A DNA stretch of 64,000 nucleotides from Eledone cirrhosa (lineage: Eukaryota): assembly GCA_964016885.1 (NCBI GenBank), contig OZ024743.1, positions 12,462,001 through 12,526,000 on the forward strand. Direction: 5' to 3'. Positions 1 to 64,000 of this stretch are shown here, piece after piece (the stretch's first letter is position 1; the number at the start of each line of letters is the position of its first letter). Made by a program: the position numbers and the translations under genes. The notes below the pieces were generated by a model that was given only the letters and a program-made list of their open reading frames with translations, ran no database searches and was not told where the DNA came from.

Positions 1-523
1 GAAGCCACAGTAGAGGTAGACCAAGGAAGACCTTGACAGGGGTGGTGAGAGCTGATCTCAAATCACTGAGACTCACAGAGGAGATGACTGTGCTGAAAAG
101 AACTCGTCAAACCCATGCAAGCGTGGAAAAAAATGAACATAAAAATTATAATGCTGATAATGATGATGATGATGATATATTATATATGAGCAATTTCAGA
201 AATAGGTTTTTCACTTTGCTTAGGTTGAACTTGTACAATTTTCAACAATGTAGTCCTGAATATATAAGTTGGAATGGTCACAGTTAGAACGTATTTTATT
301 ATTGATGCACCCATTCAGAGTTGAATTGAGGTTAAACAACAACACCCTTTTTCAGTAACCGTAAACCAATTATTACAACTGCAGATAAATAAAGCATTAA
401 TATATTCCAAGGGAAAGAACTCTAGAAGAAAAGAGGATAATCTATAACTGAATTCGATTTCAAGCCAAATGTTTCCTTTTATTTCATTTATTTATTTGTT
501 AAATATTTTAACTACCTTTTCCG

Positions 524-579
<56 letters not shown>

Positions 580-677
580 CAGTAGAAGGGATATTTAATT
601 TGTTGGTAATTCAACAAATATAAATGTTTATAACTGATTAAGAGCACTCGACAGGATTCTGGAGTAAATATTCAATG

Positions 678-1015
678 ATATTAAATAAATGGAAACTATA
701 TTTATAAAACCATATTTATTCTATTATATATATTTCAAGGGTACCAAAAATGTTGGTACGCTTTCATCAGATAAAATACAAAGTATGTTTTATAAATGTT
801 GACATAGCCAAGGAAACATACCTTATCAGTTGAATTTTCCTTGGATAGTCCAAGGAAAATTCAACTGATAAGGTATGTTCCTTGGCTATGTCAAAATTTA
901 TAAAACATACTTTGTATTTTATCTGATGAAAGCGTACCAAAATTTTTGGTACCCTTGAAATATATATAATAGAATAAATATGGTTTTATAAATATAGTTT
1001 CCATTTATTTAATAT
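678..1015. repeat. 338-bp near-perfect palindrome (3-nt loop at 846-848), Penelope-like pLTR-derived
   Basis: Arms are reverse complements with 3-4 differences; each arm carries a hammerhead core. Confidence 0.9.
915..976 (+). ncRNA. Type I hammerhead ribozyme (mirror copy on minus strand about 717-778)
   Basis: Stem I tattttat/atagaata, CUGAUGA 923-929, stem II gtacc/ggtac, GAAA 957-960, palindromic AU stem III, AUA cleavage triplet ending at 968. Confidence 0.78.
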
Positions 1016-1229
1016 TGTATATATATATATATATTATATAGTTCAAAATGACAAACAAACAAACGCAGGAGTCAATGGTACAAAGTGTTATTAGCTTCAC
1101 GCTTGGTGAGAATGGGTGATATATATATATATGATTAGTTACATCAGTAACATGTACAGGTACTTAAGTTTTGCTGGGTTATACACACCAACTATATAAA
1201 ACTGTGATAACTTTTATAGGTTTCAGCCA

Positions 1230-1782
1230 GCGTTGGCTCAGGAAATGTCTAACTTAATAGCACCACCTGTCTTTCAGATTATGGGTTCACAACCTAGTCA
1301 TGTTTTGAGCACCGTGGCCCACTTTCGTAAAGAGTTGTTGTTTTTGGAGACATGTCCGGCTGCATGCCATTTATCTGGGATTTCTTGGAGGAATTTGAGC
1401 AAGGAACTTTTGAATTTTATGGAATCTGTTTCTGTCTTGATATATTTTAGTATGATATTAAAGAGAGCGGGACCAGTTGAGGTGAAATTGTTGTGTCATA
1501 TCATTTCTTTGAGATGGGAGTTCGATTTTGTAGTGGTCAGATAGCACAGGGAGAAAGCCTTGGACCATATTGATGGAATATATTCCACATCATATAGATG
1601 ATGTAGCACTCACGGCAGAACTGGAGAGAGTAGAGTTTGAGTTTTTCTAATTGACCCCAATAGTCCAGGCCTGTCATACCACCTATCGTTTTTGTAATGG
1701 ACTGCCGAGATGCTTCAATTTTCATACTGTTTCGTGTGAGGAGACCACAGTGTACAACAGTATTTAAGGTGGGGCCAGGCAA
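1230..1782 (-). mobile_element. CR1/L2-group LINE 3' fragment (degenerate ORF2 C-terminus)
   Basis: Translation GLDYWGQLEKLKLYSLQFCRECYIIYMMWNI matches the CR1-type ORF2 tail motif. Confidence 0.75.
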
Positions 1783-2274
1783 AGGTAGAGTAGAGTAGAG
1801 TAGGCATGAATTTCTCTAGACCAAAAAGTTCTGAGAATCCAGGAAGACATCCAGCAAGCCAAGACAATTTTGTTGTATAGGTGAGTAATCCAGCTTAAGT
1901 AGTTGTCGTAGACGTAGCCCTACCAAATGACATGAATATTGCGAGTAAAGAGGCTGAAAAAATGACCAAGAACTCAAAATTGAAAGTGGAGATAGCAAGA
2001 CTGTTTGGAATGCAAGAGAGTAGTATGAAAGTGATATAATTTGTGATAGTGGCATTAAGGTTAATCCCATTGAAACTTCAAGACTTCTTCAAGCAGACAC
2101 CATTCAAGATTGGTGTCATACAAGTCATCCTTGCTAGGCACTGAACACATTCTAAGGAAAGTAATATCTGCCTGCAGTCCTTCTTGCGACTTGACAGATG
2201 ACTAAATATGCAGGTGCATTTTCCATCTACGATGCATTACAAAGTAATAATAATAATAACAATAATAATAATCT

Positions 2275-2660
2275 CAATAGGCCTGATCTGGTGGTTTTTG
2301 ACAAGGAAAAATGATCGGGCCTGATTGTAGGTGTAGCCTGCTCCTTTGACACAAGAGTGCAAGAAAAGGAGGAGAAAATTAACCAATACTAGAATTTAAA
2401 GTGAGAATTAAAAAGGATTTGGGACTGTCACAAGATTAAGGTTGTCCCGATTGTTATAGTGCACTAGGTACTATCTCAAAGAGTTTTCAAGGATGATTAA
2501 AGAACATTAGTCCAGTCCCCTTTTTTGAAACACTGCTTGCTGAGAACAGTAAGAACCCTTCGATATGTCCTGAATATCAGAGGCTGCAGTGGAAGCTTGA
2601 TGTTCATTTGGACAAACTTTCCAGTTAAATAACATCAATGACTGAGACTCCAAGAACAAT
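2275..2660 (+). mobile_element. R4/Dong-like non-LTR retrotransposon 3' fragment (restriction-like endonuclease)
   Basis: NRPDLVVFDKE...VACSFD...EK...Y.NLK.ELKRIW...VVPIVI.ALG with stops; flanked by (AAT)n. Confidence 0.8.
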
Positions 2661-2736
2661 AATAATAATCACAATAATAATGCTTCAAGAAGCAATATAA
2701 TAAAAGAATGGGAAAATATTATAAATTCTTACTAAC

Positions 2737-2772
2737 CGGATAAAAGTGTGAGTACTCTACATCAATTTGGGT
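2737..2772 (-). CDS. TEP1: Probable TEP1 small exon (TQIDVEYSHFYP)
   Basis: tttcag acceptor, gttagt donor, 36 nt open in phase 0. Confidence 0.65.
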
Positions 2773-5700
2773 CTGAAATATGGAGAAAAAGAAATCAATC
2801 AAAACAATACTAATACATGAATAAATATTGTAGTCTCTGATCAAGACAAAGTGAAAGTATATTTGAATTCATAGCAAAATGAGAAAACTGATTGCTAGAA
2901 CAGCTGTTAAAACAGCTAAATGCTGTCAAAGACAGCAATGGGCAAAAATGTCTCAGAGAACAGAGACCAGCAGCAAGTGGTCACGAGGTGAGTGAGAGGC
3001 AGAAAGATTTATTTTTCTGTTGCATGATCCAGCATTTTAAAAATGGTACTCTCAATTAATTCGTGTTAACCCATTTTGCTGGTTTGAGAGCTGATGAGGG
3101 TGAAGATGCATGTGTGAACTTGTCTTGTATGTCACCTTTCTTTATTTCCTTCTTCTATGCACAAACACACTTCTCCTTGTCCTCCCCCTCTCTCAATCTT
3201 TTCTATATTTCATCTGCCTGTCACCTACCCCATTGGTCTCTGTCGTCTGAGGCATTTTTGCCTGTTTTAACAGCTGTTCTAGTAATAAGTTTTCTCATTT
3301 TATTATGAATTCAAATACTATTACAAAATAACTGATGATAAATATATTTTGTGTGTGCGCGCGCGCGTGCGTGCGTGCGTGCGTGCGTGCGTGTGTGTGC
3401 GCGCGCATGCGTGTGTGTGTTTATGTGCATGAGTGTGCATGCAAACACCACAAGAAATTGTCAAGCTTCTAGGGTACCAAATTTGCAGCTTCATTTCCAT
3501 AATTGTTTAAATAAGTCAATAAAGTCTTTGTGTATGTATGACTTCATTATCTAATATATCTTTCCTAGTGTCTGTTGATCAGCCTTAGCTGACACAGCAA
3601 ACTAATGATCAAATGTATTCCTATTATGACCATATAGATTTTTTTTTCATTTATGTGTACTATATCTTGGACTAAATTATTTAGTGAGTACATAGAGGCT
3701 CTCTTATTGCAAATGTTTAATAAATAAAATCCTATAAGTGGTGCTACCGGATGTAATAATGAATTGCCTTTTCAGTGAGACATAATACTTAAATTTTGAA
3801 TAAAACTTTGCAGAGACATTCGAAAATAATAGTAGCCTCCCCTCATTTCGCTATCTCGTCCAGGAACTTGATAAAATTGTTTTTTAGCTTAAGATAAATA
3901 AGTTCTGATTGAGATAACTCAACAAGGAAGTCTCAATGTAGTCGATCGACCTGCTAAAAATAGCAGCCAAATCTCTCTACAAACTTTTAAATTGTTAGGT
4001 TCTTTTGTTCAATTTAGAAATAAACTGCAACAATCAGAGTTATGTACCTTACTTAGAAAGGATGGGCGCAGTAGCTGCAATGAGATATACAACTATGATG
4101 CCTCTAACCGACAAGTAAACCTCTACGTACTTGTTCAACTTGGTAAAATATAGCAGCTAAACCTACCTCAAAGAGCACCCCAACTGTCTTAGAAAATGAC
4201 ACATTGCATAATATGGAACTGGGTTCTCCACATTTAAAGAAAATGACAGAATAGTCACAACTAGAATGTCTGTAGTCATAGGTTTGCTCAATCAGGACTG
4301 ACCTGAGTCTAAATGACAACAATTATGCCTCATTAATCTATATATAAAGTTGAGCGACTTCCATCCGTCCGTCACAATATGTGTGTGGGTGTGTTTGTGT
4401 GAATATATGTGTGTGTAAAAGGAAGGACGGGGATGGTAAAAAAACTATAGCGAAACAGTGGCTGGCATTCAATTTGCTATGCTGTGTGAGAGTGTATGTG
4501 TATGTTTGTGTGAATGTACACACACATATACACATATGCGTCAGCGTGTTGAAAAAAATCCTAGTAACACAAAAATCATAGATAGCAATGACACCCAAAA
4601 CGTATTTAAGTCTCAAAATAGGATCTGTATGACAATAATCTTACATCTGAGTCAACCATGTTGATGAGTTCGGCAACGTTCTCAAGAATTGTTCCTGGTT
4701 TTACATCGACAACACAATGCCTGTCGTCTTGTTTCCACAAAACTATCTGACAGGCTTCACAGGAATAGTTGCACATTAAGGCCAACAACACAGACACTTG
4801 TTGTTTCTGAAAGAAGAAATATGACAACAGGGTTATTGAAAATGTTAAGTATTTCTATCCACTTTCCTTTTTTTTTTACCAATTTAAATAACTGTTTCTG
4901 CTTTTGGCACAAGGCCAGCAATTACTCCAGTGCATTACTAGTGCTTTATTTTATCAACCCCATAAGGATGAAAGGCAAAGCTAACCTCAGCGGGATTTGA
5001 ACTCAGAACATAAAGGGCCATAACTATGCTGCAAAGCATGGCGTCCGGCCCTCAACTAATACTGCCAATCCACCGCCCTTTACCAATTTAAATAATGGCT
5101 AATGGTAATGGAATAGCAGAAATGGTAGAATGCCAGATTAATCCTTTTTGATTTCAAACTACCTGAAACTGCCCTTGGTTCTTTAACTCTTTAGCATTTA
5201 AACTGACCGTATCCAGCCAGAATTCTTTCACCTCTTTCTGTTCAAACCAACTGTAACTGGTCACTCATACTGATGTTAAGGTATTGTTCTCAAAATAAAT
5301 AATATCAAAATTTCATAGATTCAATATTATGTGAGGTAAAGCCTTTACCATGAAAATATAATTGTTTCTACTTTTGGCACAAGGCCAGCAATACCCAGTT
5401 CATTACTGGTACTTTATTTTATTGACCCGGTAAGGATGAAAGGCAAAGTTAACCTCGGCGGGATTTGAACTGAGATCGTAAAGGGACGTAACTATGCTGG
5501 TAAGCATGTCCGACCCTCTACCGATACTGCCAATTCATGAAAATATAATAGTAACTATCGAGTAATGTAAATGCTAAAGGGTTAATACAAAACTTCTTAT
5601 TTTAAAAACCTTCTGTCATGAAATATATAAGTACCTTTATTATGTTCCAAATACCAGCTCAATAATGAAAAAATTAGTTATATTACTATATCAATGAAAT

Positions 5701-8700
5701 TCTTCATTATTTTCAAAATTATTGGAAAATTATATGCTTTCTCTTCCATTAAAAATCATCATCATTATCATTTAACATCCGTTTTCCCTGCTAGCACCTA
5801 TAACCAGCCCAGTCATCATTACTGTGTCTAGCTGTTTTTTAAGCCTCCATACTAAACTCTTTCCCCCCAAACTGCAAGCATCTGGACCTTTCTCCTTGTC
5901 CATGTTATTGTTGCACCACCACCCTATTTCAACTACAACCCCCACTTCATAGACAAACATTTTAACTGAACATCAACTGTATCACCATCACCAGTCAGAG
6001 AAAGATTGAGAACACACCACTCGCTCATTCAGACTAAGTAATGTGCTAAAATTAAAACATAAAACTGCCTTTTTACTTACAGTCCATGATTTTCCAAATC
6101 CTCTAACTGATTTGCACATATTGTCACTACTTCTACTATCAGTCAAGTTGCAAAGGATGACAGTCCTTCCTTTGATAGGACGCAAGTTGTGGTTGGTAGC
6201 CAGCTTCATGGCCTTATCCAGGGCTGCTTTGTAGGTATCTAAATTATCTTTTGTGTAATCAATTCTAAACATGGTGGAAGAAATGATTAAAGGGGAAAAA
6301 AGCAAAAAATATGGGAGACAATAATAAATAGTTATAATTGAACAAATTACATATTTAAAATTAAATATGGTAAATATATATATATAGATAGATAGATACC
6401 CTACCCGACCCGGTCTACCCAGCCACATCTGCCTGGTCATATCCATCTGTCCATACAGCAACATCTACCCAACCATATCCACTCAACCAAATCCACCTAC
6501 ACACATCTACCCAGCCACATCCATCTAGACACATCCACCCACCCACATCTACCCACCCACATCTACCCACCCACATCCACCCACCCACATCCACCCAGCC
6601 ACAGCTACCCAGCCACATCCACCCAACTACATCTACACACCCACATCAACCCAGCCACATCCACCCAGCCACATCCACCCAGCTCCATCAACCCACCCAC
6701 AGCTATCCAGCCACATCCACCCACCCACATCTACCTACCCACATCTACCCAGCCACATCAACCCATCCACATTTACCCAGCCACATTTACCCAGCCACAG
6801 CTACCCAGTCACATCTACCCAGCCACAGCTACCCAGTCACATCTACCCAGCCACAGCTACCCAACCCCATCTACCCACCCAAAATCCACCCAACCACATC
6901 CACTTAAATGAGATTAAAAGAAGCTAATGGAGGTAGAAAATTCAAAGAATGGTAGAAAGAATTGTTTTTTATGTGAAAAAGAATGTAATTTACTTACGGT
7001 TGGTTATTCATTTTCTTGTGTTTTGCTGGGAATGGCATTTCTATAAATTGTAAAAGAAATATGAAATACAAAAGATGGGAAATGAACTCAGTAAAAAAAA
7101 TGCCTTGAAAAACTGATTTTTAAAATATTTAACAAATATCTACATGGAATAAATTATTTGTTGTTGTCAGCCATTATCAAGTTACAATGAAAAGAAGAAT
7201 TCCTATCATATATAATTGTTTCTACTTTTGGCACAAGGCCAGCAATTATCCCAGTGCATCACTGGTACTTTATTTTATCAACCCTGTTAGGATGAAAGAC
7301 AAAACTAACCTTAGTGGGATTTGAACTCCAAATGTAAAGGGCTATAACTATGCAGCAAAGCATGGTGTCTAACGCTCTACCGATACTGCTAATTCACCGC
7401 CATTCCTATCATATATAATTGTTTCTACTTTTGGCACAAGGCCAGCAATTATCCCAATGTATTACTGGTGCTTTATTTTATCGACCCCATAAGGATGTAG
7501 GAGTGAAAGCCAGTGTTTTGCTATTGTTGTTGTTTAGCTTCTGGCCAGTCTTGATCAAGCAGATCTACGATCAAAGGAAGTTCCAGTCATGACAAGCCTG
7601 TTTATTTTATATGATATGTCCTTCCTGTTTAAGAAGTTAGAGTATGACCCAAAGAGACTGGGCTGTTATTTCTAGGAATTAAGCTCACTGAAAGATGAGG
7701 AAGAGACTGAAAATTTCATATGCTACTGAAACTATCCAAAGACAGCCCAATGTGCAGCATGGTATGGAATGGTCCAAGTTTAGTGCACCTGAGCACTGTA
7801 CACAATAATTTTCATTATTATTATTTTTTAAATACTAGTGAGTGGAAATTATTCACAGACCAGAGACCTAGCTCAAATGCTTGCAACAGAATGGACTCCA
7901 CTAAACACACCCAGAACATGGTAGTTCTCTTAAACCAGACAATAGATCAAGTCTGCATTATTCATCAATTAAACATTCTTTAATCAGAAATTCCATGAAG
8001 TTAAAAATAAATTGCTTCCCAACTACTTTGGTCCAGGTCCATTCAAACTGTGCAATAGTGTCTTCTACTATAGCTATAGCCTTGTGTTCACCCATGCTTT
8101 GTAAATGAAATTAATAAGATGAAAACTGTGCAGACATGTGTCAGAGAGATTGTACATACTCTTGGCTGGTAGACCTAATTTCATCTTTCACCTGGTTTAA
8201 CATTTCCACCTAACCTAGGGCTGCCTTTAGTAGAGATAAATTGATATATTGATGCACTGCTTCTTAATATATGTGAATTATGGCTTATTTTCCTCCTTTT
8301 CTACCAACTAGTCTTAGAGCTCCTGCAAAGTTCATGAGCACTGCCATCCCATTTCTTATTAAGCCATAAGTAATATAGCTCACCATCTGATTCTTCAATT
8401 AATTCCTTTTCCATTTGTTCTAAAACGGCATAAGCACTGAAAAATTGTGTTGGAAGTTGTTTACTGTTGATAACAGAATTCTACAAGAAAGACAGAAAAA
8501 ATATAGTTAATTGGTGTGATGCAGTAATTGGCAATAATTTAATTATCAAGTTTTTTTTCAAAAATTTTAAACTGTTTTCTAAAAGTCTACTGTAAATTTT
8601 TCCTCAAAATTTTCCTTAATTTTTTTTCAAAAATTTCAAGCATTTGAAAAAAATTGAGAAAGTTTTCTTTAAAATGTTGCTCAAAATTTATCAAACATCC

Positions 8701-11700
8701 TCAACGAATTTTTTTTCTTAAATTCTTCTCAAAATTTTCAAAACTTTTCACAAAGATTGCAAAAATTTTCCATAAACCTTTCCAAAAAATTGCAAAAGTT
8801 TTTCTAAAAATTTTTCAAATTTTTTCCTCAAAATTTTCTTTAAAATATTATCAAAATATTTTCGAGAAAATTTCAACAATATTTCTCTCAAAAATTTTCC
8901 AAAATTTTTCAAATATTTTTCTCAAAATTTTCCTCAAAGTTTACTAAAAATATTACACCAAAGTTTTATAAAAAGTTTCAACAAATATCCTCTCATAATT
9001 ATTATCAAGTTTTTTTCAAAAATTTTCTTTTAAAATGTTCTTTCTAATTTTCTGAAAGTTCACTGTAAACTTTTCAAAATTTTCCTTAAATTTTTTTCAA
9101 AAGTTTAAAGCATTTCTTCAAAAATATTCCTCAAAATTTTCCTTAGAATATTTCTCGAAATTATTCAAACATGTTCGACTAAATTTTCTTCAAAATTCTT
9201 CTCAAAATTTCTAAAGCTTTTCACAAAAATGGCAAAAATTTTCCTTAAAAATTTCTTTTAAATTTTCCTGAAAATTGTTGAAATGTTTTCCTAAAATTTT
9301 ATCAAAATACTTTCGAAAAAAATTCTTGATTTTTTTTTCTAAAATTTTACTTAAAAATGAAGATGTTTCAAAAAATTTGAGGAAATTTAAACCAGCCATG
9401 TCTGGCAAGAATTCTCTCACCTCTTTCTGCTCAAACTGTCTGTAACCAGCCACTTGTTAAGGTATTGTTCTCAAAATAAATAATATCAAAATCTCATAGA
9501 TTTGAGATTATGTGAGATAATTATATGAGGCAAAGCCTTTACTGTGAAAATATAATAGTAAATATAGAGTAATGTAAATGCTAAAGGGTTAAAATGTTTC
9601 TCAAAATGTTTTTTAAAAGTATGTTCAACGAAATTTTCTTTAAAATTCTTCTCAAAATTTTCAAAACTTTTCACAAAAATTATTCAATTATAACTTTGGT
9701 TTCATTCCATATTTGAGGTTGTTGAATATCATTATAATTCTTATCGTAAAGGTGGTGGTTTGACAGAGTCATTAGAGCATCAGACAAATGCTGGACAGAA
9801 TTTGTTTCAAGTCTTTGCTTTCTGAGTTCAAATCCTGCAGATGTCAACTTTGCCTTTCAGCCTTCCAGGGTTGATAAAATAAATCACCAGTCAAGGACTG
9901 AAGTCAATATAACTGACATTCCCTTTCCATCCAAATTGTGCCTAAATCACAAACCATTGTTAAGAAACCATTATGTTAAATATTTTGTTTATAACTTTGA
10001 TTTCATTCTTAATATAAGATTCTTAAAAGTACTCAAATATAAAATTGAGAATGGAGTAGGATGTGTGTTTTTGTTTTCATTCATAAATTAAATACACTGA
10101 GTAGAGCCACAACATAATGACAGTAGTGAGCTGTGAACTTATGACAATGTTATCTGTAGTACAGTACCTAATTAACATGTGAGAAATTCACAAAAAAAAA
10201 TAAGGCTTAAAAAATATAGAAAAAAACATTAAAATGTTATAAAATATTTTTTTTAAAAGCTCAAATAAAAATGAATACCTCATCAGACAACTTTTTTAAC
10301 ACCTTCGTTGTATGTTTGCTTGAGATGCCTGCCTTAATCAAATTCCTGATATTCCGCAGCATAGCCATATATGGTAATTTCCTGTGATCTAATGAAATTT
10401 GGCAAGAAAATAGGTTTGTTATACATACAAAGTTAGTGACAATGAGAGTAATTTAATTGTTTAGTTTTTCATTTCATTACAACAGGTATGTTTTCTACAG
10501 CTGGATGCCATCCTTATCACCCACCACAGAATACTCCGTAATGTGGTTGGTGATATGAAGGGCATCCAGCCATAGAAAACCTGCCAAACAAAGAGTTAAT
10601 AGGAATTTTCAGCTGTGACATGAAAATTTCCCTAGTGTTGGTTTCACTCAGAAAAGTATGGGTTTTTATGTCAAGCACCTGGCCCACCTGAGAGTCAGTG
10701 GCTTTGCTTCAGTACTGACTGGTCTGTGGCGACACATCCAACTCATAGTAGCAGGGAAAAATGGATGTTAGATGACGACAATGGAGACAGCGAGGACAAT
10801 GTTGATGACAATGTGTAGTAATACGCATTAATAATCAGTGTTCTGTAGGCACCAAAATAGGCTGTGCTGAGCATTATAATGAGGAAAATTTTAAAATGAT
10901 ATATTTTTTGTCAACAACTAGATGTATTTCTTTACCTCTAAGAAACCATTGGTCATGCAGGGCTGAGTTAATATATTAATCATCATCATCGTTTGACTGC
11001 AGTAGCAGACAATCATAATCCTCCTCCACCCATTATCCATTGTAGCTTTCATAATCAGTTGCGGTCCTGTGGTCAAGTGATTAACTCTGGCCATCATCAT
11101 CATCATCATCATCATCGTTTAACGTCCATCTTCCACGCTAGCATGGGTTTGGACGGGAATTTTCCCACTTGAGGCAAGATTAGATTGGTTGTCTTGCTCG
11201 TATAGGACTATCTGGCAGGTTTTCTACGGCTGGATGCCCTTCTTAACACCAACCACGTTTACAGTGTGGACTGGGAGGTTTTTACCGTGTTACCTACACG
11301 GCCACATTACAGCGTGGACTGTGTGTTTTTTTTATCGTGACACCTACACGACCTCATTTGTTTTGGACTGGATGTTGTGGCACCAACATAACTTTACATC
11401 GAAAGGGGTGGTGTGGATGGGGTGGGGGTAGTGGGACAGGGGTGTATTTTAGTTAAGAGGTGCCTACTGACTGTTGGTTTCGCTTTGTACTTAGGCAAGG
11501 CGGGTCTTCTGTATTACTGTGTAGCGCCAAAGATCTCGGTCCAGTGACATTGTCTTGGTGAGGTGTAAGTGTGTGAGGTCGGAATTTATCAAGTCGTCCC
11601 AGGTTTTTCTGGGTCTGCCTACTCCGTGGCTACCGTCTATTTTTATTGCCCTGCACTTTTTTATACAGCTGTCGTCTTTCATGCACATCACGTGACCATA

Positions 11701-12651
11701 CCAACGTAGTCTTCTCTCGAGTAAACAACATCTGATCCCTCTTATTCCTAATTTCTCCCTTAGTTCATTTATGCTTTGCCGTTCACGTATATTACTATTA
11801 CACATCCAACGGAGCATGCAAGCTTCGTTCCTCTCCAGTCTGCGTATATCCTCTGCACACAAAGCCCAAGTCTCACTGCCATGTAACATTGCTGTTCATA
11901 TGCAGGTATCATTCATTTTTAGGGAGAAACCTTTAGTAGCCAATAGTGGTATAAGCTCTCTGAACTTTTTCCATCCCGTTCTGACTCTAGCTACTGTACT
12001 TTCAGAGCACCCTCCACCACTGCTGATTTTGTCACCCAGGTAACAGAAGGTGTTCACTATTTCTCCATCTCCATCAAGGAGATTTTAATCCCTAGGCAGA
12101 ATATAAGTACTCAGAATGTAGAATGTTGGAACAGATACAACAACGCAGCTTGTGCAATGCTCTAACAATTTTACCAATTCATTGTCTTTAGAGATGTATA
12201 TTTTATCGACATCAGAGGACAAAAGACAAAGTTGAGCTTAGTGGGATTTGAATTGGCATAGAGCCAAAACAAATACCATAAAGCATTAAATACAATGCCC
12301 TAATTACTGTCAATTTGCAGCCATTCATATATACTTTTAATATCTGCATTATGTATCAATTGCTATTTTCATTTGTGTACACATACATACATACATATTT
12401 AATTGTGTTCTATGCAGCTAAAGTTAACCATAAATCTTTTCGAGTACAAACAGTTCAGGCTTTTATCTGATGCTGTAAGAAATGTGTGTATAAACAAACA
12501 TTTAACCATGTAAACATGTCTTATTTGTGTATTTCTCCATAGACTGACAAATATGACAGCTTGACTTGAGGTTTAACCTTTGTTGAGAACCCCGTCAGAA
12601 ACTGTCTACACCCTTCTCAATCCACAAAAAAGTATACAAGTATTAATACCT

Positions 12652-12687
<36 letters not shown>

Positions 12688-14294
12688 ACACACACACACA
12701 CACACTCCCTCCCTCCCTCTTTCACTATGTGTGTGTATGTCTGTGTATATGTGGATGTACAATGAAAAAGTAATCTAGTTACTTGTACAAAGAATAATGA
12801 AAAAACAGTCCAGTACTGGGGGTCGATTCTTCCTCTATAGAAAAATTGGCTGTGTTCAGACCTGGAGAGGGTTGGGCTCCGCCAGGTTTAAAAATGCCCT
12901 AGACACACTATATGTTGGTGCCTCTACGACTCCACAAGGAGTTATGGGTCCTTTATCCTTTATAATGTTATTAATGTATATATTTAAAACATATTTGCAG
13001 TGTTATTCTACTGTAAATTTATACAATTGTAAATAATGAGCTAGTTAATCAAACAGTTGGAAACACTAACCAATCAAGGATTGCCAAACAGTAGCCGAGT
13101 TGCCATGTAAAGAAACTTGGGTCTCCCATGTTTCAGGAACTGCTAATTTCATCCTCTTGCCAGCTTTACTTTCATCAAAAGTACCATCCAAACGTGACTG
13201 ATAAAATTGCTCTAGATTTTTTGGATACCTGAGAAGAATAATAAATAAAATATGAATATCTAATCTAGATATTTCAGTAATAATTTTAATAATTGTACTA
13301 TGGATATTTTTTACTTTGTTGTCTTAGAAAAAGTAAAGAGATGGGGGGGGGGGGGCACAGTGAATTTTAAAAGAAAAACTTTTTTTGTATAAAAAAATTA
13401 TTAAAAAAAAAAAATATTCTGAAAAGAAGAGGAAGGAAAGAAAATGTTGTTGCTGTCTCTAGGAAGTTAAGAGATTACATTGAGTAGGCATAGAGAAATC
13501 CTTGATCACAAGCAAAATTTTACCCTCCTTCAAATCTGAAACTGCCCACTAAAATTTGCTCTGGTTCTATGAAACAAAAGCACCCATTTTAAAGGGTTCC
13601 TATTTTAAAAAAAACCTTTTAACATGATTATACAGAATTTCACAGAATTTTCCTTAGAACCTAGCAAATAATTTTTCGTGGAAACCACCACATATTCACG
13701 GAATTGACATGTATTCCGTCAATTTTATGGCTTTTTTCATGACAATATATATTTTTTAATGCTAAATTATTAATAACAATCTACCGTATTTGCCGGCCTA
13801 TTGGACGTCCCTTCGCATAAGACACTCCCTCTTTTTTAATTATATTTTACACAATATTTTGACGTTTATAGGCATTTTTATGGACCACATCCAACATTTG
13901 CGATTTTTGTTGTGACGCCTACATGAACACCTGACAGTGTGGACTGGATGCTTTTTGTTGTGATACCTATACAACCACTTTATTGTGTGGACTGGAGGGC
14001 TTTTTGTCGTGAGACCTACAGTGTGGGCTGGGAACTAATGAATACACATTTGGTCATCTTAATCAAACCACAAAGAGTTTAATGGTGACAAATAATTGAA
14101 ACATTTATTTTTCTTAAAATAATTCAATATACCAAAGAGATACTACTAACCTTTTACCAATTAAACACATTACATGTTTAATTGGTTCAGCAATGTGCAA
14201 CTGTCTCACTAGTTGTTTTAGTGTGTACATCGAAGTACCGTTTCTTTTGTGAATTTCACATCTAGTTGCCTGCAAAAATTTTAAGAAATAAATA

Positions 14295-14332
<38 letters not shown>

Positions 14333-17300
14333 TATATGGAAAAATGGGGGTAGCAGAGACCAGTACCAGGTAGCTAAGAGAGAAGCTAAACGACAGATAT
14401 ACTCAGCTCAGAAAGAGGCTGGCAAAAGAAAGTTTGCCAATGTCTTGGGGCGTGAAGACCAGAGACATGAAGTGTTCCACATTGCAAGGCAGTGTGTTAG
14501 TGTAAATCATGATGCTGTTGGGGGAAAATATGTTAGAAATGACACTGGTGCAATTTGCACCAGTGATACCCAAAAGGAAGAGGCCTGAAAATGTTACTAT
14601 GAGAGGTTGATGAATGCACAGAATGAATGGGAGTGAGAGTGACTACCCACAACTTACACAAAAGAAGGACCAGTTATTGAAGTTGACAGTTATAGGGTCA
14701 AAAAGCAATCAAAGTGATGAAGAATGGTAAAGCTGTAAGACCATCAGAGATAGTTGCTGAAATAATTATGCTAAAAGCATGGGGGGGGGGGGATAAGAGT
14801 TGAACTAGTATACTGCATAGTCAATAAGGTAATACAAGACAGAGCCATGCCCAATTTCTGGTGCAGCAGTACAATCATAAATTTCTACAAGGGTAAAGGT
14901 GATGCTCTAGAAAGAAGCAACTACAGAGGAATAAAACTAATGGAACAGCTATGAAAGTGACAGTTAATTAGGTAAAGAGTCAAATTAGACAAGATGCAGT
15001 TTAGTTTCATGCCTGGGACATGTACTACAGATGCCTTCTTTTTAGTGAAACAACTACAAGAGAAGTTCCTAGCAAAGAATAAGCCACTATATTTAGCTTT
15101 TGTTGATCTAGAAAAGACCTTAGACAGAGTATCTTCATTTATTATCTGGTGTTCCTTAAGGAAATTAGGTGTAGAAGAATGACTGGAGAAAGCAGTGCAA
15201 GCTATGTACAGAGGAGCTGTCAGTAAAGTGGAAGTAGGAAGTGAGTTTAGTGAGGAATTCAAGGTATAGATAGGAATTCATCAAGGTTTGGTTCTTAGCC
15301 CACTGCTGTTCATCATAGTTCACTAGGCCATAACAGAGGAGTTTAAAACTGGCTATACATGGGAACTTCTCTATGCAGATGATTTGGTCTTTATAGCCAA
15401 ATCCATAAAAGAACTACAAAATAAGATCCGATAATGGAAATAGAATTCGGAATCAAAACAAAAGTGTGAGTGAGTAGGAAAGAAAATAGGACCCCGATCC
15501 CTTCAAGGAAGTGGCCCTGTTCAATGCATAGAAAAGAAGTAGGCATAAACTTCACACGGTGTACACAATGTAAATCTTGGGTACACAAGAAATGTAGTGG
15601 GATAACACATAGACTAACAGGAAAAAAGGACTGTATGTAGAAGATGCACAGGAATAATCGAGGGGAATAGTGTTAGTGATATAAACCACTTCAAGTCATA
15701 CGAAGTGTCCATAGCAGTCGTTGGTAGCTTCTACTAAGTGACATAATTAGCAGCAGAGGAGTGTGTTCTGAGAGCATGATAGCTAGAATATGGATAGGGT
15801 GAAAGAGGTTTAGAGAGCTATGCCCACTGTTTACAACAAAAGGTTTCTCCCTACATACAAATGTATGGCTGTATGCCTGTGTGCAAAGTGTGATGTTGTA
15901 TGGTAGTGAAACATGGCCAATGATTGCAGAAGACGTGTAGTCAGGAGAGAAATGAAGGAGCCATTCTTTGTTGGATGTGCAATGTAAATGTGAAAGAAAA
16001 TCAGCGCTTGGATGAACTGATGGAGAAGCTGGGTTTAAGAGGAATCCAAGGTGGTGTGCAAAAGAGAAGACTGCATTGGTAGGAACATGTGATGCACATG
16101 GATGATGATTGATGGGTGAAGAAGTGCCAGGAAATGCCAATGGAAGGAAGCCACAGTAGAAGTAGCCTGAGAAAGACCTGGGCAAAGGTAGTGAGAGCTG
16201 AACTTGAATTGCTGAAACTCACAGAGGAGATGATGAAGAAACATGGTGAGAGAAGAGATGCTGTGTTGTGAAGGGCCCGATGTGTGTGTATGTGCGTATG
16301 CATGTATGTATATATATATCAAGGAATTAATTTTAGAATTTTCTATCATTTTGAGACATACCTTATCAGGATATTCATCCGTGTCATCTTTGACAAGATT
16401 CTTAGTTTTCTTGTCTTTGTTGTATTTTGCTGAAACAGAAAAGATATTGAGGATAAAATATGATACAGAAATATGTATAGGAATAATATGAAAATAAATG
16501 TACAAACACATACATAAACAGACACACACATGCACACATACACTATGAATCCCCAAAAAGGTTTCAATTTCAGTTGGGGACCTAGATTATTTTCCAAAAG
16601 CTTCTATCCCAAAACAATATGCAAGATGCCATTTTTTAAAGAAATTTTACATAAATGTACATAATTTTTGCTATTTCATAATTCAACAAAGAATCAATGT
16701 GTGTGCGCATGCATTCATATGTGCATATATGCATGGATGTAGTACGGCCAAATACTTAAGATGTTTGTTTCGCAATCATTAGGTCCTGAATTCCTAATGA
16801 TTTAAAAATTTTAAATTAAGTAAAACATTTAAACAAATTTTATTTTACTGTATAGCCTGGAAGGAACTTACTTCAGAGCTTCCATGCCAGGTATTCTCAA
16901 GCCAGAGACCTGGCTAGGGTACTTACAAAAAGTGGACTCCCCTACAGGCACCCATGGACAGGTGGTGATGTTAAACAAGATGTTAAACGGAATAAGTCTA
17001 CCACCCAAAAATCTAAAGAGTAAGTATAACAATCAATAGCCATTTGTTCATGACATCTTTACAGCAATTAATAGATGAATATTTAAGAAGTATATCCTCA
17101 CCAAGCTGGTATTCATCAAAATCCTTAAATTTTTCAACCATTGCTTTTCGTAAGGCAGCAGGTAAAACACCAATTACTGAGGGTTTGTTTAGTGATTGGT
17201 ACTAGAAATAAAGGGAAATGAAATAAATTATTATTATTAATCTATTGAAGAAAAAATGCTACATTGTAATTATCTGTGCATGCAATATTTTCAGTATTGA

Positions 17301-20300
17301 TATTAGTGATTATATTACAGATTTAATAAAAATGAAACATTTCAAGATTTATTTTTCTTACTTGTCAAAATAAACAAATATTATTATTTTTCAGGTGGAT
17401 TGTGTCTGTTAGTAATTAACCTAAATACTTTACATATTTTTTTTAATATGCTAAATTCTGCATATATATATCATTGTCATTTTAATGTCTGCTTCCCCTG
17501 CTAGATGATTCCTCACTGGCAGTTTTATGTGTGTGCGTGTGTATATGTATATGTGCATGCATATTCATACATAAACACACACACAAGAATTCACAGACAC
17601 ATGTATATATATACACACACACACACAAATGTGCACACTCATGCATACACAAACAATACAAAAAAGTCAGACACACGTGGATATACACATACACACACTC
17701 ATACATAAACATATACACACAAACACATTCATCCAAAACATACACACGTGCACAGGCACATACACACACAAAAAAACTACAAAAACACTCACACATAAAC
17801 CTACACACATGCATAAAATCACAGAAGGATTCACAGACTCTCACACACACACACACAATAGATACTGTGTCTACTTAGTGATTCTCTCATGACGACACAA
17901 AAATGGAGATTAAATATAAAATGTGAATGTAACTTACACCACAGAAGTCAGCAACTTCAATCCAGTCAGATGGTAAAACCACAGTTCTCCTGTAGTACTT
18001 CTTCAAAAAATTTCGACATTCATGATGCATAGATGCAAAAGCAAGAAGATAGTTGCTAGCACTGCGGATATTGAGTTGAAGACGTGAATATAACGCTACC
18101 TGTTATTTTGAAACAAATGTCAGATTTAAGACAATCATAAAAGATTTCCAATTCGGTGTTTGTACCTTACCTTACCTATGGTCATGAATAGGATCATGAA
18201 TATAAGCAGCTGAAATGGGATTCCCTTTAAAGCAGAGTTTCCCCAACTTTTTCAAACACAGAACCCTTTGGGTTCAGAAACTTTTGGCGGAGAACCCCAA
18301 AGTCTAATACTCTTATATCATCATAATATAAATATACTCCTCTACCTTTTTTCACGGAACCACAGACACACCTTTGTGGAACCCACTTTGGGAACCCTCT
18401 ATGGGTCTTTAGAGTAACATTACTCAATAGGATGTATAGCAATTATGTGGTTTCAATTTCAGTCCCACTGCATAGCACCTGAGGCAGGTGTCTTTTCTAA
18501 GGTCTTGTGTTGACCAAAGACTTATAAGTAAAATTTGGTATATGGAAACTGTGCCTATCATATGTCATTGTCATGATCATCATTATCGTTTAACGTCCAT
18601 CATCCACGCAAGCATGGGTTAGATGGTTTTGTTCCATTTGATGTGGGAATAGTTGGGAGACCGTGTCTCGCTTGTACGGAAGTGTCTCTGGCAGGTTTTT
18701 TACAGCTGGATGCCCTTTCTAACACCAACCACATTTACAGTGGATATATGTATATGTGTGTGTGTGTGTGTCTGTGTATGTGTGTGTGTCTGTGTGTGTC
18801 TGTGTGTGTGTCTGTGCGCACATGTCCGTGTTTTCATTTACTATGCAAACATGGAAAACGAGACAGAAAAGGATGATGATGGTGATGATAATGTTGATGA
18901 AGGTGATCGAACTGAAGATGATGGTGATCGAACTGAAGATAATGCATGTAACCTAGTAGCTCGATAACAGTCTAATGACTGAAACCAATAAAAGAACTCT
19001 CACCTTTAAAATAAATTCTGGGTCCACCTCAGCAATTTCAGAACACAAAGTTTCAATGAAAAGTTTTTTCTCACAATCAGTACTCTTGAACTTTGGTGGT
19101 GAAATCAGAACTGAACCAATAACTCGAAGAAGTTTCTCCTAAAACGTGTCAAATGTACAAATATAAAACATTAATTCAACAGAAAAATTATAATGCTTGT
19201 TAAGAGAAATATTCTTTAATCAAATATAATAAATAATTAATCACAGAGAGAAATTACTCAGAGTAGATGTGAAATTTAGCATATTGTAAAAAGAAATATA
19301 CCACTAGAGGAAAACTAATCAAGGATGCCATCTGCATAAACAACAATAATTAAGTTGATGTTAACATTCTTAATGCAATGAGCATGAAAAGGTTATTTTT
19401 AAATGATTAGACAATGAGAAAAAGACATTACCTCAATGACTAACATTATTTTAATAATTTCAGTAAGTACTGGCAAAAGCTCCAGACATGTTTCAGCCTT
19501 ATTAAACATCCTCAGTTAGGCATAGACTTCACTGTACTTGCCAAAAAAGTGATGAAAGAACCACTAAGTAAATGTACACAGTTGTACACAAGTATGCATA
19601 GAAATTTAGCATATTAATTTTAAAAATTACTAAGATTAATTACTTCAAGACATCACTTGCATGAAAAACAATAGTTAACCCTTTAACATTTAACCCAGCT
19701 GTGTCCGGCCAGAATTCTCTCACATCTTTCTGTTCAAACTGGCCATAACCAGCTGCTCATACTTATGTTAAGGTATTGTTCTCAAAATAAATAATATCAA
19801 AATCTCATAGATTCGATATTATGTGGGATAACTATGTGAAGTAAAGTGTTTACTGTGAAAATACAATAGAAAATATAGAGTAATGTAAATGCTAAAGGGT
19901 TAAATAAACATTAACATATTTTTCTTTTATGGCTTAATTATAGGAGGAATGACATAACCTCTTCCAGAGACACAGAAACTGACAGAAAGAAGAGAAGAAA
20001 TTATCCTCAGGCAGGAGATATGGGCTGAATGTTTGCTACCAAATAGACTCCACTAAAAGCACACAAGAACCAGGTAGTGGTGTTAAATCAAACACTGAAT
20101 TAAATCTACCCCTTAGGAAAAAGAATAGTCCCTTCAATGAACTTCCCCATAGTTTTCCTCTACTTCACTTGTAAGGCAACAGTTAACTCCATGTTATATT
20201 TGAAAACACTTGCCCATAATGACACAGTAGGTTTGAACCTAAAATCACATAGTGATGAAACTTTTTAACCACAGTAATACAAATATAAAAATAATTGGTT

Positions 20301-23300
20301 TTTACTTTAGGCACATGGCCAGCAATTTGAAGGGGAGGGGAAAGTCAATTAAATTGACCCCAGTGCATTACTAGTGTTTTATTTTATCAACCCCCATAAG
20401 GATGAACTCAGACATATAGGGTCATAACTCTATGCTGCAAAGCATGGTGTCTGACACTCTACCAATACTGCCAATCCACCGCCCTAATAATTGTTTCTAC
20501 TTTTGGCACAAGGCCAGCAATTATCCCAGTGCATTACTGGTACTTTATTATATTGACCCCGTAAGGATGAAAGGCAAAGTTAACCTCAGTGTAATTTGAG
20601 CTCAGACCGTAAAAGGCCGTAACTCTGTGCTGCAAAGCATGGCGTTCGACCCTCTACCGATACTGTCAATATACATATTTATAGTGGAGAAAAATACAAA
20701 ATTGCCCCCTTTCCTCACCACATAAAAATTTCTAATTAACTTATTTATGCTCACTGCATTAGATATTTTAACACTGACTTAACTATAGTAAAGAAGTGTC
20801 ACCATACTGCTACAGATCAAACTCACTCCCCATTACAATCCATATTCAATTAATATCAATTAATTGATATTTTTTTTTTTTAATGGTAGGGATTCTCACC
20901 CCTACCATTTTTTTTTTTACCAGAATTAGTTATTTAGATAATAATTGCATAACTCGGAGATCAGAGAGTCACTCCAGGTAGAGCTGCTACTTTTCAGAGT
21001 TGAGATATCACAGCTCCGATACTATGGCCGTGTGGTTAGAATGTCTCAGGAAAGAATCTCTGGACAGATTTTACGGGCAAAACCAACCGGTAAGAGACCC
21101 AGGGATAGACCCCGAGCAAGATGGTTGGATAACATCCATGAGCTTGGCTGGTGATGCTTGGAAATCCAACCGAATCAGTTGGATACAGTTGCTTCTGACA
21201 GGACCTGCTGGAAGGAGTGTTTGAGAATTCTGCTCCCACGACCCTCTCAGGAACAAGTGAGCAAAGAAGAAGATAATTGTTTTCATCACAAGAGGTATAA
21301 CTTTAATTAATTATATTTTCTTGGCTTACTATATCAAAAATATGCAAACACTCTCTTAGCTATATAGTAAAGAATGCTTACTTTTAATTGTTGAACATTT
21401 TTGATTAAAGGATCTACATAGGTTTCCGGTTCACTTTTTTCTTGAATAAATTTGAATTTCTCCAAATATTCATCCTTCCCGTCATCATATTCATAATCAT
21501 CTATTTCCTCATCAAATACCATTTCTTCATATTCATTGACATGCTTTTCAATATCAATTTCTTTTCTTTTTTTCCTGACCACTTTATGACATGAATTCGA
21601 TCCTGGTACACTTCTTTTTCTTTGCATTTTATTAAACCTTGGCGGTCTACATGAACAAATTAAAAAACAAAATAAATTCAATCTAGTCAATAGCTCAGCA
21701 ATGAAACTTCATGCCTACCACATCTCCAATAGACAAGTATAGTTTAACCCTTTAGCATTTAAACCAGCCATATCTGGCCAGATTTCTCTCACCTCTTTCT
21801 GTTCAAACCAGCCATTACCGGCTATTCATAGTGATGTTAAGGTATTGTTCTCAAAATAAATAATATGAAAATCTCATAGATTCAATATTATGTGAGATAA
21901 TTATGTGAAGTAAAGCTTTACCATGAAAATATAAGAGTATATATAATAGTATATCTAGAGCAATCATCATCATCATCATCGTTTTACGTCCGTTCTTCCA
22001 CGCTAGCATGGGTTAGACAGTTTGTCCTGTTGTGGGCAGTGTCCGGTCGGCTGACCTTACCTTGCTCATACGGGAACTGATTCTGGCTTGATTTCTACAG
22101 CTGGATGCCTTTGCTAACACCAACCTCATTTACAGTGAGTGCTAGGTGCTTTTTTCCGTGGCACCTACACGCCCACTTTACAGTGTGGGCTGGGTGCTTT
22201 TTTGCCATGGTACCTCCACGACCACTTTGCAGTGGAATGATAAGGACCCCAGTCCTATCATCTCATTTCTACAGCTGAGTAAACTGGAGCAATGTGAAAA
22301 TAAAGTGTCTTGTAAATGCTAAAGGGTTAAAGTTGTTTATAATTGCAATTATAAACAACTTTAACCCTTTAGCATTTACAAGACACTTTATTTTCACATT
22401 GCTCCAATTTACTCAGCTGTAGAAATGAGATGATAGGACTGGGGTCCCTATCATTCCACTGGCAAATCACTCACCAACATACTATAACCTCTGAGCCACA
22501 TTCTCACTGGTTCCTTTATCTGCTCATCTACCAATAGTTTATTTTCCTTTAAACTAACTAGTTGTATACTAACTCTACCATTGTGAAGGAGATGATGAAA
22601 GAGCTGTGAGAAACTATGCTTTAAAAGACCTGTCCAACCCATGCTAGCATGGAGAAACGAGTGTAAAAAAGGATGACGATGATATATGTCAGCTGTGATG
22701 GAGGAGACCTATAATTAAAATTGTTCAATTTATTTACAGAGTGTGAGCATGTGTATATGTGTGTGTGTGTGTGTGAGCATATATGTCTTATGTGTGTTTC
22801 ATACGTGTGTGTGATTGCTATCTACTGTTTAATTCCAGGTCAGATTTAACCAAGTAACTCTATAATCAAAAGCATTCCATCCATGACCAACATAGCTTTT
22901 ATTTACACATAGTGTTTCTATTATTACTGCATCCTTCAAAACCTCCATGCTTCCCGAAATTTGCCAACACTACACCTGATATTCCGCCTCCATACACACG
23001 AACGCATGTATCTATGTGTATATCGTGACTCATACACTGTTCACTTTCCTGACATTTGTACATTATTCTATATAATATACATGCACCTTTGATGAGTTGT
23101 AATGCACCTGAACACTGTACACAATAATTACAATATTATTAGGGCAACGAAACTGTCCTGCACGCACTCGTCCAGTGTCCAAGCATTGCTGACTTGTGGG
23201 TTTATGTCAGACACCTGCTGTCGCATGTAGGACGGATCTGACTATCAGCTGAGTCCATCGTGAGGATTTCCCCGCCACCTTCTTTTAGCTGGGAAGGGCA

Positions 23301-25957
23301 GGCAGTTTTTATCTGCCTGGTAGCCCTGGCGAAAGAGGTCATGTGGTGGACACGTTTGAAAGGGCTGAAGACGAGCACTTACCTCTTCGGTGATACCCTG
23401 ATTAACTTTTTCAAATTTCATTTGAAAAGGAAATTCAGGGTAGAGAGTGCTCCCGTCCCAGTAATTTGTTGAAAGATGGGTGAGATAGGCGAGCATGGTC
23501 CAAGTGAATGGGCCTGCTCTGAGTATGCGCCTGTAGATTGGAAGTGGAGAACTGGGAGAGGGCACTTGCCCTGGCTGTTTTAATGGGCGTTCTCCATGAG
23601 TGATCCTCGGAAGTCTCCCCCTTATTGGGGAATTTTCCTTTGTTTCTTTTTTTTGTCATTTCCTTTGTTTTGTTTTTTCCTTACATGCAGAAATGCCCAT
23701 TTGCACCGTCCTGTACTGTCCTTAATCTTATACTTTATGTCAACCCTTGTGGTTAATAAAGAAAGCATTATTATTTTTACTATTATTATTATGTATATTT
23801 TCTTTCTTTAGCTGTTACTTCTAACAAAGCAAGCAAGACGCTCCTTTGTTGGCTTGCATATAATGTGTGTTTCTGTGGGTGTGTGAGAGAGAGTGTATAT
23901 ACAAACCTCTGTATATGTTTACACCGCTTCAAACGATGTACAGCTACTGGTTTACGTTTCAGTTGAGATTTATCAATATGGGTTGGCTGTGTTTCTGATC
24001 CAACAGGTTCAATAGGAAATGGCATAACTGTTGAAGGTTCATCTTTCAGAAAAGTATTTTCCAAAGAGAGACTTGGAATAGTCAGAGTGCACAACAGAGA
24101 AGCTTCTTTCTCCAAATCCTTCAATAGGTTTTCATTAAATTTAGGTATTTTTGCATCAGATCCATAATGTAAAGATAGATCAAGCAACATGGTATCTCCC
24201 AGATATTCTGTAATAAGAAATATTTAAAGAAATTTTCAAACATTTGATTATATTTAATCACATTAATAAGTTACATAATTAATTCTAACATTTTCAAAAA
24301 GCCAATAATTTGGTGGAATGGAAAAGTTGATGATATCAACATCAGTTCTTAACCAGTACTTTATTTTATCAACCCCAAAAGGATTAAAGGCAAAGTTAAC
24401 CTTGGCAGGATTTGAACTCAGAATGTAGAAAGTCATAATTGAATATTGCAAAGCATTTTGTCTGACACTCTACTGATACTGTCAATCCATCACTTACATA
24501 AATAATTATAATTAATAATATATCAGTAATATAAATTATAAGGTGGCAAAATTGCTGAAACAATATAGAATAGTGGGTGTTTGGACCAAAACATAACAAA
24601 ATTCTTGCAGCAGAAGCTAAGAGCAAGTTGTCCAATACTATATCCATTCAGCATGTAGCAAGCTATAGTAGTGGAAATATCTGATGTCCTACAGCAGCGG
24701 AAATATCTAATGCCCCACAGCAGTGGAAACATTATATCCTATAGCTGTGGAAATATCTGAAGTCCTATGGCAGTGGAAATATGACATCCTACAGCAATGG
24801 AAACGTCTGAAATTCAGCAGCAGTGGAAGTATCTGGTGTTCAATAGCAGTGGAAATATCTGACATTCTATAGCAGTGGAAACATCTGATGTCCTATAGCT
24901 GTAGAAATATCTGATGTCCTATAGCTGTAGAAATATCTGGTCCAATAACAGTGAAAACATCTGATGTCCTATAGTAGTGGAAATATCTAATCCTACAGCC
25001 ATGAAAATATCTGATGTCCAATAGCAGTGGAAATATCTGACATCCTATAGCAGTAGAAACATCTGATGGCCCACAGCAATGTAAATATCTGATGTCCAAT
25101 AGCAGTGGAAATATCTGACATCCTATAGCAGTAGAAACATCTGATGGCCCACAGCAATGTAAATATCTGATGGCCCACAGCAATGTAAATATCTGGTGTC
25201 CCACAGCAATGGAAATATCTGGTCCTACAGCAGTGGAAATATCTGATGCTCTATAGTAGTGGAAACATTTGATCTCCTATAGCTGTGGAAATATCCGATG
25301 TCCCACAGCAGTGGAAACATCAGATGCGCTATAGTAGTGGAAATATCTAATCCGACAGCAGTGGAAATATCTAATGTTCCATCATCATCATCATCATCGT
25401 TTAACGTCCATCTTCCATGCTAGCATGGGTTAGACGGTTTTGTTCCATTTGATGCGGGAATGGTCGGGAGACCATATCTCACTCACACGGAAGCGTCTCT
25501 GGTAGGTTTTTTTTACAGCTGGATGCCCTTCCTAACACCAACCACATTTACAGTGTGGACTGGGAGCCTTTTCACCGTGTCTCCTACACGACCACCTTAC
25601 AGATGACTGTTGTGTTATCGACTGATGTCCCACAGCAGTGGAAATATTTGACATGCTGGGTCCTGAAACACCGCCCTACTCAGTATAGTCCAGATCGAAA
25701 CAGCCATCTATAGAACTGAGCTTCGTGAGGTGAAATGGTACTTTCTATGCATCTTGCTCACCATTGTTCATAGTCAAGCATTTACTACTTTGTCTGCTGG
25801 GACCACAAAATATCTGCATGGTGTTAATGATAGTAATAATGGGAATGTGATGCAATGATGGTGATGGGAGGAGTGAGTGAAAGACAATGAAGAGTTTTAT
25901 TAATTTCTAACCTGGAGGAATTTTCGTCAAAGAATCTAAATCTTCCAGCAAAGGCAT
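2737..25957 (-). CDS. TEP1: Telomerase protein component 1 (TROVE-domain vault/telomerase-associated protein), 5' part; continues beyond left edge
   Basis: 14 exons joined in frame at GT-AG sites: 25912-25968, 23907-24207, 21382-21646, 19004-19138, 17938-18099, 17102-17201, 16362-16429, 14151-14269, 13071-13228, 10279-10388, 8384-8480, 6998-7040, 6081-6264, 4645-4806, plus a likely 15th at 2737-2772. Product has TEP1/TROVE motifs DPEFILKVALYSRLQLNIRS, LPSDWIEVA, LPAALRKAMVEKFKDFDEYQLAKYN, YTLKQLVRQLHI, PETWETQVSLHGN, KLPYMAMLRNIRNLIKAGIS. Start ATG at 25957 is tentative. Confidence 0.92.
4645..4806 (-). CDS. TEP1: TEP1 exon (KQQVSVLLALMC...MVDSD)
   Basis: 162 nt, phase 0/0. Confidence 0.88.
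4897..5078 (-). mobile_element. tRNA-head CORE-type SINE (family with many copies in window)
   Basis: A/B-box-like head (ggcagtatt.gt, gagttcaaatccc), core gcctttcatccttayggggtcgataaaataaagtaccag; further copies near 5362-5535, 7215-7401, 7416-7497, 9750-9955, 20293-20668, 24300-24490, 39197-39370, 42487-42670, 60940-61155, 63535-63690. Confidence 0.85.
5187..5581. mobile_element. piggyBac-like MITE interrupted by a SINE (TSD catgaaaatataat)
   Basis: TTAA flanks, c(c/t)ctttagcattta...taaatgctaaaggg TIRs. Confidence 0.75.
6081..6264 (-). CDS. TEP1: TEP1 exon (IDYTKD...NLRPIKGRTVILC...KSWT)
   Basis: 184 nt, phase 2/0. Confidence 0.9.
6400..6903. repeat. 15-bp minisatellite (ccagccacatctacc)n in TEP1 intron
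   Basis: About 30 degenerate tandem units. Confidence 0.9.
6998..7040 (-). CDS. TEP1: TEP1 small exon (EMPFPAKHKKMNNQP)
   Basis: 43 nt, phase 1/2 needed to bridge flanking exons; gtaagt donor. Confidence 0.82.
7217..7401 (-). mobile_element. SINE copy with 18-bp TSD
   Basis: attcctatcatatataat at 7199-7216 and 7402-7419. Confidence 0.85.
8384..8480 (-). CDS. TEP1: TEP1 exon (NSVINSKQLPTQFFSAY...)
   Basis: 97 nt, phase 0/1. Confidence 0.9.
8540..9690. repeat. Low-complexity (aaaattttc)-type array interrupted by a piggyBac MITE fragment at 9387-9592
   Basis: Degenerate A/T-run units. Confidence 0.8.
10279..10388 (-). CDS. TEP1: TEP1 exon (DHRKLPYMAMLRNIRNL...LSDE)
   Basis: 110 nt, phase 1/0. 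Confidence 0.93.
11095..12090 (-). mobile_element. RTE-clade LINE 3' fragment followed by an RTE-tail SINE-like segment ending in (GAT)n
   Basis: ORF MLHGSETWAL...RRLRWYGHV...GRPRKTW; tail gacgttaaacgatgatgatg. Confidence 0.88.
13071..13228 (-). CDS. TEP1: TEP1 exon (YPKNLEQF...PETWETQVSLHGN...WQSLI)
   Basis: 158 nt, phase 2/1. Confidence 0.93.
14151..14269 (-). CDS. TEP1: TEP1 exon (…YTLKQLVRQLHIAEP…LIGKR)
   Basis: 119 nt, phase 0/2. Confidence 0.92.
14340..16280 (+). mobile_element. Degenerate RTE-clade LINE (RT domain)
   Basis: QFSFMPG...LYLAFVDLEK, GIHQGLVLSPLLF, LLYADDLV, LYGSETW with stops and frameshifts. Confidence 0.9.
16362..16429 (-). CDS. TEP1: TEP1 exon (AKYNKDKK...YPDK)
   Basis: 68 nt, phase 1/0, completes YQLAKYN motif. 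Confidence 0.9.
17102..17201 (-). CDS. TEP1: TEP1 exon (YQSL...FKDFDEYQL)
   Basis: 100 nt, phase 0/1. Confidence 0.93.
17938..18099 (-). CDS. TEP1: TEP1 exon (VALYSRLQLNIRS...LPSDWIEVADFCG)
   Basis: 162 nt, phase 0/0. Confidence 0.93.
18575..18742 (-). mobile_element. RTE-tail SINE (other copies near 21965-22230, 25381-25620, 39380-39520, 44820-45050)
   Basis: ggtgttagaaagggcatccagctgtaaaa motif plus aacccatgctagc...gacgttaaacgatgatg tail. Confidence 0.75.
19004..19138 (-). CDS. TEP1: TEP1 exon, start of TROVE domain (EKLLRVIG...DPEFILK)
   Basis: 135 nt, phase 0/0, TROVE motif. Confidence 0.92.
19679..19899. mobile_element. Complete piggyBac-like MITE
   Basis: TTAA TSD (19675-78, 19900-03), CCCTTTA...TAAAGGG TIRs; related copy 21748-22326 interrupted by SINEs. 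Confidence 0.85.
20945..21275 (+). mobile_element. RTE-like LINE 3' fragment
   Basis: NSEIRESLQVELLLFRVEISQLRYYGRV.RM...GKRPRDRPRARWLD. Confidence 0.8.
21382..21646 (-). CDS. TEP1: TEP1 exon (RPPRFNKMQ...KNVQQLK)
   Basis: tag acceptor, gtaagc donor, in frame. Confidence 0.82.
22230..22461. repeat. 232-bp spacer-less palindrome
   Basis: 116-bp arms with 2 mismatches, centre aattg|caatt at 22345/22346. Confidence 0.92.
23140..23790 (+). mobile_element. L1/Tx1-type LINE 3' end
   Basis: ETVLHALVQC zinc-knuckle, ALAKEVMWWTR; AATAAA at 23755 and (ATT)n tail; abuts a CR1 tail at 22930-23140. Confidence 0.8.
23907..24207 (-). CDS. TEP1: TEP1 exon (EYLGDTMLLDL...SLSLENTFL...HIQR)
   Basis: Open 301-nt exon, phases 1/2 match neighbours; SLSLEN resembles the TEP1 N-terminal repeat motif. 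Confidence 0.8.
24660..25650. repeat. 26-28-bp minisatellite (cagcagtggaaatatctgatgtccta) interrupted by a SINE at 25381-25620
   Basis: About 26 units; one more unit resumes after the SINE. Confidence 0.9.
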
Positions 25958-25968
25958 CGTGAGCTTTT
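25912..25968 (-). CDS. TEP1: TEP1 exon with probable start (MPLLEDLDSLTKIPP)
   Basis: tttgtag acceptor, gttag donor, phase 1 joins in frame to next exon. Confidence 0.7.
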
Positions 25969-28900
25969 CTACAAAAGATAAATATTTACATAGCCTGTAG
26001 TTACAGACACAACAACCACATCTATGTTAATATCATTATTTTATGTATGGACTTGTAACTCCAGGTGGAGTCATAGGAACCCCATAATGATATAATGCTT
26101 CTTGGACTTACTTGACTTGGCAGAGCCCATCCCTCTCCAGATCCAATTTCTTCCAGAGAAAGAGAGAAAGAGTGAAAGAGAGAGAGGAAGTGAGAAAGAG
26201 ATATAGAAGAATAATCCACCCAGTACATGGGTAGTACTTTCTTTTATCAACCTTGAGCACTGTACACAATAATTTTCATTATTTATACGTTTTTTGAAAA
26301 AGCATGAGCACATGAATACCACTGAAAATGCTTAAGAATTTTTCTTCAAAAGAGAATATGCAGTTAGTTTCTAGTTTCTTCTCAATATCTTCTCTGTGCA
26401 GTTGTCTTTAAATGCTGTAGTAATATCATGAATAGTATAAAGAAATTTTTAAAAAAAGAAAGGAAAGTTTAAAACCAAAGAAAAAAACAAGAGTATAAGA
26501 CTGCAATAAAAATAGAAAAATAAAAATAAAAGGCAAAGTTAACCTTGGCAGAATTTGAACTCAGAGCACAGAGAGCTGAAAAAAATAGCTCAAAACATTC
26601 TGATGACTGCCAATACGTTGGATTGGCAGTATTGGTAGAACGTTGGACAACATGTTTTGTGGCATATAGTTACGCCCCTTTACATTCTAAGTTCAAATTC
26701 CCTCATTGATACAACAATGAAGCTAGTAGAATCTAAATTTATCATCCTGAGGTAAACCAGTTGTTAGTGTCTTTGTTTAGCCCTTGATTAAATAGACTGA
26801 TGATCAAAAGTATTATAGCTGAGATTATACCATCTTTTACTGGTGGGCAGACGACCCAGGACCATGTTATCCTATGTATTCTTTTCTATGATAGTGGGGT
26901 GTAATTTGAAGAAATTTGGCTGGGATTTCTAGCAAGTTGAACAACTACATAGAGACATTAGTTTATATGAGTTAACAGTGGAAACATGTTGGTGTGTAAG
27001 GGCTTTCTAAAGAGTCTAAGCTGTCATGTCCCCATTGAATGACATTCTCAAAGTTGTTCATGGAGTTAATGTAGGTTGCTCTTGTTTAGCTCAGATCAAA
27101 AGTATTCCAGCCATGACTATCTAGTTGTTTTAAGCATATGTACAGCTGGTGTCCTTTCCTTTCCCCAAGATGAAAGGTTGTTTTTTTAATGAGATTTGGC
27201 TGCTATTTCTAGGAGGTCGAGTGTGTATGTTATTATGCTTGTATCTAGAAAACTGAAGAATGGGTGTTGTTAAAAATGGCATCAAATAAATCATTAATAT
27301 AGAAAGAAGAATGTGACATCAAAGGGGCAGTTCATTTCCTTTTATTTCCACCTTTGCTCAGTGTAATACATAGACCATTGATCAATTGACAGAGAAACAT
27401 CTATCTGCTCCTTCAGATGATTATTTCCACTGGCTCAACCACCAGATATTGATGGAGTCTGGTCCCAAAATTCATGGACTTTGCCCTCAACATCTGTTTC
27501 TCTCTATTGGCCAGAGATGTTGGTCTTGAGCTCTTGGAATATCTCACTCAATTCAATAAAAAGTTCTCTTCTAAGAGTATCTTCCCCTACATACATCCCT
27601 TGTTCTTTAATGCTAACTTCTTTAATGTCCTTAAGCCTAATAGCAATCTCTGACCCAAAACAATTGGTTGTACATTAAGGCACCTCCCAGTAAAAGTGTG
27701 TTAGCCATTGATCTCATAAGACCGCTCTTCAAAATTTGCACCCATTCAGTCCAGGGTGACCACTAAACAGGTGTGAATCAGCTATCCACATCACAAGAAC
27801 ATTTGTAAACACTCCTACTGAAGTCCCCGAGGTAGTTCTCAAACTTGGTCTAAAGAACACTTTCAATTCAATAAGATGTGATGCCATCCACAGTTCCATG
27901 AAAGGAGCTGTTGATGGCATCAAAAGCCCTCCAATTTCTTCTTTGGTGACCAGTGCATTCTTTCTGCTTTAGGAGTTCAACAGGAGTTCTTTTGACCTGC
28001 TCTATTTCGACAGTATCTCATATTATATTGCTAGGTTGGGATTTGATTTGAATTTGAATGTTTAGCACTCTGATGATGCTATTTTGGTGGGTGGGCTTTG
28101 GAACCTCTAAATAGAGTTCTCACTATAGTGAATTTGATGGCTGAGGAACTTTGTCATACAGGTCTTCGAATTAATATTTCTAAACGCGAACTTTAGGTCC
28201 TTAATTGCCCATTTTCACACCATTAAACTACAGTGAATCTATTCACCAAATTCTTCTCCTCCACTATGATCTCTCCTCCATTAGTATAACATTGTTGAAC
28301 AAAAGTGTACTTATTGAAATATGCATAGGATGGAATAATTACATAAATGAACAAAATATGCATGGAATGGAATAATTACATAAAAGAACAAAATATATAT
28401 TGTTGATGGTATCATGATGCTAGTCTGAATTTATGCATTTAACCATCAAATGTTGAATACATTTCCATTGGACTGACAAAATAAGAAGAAATTAACTGGG
28501 TTTCCATTTCTTGTACCTCATTGCTATAAGGAAAGGTGAGGTACTTAATTTAGTGAAGTATAGAAATTACAAATGGTAATTTTGCTGTGGTGGGAGCAGT
28601 TAAATGCTTTTTATAAGTCATTCGTCAATACCTCAATTACTTTGTCTGCCCATTTCTCAGCTAACAGTATTTCTACACCATCCACACCAACACTGCTACC
28701 CACCCAAAGGAACTTGTACCTATGTTCCTTGCCAGTGGTGAATCTGGTCAAAGCTCCCCTCCTTACACAGCCCACAACTTCATATCAATGTTCTAGCCTC
28801 CCCACCATCTCACTTGATCTACATCAACATTTAGAGCAGCAACTTTGAAATTCTGTGTCTGATAGGTGGAGGACTACATTGATGTCTTTTTCTTAAGATC

Positions 28901-29049
28901 ATGAGAGGAAAAGATGGATATGTGCACATTCATAAGTGGTGTTTTCATGTGAAGTATTCTTTCTTAGATACTTGGATACCTTATATTTACTGCTAGCAAA
29001 AATATCTGCTAAAAGCTACCACTGATCACTAAGTCTATTGTAGCCTAAT

Positions 29050-29500
29050 GTATATGTGTGTGTGTGTGTGTGAGAGGGGGGGGGGAGTAATACTATGTCT
29101 ACTTGGGGACACTTGTGAAGGGAGAGGGGTCAGCAATATAACTGATCTTTACTAAGTGTGAAGATGGAATGGCTTCTGCTCCAGCTAAGTTATTTGCAGC
29201 TATATAGATATTCAAATCTTAGTGCAGTGATGAATTAATTTGAAATGCAGGCAGGGATCCACTAGGACTTAGTCATCAGTCCACTTCTGTTTATCATTAT
29301 TTTTGAGGCCATAACTGAGGAGTTTAAGACTGGTTGTCCATGCAAGCTCTTATATGTTGATGATCTAATCCTTATAACTGAATCTGTGGAAGAGTTAGAA
29401 GTGAAATTCCAAGTATGGAAGAAAAATTTAGAATTGAAAGGCCTAAAAGTAAATCTAAGAAAAACTAAAGTTTAAATAAGTTGGAAAGAAGACGCCCATC
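29050..29500 (+). mobile_element. RTE RT fragment
   Basis: GIH.GLVISPLLFIII..., LYVDDLIL. Confidence 0.75.
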
Positions 29501-30668
29501 AAGTCAGTGATAACATCTCACACCATCACTCCTTAGTGCCTAGCCTCACCACCACTGAAGCCCCTACTCAAACTAGGATCAATTCCACCCTTTTTAATCC
29601 AATAACTATTCTCATCTTCATTATAACCGCCTCACTACCCAATACCAGCCCTTCTCCTCACTCCCGTCACGATAAAATGCACCCAGTACACTCTGTAAAA
29701 TGGTTGGTGATAGGAAAGGCATCCAGTTGTAGAAAACTTGACAAACAAAAAGTCGAGATTCAGTTGTGTCAAAGACATAACAAGCTCTCTAGTTCTGGTG
29801 CCACAATAAAATACACCTGACGCACTCTGTAGAGTACGGAATATATATAAATGAGATGCGGCCCCCAGCCGGTTTGAGAAGACAGGGGCTACGAACGTGT
29901 ACTAAATTTCATGACAGAGATGCCAAAGAACTGCGAGGAACGCTGCGATGACCCGCCCAACCCTTGTTAGCAGGGTAAACTCACGTTAAATTATGATTAT
30001 ATATAGTAGTCCTAGATATACTATATCTGCCGGAAAAAAAAAATAATAATAATAATTGGATAATCACAGCTGATAAAACGTCTTTGTGCAATTTTCCTCT
30101 TAACGCGAGTTATTAAGAGGTAATTAAAATTTAAAGAAATATGACCTAAATATAGTAGTGTATAAAAGAAAACATTTCGCCGTTTCGGTTTTTCATTTTA
30201 CTTTTGTTTCAAAGAAAATAGGATTGCCAACTGAACACAAACGTATGCTCAGTGTTCAACGTATTTGTTTACATTATCATCCCTGTCCCAACATGTACAG
30301 TTGTCATGGGTGTTATCCAAACATTAGTTTTTACTTATTCATAGGAGATAGCAGTATCATACATGAAAATATCAATACATATATATTGCTGTCCAAGGGC
30401 TAAATATTCTATCAATAAATTATTCTAAAAAAAATCAATACTGTTGTATATATAAACGCCTGTATGGCATTCTTTCGTTTTAATTAGACGGCAATCTTCA
30501 ATCAATAATTTCATTTTACATTTATTTAAATCAATTACAGTAATTTTCTTTCATATTTTCTTCAAACATCACCAAATATAATTTAATTTTAAATATTTGC
30601 TTATACTAACCATTCTGAATTTACATATACAAAATCCATGCAGATAGGCGGAAAATAGATAAAATTAA

Positions 30669-30706
<38 letters not shown>

Positions 30707-33349
30707 ACATGCAAGTTGTGATATTTTCTTTACTTTTACTAATAAATCATTCGGAAGTTCCATATACAGGATCAAACAGGTACCGTTGGTTTTTACTTTA
30801 TTATGTACGTCAATTGCTGTCTGCTTAATATGAAAGAATGCTACCTATAAAACAGTAAGTGTTCACAAAACACTTCATTGTTCAGGTGAGTGAAAGTATT
30901 CCTGAAATAGAAGTGGGTCGGCAAATTTGGTCAATTTAGTTGTGATTAGTTTAGCTGTTATTATCAAATATCAACCAAGATATAAAAACTTAAACATTCT
31001 TGGATTTCCACATGACTTGAGTTCCCAGTTGAATTACAACAGCTAAGTTTATAACGAAGCCTATCTAAGACCAATTTTCTGTTTATTGATATTAAGTTAC
31101 TGATATTAAGTTAGTTGCGCTGACGCACAGAGAATGGTATGATATTGCATAAATTCGTTTCTACTCCCATAATAAACTATACATCGTACATCACATACTG
31201 CTCCAGTGAAAATCTATTTCTAGTTATGTCGCAATAACTACACTGGTATAACTAGTTAAATAATCACCGACCCACTACCACTTGCAGAGATACAATCTCG
31301 AATGTATAGATTACCATTATGATGTTATTATGAAATTAAAAATAAAAAGGTTTTTTTTTTCACAATTCATAGATGTAGGAATTACATTTTTTATCCCTGT
31401 AGAAAATCTGACATTATCCTGATTTATATTGATAATGTTGATAACCAACGTGAAATTGGAAGGTACAATGAAAAAATATCCGAGTTAACGCTTTGCCTAC
31501 TACAAACACAGATGGAAATTATTGGATAATAAAAACAGTAATGAACAAAACTATACAATAATGAGAGTAATACAAATCATCATTATTAATGTATCTGCAT
31601 AATTTCAATTAAAAATTATTAAGAAAGTTATGAAGAAATAAAATCAGGATAGGGGATACTAAACTAGTTTTACTATATCACTTGTCTATTTTCTATTAAT
31701 AAAATTAGATTATAAGCGATATACTGTCTATAGTCAACTTATTACCATATATACTTAGATTAGTCCACTTTTTGTTTTTGTAGTGATATATCCAAAACAC
31801 CCTACTGGATAAAAACAAGGAGTGGAGGTTGTGTAAGAGAATTTCATAATAATGTAATGATGATTTCTAAAATTAGCACATTTTGCAAGCAGGCCTAGCT
31901 GGTATAAAACGACAGCAGTACATAACTGCTACTTTATCTTATACACCCCCGACGGATTTTAACTCAGAACGTAAAGGTCCTTAATGATAACAATGACAAC
32001 AATAACAGTAAAAAATAATTTCTTACTTAAACATAAAGCTACACTTTTGTAACAGAGGGGGAAGATGTGACTTAGTGCTGTTTATGCTACTGTCAAATGA
32101 ATTCGGGGCGTAACCAAAAATCGAAACTTTTTGTAAGGAAATGGTTAAGATGAACAGTAAAATCGACAACTGAAGTTGAAGTAATGAAGTGCTACTTCAG
32201 AAAGCCTTGCGATTCAAATATAAACCCAGTAAACACCACATCGAACTTGTTCAACACAGAAAGAGGGTGTTTCGGATTTAACGTTCTTTCAATATTTATT
32301 AACTGTGAAGCCGCATCGAAACTGGCCCTTAGATATGCATGCCGAAATCTTTTTAGTACCTTTCGTTTTTTTTTTCATTATTTTGGCTCCTATCACCTAT
32401 CGTGTTGGTAATATATTGTCTCCACCCCTAAAAAATCGAATTTGTTGCCAAACATACCATGTTACTTAAAAGTATAATCAACACATGGCTGTTCTTGTTT
32501 AGTACAATGTCATGCTTGACTGAGCAGGCCTACTTACAAAAGCATTCCAACCATGACCACCCCATTCTACTCACTTTGCATATCTAGGACTACAGTGGTC
32601 ATTGTAAGAGAGAATTGATTGCTAATGTAGCAGGTCGAACGACCAGGTTAAGGCTCTCTCTTATACAAACTATGTCAACAAGTACTTCTAGAAGTTGACC
32701 TGAGAGTTAGTATTCATTTTGGATGAAACAAAAATATATTACTAACCTGGTATAGTTACTTAATCCACCATAGACTTTGGAGCAGTGATGTGTGTGCTTA
32801 CGATATACGATAGCTTTATAGCTTCTACTGTTGCTATACAAAATAACAACCAGTAAGTGAATCACAAACTAAGTGAGTGGTAGATTTTTTTTTTTTTTTT
32901 TTGTAAAGAAAGGGAAGATAATTAATCTAAGTGAAAGCCGACAGAAGCACTTAATTTATAAAATAATTAAGGAATTATTTTATAAATTAAGTTATCAAAA
33001 TTAAAGACGTGAAAAAAAAAATGCTCATGAAAAATAGTTGGGTAACAAAGTTATGAATTGATGGTTATCATTTCGAAAATCAAACATTAAAAAAAATACA
33101 CAATACAAAAAAAATCTATCAATGACGCCTCCATTGGTTAAGTGGTGAATTAATTTCTATTTCAACACTTCAGAGGTTGGAGAAGTGCCAGTAATAGATT
33201 ACATCAATATAATCGATTATGCTTTTTCCCTACAAATTTGTGGGGTTGTGTCAACATTCTAAATTTTAATAGGAATACACTATTTGGCAAAATATTTTTT
33301 TCTGTTTGTTGATTTTTTTTTTTTTTTTTTCGTCTAAAAAGAAGGGGCT

Positions 33350-33860
33350 ATAATGATAATGAAAATTATTGTGTACAGTGCTCATGTATAGTACATAGAA
33401 TAATGAAGAGATGTCAGAAAAGTGAACAGTGTATGAGTTATGATATACACACAGATACATACATGCATGTGTATGGAGAGGGAATATCAGGTGTAGTGTT
33501 GGCGAATTTCGAGAAGCATGGATGTTTTGAAAGATGCGCTGTCCCGACAGCTAACAACCAATGCAAGTAGTTTGTTCCATGCTTCAGCAACTCTGAGCAT
33601 GTTGTTGGCAAGATGGTTAATAATTTTGTGAATGTTTACAAAGTCAGTTGCCAGGCGTGAAAGCTTTAATATATCCATGCCCAGCTAAGCAAGGCATTCA
33701 GAGTGTGGTAGAAGCCTGACGGAGGGTATTCACTTGGTTGCACGTCTCTGAACAGTTTCCAGGTCAATATTCTGAGCAAGATAGGTGATACAAATTCTAA
33801 GTGTGACCACACCATACCTGTATACAGCTTTAAATAGTTAGCTGATTCCACTGCCAATTA
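33350..33860 (-). mobile_element. CR1-like LINE 3' fragment
   Basis: Homologous to 43990-44630; LRVAEAWNKL motif and gcactgtacacaataattttcatt tail. Confidence 0.85.
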
Positions 33861-34246
33861 GGTCACCTCATGAATTATTTGGTGAAAATCTAAACTGATT
33901 AAAAGTACAAAATAAATTGAGCTTAAATATTGTTCCTAAAACAAAATTTGTCAGACACTTAGCACTAGGATAGCCTATTCTACTAATGAGCCTTGTATAT
34001 TTTTATAAAGACTGAATAGTTCCTAGAACCTTGTGAAAGACTGAAGGAAATATGGAGAGAAGTGATAAGAGCTGATCTCGGGATGAACTGCTACAAGCAG
34101 AATGATGCTGTATTAAATCTGACCCACCCATATCAGCATGGCACTCCTAAGAATAAGTGGGCAAAGGATTGTGACCATGCTGGGTCACAGGCTTCAAAAG
34201 TTTAGTTGATCATAGCTTTATTTCAGTCAGGTACTTATTTTATTGA

Positions 34247-34510
34247 TTTTTACTGAAGCATTAAGTTATAGGACATAACATAAGTTTTACTGAAGCATTA
34301 AGTTATAGGACATAACATGAGTTTTACTGAAGCATTAAGTTATAGGACATAACATGAGTTTTACTGAAGCATTAAGTTATAGGACATAACATGAGTTTTA
34401 CTGAAGCATTAAGTTATAGGACATAACATGAGTTTTACTGAAGCATTAAGTTATAGGACATAACATGAGTTTTACTGAAGCATTAAGTTATAGGACATAA
34501 CATGAGTTTT
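34247..34510. repeat. 37-bp tandem repeat, about 7 near-identical copies, inside a SINE remnant
   Basis: Unit gttttactgaagcattaagttataggacataacatga, no spacers. Confidence 0.93.
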
Positions 34511-36923
34511 AAAAATTGATGAAAACATAGACAGATACACAACAGGCTCCCAGTTTCCATCTAGGTGAAGAAATGTGGGATTGAAACCAGAACCACATTG
34601 TTGTAAAACAAACTTCTTCACCATACATATATATACCTATGCATGTGAGTGAATCTCTATTATATTTCATTTATCATATATGTGAATTCTTCTTAATTTT
34701 TCATGACACAGCTTGCCAAGCATATATCCAAACCAGATATAATGGTTAGTTACGATATGAGTGGGCTCCTGCTAGACAAATAAGGAACTGCAGACCAACA
34801 GTGGTAAACTACTAGGGGAGATGGAACAATGGGTGACACTGTTAGCTCCCAAGAAAATTCTAACAACCCAGTGATGTAGCTACAACAGGGCCACCTCTAA
34901 AAAAGCCTAGCCTTTGCAGGTTTGAAAAAGTACCAAATTGGTGACTAGTGCGAATAAGAGCACCAAAACACTGCAATATGGCCAGAAACAATAAAGGTAG
35001 TCCAAATAACTTACTATTTATATAGTTATCATTGATAAAGATTAGGATGTTCTAGTTTCAGTAATTTAGGATAGGATATTTAAGATAGGATGATACAACA
35101 GACAACTCCATCAATAAAGTAAGCAAACTTGTCTAAGCTGCCTTTTTGTTGCCAGTTGGCTATGTTGTGTTATGGGAATACTGAGAGCAATATACAATAA
35201 CCGTCTACTACTACAGCTACAAACAACTCCAAATACAAGAACAAAATGGGTGATACTCAAATACATTTAAAACTATAAAATCACAAATTATTTCCAAATT
35301 TTTAATTTTATTGCAAAAAGAAGAAAAAATAGACATAAAAACACATTTTCTCTCACATTTTTATATGAAGAAATAAACTTTTATTTTTTCACTATCCAAT
35401 TACCTAAATAAAACAGTTTAAAAAACTGCCAAAATGTGTTACATAGAAATATTTCTGTATGTGTATGCTTATGTATGCAGAGGAGACATTTTCTAAGTAA
35501 AATAAAATAAAATTATGTATATTCACACAAAAACTTACAATTCAAATTTCTCATTAGAGATTACTGTTTTTTGCTTTTAAATTATATTGCATTACATACA
35601 TAATAGGCACATACAGCTCTTAGCTAAGTCACTTAAACAACACATGAGGTGAGTGAATAACTTGAGTTAAAATGTGATGGTAGAAATTTTGTGGATTTTA
35701 ACCCTTTAAATGAAAGCAAAAAAAAACTTATTTCCAAAAAAAAAAAGAGAAAGAGAAGCGAAACTTTATGAACTTTGTATAATAATTGTAATTCTCTTTG
35801 GACCTGAGACTTGAGTTGTGAATGCAGATTATTTGAAGATATTGGGGAGTAATGAGCCTTGAGAATGATATGTTGGCAAGCTCAACTGAGTTTAAAGGAA
35901 CAGAAATAGTGTGATTGGATGAAACAAATAAGAAGTGGAAGATTTCTGTAGAGGAAGCAAACTACAGATGAGAGCAGTGTTTCACAGAAAAGATGGCACT
36001 GCTAATATGGAAAGCAAAATGTAGAACTGATTATACATATGGTCTGAAATGAAATTTTTCAAAACAAATAGTAGACAGTCCCATTTATTTTGGTTTACGC
36101 ACAAATACTGGAACATATCCCTCTCCGGGACTGAAGATTGTCTTCTTTCTCTAGAAGAAATCAGCTAAGAGAGAGATAGAGAAAGAATTGATTCCATTAA
36201 TGGACAGGTACCTTATTTATTGACCTTGAAAGGAAGAAGGCAAAGATGACTGTAGCAGGATTTGCACCCAGAGCACAGAGAGACAAAATGAATACTGCAA
36301 AGTATTTTACCTGACCTTCTAATAACTCTACCAATTCATCTTTAAACAAATGATACTTATCATAAATTATACTAAATTTTAGTGAATATTATAATAAACT
36401 GAATTAGATTGTAAAACTTCTATGTCAGGATAAAGTCTAGGATTCCCCAAAATTATTTGATCAGCTTAACTTTTGCTATATTTAGTTTTAAAAAACAAAT
36501 TTTAATACAAAAAAATAATAAAGGAAAATATTTTTTCTCTATCGTGTTTCATTTTTCTCCAATTTATTAAAATTAATGAGCAGTTGTCTAATTCTTTAAA
36601 AACTCAAATTATGAAGAAATTAAACGAATAAAATGCATGGTTTGTAACAGAAAAAAAGAAAACAATACGAATCTAAACTGATGGAATATTATTATAACTT
36701 GTCATCCCACAGCACTTCTTTAACTAGAATTTCAACTAAAAATAATATCCATACATTTGAGATATTTTCTTTTTTCCTTCATCTTCATTATCACCATCTA
36801 ACTCAAATATGTAGGATGTATTTCTCTACATTATTTCCATGAGAGAAGGAAAATTGATAATAATATTGTAAAAGAGAAAATATTGCTTTAAAAAATAGAT
36901 ATCTTTCTTCCATTCTTGTTTCA

Positions 36924-39754
36924 TCATATTCGTCGTTTCTGAGTGCTTATGTACAAAACTGTAAATATATTAGAAATAATAATAAAAATTAGATCGATGC
37001 TGACAGGCAAAGTCAGGAGAAATATGGAAAAATTTGCAGAAATTATATTGGAAACATGCAAACAATATTTTTGGAGATAAATAAAGTATAAAATGAGTTA
37101 TTTAAATAAAGAAATAAAGTTATTTTCATGAGTCATTATCTTATTATTAGTAAACAGGACAGATCAAGACAAATTGTTATGCTATACATTAAATTTAAAA
37201 GTTTGTAGATTTGACACAACTGAAGAGTCTTGCAGACCCTTTATTTTGCAAGCTTCATACAGCTGGATGCCTTTCTAAAGCAACAGAACAATTGTTTCTA
37301 ACACTCCAGTATCTTTCATATATTACTCACTTAACCATAAAGAGTAAAACCTGTAGTCAACAAGGCAACCAGTCAGGCGAGAGGCCTTCAAAAGTTATGG
37401 TTACTGACGATCTCTTCCTATGCCAAACAAAAACAAAAGTTTTTTAATGACTGAGGCAAGGAAAATGTTTGCATCCTACATCATGGTCTAGGACAAGCAA
37501 TATAACAAAGTTCAATATAAATACATGACCATGCGATCTGTAATCTATCTCCTTTATAATTCAAGATAATAAAGGAAAATATGTGGTTTCACACTTGACC
37601 TACTAGAAATAACAGTCAAATTTCTCTAAGATTACACTCTACTACGTCTAAAGCCTATTTTGAGCTTCTGCTTATCCCAGTTTCTGTGATGCAAAATGAC
37701 AGGAAGTACAGGATTCCCTACTGGACAAGATGCTAGTCTATCACAGAGTTAACCCTCAAGCTATTGTTGGTACTCATATTCAGCTGAGTATACTGGAGCA
37801 ATGTGAGATGAAGTATTTTGCTCAAGAACACAGCACACAACTCAGTCTAGGAGTCAAACCCACAACATTATGATCGTAAATCCAACAACTTTACCACTAG
37901 GCCACATGCCTCCACATTACAATCTACCATCCTAAGAAAAAATGGAATCAGAGACATAGGATAATGTAGTCATAGTATGCAACAAAAAGATGGTCATGGC
38001 TAAAACGTCTTTGATCAGAGGCCTACTCAATCAGCAGAGAATTGACCAAAGGCTAAACAACAACAAAATAAATAACTGACTGTACCATTATTTCCACGGA
38101 TGAAAGCATCACCATATCTGTTCTTTAACTGACCATTTACATATTCCTCAGTTTGCTCCAGAGCAATATTCATGTAACCATCTAAACAAGCCAAAACACC
38201 TGAAATATAATTTGGGTTTGATTGTTATACATTCATTTATTATGTTAGAGTAATTCTTCTTACAGCAGGATGCCTTCCTGCAGATAACTACACCATCCAG
38301 GTAGCAGGAGCAGTGAGATATTTTTTTTATGTTCAGACAAGAAGCAAAACTGGGGCAAGCTGGTTTAACCCTTTGGGTATTAAGTCATCTGAGACTGACC
38401 CATGTTCTATGATAAAAAGTCTCTCATTCTAGAGAGTTCATTTTAAAATTAACCCCCCGCCCCTCCCCCATCTTTCAGTTAAGTTTGAAACAACAACTTA
38501 ATGAAAAACTTTGTTAATTTATTAAATCCTTCCAGATTCTTGATAATTTCCAAATAGGATCACACAGGCAATGTATTTGTATCTCAGTTGTCTTTGTTAA
38601 TGAATTTTGGGATGACCATGACCCAAACCAGTTCTTATTCGGAGTTATAGCCCTCCAAGGTGGATATAGGTACATTTCACCTGTACCTCCCACACCCACC
38701 CCAGCAAGAGTAAAGTTTTTTTCTATCCAATATTGTCTGTTCATTCACTGGCTTCAGAAAAGCCTTGTCAAACATTGAAAATTATGTAACACACAAGAGA
38801 GATGATGAATTCCTTCATTTTTCTTTTACTGTGTTATCCTATTTTATTTGATGTAACAAATGGCTTTCTGGAAAGATACACTTCTTACTCTTAACAGCTT
38901 CACCATAGTAGTAAGGGTAGAGACAAGTTTTGTTCAGCAAAGCAAATTAAAGAAAGTAGAATTAGATGCCTTACTCAAGGTACTGCACAATGAAAGCAGT
39001 AAAGTCTGAATGTGTGACCATGTGAATAGGCTAGTATCTTAACCTCATAACAATTGTGTTGCATGCTTAACTATTGTACTTCATCCACAATCTCACAACA
39101 ATTTCCTTCATATAAGAATATTGCCAGGCTTGCTTCAAAGCAATTTTGGAGATGAAAGCAAGATATATAGTATTGTTGAAGTTTGATTATCATTTTGGCA
39201 GTATCGGTAGAGTCGGACGCCATGCTTTCCAGCATAGTTACGTCCCTTTACGGTCTGAGTTCAAATCCCACCGAGGTTAACTTTGCCTTTCATCCTTACG
39301 GGGTCGATAAAATAAAGTACCAGTAATGTACTAGGTAATTGCTGGCCTTGTGCCAAAAGTAGAAACAATTATTATCGTCACTGTTTAATGTCTATTTTCC
39401 ATACTTACATAACTTAGACGGGCTGGTTTCTATGACTCGACACCCTTTCTAATACCAACCACCTTACAGAGTGGTCTGGGCATTTTCGTCATGGCACCAG
39501 TAAGAGCATCTTACGGGGTGGACTGAATGTGCTTAACTTTAAAAGTCTGTTATGATACTTAATAATGTTATACTTTCATTTATGATAATTGTTTTAAAAA
39601 AAGGTTTAATATATGAACTTTGTATAATTACAAATTAATATGACAACAGTTTTTACAAACCTCGATAATCTACACCCGAGTTCAGTTTCACTACCACAGG
39701 ACGTCCAATAATTTGTTTTAAAAAATCACTTGGTGTTTGCTTTCGACCAGACAT
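36924..39754 (-). CDS. LSM6: U6 snRNA-associated Sm-like protein LSm6 (80 aa, 3 coding exons)
   Basis: Exons 39661-39754, 38086-38199, 36924-36958 give MSGRKQTPSDFLKQIIGRPVVVKLNSGVDYRGVLACLDGYMNIALEQTEEYVNGQLKNRYGDAFIRGNNVLYISTQKRRI*; probable 5'UTR exon ending at 41345 (gtaagt donor). Confidence 0.97.
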
Positions 39755-41844
39755 TCTGAAAAATATATATACATACACATATAGTTAGTCTTTACGTTTT
39801 TAGTTCAAATCCCGCTATGGTAACTTTGCCTTTTGGTGTCGATAAAATAAAGTACCTGGTGTCGATTTAATCGATTTTTTCTTCCCTTGACCTGCTGGCT
39901 TTGTACTTAAATTAGAAACTTACTTAGGCTCATCCAGTAGCTTATTACTCTGGAGATTGCCCTAACAAATTTAAATCAAATATTAAATATCTTTATCAAT
40001 GCACTATACTTCTAAATGAAACTCGCTCTCTAATCGATCGACAAGATCCCAGATTATTCGCTTGCTGTCATCGGACCAAGGAAACAATGTTTCCATTGGT
40101 CTTCCACAACTCCTGATAGAAGGAGCAACGTGAAATAAAGTGTCTTGTTCAAAGACACAACGCATCATCCGGTCCGAGAATTGAACTCACAATAGCGAAT
40201 CCAAGTTTCTAACCACCAAGCCACGCGCCTTCACTTAAATCAAACTAATGGCCCAATAATTCGGGGATTGTAGATAGCTTTACTTCATGGGGACAAATTT
40301 AACTCAACATTGCAAACGAACAAAATACTTGTGAACTCCAGTGCTGCCACTGGCTACAAAGGTGAAATATACGGTCTGTAGTATCAAGTTAGACTGTGAC
40401 AAAATACAAAGCATTGGCGTGTTAGTTTGGCCTTGTGTCTAAATCAGAACCATTATTAACCCCTTTGTTACCATATTTCTAATGAAGTAGACTGCCCATT
40501 AAATCAATTTTGAAAATAATAATAAATTGAGTAATCATAACTAAGTTTACCCTTTATAAATTCATGGCATGAATATTTTCATGAAGTTTTTTATGATCTA
40601 TTCATCATAACGAAGTACTTGTATCACACATTCTGTTAATTACATCTATTAATGGTAATCCTTCTCCAGACCTCCTTTTAAGTCTACCAGACAAACCACA
40701 TTGAGTGAAAACGAATTTTTATTTGTATTTTAGTTCGTTATATTTTTTAACGTTTATTATCATTAAATTTTTTTCCTCCGTACATCACAAGAGATTGGCA
40801 ATCTCTTGTGATGTACGGAAAGGAATACACATTTGAACGATCAAAAACTTGTGCACGACATGTATAACTTCTACGAAAATGAAAATAAACGACTTCCGGT
40901 GCTGAAACTGCCATAGTCATTGTTTACATCAAGTAGACCTAAGACGAAAGATCAACCAATCTTATTTTACCTAATTATCGACTTTAATACATTACACAAA
41001 GAATTTTGGGTGAATTCCCGATGTAAAGAAAAGTGCAATCGACGTTAACGATATTTGAATTCGGGATATCACGACACCAAAATAACTATCATATTAATAA
41101 TATACTCCAAATTACTATCAAAGTTTCTGTATCAAAGAGTAATATATTATATTTAAAAAGACAACACGAAGGAGCAAGTGCAAGTTATCTAAAATACACA
41201 ACATTAATACACGTGTTCGAATAGATTGGGCTGATATATTTTTATTTGTTAGTTAACAAAATATGTATCAAGTTCACATTATACTTGATAATGTTGATTT
41301 CAAATAATCGTGGTTAATAAATAAATTGAAATAACTTCACTTACCTCCTGTATTAAATTGCAAAATATAAATCAATAGGTTATCACGTTAAGCACGTAAA
41401 TATATAAGTATTCGATTGTAATTAAACTCGAAAATTACCGGGTTGGTTATCCTAACTTACAAAATGCAAAATGTGATATGATTGACTTTCGGTTTCGCTT
41501 TAAAATTAAATATATATATATATATATATATTATTACAATTATATTTTTTAACCTTAACTTCATATATTACCAATTAACTGATACTTCAATTGAAAAATT
41601 TAAACTGATTAAATTTATGTCAAATCAATTTAGCAAATGAAAAAATGTTATTAATGAAATATCATATACTAATTTTTAGTTTATTCCGTTTTGAGGTTGA
41701 TTTCTTCGTTTCGTTTATGACGTTATCTCATTTTGTGTTTTTTACTTCGCCGGTTATCATTGAGAGTTATTCCCTCTTTACCTGACTTTATATATGTTTC
41801 TTCTTTTTTTGTTTACTCTTTCGCGCAATTTCTATACCTATTAT

Positions 41845-42346
41845 TATTGTTATTTCACAGCAGTTATAAACTCTAGATAGTTTTAAGCTACAAATTTTTC
41901 CGTGGACAGAAGTTAGATATGCGTCATTTTATAAAGGACTAAGAAATCTAAAACGTAGTCAAATCCATTCTACTTCTTTTGTCCACGGTATGATGGAGTC
42001 ATTGTTTACTTTTCAGGAATGACGCTAAACTTGTATTTTATAAGAAAAGATATACTTTACACTAGATTTCAAATTATCCGCCCAAATGAATTGTTTATTG
42101 GCTCTGCTTCCCGCAAAGCCGAAGAGGGATAATTGTCCAAGTATCGGCTGCTCTCGAATTTGTCGTAGAGCCTGTAGCAGTGGAGAATTCCGGCGTTCTT
42201 TGCCTTCCGATCACATCCCCATTCACTGCTATCGGAGCGGAGTTGGCTTCCCACAGGTGCGAGCCCCACGAGGTGGAGTGGCTGTTCAGTCCTCCGGGGT
42301 AATGCATTCTCCATCTTGTCAGCCGGATACTCGTTCGGACGTCATT
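41845..42346 (-). ncRNA. Unassigned highly structured RNA candidate
   Basis: GC-rich island with at least 7 nested helices; G-U pairs work only on the minus strand. Confidence 0.5.
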
Positions 42347-42486
42347 TTCATACAAGTATTGAGTACCTTTTTAACTGGTGTATAAATAGTAATAAAAATT
42401 ACAAAACAAGCAAAATGAATTAATTAGATATTTATGAATACACACTCACACATATATATACATTCATTTTATTAAGGCTAAATAAT

Positions 42487-42670
42487 TGTTTCTACTTTAG
42501 GCACAAGGCCAGCAATTACCCAGTGCATTACTGGTACTTTATTTTATCGACCCCGTAAGGATGAAAGGCAAAGTCAACCTCGGCGGGATTTGAACTCAGA
42601 TCGTAAAGGGACGTAACTATGCTGGAAAGCATGGTGTCCGACCCTCTACTGATACTGCCAATCCACCGCC
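42487..42670 (-). mobile_element. Young SINE copy with 16-bp TSD
   Basis: attaaggctaaataat at 42471-42486 and 42671-42686. Confidence 0.9.
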
Positions 42671-43533
42671 ATTAAGGCTAAATAATGAGTCTTTTTACTC
42701 TGGAGTTACACCTATTTATCAGTTATCAGCATATTAAAACTCTACTTCTGTATTGAGTATTCCTTTCTCTCAGCCGTCAACCACATACGGATATATATAT
42801 ATAAGCGCAAAGTTCTCGGCGGACTGGATTGATGTCCAGCCTGTGGCCAACATTGGTGTTCTCAGTTAGGACGGGATATGTATCTCCATTGCATTCCGAA
42901 TTGGAGCCTATGTCTGTTGGGGTCTGAGATGTCGCTGTGGTAGGTCCCTCGACTCCACAGGCCTACATGGTTTGTCCTTCTCCTGAATGCTGGTCGTTCG
43001 CCCGCCACACTTAGCTAAACCTGATCATTAAACGGGCTCTAGCTCGGGGTAAATATCCCGTTCTGGAGCTGACTGGATTATCCAGAAGTGATGGGAAGAG
43101 ACCAGACGGCCTTACCCATTGTCCCTGGGTAAGAGGCAGGTGTCTCATCTGGGACACCACAGCCTGTGGCGTTTGAGTAGTTTGGTGGAGTTGGGCCACT
43201 GACAGCAAAGTTCTTATCATCGTTGGCGTCTTGCCTTACTGAGGTGTCAGGTGATGCCCATGAGGGTGCCTGGTTGTTTCAGCACCTTAGCCTCGCCATC
43301 TCCTGTGGTAATGCTGCAAGCATATTGGTTTGCTTCAAAATGTTCCTTTGGCCCTTGTGATGTGCAGACAATTGTCGCACGTGGTAAATTGGTGGTCATT
43401 TCTGTTTTTGTTTCCCTTTATTTTTACACACACACACCCACATATATATCCGTATGTGTTGACGGCTGAGAGAAAGAATTACTCAATACCGAAGTAGAGT
43501 TTAATATTCATTTTATTATGGCTAAATAGTGAG

Positions 43534-43583
43534 TCTTGTTACTCTGGAGTTTCACCTATTTATCACAGGATCATCAGACAAGA
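43534..43583 (-). ncRNA. Type I hammerhead ribozyme
   Basis: ucuugu-CUGAUGA-u-ccug/uagg-u-GAAA-cuc/gag-UA^acaaga; 6-bp stem I, GUA triplet. Confidence 0.82.
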
Positions 43584-43689
43584 ACTCTAGAGTAACAATC
43601 CAACTCATTTATACCATATCACATCATATTCCATTACTATTTTTCCACATATTAAAGCATTTTCGCCAAGACTACACAAGAGTCACCTC

Positions 43690-44630
43690 CCTTGAGCTAT
43701 GAGTTTACACATTTTTCTCGTTCTCTTTCCTACAATCAGACCTGGACATAATGCAGCAATGGATCACAGACTGGCAACTGAAGCTGGCTGTGGCCAAGTG
43801 TACCACCATGCATTTGGGGAGGAAAAATCCAGCGTCCACATACTCCCTCCACAACACTGATATCAAGAAGTCCTCTTGTGAACGTGACATGGGCATTACT
43901 GTCAGCAGCGATTTGCGTTGGACAAAGCACATCTCTAAAATTGTCAAGAAGGCCGAGGGTGTCTTGGCATCACTCATCAAGACCTTTGTTAGCCGCTCTC
44001 CAGCCATCTATTTAAAGCTCTATACAGCTATGGTACGACCACACTTGGAATTCGCATCATCAGTCGTCTGGAACCCTTATCTTGCTCAGAACATTCACCT
44101 CCTAGAAACTGTTCAGAGACGTGCAACCAAGCGCATACCCTCCATCAGACATCTACCATACTCTGAACGCCTTGCTTCCCTCTGCATGGATTCATTGAAG
44201 CTCCGACGTCTGGCAATGGACTTGGTAAACACCCACAAAATTATTAACCATCTCGCCAACAACAACCCTGGGCACCTTTTTGATCTCCATGTGTCTAACA
44301 TACGTGGACACGCCTACGAAGTCAGAAAACAGCACAGCTCCCATGCCTTTCGGAAACATTTTTTTACGCTTAGAGTTGCTGAAGCATGGAACAAACTGCC
44401 TCCGTCAGTTGTTAGCTGCCGAGACACTGCATTCTTTAAAACCCTCATGCTTCCCAAAATTCGCCAAAACTACATCTGATGTCCCCCTTTCATACACATG
44501 CACACATGTGTATATCATGCACTGTTCATTTTCGTGACGTTTGTACATTACCCTATGTACTATACATACTCTTTTGATGAGTTGTAGTGCACCTGAGCAC
44601 TGTACACAATATTTTCATTATTATTATTCA
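43690..44630 (+). mobile_element. CR1-like LINE 3' portion (open 242-aa ORF2 C-terminus at 43751-44479)
   Basis: WQLKLAVAKC, LYTAMVRPHLEFAS.VWNPY, LETVQRRATK, FFTLRVAEAWNKLP; (ATT)n tail. Confidence 0.93.
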
Positions 44631-44814
44631 CAAGGGATCTCATTCAGATATCTTGTCTATATCTGATGAAAAGTCATGGGTCGTCGGTTCGCTTATGTAT
44701 TCTGGAGCAGTCTGCAGATGCTCTTTGCGCCTACGTCTTGAAACCTAAGATAGTGTGATAATTGTTACGTGTATGAATCATAATGTATATATATATACAT
44801 ATATATATATATAT

Positions 44815-46745
44815 CGTCGTCGTGCTTTAACGTCCATCTTCCACGCTAACATGGGTTAAACGGTTTTGTTCCATTTGATGCTGGATTGGTCGGGAGACCG
44901 CGTCTCGCTCGTATGGAAGTGTCTCTGGAGGTTTTCTACGGCTGGATGCCCTTCATAACACCAATCACTTTTACAGTGTGGACTGGGAGCCTTTTTACCG
45001 TGTCTCCTATACGACTACTTTACAGTGTGGACTGAGTGCTTTTTGTTGTCACCGACACAGTAGACAGAAATGGGAGGATAGGGGAGGGTGTATATTGGGT
45101 TAAGAGGTGCCTACTGACTGTAGGTTTGTATGCAAGGGAAGGCAGGTCTTCTGTACAACTGCATGGTGCCAAAGATCTCGATCCAATGACATTGTCTTAG
45201 AGAGGTGTTAGTGATCAAGGTCAGTTTTTATCACCTCATCCCAAGTTTTTCTTGGTTTACCCATTCCATAGCTTCCATCAATTTTCATTGTTCTGCACTT
45301 TTTTATACAGTTGTCGTCCTTCATACGCATCACTTGGCCATACCAACGCAATCTCCTCTCCAGAACACACATTTGTTATACCTCTTATGCTTAGTCTCTC
45401 TCTCAATTCGTTTATGCTTTGCGGTTCGCGTACATTACTATTACACATCCATTGGAGCATACAGGCTTCATTTCTTTCTAATCTATGCAGGTCTTCAGCA
45501 CACAATGCCCAGGTCTCACTACCATGTAATATTGCTGTTCGTATACAAGTATCATACAATCTGCCTTTCACTTTTAGAGAAAAACCCCTTGTGGCCAACA
45601 GCTGTATTAGCTCTTTGAACTTTTTCCATCCCGTTCTAACTCTGGCTACTACACTTTCAGAGCACCCTCCTCCACTGCTGATTTTGTCACCCAGGTAACG
45701 GAAAGTGTCTACTATTTCTATAGAACCATCTGGGCAGTTGAAGGAGAAAGCATCCAGTGGGTCCTTGTTACTTACTGCACCTGAGCATCAGCCACATATA
45801 AAATCTACATTTTTAGATAGTTTACCTGTGAACCCATAGTTTGTATTTGGGGCATACAATGGAATTTTTACCTACTTCTTTCTTACACACTGAGCATGGC
45901 CATTTCCCAGAGGGCACCTGTGCCTATTCTCATTTCTACATACTAGAACTTTAGTCTTAGACAAGTTAACTCTAAGGCCTTTTGATTCTAGGCCATGCTT
46001 CCATGTTTGGAACTTCTCTAGTTCAGCCATGGATTCACCTATGAGAGTTAGATCATCTGCATATAGAAGTTTCCATGGGCAGCCAGTCTTAAACCCTTGT
46101 TATAGCTGTAGGACAATAATAAACAGGAGGGGGCTAAGGACAGAGCCCTGGTGAACCCCTACTATTACGCTAAATTCATCACTATATTCATTGTTAATTC
46201 TAACCTTGCTGACTGTTCCTCTATACATGGCTTGTATAGCTCTCACAGACTGTTCATCTACTCCTTGTTTTCTAAGAGCCCACCAGATTAAGGTGTGTAG
46301 GACTCTGTTAAAGGCCTTCTCCAAGTCAACAAAAGCTAAGTAGAGGGGTTTACTTTTAGCTAGGTACTTCTGTAGTTGCTGTACAAGGAAAAGAGTATCC
46401 GTGGTGCTTTTACCTGGCACAAACCCAAACTGCATTTCATCTAGATCAATTTGGTCTCTAATCAGTTGAGTAATAACTTTTTCTGTGACTTTCATGACCT
46501 GGTCAACTAACTTAATGCTCCTGTAGTTTTCGCTGCCCTGGACGTCTCCTTTTCCCTTGTAACATTTGACGATGCTGCTGCTGCTATGCCAGTCATTTGG
46601 TATGACCTCATTCTGTATTACTTGGTTTACTATCCGGGTGACCATAGTATGTCTCACCATTCCAGATGCCTTCAACATTTCAGGAACTATCCCTGAAGAC
46701 CCCCCTGCCTTCATATCTCTGATTGCCTTACTGACTATACTACCA
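44815..46745 (-). mobile_element. RTE-clade LINE (RT to 3' end) plus SINE-like tail
   Basis: NYRSIKL, QFGFVPG, AFVDLEKAF, GVHQGSVLSPLLF, LLYADDL, LHGSETW. Confidence 0.92.
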
Positions 46746-47330
46746 TTATATATATATATAAATAAAATATGGAGGCAAAACATGATTCACCAATCTGTCT
46801 AGTAATAGATCATGACAATCCTAACCCATGTCAGTATGGAAAGCGGATGTAAATGATTATGATGTATATACATTTTAATTCAGATCATATTTAATCCATT
46901 TGTCTTCTGCCTAAGGAATTATGCCTCACTAGCATGCAGCATTACATGCTTCATACAATCTACTTTTATATAGCATGCTTGTAGCCAAAAGAGATAACAA
47001 CTCCCAACAATTAAATAAACAAACATAATACAAAATCTGAATTGAAATATAACATCTCAGGAAATGCTTGACTTTTATTGAATGAACATTTAGCATCTTC
47101 TTATACATAAAACAAAAAACATAAGTCATATTTTATTATCAAATTGGAAAAATGGATATACCATTATATAATATAAAATAACACTGATCAATAACTAAAT
47201 TAAAAAAAATATGTATATGCTACTTTGGAAGAAAACAAAATTGTTATCCACTTAGAACAAGTAATACTTTCTACGTATGATGACCAAATATTATCTTTGG
47301 CTTTTATATATACATGTGCATAATTCTTGT

Positions 47331-48640
47331 TCACAGATTTTCATTCATAAAATTAATTAAGCGACTAAATGCAAGTTGACAAGATGCACTGTGAAATCCT
47401 GGTGATGTAGCATTGGTAAATGCATGCCCAGCATCATAGACATGGAATTCATGTTTTACTTTAGCGCCATCAAGTTTCTTGCGGAGAGCTTCTTGATCAG
47501 CTGCAGAAGAGAAACCAACTACAGCATCGTTTTTACCAAAATGGCACTGCAGAGGAATCTTAATCTTTGTAACATCTGCAATATTTTCCCCAGGAATTCC
47601 ATAAAATGGTGCAGAAGCATTGATCTCTGGAACACGGACAGCTGCAGCAAAAGCCAGGGCTCCACCCATACAAAAACCAATTACGCCAATCTGTTATTCA
47701 AATAAAAAGTGAATGAATTTATGTTTTAATTGATTGTGCAATAAATACAAAGAAGATGTGGCATAAATGGTATAGCATGAGAGTAAATTCTTTACAATGT
47801 TTAGGTTTGTACTTCTTAAGTGGGATTTTGCCCTCAATATCTGCGAAGTTATTAAAATATGTACGAATCATAAAGTGGAGTTTATTCAATCAGTGACACT
47901 CATTCATTATAATATCACCTTGATGATATATCTTACTTTGTCATTTCGCTATTTGATATGATATAGATATAATGAGATAAAGCTCGCTTGAGCTATATGT
48001 TACTTCCATCCTTGTATTTCATCAAATACCTATATAACCGAAGGGGGATCCAAACAAACAAGAACCTCCTCATGGCTGCTCAAAATAGCAGCCAAACCTC
48101 ACTGAAATCACATTTTATTGTTTTAAAAAAGAACATATTGAATAATGTACTCTTAGATATACTAAATAACAGGACAGTCACCTTTTAAATCACAAGTCTA
48201 CTCAATTAAGACTGGATTGATCTGGAGCTAAACAACAAAAGGGATCTTGTGAGATATGGGCAATGCTCATTCTCTTAAGACAAAACACTAAAAACAAACT
48301 GTGTAACAAAAATCTTGCTCACCTTCATACATCCTAAATCAAGAAGGTACTCAGCAGCACCTTTGATGTCTTGAACGGCACCATCCCAGTCAAGGTTGGT
48401 CATCAAATGATTAGCTTCCTCATTATCAGTTGCCAGCTTACCACGGTACAGGTCAGGAACAAGGGCAACAAATGGACCTCTTGATGCCAAGTCAGCAGCT
48501 TCATCTTGAATTTGTTGGTTCATTCCCCACCATTCTTGTAAAACAATGAGGCCTCGTTTTGTCTTTGTTGGATCTCCAACCAGCACTCCAGGGCATGCAC
48601 CTTGCTTGTTCTCAGATGGAAATGTAATACTTTTACTCAT
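47331..48640 (-). CDS. Dienelactone hydrolase family protein (Usf-like carboxymethylenebutenolidase), 225 aa, 2 coding exons
   Basis: Exons 48323-48640 and 47331-47690 in phase 0; motifs LQEWWG, PDLYRG, GFCMGG (Cys nucleophile), GKND, AGHAF; probable 5'UTR exon 53586-about 53660 with upstream TATA-like run. Confidence 0.93.
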
Positions 48641-49747
48641 AGTTCTATCAAAAGTGAAAAGAAAAACATCTTAACCCTTTAGCTTTTTACAGTTCATGGT
48701 ATTAGCTGTCAGAAGTAAAAGTAGGGGAAGGTTGACGAATGACGTCACATATTTTCATAGTTATGGTTATCAATATAAAAAACAAGTCATTTTCACCAAC
48801 AGTGGAGTTAACTTAAATGAAAATATAGGTGGCCCTTAAAAGGGCCAAATTATGGTTATCAAATTTTTTTCACCAACCCTATACATTTATGAAGAAATGT
48901 TTAGAAAACAAATTATTTTCACCAACCTTATTCAAAAGCATGGATACAGTGCCCATGGAGACAAGCGACAGTCCCCATGGAGACAATTCCCACCAATCAG
49001 CAACAATCATCACCAACACCACGTGTAAATAAATAAACTTTAATCTTCACTTTGTGATAATACACGCATCTGCAAGTTGAAAAATGAGTTCTATAATATA
49101 TCCAAGTGTTAAGGGAATTAACCATCGCGATCTTTCCATCGCTACCGCTACTACAGCAGATACCGTCAATTGGTTGAAAATTCAAGGACTTCTGAATACA
49201 CAAAATGTCTGCCTTTCATGTGGTCAACGAATGTTGGAAGTAGCGAAACAAAATGTGTCAGATGGGATTATCTGGTCATGTAAAAGACCATGTAGAAAAC
49301 AGGTTTCTATTAGAAAATCACATTTTTAGAAAATAGCAATTTGAAGTGTGAACAAATAGTTGATATTTTTGGGCAAAAGAAGACTTAGCCAAGAAGATTT
49401 CAGAGGAATGTCGTATCGCGAATGTGGCCGTAGCAGATTGGCAAAATTTTTGCTGTGATGTATGTGCAGAGTACTATGTGGCACAAAACATTAAGCTTGG
49501 CGGGCCAAACCGAATTGTTGAGATTGATGAAAGCGCATTTGTGAGAAGGAAATACCATCATGGCCATTCTGTGAAAACACAGTGAGTTTTTGGTGCTTTG
49601 GAAAGAGGTACCAGAAGATGTATTTAAGTAGCAGTAGAAGACAGGACAGCGGAGACACTTTTAACCATTATACAGGATCGTATATTGCCAGGGACAACCA
49701 TAATATCTGATCTCTGGCCTTCCTATAATACAATCGATCAGCTAGAC

Positions 49748-52377
49748 CACAGGTTCTCAACCCATTTAGGCCAAACGCCCCCTTTTGTCCCTCGAAATCA
49801 CGAAACACCCCCCTACCCTATTTTTCCATTTTTCAATATACTACTGATTTTGATATCTGTAGATTACTAAAAAATTGATTATCAATATTCCAAAGATACC
49901 ATTGCAGGCAGCTGAGAGTATAAATACATTCCTTGAAAGGAAATATATAAATTTCAAAAAAAGGAACATAAATGTTCTTTTTTATGAATAAGGACCAGTT
50001 GAATTTGTTATATTCCCACCAGGCGATACCAACTATTTTGAACATTTATACAAGAGCAACTCTGTCTATCCAAAGAGTGCTCTTATCTGGAAGAAAGTGG
50101 CAATTATATCATTTCAAAGCTTTCCAATTTTCCCTTTAATGAAACAGACAGAATAAATGTTGATATCTAACTTGATGTCCCCTCTGCTTTGTGAGCTTAG
50201 AGACCACGGAAGAGGGTTTTCATGACCACGCGGGAGGGTATATTTATTAGTAAATGGTAAAATATATACAACAAATGAGTAAGTGAATTGTGGTAGATAG
50301 TTTCCAGTCCAGTCAGACTGCAACTACAAATAAAAAAAATTGTTAGTTTGCTTTGTAACAATAGCATATCTAAGTTTTCGGATAAATCAACTTACTTTAA
50401 CTTTGACCTCATTTCAATGGGACCCTTGAACTTTATGGAGTCTAGCTAACTCTTTGACGTCAGGCTGGATTTTTCGTAAGATGTAGCCGGAGATCTCCAC
50501 ATGTAATTACATTGTAGCGGTTGCAAGCCTTACTGTGCAGTCTGGAAACAGCACCAAACCTCCTCTTGACTAAGTATGAGCTTGGAAAATACAGAGCAAA
50601 TCTCTTAGCCTCTGCATGTAGGTGTGGAAATCGACGCTGAATTTCCTCTTGCATCCAAAAAAGGGGTTCACCTATTTTGGGAAATCTAATTTTGATCATG
50701 TCATCTGTTGGAAGTTCAATGAATTCTTCCTGAAATATAACGTCCAAATCATCGACGTTAGCTGTGAAGGGATCTGCTACCCACATTAGGATGTCCATCG
50801 GCAAAAGGTGGACAAACCGTTCTCTCATGTTGTCTTGTAGCGCACAGAGGTGAGCGGTATAAATTTGGAGTTGGTCATCGCTACAATGTTTTGAACATTG
50901 GCGACACTAGGAAAATTATAGAATTCCCGTCAACAAAGATTCCTTTCGATGACATTCAATTTGGCCAGGAATGTTTTCACAGCATTCCTTGATTTAAGCA
51001 AGGTGATCTTCTGTAAAGCCAAAATGACGCTATTGCATTTATCGACGATGTTGGTGAGGTAGGCGCAGTTTTGCCTCACATCGAGGGTTTTCTTGTACAG
51101 TTCTGTGTTGCGTCCTCGCAGAAACTCAATGATAGAGTCAAACAGTTCAAAGAAGTGAGTAAGGCACTTGCCCTTTGAAAGCCACCTCACTTCATTATGA
51201 AGGAGCAACTTGACGAATTCTTCGTCATTATCTTGGCACAGTTGCCGGAAAATTCGTTCATTGAGGGAATGCCATTTGATAAAATTGATGACATCAAGGG
51301 CCACCTGCAAGGACTTGCTCAGTGGCTTGCTGAGTTTCTTCACAGCCAAGTGTTGTCGATGAATGACACAATGAACAACAAATACAGATAGATTTTCTCT
51401 CTTCAGAAGTGACGAAACCCTTATGTTGGCCGACCATTGCTCTAGCGTCGTCCGTAGCACGATACAATGTGTGTGTTGTATTTGGTCCTAGATGTATGTA
51501 TTACCTGCCTGTGTGTTGTAGGTAGTCATAGATGTATGTATTACCTGTTTATGTATTGCATGTGGTCCTAGATGTATGTATTACCTGAATATGTGTTGTA
51601 TGTGGTCCTAGATGTTTGTATTACCTGATTATGTGGTCCTAGATGTTTGTATCACCTGCTTATGTGTTGTATGTGGTCCTAAATGTATGTATTACTTGCC
51701 TGTGTGTTGTATGTGGTCCTAGATGTGTGTGCTACCTCCTTATGTGTTGCATGTAGTCCTAGATGTGTGTATTACCTGCTTATGTGTTGTATGTGGTCCT
51801 AGATGTATGTATTACCTGCTTATGTGTTGTATGTGGTCCTAGATGTGTGTATTATCTGATTATGTGTTGTATGTGGTCCTAGATGTGTGTGCTACCAGCT
51901 TGTGTGTTTTTTTATTTTTTTTTATTTGTAATATTATTTATACAATAGGAAATAAAATAGATCTACATAGTGTTAACTCGTTACGGTTGAGTCAATAATT
52001 TCAGACATGAAATACATTGTTATCGGTGAAGGAAAGACAAGATTCTAACTGGCTGCGATTGAAGTGTCCTTGACCCAGTTGACTGTGGGTTTTTCCATTG
52101 TTAGGATCTCAATTGCCGGTTAATGTCTAAACACACCTGCACACCTGCGGTCAGACCATAGTTATGCTGTCTGCATGCTCATTCAAATGCATTCACACTG
52201 GCTGTCTCAAAGACATACAAATATGGCTTATAAAACTTACCAAAGTAAAGAGCCTTCCAGTGCACTCCAAAGGTCCAAACGCCCCCCTAATGCCCCCTTG
52301 CTCCCAAACGCCCCCCCCCCCCCTAGATTTCCGAAACGCCTCCTGGGGGTGCATATGCCCCCCGTTGAGAACCTTTG
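49748..52377 (-). mobile_element. hAT Buster/Charlie-type transposon with degenerate transposase (50460-51460)
   Basis: TIRs ca(c/a)aggttctcaac, 8-bp TSD agcTAgac/tgcTAgac; HCVIHRQHLA, HNEVRWLSKG, FPSSYLV, GDLRLHLT. Confidence 0.93.
51470..51905. repeat. 40-bp minisatellite inside the hAT element
   Basis: Unit tatgtgttgtatgtggtcctagatgtatgtattacctgct, about 11 copies. Confidence 0.9.
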
Positions 52378-55369
52378 TGCTAGACTATCAACATTTGACG
52401 GTGAACCATTCGATCAATTTTGTTGATCCAGTAACATTTGCCACAACGAATCACATAGAATGCTTGTGGAAACACGTAAAAAATAGGAATAAAAGGGAAA
52501 ACGGGACAGCCAGAAATTTGCTTCAAACCCATCTCATTGAATTCATGTGGCGGTATGAATTTAAAGGAGAAATTTTCCAAAAGTTATTAGAACATATCCG
52601 TCATCTGATTCCATGCATTTGAATAAGGTTGGTGAAAAAAATGTTTCTAAACATGCTTTTGAATAAGGTTGGTGAATAATGAAAATATAAATGAATAAGT
52701 CAAATTTATTTGATAACCATGACTTGTTTTCTAATTAATTTAAATTTGTTTTCTAATTTGGCCCTTTTAAGGCCACCTATATTTTCATTTAAGTAACTCC
52801 ACTTACATCGATATGCTTTATAACCATGGCTTGTTTTCTATTTGTTTTCTAATTTGGCCCTTTTAAATCTTCCCTCTCTCCTCTTCCCTCTCTCTCTCGC
52901 TCATTACATAAGTTCAAATTTCGTATAGGGTTTCAAATTTCACGAATAGTGAGGGTTAAACAGCCGCCCGCAGTAATACAATTGATTGCGAAAGTTGTAA
53001 TAGTGGTAGGAGTATTTTGGCTATCAGCTAATAATTAGAATTTATAGTTTTAGTCTGGGTAGGCACTACCTATCTTATATACAGCACGTCCTTTTCACCC
53101 AAACTTAAAAGTAGGGCACGCCCTTTACATATACATGTTGCTGTTTGGTCATATTATTATGTTTCACAATAGTATTCTAGTAATCTCAAAACGCCGGTTG
53201 TTTTCAGACAAATATGTTACCAATTAACACAGATTTTAAAAATTCAATTTGCAAGTAGGATAGTAAAAATAGGTAAAAGTTTTCTAAAATTAAACATGTA
53301 ACCCTCTAGTGTCATCTAAATACCAATGTTGAACTTTTGTCCCTTTTAAAAGAATTCAAAAAAATTAAAAATTAAAAGAAACATACATACACGCACGCAA
53401 GTATGCAAACACACATGCATGCATCCATCCACTCATACATACATACATACATGCACATAGGCTTGCATACATATATCCATCCACTCACACACTCTTTTTT
53501 AAAATCTTATTTATCATTCCATTTTGCTGTTGTCACTCATTGGCTTTTCTCTTGATCAGTGTAGAAAAGTTCAAGACAAACTTACCTTTGGTTCAAGTGT
53601 CCAGTGAAACTTCGTTTCTCGATCTTTGCTGTGTTGTCGTAAACTGGTTAAGCCACAAACTATGCAATATTTTGCGAAATGCTTGTTTATATATATTTGC
53701 TTCAGAGTTATCTTCCCTACATACTCACACACACATACACAATGTTAGCATGATTCCATCTATTTATCTGCTTGCCCACCAACCTACCTCCTCCTTAAGT
53801 ACCTACACTTCTTTCCTACCCACTTCCCTCTTATCTATCTGACAAATTGTCTGGCGTTTCTAAGTATATGTATACGTATATATATCCATATGTATGTATA
53901 CATTTGTGCGTGAGAATATGTACGTTTGTAAATTTAACATGCTGCACACAGGAATAGGCTAGGTCTGTGAAGATTAACCGGTTGGTCTTAAAGTTACAGC
54001 TCAGCCGTGTCATTGTTAAAACTTCCTTCTTTAGAAAGTTCTCAAAATGCGTGCATAGAAGCACCTTAGCTGGATTACGGCCAGGGTATGTTCACTGCTG
54101 ATTATGGTGATGGTGTTCAAAAAGAGGATGTCAGTGAGAAACTGGACAAACGTGTGCGTGTGTGTATATGTATATGTGCGTTGGGGGAGTAGGTAACAAG
54201 ACTCATGAACCTCAACACAATTCGTCTAATCGGGGCAGTTATTCACTGATATTGCTCAACAACTAATTAGAAATTTGATGGGGCTATGTCTGAAGTCTGC
54301 GAAATAAATAGGCAGAAAAAATTAATAGTAAATATACCCTATGACGAAAATATGTATATATTTACCGTACCGTAAACCTTCTGGGTCATCTTGATGTTTC
54401 TGCAGCAACTCACTTCTTCAGATGATTTTTTGAAAGGGACAGTCTCTCGTGAAACCTTATAGAAATGCTTTTGCTGTCTTGTCCGCGAAGATAAAGGGGG
54501 GGGGGGGGGGGGGGGGGGGCTGCTCCAACATCGCCGCGCCCTAGGCCTAAAGCCCATCACCCCCTCCCATTCTTCTGTGACACTAGAACCCTTGCCCTCC
54601 CCTACATTTTCCATGTTTAAATATCTGTAGTGTTGCTGTAATTATACATATTTATTTCATAAATAACATTACAAATCGTTTGCAATATTTTCAGAATGAA
54701 AATATAAACAGAGCATATAAATAGATTTACAGTAGAATAACAACAAATATGTTTTAAAAGAATATATCTTTCTGAATGAATCGCGAGCTATTTATAATGT
54801 TATCGAAACATTTGTAATGTTATTTATGTATTAAAAACATATCTGTTATGTTATTCTGCTGTAATTTGAGATAGATTTGTTTACGATTTAAAAATTTTTT
54901 TATTAATAAAAGTTTAGGCAAAAAAAAAACTAGTAGTCAGTCACTATATACGGTTTATAGTTTTCCTTACACCAGTGGTTCCCAAACCGTGTGCTGCGCC
55001 GCTAGATGTAACTAGATGCTATTTGAAGACTAAGATTAAGTTTTAAGATATGAAAAATACAAACTGAAACTCGTATGAAAGTTCATATATAGCTGTCAAA
55101 GTGGCAAACAAGTAAAGTTTAGTAACAAGGTTTGCGAAAAATAGCACAATATGTCAACTCTTGTTAAAAATGAGAAGTAGTTTGTTTATTTTGACTATTT
55201 ATGTTAGATGTTATTAAAATTTGTGTTTTAAATTTCATAAAAATATATAACTATGTTATGCTATGTATAAAAAAACTCTTATGAATAAATTTTCGAATTT
55301 ATAGTACAAATTGTGCCAACATATTTTTACTTTTTCAAAAATGTGCCGTGAGCACAGAAAGTTTCCTCT

Positions 55370-56620
55370 CGTTTCTCTTCACGCACAACGTGAAATCTAG
55401 CTCCCTCACGTCTTCTCTCAAGCATCCGTTCCAGCTGTTTAAGACCACCCCAACTTTTTCTCACGTCAGTTTGAAATCGAGCTCGGTGCTTATCAACAGG
55501 GAACCGATAAACCTTAAACGTGCTGTTAATGCTAAATTCAGCGAATTTGACATTAAAGGGGCTGTCCGTCCCCTCTCTTCTCTGTCTTCCCTCGCACCGT
55601 GTAACTGATTGTCTCGAGCGACTGAAAGAGAAGCACCCGTTACCCCCGCTTCCCGGATGATCAGTTACATTGACCCGAACCACCAGAATACTGGAGGCCG
55701 TTCTACACCACTGATAATATTAGAAAAGCGATTGCATCACAACCAGCGTGGATTGAAGGTAGCTTTCTCCTCGTGCCCACTTCTAAATATACTCTTTTTC
55801 CAAAGAGATGCAGTTCTTTTGGACATAATGTAGCCCCTGGCACGTTTTGGACTGTACGTTCGCCTTGTCTAAAGATTCAACATTGCGGGTTATACGGGGG
55901 GATGACTTCATGTATGTTCCTATCGCTAGGTGACTTTTGTACTAGTGTGTTTAGTGTCAGAGTTGGTATTTATATTGTCACCTAACAAACCACTAAAAAC
56001 ACTGAAAAAGTTAGTGTGTTTCAGAAAAATATAATCTTTATATATTACTCATTGACGGTATCATGAAAGTTCGGCCTGTACCCACTGTCTTGCCACCAGA
56101 GCCCAGGACGGTTCCCCGACATGCCGCTCTCAACGACATATTGAGAAGGAGCCTGGAAGCAACTGGCTTCCCATCATAACTAGAGCCAGAAGGCCTCGAC
56201 CGCGGAGACGGCAAACACCCCGACGGAATTACCCTCTTCCCATTCGAGGGAGGAAGATCCTTCATCTGGGATGCCACGTGTTGTGACACGTTCTCCGTCT
56301 CCAGCTTAATCGCTTCGACCACAAACACCGGTACCGCCGCCCGCAATGCAGAGGAAAGGAAGACAAACAAATACTGGGGATTGTCCAGGCGCTTCCTCTT
56401 TGCACCAGTCGCCGTCGATACCCCAAGCGTACTCGGACCCGTACTGCCGAGCCCCTCGGAACGTCAACAGCCCATCTGAGGAAGGAGCCAGCAGATGTTG
56501 CTGACCATTGTCCGCGGGACGCAGCCCTAGGCCCAGAATCCATCACCCTTCCCATTCCTCTGTGTCTCTTGAGCCCTCACCTTTCCCATTTCTAAATATC
56601 TGTAGTGTTTTTCTAATTAT
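55370..56620 (+). mobile_element. CRE-clade non-LTR retrotransposon fragments (internally deleted)
   Basis: KFSEFDIKGAVRPLSS...LERLKEKHP near 55530-55640; RLE domain RHAALNDIL...LEPEGLDRGDGKHPDG...IWDATC.DT...AEERKTNKY at 56110-56450; related 3' end also at 54530-54650. Confidence 0.82.
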
Positions 56621-56919
56621 TTTATAATCATTCATTCACGTAGTTACTCATATAATAATTTGAATGGTGAACCAAAACTATTTTCCATTTTACTATTTTC
56701 TTCACTCGACAAGTGCCTGTGCGTTGTTGTTTATTGCTGCTATTATATTTATTGTGTCATAAAAATTAACATCTTCTGAAACTATATCGTGACTCACAGT
56801 CGAATATACCTTTTTTGTTGTTGTTCAATGTCATTTTTTTCTGTTTGTTTTATTGCTTTTTAAACGCATTGTGTGGTTTGTGTTGATGCAGCGTCTCTAA
56901 TATTATTCTACCCCCCCCC

Positions 56920-56954
<35 letters not shown>

Positions 56955-58050
56955 CACCAGATAAAAAAATGCGTACAGCAAAAAAAAGTAATATTGTTGG
57001 AATATAAACCTTTAAAAATACAGGACAAGAAACTAAAATAAAACTTTAAAAGAATAGGACAAGAAACTAAGATAAAACTTTAAAAGAATAGGACAAGAAA
57101 CTAAGATAAAACTTTAAAGAATTGGACAAGAAATAAAAAGTTTTACAATAATATTAGTGGCAAAATTTTTATTGGTAAAAAATCGAGTTCCACATTCATA
57201 GGCTCTGGGTTCCACATTCAGAGGTCGTCGTCAGACCGGGGATCATTTGATCCTGGTTTGAACACCAATTGGGCCATAACCATACCCCTATTTCATCATT
57301 CGGCGACACGCCTCATGTGTCATGCATAATGTGAATGGACCCATGGGCCCATGAGCACAGATCTTGAGCAGCAGCGGACTGTCTTGTCGTCCCGCTCATC
57401 CCTGATCTTGACCAACCCATCCATCTTCTCCTTGCATCTTGTCCTTGAGTTCAAGTCCGGCAGTCCAGATGAATGCGTGCCACAGCTTTCTGGTACAGGA
57501 AGGGGGAGCAGGAGGACTGGAGGGATGACGGGACAGAGGGAGGGAGGACCGGTGGTTGAGGGAGGTGCCGTAGTCGGTGGTCAGAGTCGACATCTTGTCC
57601 TGGTCGTCTTCTCCATCTTCGTCTGGTGTTGCGGGACCAGAAGTGCATTCTTGGAGGAGACCTGAAGCTGCATCGGCCAATTCTTCTTGCAATGGTCATT
57701 CAGACGGAGCAGAACTGCTCAGCCAACCAACCCCAACCAGAACCAACCGCTCAGGGGCAACGCACAATGAGAGCATGACAATTATTATGCACTAATCAAG
57801 AAGATACTGGGGCATAGCACAGGAAACGAATAAAAAAATTTTGCCACTAATATTATTGTAAAATTTTTTATTTCTTGTCCAATTCTTTAAAGTTTTATCT
57901 TAGTTTCTTGTCCTATTCTTTTAAAGTTTTATCTTAGTTTCTTGTCCTATTCTTTTAAAGTTTTATTTTAGTTTCTTGTCCTGTATTTTTAAAGGTTTAT
58001 ATTCCAACAATATTACTTTTTTTTTGCTGTACGCATTTTTTTATCTGGTC
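56955..58050. mobile_element. Fold-back DNA element: about 215-bp TIRs with internal 31-bp subrepeats around a GC-rich 650-bp core
   Basis: 56955-57172 is the reverse complement of 57829-58050; TA flanks. Confidence 0.85.
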
Positions 58051-58322
58051 TACTATTTTTTAAGGCAATGCAAGCAACAACTATCTAATAATTAAATGAT
58101 CATAGTGAATTACTGACAAGTGATTGACATTTTAAAGTTCTTTTGAGTATAATTGCAATCTAGTTGAGGCAACTGGCTTAATGACAAAGCTAGTAAATCA
58201 TGAATGCATTTGAGATGATTAGTGCATAATAGTGAATTGGTGAAACTTGTGCATTTCAATGGTGTTACAACAATAGATGTAAGTTATATAGTAGTAATAC
58301 TTTATCATTTTAACTTTTTAGA

Positions 58323-58682
58323 ATGGACAAAAACCCATGCAAAGAAATGACTTTGACTGCAGTGATTCTCTCCAATTTACTTACAAAGCAAAACGTGGTC
58401 AAATACCTTATCATCTCTGATAAAATGCCCATTGAATCACTGAAAATCGGATGCATGGAATTCCTCATAAAATGCACCTATGAATCGGAAGCCATCACAT
58501 ATATCAATGGATATAGGGAGTTGTTCACACTGGAAGACCATCACTTCATTTGTGACTTCATCAGTTATCTCCACGATTATCTCAGACACCCAATGCCATT
58601 GATGAGAGGTGATCCAATGTGTGAGCATGTAACTAATCTTATAGAAGTTGTTATCGACCACCTGGCTTTTAGTGACATTTGA
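58323..58682 (+). CDS. 119-aa ORF with BACK/SPOP-C-like helical motif
   Basis: LTKQNVVKYLIISDKMPIESLKIGCMEFL resembles the segment following BTB domains; preceded by a tttttag acceptor. Confidence 0.45.
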   Translation: MDKNPCKEMTLTAVILSNLLTKQNVVKYLIISDKMPIESLKIGCMEFLIKCTYESEAITYINGYRELFTLEDHHFICDFISYLHDYLRHPMPLMRGDPMCEHVTNLIEVVIDHLAFSDI

Positions 58683-58862
58683 CTGATTTGACTGATAATG
58701 ATGTATTTTAAAAAAGTATGTGTACATTCTTGTTACTATTTTAAGGCAATGCAAGCAACAACTATTTAATAAAATTTAAATTTAAAAATGACCATTGTGC
58801 ATTACTAGTATGATGACATTTTATTAAGTCACAAAATTAGTCAGTCAGCCATAGAACAAGGA

Positions 58863-59632
58863 TCATGTGGCAAAAATGTGTGTCAATTTAAGATTTCCAA
58901 CATTGTTCAAATGAATCATATCTGGTTTGAAGTCAGATTTGTCAAATTTTGACCAATTTTCAATGTTGTGAAGATTGGGCAAGTTCAATTTTTGAATCAT
59001 TTCTTTCATGCAGTAATTAAACTTTTCCAAACGAGAATTTCTCTTGCCCAAGTCATTTTTATTTTCAATTACACTTTGTGGACGTGGAATGACACCACTG
59101 TAGAAAATGGGTGTACAGTGGTGCTTTTCCGCTATTTTCTGTAGCATTGCAAAGAGACTCTTCCCCTGTTTTTCCGGTTTTGTGCCTCGAATGGGCACTT
59201 TGTCCTTAATTTACAAATAAATGATTAATAAAAAATACTTGTATTACTTTGCACAGCTTTGTAGTGCCAACGGTGCGACGAGGATTCAGATCATTAGAGC
59301 CGAAATGAACCACCAATACTTTCACAAAAGGACAACAGATAACAATGTTGGCGATTAACATTACCTGGCCCTGACGGGCCCCAGGTATACAAAATATCTA
59401 AGTATTTTTGTTGGTATGATAAGTAAATACATTTGAATTAATATTTTTATACCTTCTGGTCATTCGATTTCGCCACATTTCTAATTATGGATTTGTAAAA
59501 ACTGGCATGAATGTGAATTTGATCAGTCCAATTGCCCGATTTTAGTGAAAAGTTTTGATTCGAAATGGAAATACTCCATTTCCATGCCATGAAAAAAATG
59601 AATAAGCCGATCAAAAAGCCGCGAAACATCAT
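58863..59632 (-). CDS. SGNH/GDSL hydrolase-fold protein, 223 aa, 3 exons, hydrophobic N-terminus
   Basis: Exons 59453-59632, 59248-59397, 58863-59204 joined by 55- and 43-nt GT-AG phase-0 introns; blocks YKSIIRNV, CIPGAR, VVHFGSND, SGVIPR, DMIHLN..G..KL. Confidence 0.72.
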
Positions 59633-60186
59633 TTTTAATTAAGCGAAATTAGTGGATGCAAATCTCAGAAAATATTGTACACTATTCGCACCTATCGGTA
59701 CAAAAATATAGCGCACTATTCGCACCTATCGGTACAAAAAATCGTACGACTGTTAATAATACTAGAAGTGCAAACTATCTGTTGAATACCTGGTATATGA
59801 AGAGCAACCGATACGATTGGTTGGCGATCGGTCTTGAAGAAGAATGAAGAATGAAGTGAAATTTTGGTCTGGTTGTTGTCATCGGTGTTTCGCAGAGATG
59901 CCGGCACGAACAAAGGTGTCAGTGACACAAAGTTGTTCGCTTGAACAAAGGTGTCGGTCCGACAAAGGTGTCAGTCAGACAGACAGTCAGACAGTGTCAC
60001 AGTCGCTGCGACAAAGCGATCGATGCGATTAAAAAAAATGTAACTCACATGTTTACCTATATTTTCGCAAACTATTGATAGATTGGTACAAAAAATAGCT
60101 TTGATAATAAACATAAATTTTTAACGAATTATTTAAAAAGCATTTTAGCAGTGAAAAGTGAATTAATGTTTCACACTGACGCAAGT

Positions 60187-60313
60187 AGGGCCGTTCAGAA
60201 ATGACGTAGTCAATTAGGAGGAGGGGATTCGGCGATTTGACTACATTTGACTAACGTAATCACAATCACAAGAGTTCCGCCGAAAAAAATTCGTCATTTC
60301 TGAATTACCTCCC
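60187..60313. mobile_element. PIF/Harbinger-like MITE
   Basis: Imperfect TIRs ggccgttcagaaatgacg / cgtcatttctgaattacc. Confidence 0.55.
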
Positions 60314-60680
60314 CTAGCGTCACGCTTACTACTCACTCACTTGAACACAAGATTTATCAGCAAACTTTGATTATAAACTTTTTCCCGCTGGACCAAATTT
60401 CTAGATTTTTAAGCCAAAAGATGCGTAATGATCTACTGTTCATGCTCATATAAGTTTTATCTCAGTTAAATAAAGTAGAGTCGCGCTGTACTCTCGTAAA
60501 CAGACGATTGCCAATGAAAACACGACCACAATATTACTAAACGGACTACCGTCCGTTTAGGATATATATATATATATATGTGTGTGTGTGTATGTAAAAG
60601 GTAAACAGAAATAACAACACAATCGGTACAGTGTATGGAAGGTATATATTAGGTAAACGCTTGATATAGCAGGAAGAGGG

Positions 60681-60716
60681 TCTTAACGTTTCGGACGCTA
60701 GTCCTTCATCAGAAGA
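60681..60716 (-). ncRNA. Minimal (Penelope-type) type I hammerhead ribozyme
   Basis: ucuu-CUGAUGA-a-ggac uagc gucc-GAAAC GUU^aaga; palindromic AACGUU stem III; adjacent EW..YLKTF.P resembles the Penelope ORF end. Confidence 0.82.
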
Positions 60717-62699
60717 AAGAATGATAAATAAAATAGATTGAGGGGACGGGCGGGATGGAATTGGAAAAAATGTCTTTAGATAAAAGTAACAGGTCCATTC
60801 AACTTGTAACAATCACTTGAGAAAGTCCCATATGTTTGCGATAACCGACTGGAGAAATGAGTGGAACGTGTAGCTTTTCGGTGCAGTATTTAATGTTATG
60901 ACGAAGCAGAAACATACGAACTAGTGGGGCTACAAATAATGGTCTCTGATTTAGGCACAAGGCCAACAATTTTGGGGCAAGGGAAAGTCGATTAAATCGA
61001 CCTCAGAGCATTACTGGTACTTTATTTTATCGACCCAGTAATGATGAAAGGCAAAACTAACATAGGAGGAATTTGAACTCGGAATGTAAAGGGCCATAAC
61101 TCTATGCCGCAAAGCACGTTGTCCGACGCTTTACCGATTCTGCCAATCCACCACCCTCGGTGCAATAAATAATAAATGTTATTATATATAATATAACAAT
61201 CCAATCTAGAAAGGAGACCTTGAAATTTCCCTAAACATAGACGAATATAAAATAGACACACCCAGAAGATTCCTAATAAATGCTTTCTTATAGAAAAGCA
61301 GATGAAGTGCTGCTATTTATATACAAACATTCCAGCTAATCAGTCAGAAAACATAAGATGGAGAATCTCCATTATATAATCTGACAAAATCATATTTGAA
61401 CAATGAAGCCTAAAGGGCAAATAAGTTCAAAGAAAAATGAGAAAACATACCCCAAAACCACACAAACAACACCCTCTCTCCGGAAAATATCATATTCCAA
61501 CTTACCTTTCATCATAAACATAGCAACAAATGAAGAAAAAAACAAAACAAAAATAATGTGCTAATGCTAATCACCAGATATTTTCTAACTGACTGTAGAT
61601 ATCACAAGCTAGTCAATAGGAGCAATATAAAAGTTAGCTACACTTGCACAAGAAACAATAAATCATACCATACAAGTTATTAACAACTATATATCTTAAA
61701 ATGTACAGCCTACTGTCGAAAACAGATGCAACCAACATTTCTAAGCTACATCCGTTAAAGTGAAAGAGAATGAGAGAGGTAGAGTTAGAGTGTGGAAGAA
61801 AACTAGAGAAATAGGGATACATGTATGTAAATATGCCTTACAAGAGTAATAAGATCACATGTACATCTGAATTCATATCTAAACACACACAAATATTTAA
61901 TAAGTCTATATGAATACACATATACACACACACAAGCACTTAAGTCTGCTTACGACCATGTAATGTATTTCTATGAATTTATATGCACATTAACATACAC
62001 AGACACACATGCTCACACAAACACAAGTGCAAACACATTATGTATATATATGTGAATTTATATACATCTACACATACATAAACACAGAGCTGTGTGGAAA
62101 ACGTATGTTTGTGTGTTTGTGAATGAGAGAAAGAAAAGAATTGAAGAGAGAAAGAATAAGATAAGAATAAGAGAAAGATGGCAATGTTCTTATTTTGAAG
62201 GCAAATGTTAAATGTAAATGTTAAATGTTAAATGTTAAATTAGAACTCATCCTCAGCTGCTCCACTCCTTTCAGTCTTTATCCACCTCCTTCCTAGAATC
62301 CTCCTCATTCATCTCAGGCTGACATGAAGTCATGGATGAGAATGTTTTAATTCATGGATGAGAATGTTTTAATTTAGAACAAAAACAAATTTGTGTTTTG
62401 TCATTTCAAAAAAAGAAATCATACTCAACCATTCCACTCTCACTCTCCTAAACCCTTTTGTCTTTTGTCATCTTCTTTCTGGAATCCTTTTTGTTTGCGG
62501 CAAGAGTAGCTTGATGTCAGAATTTTTTTGTTCATTCATTATTTTGGGATGGATCTGGATCTCTGTGCCAGATGTCTCGAAGATTCACTGAGCTTTCTTA
62601 ATGAATCACAATGGCGACTTTGTTTCAACACAAAGAAACAAGAGTTTTACACTTTATATATAGATAATAGTTGTGAGAGTAGGTTATGTTTCTGATAAT

Positions 62700-63340
62700 G
62701 TGAGAGTGTAATATATCTTCAAGAACACAACTTCTTTGCTCCATTCAGTGGATCAAAGTGTGATAGCTAACTTTAAGTCATATTATCGAAGAATTTTGGA
62801 ACAACACATAAAAGCAAATTGTTCATTTAGAAACTTCCGTAAAATTTAAAACTTACGGATACTTTGTAGATGATGGGATGAAGTTAAAACCCCCAGTTAT
62901 GAATGGTGTTTTGGAAAACATGGCGAGACTGCATCCATAACTTGAAAAGTTTTTCACTTGAAGAATGTCTAAATCAAACCCAGCAAGATGTGACACCAGC
63001 AAATGATGTAAGGTTTGAAGAAGTCATAGAAGATGATTTGGTTGAATTACTAGAATCCAAAGAGAAAGTTTGTCTAACAAGGAACTGATGTTGTTGGAAT
63101 GAGTGAGCTGCATGGCAAGAAGATATAGAAGACCCATCCATTCTACTTAAATTGAGTACAAAGAATATTGCAAGAGGATTAGTACTTATTGATGAAAGTC
63201 TTTAGGTTTTTGATAAGAATTCTAATTGTGAAAGTACAACAAATTACAAGAGAAGTTTATGAGCTCAGTTCCTACACTGAGCTGTACAAAGAGGTGATGT
63301 TTGGTAAATATCAAACAACTTTGGATAAGTTCTTCAAGCA
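62700..63340 (+). mobile_element. Tigger/pogo DDE transposase relic
   Basis: NTTSLLHSVDQSVIANFKSYY motif, W..VK...NGV.W, multiple stops. Confidence 0.75.
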
Positions 63341-64000
63341 GATGATGATGATGATGTATTAGTACTAGTACTCTACATCATCTCCCTTCACAAGAGAGAA
63401 TCTACCCTATTACAATCTTACCATTTTTATTTATTCCCTAATGTACTTTATTTTATTCTGAAACGTTTTTAATTAAATATGCTGTACTATGTCTGTATAA
63501 AAGGTGTTTATTTTCATTAATTGTATTACTTAAGGGTGGTGAATTGGCAGAATCGGTTGAGTCTTGGACACCATGCTTCACAGTTTTATCCTTACAGGGT
63601 CGATAAAATAAAGTACCAGTAATGCACTGGGGTCAATTTAATCGACTTTCCCTCTCCCCCAAATTGCTGGCCTTTTTCCTAAATAAGAAACCGTTACTTG
63701 TATTACTTATTTCTTTTATTTAATTTTTGTTTGTTTGACCCCCCCTCCCCCCAGAAAATCCTGGGCAGAAGTGGTTAGAGCTGATGATGAAGGAATGTTA
63801 CAAGTTGAGGGAGGCTATGCTGGAAAATATACACCCAACCCATACAAGCATAGAAAAGCAGATGTATGATGATGATTTTATATATATATATATATATACA
63901 TACATATACATGAAAGGAAATGAAACTAGCATAATTAATAGAATTAATTCATGTGAAATAAATATATATACTTAGCAATAAAAAATATGTGTACATGTGT

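Follow-up and report, generated by a model that had tools for sequence, protein, structure and literature searches.

An SGNH hydrolase-like reading frame in a Helitron-like element of Eledone cirrhosa, a probable deletion chimaera of transposase and cargo gene

On the minus strand of a 64,000-nucleotide stretch of the Eledone cirrhosa genome (the window), positions 58863–59632 had been described as an intact, apparently secreted hydrolase gene of the SGNH type whose first catalytic block reads YKS. The locus raises the question of what this frame is and from where its unusual block I and its leader are derived. Our best explanation, which we hold with high confidence, is that codons 1–48 of a RepHel transposase were joined to the esterase half of a NADAR-SGNH gene within a non-autonomous Helitron-like element, likely through a single internal deletion of 9 kb, and that the resulting deletion chimaera is likely a non-functional relic that is copied passively.

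The reading frame and its element

In silico splicing of exons 59632–59453, 59397–59248 and 59204–58863 produces a single open frame of 223 aa, and the three exons and the two phase 0 GT-AG introns of 55 and 43 nt are as first proposed. The first exon is composite: its codons 1–48 (59489–59632), ending in FYKS, correspond to the start of the RepHel frame in the parent element, and the remainder (59453–59488) is a remnant of a cargo gene's exon 3, starting with the codon that follows the catalytic Ser of the parental GDS. The 55-nt intron (59398–59452), predicted from sequence, is the parental intron 3, and the exon that follows (59248–59397) carries blocks II and III. The 43-nt intron (59205–59247) is the parental intron 4; the size first given holds for the window copy, but the family intron is 57 nt long and the 14-nt deletion occurs in one of 22 aligned copies, namely that of the window. 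Exon 3 of the window copy (58863–59204), the final SGNH exon with block V and the stop codon, is also short of 12 coding nt relative to the family.

By the block definitions given in the available text of PMC4021074 (Gly in block II, G-x-N-D in block III, D-x-x-H in block V), the frame contains SGNH-like blocks II (PGA), III (GSND) and V (PDMIH) in the correct order, and to this extent the initial reading stands; the place of the block I GDS is taken by FYKS, which is of RepHel origin. In Pfam, exon 3 alone is matched by Lipase_GDSL_3 (E 0.009; 16.7 bits against a cut-off of 27) and Lipase_GDSL_2 (E 0.05; 14.5 against 32.9), both sub-threshold, and the named Atlas clusters closest to it are GDSL lipases (scores 0.91–0.92, recognition 3114). 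Weak searches with this short exon found no homologues among longer proteins (81 candidates) and none at E≤0.001 among 1.84 billion representatives, and PDB sequence searches gave nothing or unrelated weak matches. The introns look genuine, being uniformly GT-AG, short and compatible with the frame, and they were likely spliced in the parental cargo gene. Contigs of four public runs (one study, of unrecorded type) contain the introns, have no joint at the splice sites and are silent on expression.

The frame lies in a non-autonomous Helitron-like element of 3606 bp (56957–60562, minus strand) that runs from 5'-TCC to CTGG-3' and is inserted in a (TA)n tract, with A before it, T after it and no target duplication. 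The preliminary description had considered cargo of a DNA mobile element, and the position of the frame in a rolling-circle element bears this out. The survey of copy number and neighbourhood across the genome that it had proposed was run and defines the element ends at 56957 and 60562. Searching the 3.0-Gb host genome at the DNA level yielded 348 candidates, of which the 40 scored (the window itself counted) are all at least 96% identical; alignments with 19 other copies stop sharply near both ends, and taking ~8.97 kb out of a 12.6-kb copy gives the window element. Its 5' terminus forms a hairpin with a 10-bp stem and a 4-nt loop (60537–60560, minus strand; -10.2 kcal/mol, z -3.5, equalled by none of 200 shuffles), which has 320 exact matches in the genome against 0 for a control. 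Adjoining it is a 5' subterminal inverted repeat (60527–60538, minus strand; 13 nt in the family, with a 3-nt deletion beside it in the window copy), and the 3' subterminal inverted repeat (56987–56999, minus strand) is found 30 nt from the 3' end. No hairpin is present at the 3' end, where the last 60 nt fold only at z -0.7.

The 3' block (56957–58052) consists of an inverted repeat of ~220 bp (56957–57170 and 57834–58052) around a 663-bp GC-rich filler. It also occurs in full-length elements and in those of a sister family, the filler differing in the sister and being inverted in one full-length copy; this presence elsewhere rules out a MITE insertion at the 3' end. A neighbouring ORF and repeats at 59680–60180 had been assigned to the same element as the frame, and both are indeed inside it. 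The repeat region (59669–60180, minus strand), upstream of the RepHel frame, contains a 34-bp tandem pair (59669–59740) and a 17-bp GTC-rich array (59910–59981) and aligns collinearly with the 5' part of full-length copies. The ORF, of 119 aa (58323–58682, plus strand), runs opposite to the cargo gene and stays open in all but one of the 16 copies where it was located; it had been called BACK-like, a label that does not hold, as Pfam gives neither a BACK match nor any other known family and its Atlas recognition of 1807 is below the 2300 mark.

The insertion site was studied in a flank sample of 20 further copies, hand-picked from the hairpin matches of the first contig and mostly other than those already aligned. 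The base before TCC is A in all 20, and T follows CTGG in all 13 whose 3' end was found (in the other seven it was not found). Four of these 13 have pure (TA)n on both sides, a tract that is restored if the insertion was A|T but not if it was T|T. In another copy, a nested sister-family element provides, by comparison with five unfilled copies, a true empty site, which is likewise A|T without duplication. A TA target duplication is ruled out by non-TA flanks on the left in 4/20 copies and on the right in 2/13. The same sample includes at least three other recurring types of deletion derivative (5/20 each), which have kept both ends and lack the SGNH frame; contig joints from 58192, 58461 and 59033 to ~60292 agree with these other types.

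The fusion junction and the full-length copies

The first long copy was spotted by an exon-3 match lying 10.5 kb from its own hairpin, as against the usual ~1.5 kb. In it the same first 48 codons read, without a change of frame, into a RepHel transposase whose domains (Helitron_like_N, E 7.7e-24; DUF6570; PIF1; UCH) mark a Helitron-like transposon and dispose of the virus that had been offered as an option; the esterase exons follow 9.1 kb downstream, preceded by YIVGDS. A second long copy is complete at ~12.6 kb, and at C2:46.81 Mb and C28:42.94 Mb both sides of the junction are present in single elements, 9.0–9.1 kb apart, with RepHel and NADAR between them. Genome-wide, the parental block I region occurs at seven places, and of the matches to the RepHel continuation at least 16 are full-length and ≥94% identical, 40 of the 52 candidates having been scored. 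Among 14 long stretches examined, six have FYKS (five) or FYKF (one) followed by KKRNYP, seven have GDS (six) or GDL (one), and two have both. The sister family, at ~81% identity, has FYKS in the RepHel N-terminus and no SGNH gene in the three copies examined.

Because FYKS runs into RepHel both in the long copies and in this SGNH-less sister, both YKS and the hydrophobic leader come from RepHel. What had been taken for a block I variant keeping its Ser is the last three codons of the RepHel piece, which meets the cargo gene between 59489 and 59488 with a microhomology of 1 nt. The N-terminal hydrophobic stretch is present as described (hydropathy peak at residues 6–16 of 2.83 in the window, 2.5 in the parent), but it is the start of the RepHel frame, and since most other copies read ...FIFSMARKW, the F14 and W17 of the window are not family features. 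The appearance of an intact and secreted hydrolase gene is produced by the fusion junction.

The junction has 114 matches in the genome (at most one mismatch). We aligned 24 gene copies (20 top DNA matches and four weaker ones, three further loci having been dropped as they contained no gene region); the same junction is found in 22 of them and an open, spliceable frame in 14. Change among the copies is neutral: the private changes of 22 copies comprise 17 synonymous, 54 non-synonymous and three nonsense substitutions, with an omega of 1.01 relative to the element's own non-coding spectrum, and of eight indel events in coding sequence six cause frameshifts. For the SGNH part, an initial NG86 count yielded a pN/pS of 0.58; recalculated from private changes alone, with the mutation spectrum that was observed, the value is 0.98. 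Mean divergence from the column majority is 1.1%, a value biased low because top matches were chosen, and the family is young. The frame is not a domesticated host gene, since it exists in at least 114 dispersed, nearly identical copies that change neutrally; the domesticated retroelement esterase once suggested fails on the same ground, and the long ORFs scanned contain no reverse transcriptase domain.

These observations are consistent with a history in which a full-length element lost ~9 kb internally, with both termini spared. As the deletion left the termini intact, the 3.6-kb derivative would be copyable in trans by RepHel from intact elements through rolling-circle transposition (Helitron biology according to the available parts of PMC4067079 and PMC11417382), and would have inserted into A|T sites ~114 times. 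The deletion would have taken the NADAR domain along with the β-strand and Gly-Asp of block I, and because these are lost the fusion is likely inactive. Transcription of the fusion frame from the transposase promoter would be possible, and its introns would be inherited from the cargo gene. The RepHel Ser happens to occupy the place of the catalytic Ser, and this gives the frame the look of an esterase that has a leader and an odd block I. Against a relic stands the fact that the joint is in frame and its Ser exactly in the catalytic register; as the joint has no more than 1 nt of microhomology to account for it, this must count as a notable coincidence. The 14 open frames among 24 also speak against a relic, but 20 of the 24 copies were top matches of a young family.

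In our view it is highly improbable that the fusion yields a functional new enzyme whose expression is driven by the transposase promoter, whose targeting depends on the RepHel leader and whose nucleophile is the RepHel Ser, and that this favoured the spread of the derivative. Such an enzyme would fit the in-frame joint and the register of the Ser, the intact blocks II, III and V of the window copy, the hydrophobic N-terminus of the family, whose S-M-A ending looks by eye like a cleavage site, and the 114 copies. It is at odds with the omega of 1.01 and the stops and frameshifts among copies, with the Tyr and Lys that replace the Gly and Asp of block I, and with the spread of derivatives that lack the gene altogether. 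Neutral change in the copies would be compatible with selection on one source copy, a situation that we consider very unlikely. The chimaera, read as a relic, illustrates how a transposon that loses an internal segment in frame can come to mimic both a signal peptide and an unusual catalytic motif; annotation of the genome would predict more than 100 such "secreted esterases".

The RepHel core, compared between the family and its sister, has an omega of 0.13 over 794 codons. The first 48 codons reach 1.36 in the same comparison (45 codons) and the next 40 codons 0.016, and on account of the former value part of the 48 codons may be a fast-evolving leader or untranslated in the parent. The RepHel N-terminus includes a conserved hydrophobic stretch ending in VELNPGP (codons 49–90, omega 0.016). 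We take VELNPGP to resemble a 2A ribosome-skipping peptide with Cys for Asp; our literature search found no paper combining "2A-like" with "Helitron". Composite long copies also occur (C18:12.5 Mb and C10:54.8 Mb), in which a 5' end and a piece of the last SGNH exon precede RepHel, and at C28:136.46 Mb intron 2 of the NADAR-SGNH gene contains a nested sister-family element with two 5' termini.

The parental NADAR-SGNH gene

The parental cargo gene has five exons (191, 130, 183, 150 and 354 nt) encoding 335 aa and four GT-AG introns of about 54, 213–215, 55 and 57 nt, with an AT content of 70–82%. Its block I reads YIVGDSIIRN in six of seven copies and GDL in the seventh, and a contig of public run X1 spans the GDS exon with GDS unchanged. 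The 335-aa frame is open in the C2 copy, though the block V Asp is lost there; of the other copies two are frameshifted, one is interrupted by insertions, one combines GDL with an altered acceptor and two are partial. Exons 1 and 2 match positions 4–67 and 82–115 of the NADAR profile, in this order (E 0.0018 and 0.017, and 5.7e-4 for a genome read-through, all under the 35.1-bit cut-off), and exon 3 has no NADAR match in Pfam.

This gene structure bears on the suggestion that the gaps are indels in a dead LINE ORF1 esterase acquired by the element instead of introns. All four gaps have GT-AG ends and are AT-rich, three of them measure 54–57 nt, their removal gives one frame, and the two NADAR exons follow the order of the profile, which leaves such indels very little credibility. 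In their favour, splicing is predicted from the DNA sequence, and the context of block II presumably resembles that of LINE ORF1 esterases. That the 3.6-kb form with an intact YKS esterase is ancestral, and the long copies carry 9 kb of Helitron DNA inserted in its first exon, might be argued from the 114 short copies against seven with GDS, but is almost certainly wrong, as the reading frame is preserved across both borders of the 9-kb segment, with RepHel (kept in the sister) on the left and NADAR and GDS on the right, and the cargo gene splices to an open frame in the C2 copy.

Weak searches with short exons found no homologues of the NADAR/GDS exon or of NADAR exon 1. No host source gene was found: a genome search with the NADAR profile gave two matches among four candidates, both within this element, and Lipase_GDSL_2 has a single match over the cut-off in the genome, at C18:42430666–42430998 (C18:42.43 Mb), where the open frame spans 466 aa. 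Helitrons with SGNH cargo are already known from fish (texim). A NADAR-SGNH cargo gene in a Helitron was not found in print: the literature on NADAR with transposons (among the matches listed) and on NADAR with SGNH gave no Helitron case, and the main text of PMC11417382 names neither domain; a HELIANO supplement lists 20 captured domains, which may bear on the point.

According to the available text of PMC11125620, NADAR proteins are ADP-ribosylhydrolases. It is conceivable, though we regard it as a long shot, that the parental NADAR-SGNH enzyme strips host ADP-ribose from single-stranded DNA intermediates of the element as a counter-defence, in which case the window frame would be a fossil of such a gene. 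This is also our preferred guess for the parental gene, an accessory enzyme that would free the element's single-stranded DNA of ADP-ribose while its SGNH half would remove an ester group. If the NADAR half were active, one could ask directly whether transposon DNA is tagged with ADP-ribose in animals. The available text of PMC12477816 likewise describes YbiA-type NADAR on mobile elements, namely retrotransposons (Ectocarpus Gypsy and oyster Tx1), whereas here the carrier is a DNA transposon and NADAR belongs to a separate spliced gene, fused to SGNH and absent from the window copy.

Classification of the parent element and its relatives

The DUF6570 domain, an HLE2 transposase marker according to the available text of PMC11417382, is present in both the family (E 1.9e-14) and its sister (9.2e-18). 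F/Y-w-R ahead of Rep motif 2, an HLE2 criterion in the available part of PMC4067079, is found as YFWRLEYQQRGAPHIH (YFWR motif) in 3/3 copies examined; the residue between G and P of motif 2 is Ala, against Ser in HLE2 and Leu in HLE1. The terminal inverted repeats, a 13-nt pair, are inside the HLE2 range of 12–16 nt. The C-terminal apurinic endonuclease of Helentrons in the strict sense is missing, as there is no Exo_endo_phos match and RepHel ends with the UCH domain. By DUF6570, UCH and YFWR, without endonuclease, the predicted transposase is of the HLE2 type. The canonical HLE2 3' stem-loop and T|T insertion are replaced by a 5' hairpin, in which the sister family shows a compensatory base-pair swap, and by an A|T insertion, established from the empty site for the sister family and from flanks for the window family. 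With HLE1 the element shares 5' TC, 3' CTRR, an A|T target and no duplication, but it has no 3' hairpin 10–12 nt before CTRR and its Rep carries DUF6570 and YFWR. The esterases of LINE ORF1 and Ngaro elements, intronless ORFs beside a reverse transcriptase, are a poor fit, the gene having four GT-AG introns and RepHel as its neighbour, while the ORFs scanned contain no reverse transcriptase domain.

Neither canonical group has termini like these, and the parent joins an HLE2 transposase with HLE1-like ends and target, which is of interest to transposon specialists. By termini and domains it resembles proto-Helentrons and HLE2-reverse elements, with which it shares an endonuclease-less HLE2 RepHel, a 5' stem-loop, short inverted repeats, A|T insertion and a CTAG-like 3' end, though its start, TCCT, is neither TT (proto-Helentron) nor TGCCT (FoHeli3-5). 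In the available text of PMC11417382, such a layout is given for none of 404 sampled species beyond the cited Phytophthora and Fusarium cases, and elements of these types are so far reported, in the sources available to us, only from an oomycete and fungi. The proto-Helentron of Phytophthora infestans (available parts of PMC4067079 and PMC11417382) has the A|T target without duplication, inverted repeats of ~12 nt and the same type of 3' end (CTAG, as in the sister family, or CTGG here). Here, unlike in that element, the start is TC and not TT, the hairpin abuts the left repeat, UCH and NADAR-SGNH stand in place of SET/TIR, and the host is an animal. With FoHeli3-5 of Fusarium oxysporum (HLE2-reverse; available parts of PMC5148889 and PMC11417382) the element has in common a hairpin 5' of the left inverted repeat, no 3' hairpin and a right repeat 20–40 nt from the end; these fungal elements differ in starting with TGCCT, in ending with CTCCTGT and in a target preference that is not established, and those parts report no such cargo for them.

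Two further systems offer partial parallels. The HINE/DINE-1 elements (available part of PMC4067079) are likewise deletion derivatives that keep both termini and outnumber their autonomous partner, with subterminal repeats and internal short tandem repeats, but they insert at TT, have a 3' stem-loop and depend on partners that encode an endonuclease. The texim genes of fish, linked to Helitrons in the available text of PMC4021074, are also intron-containing, multicopy SGNH genes carried with a Helitron, with no reverse transcriptase and no assigned function. They have up to 15 exons and lie upstream of or around the Helitron coding region, whereas the gene described here has five, lies downstream of RepHel and is fused to NADAR; the likeness noted is one of layout, the protein search with exon 3 having found nothing at E≤0.001 among 1.84 billion representatives.

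Six RepHel loci chosen from the genome-wide Helitron_like_N matches have neither ends nor cargo in common with this element. On C20, C27, C19 and C16 there are many near-identical HLE1-type Rep matches on the same strand at a spacing of roughly 100–150 kb, which suggests Helitrons within large tandem duplications. Elsewhere in the window (47331–48670, minus strand), two exons read like a host gene of the dienelactone hydrolase family.
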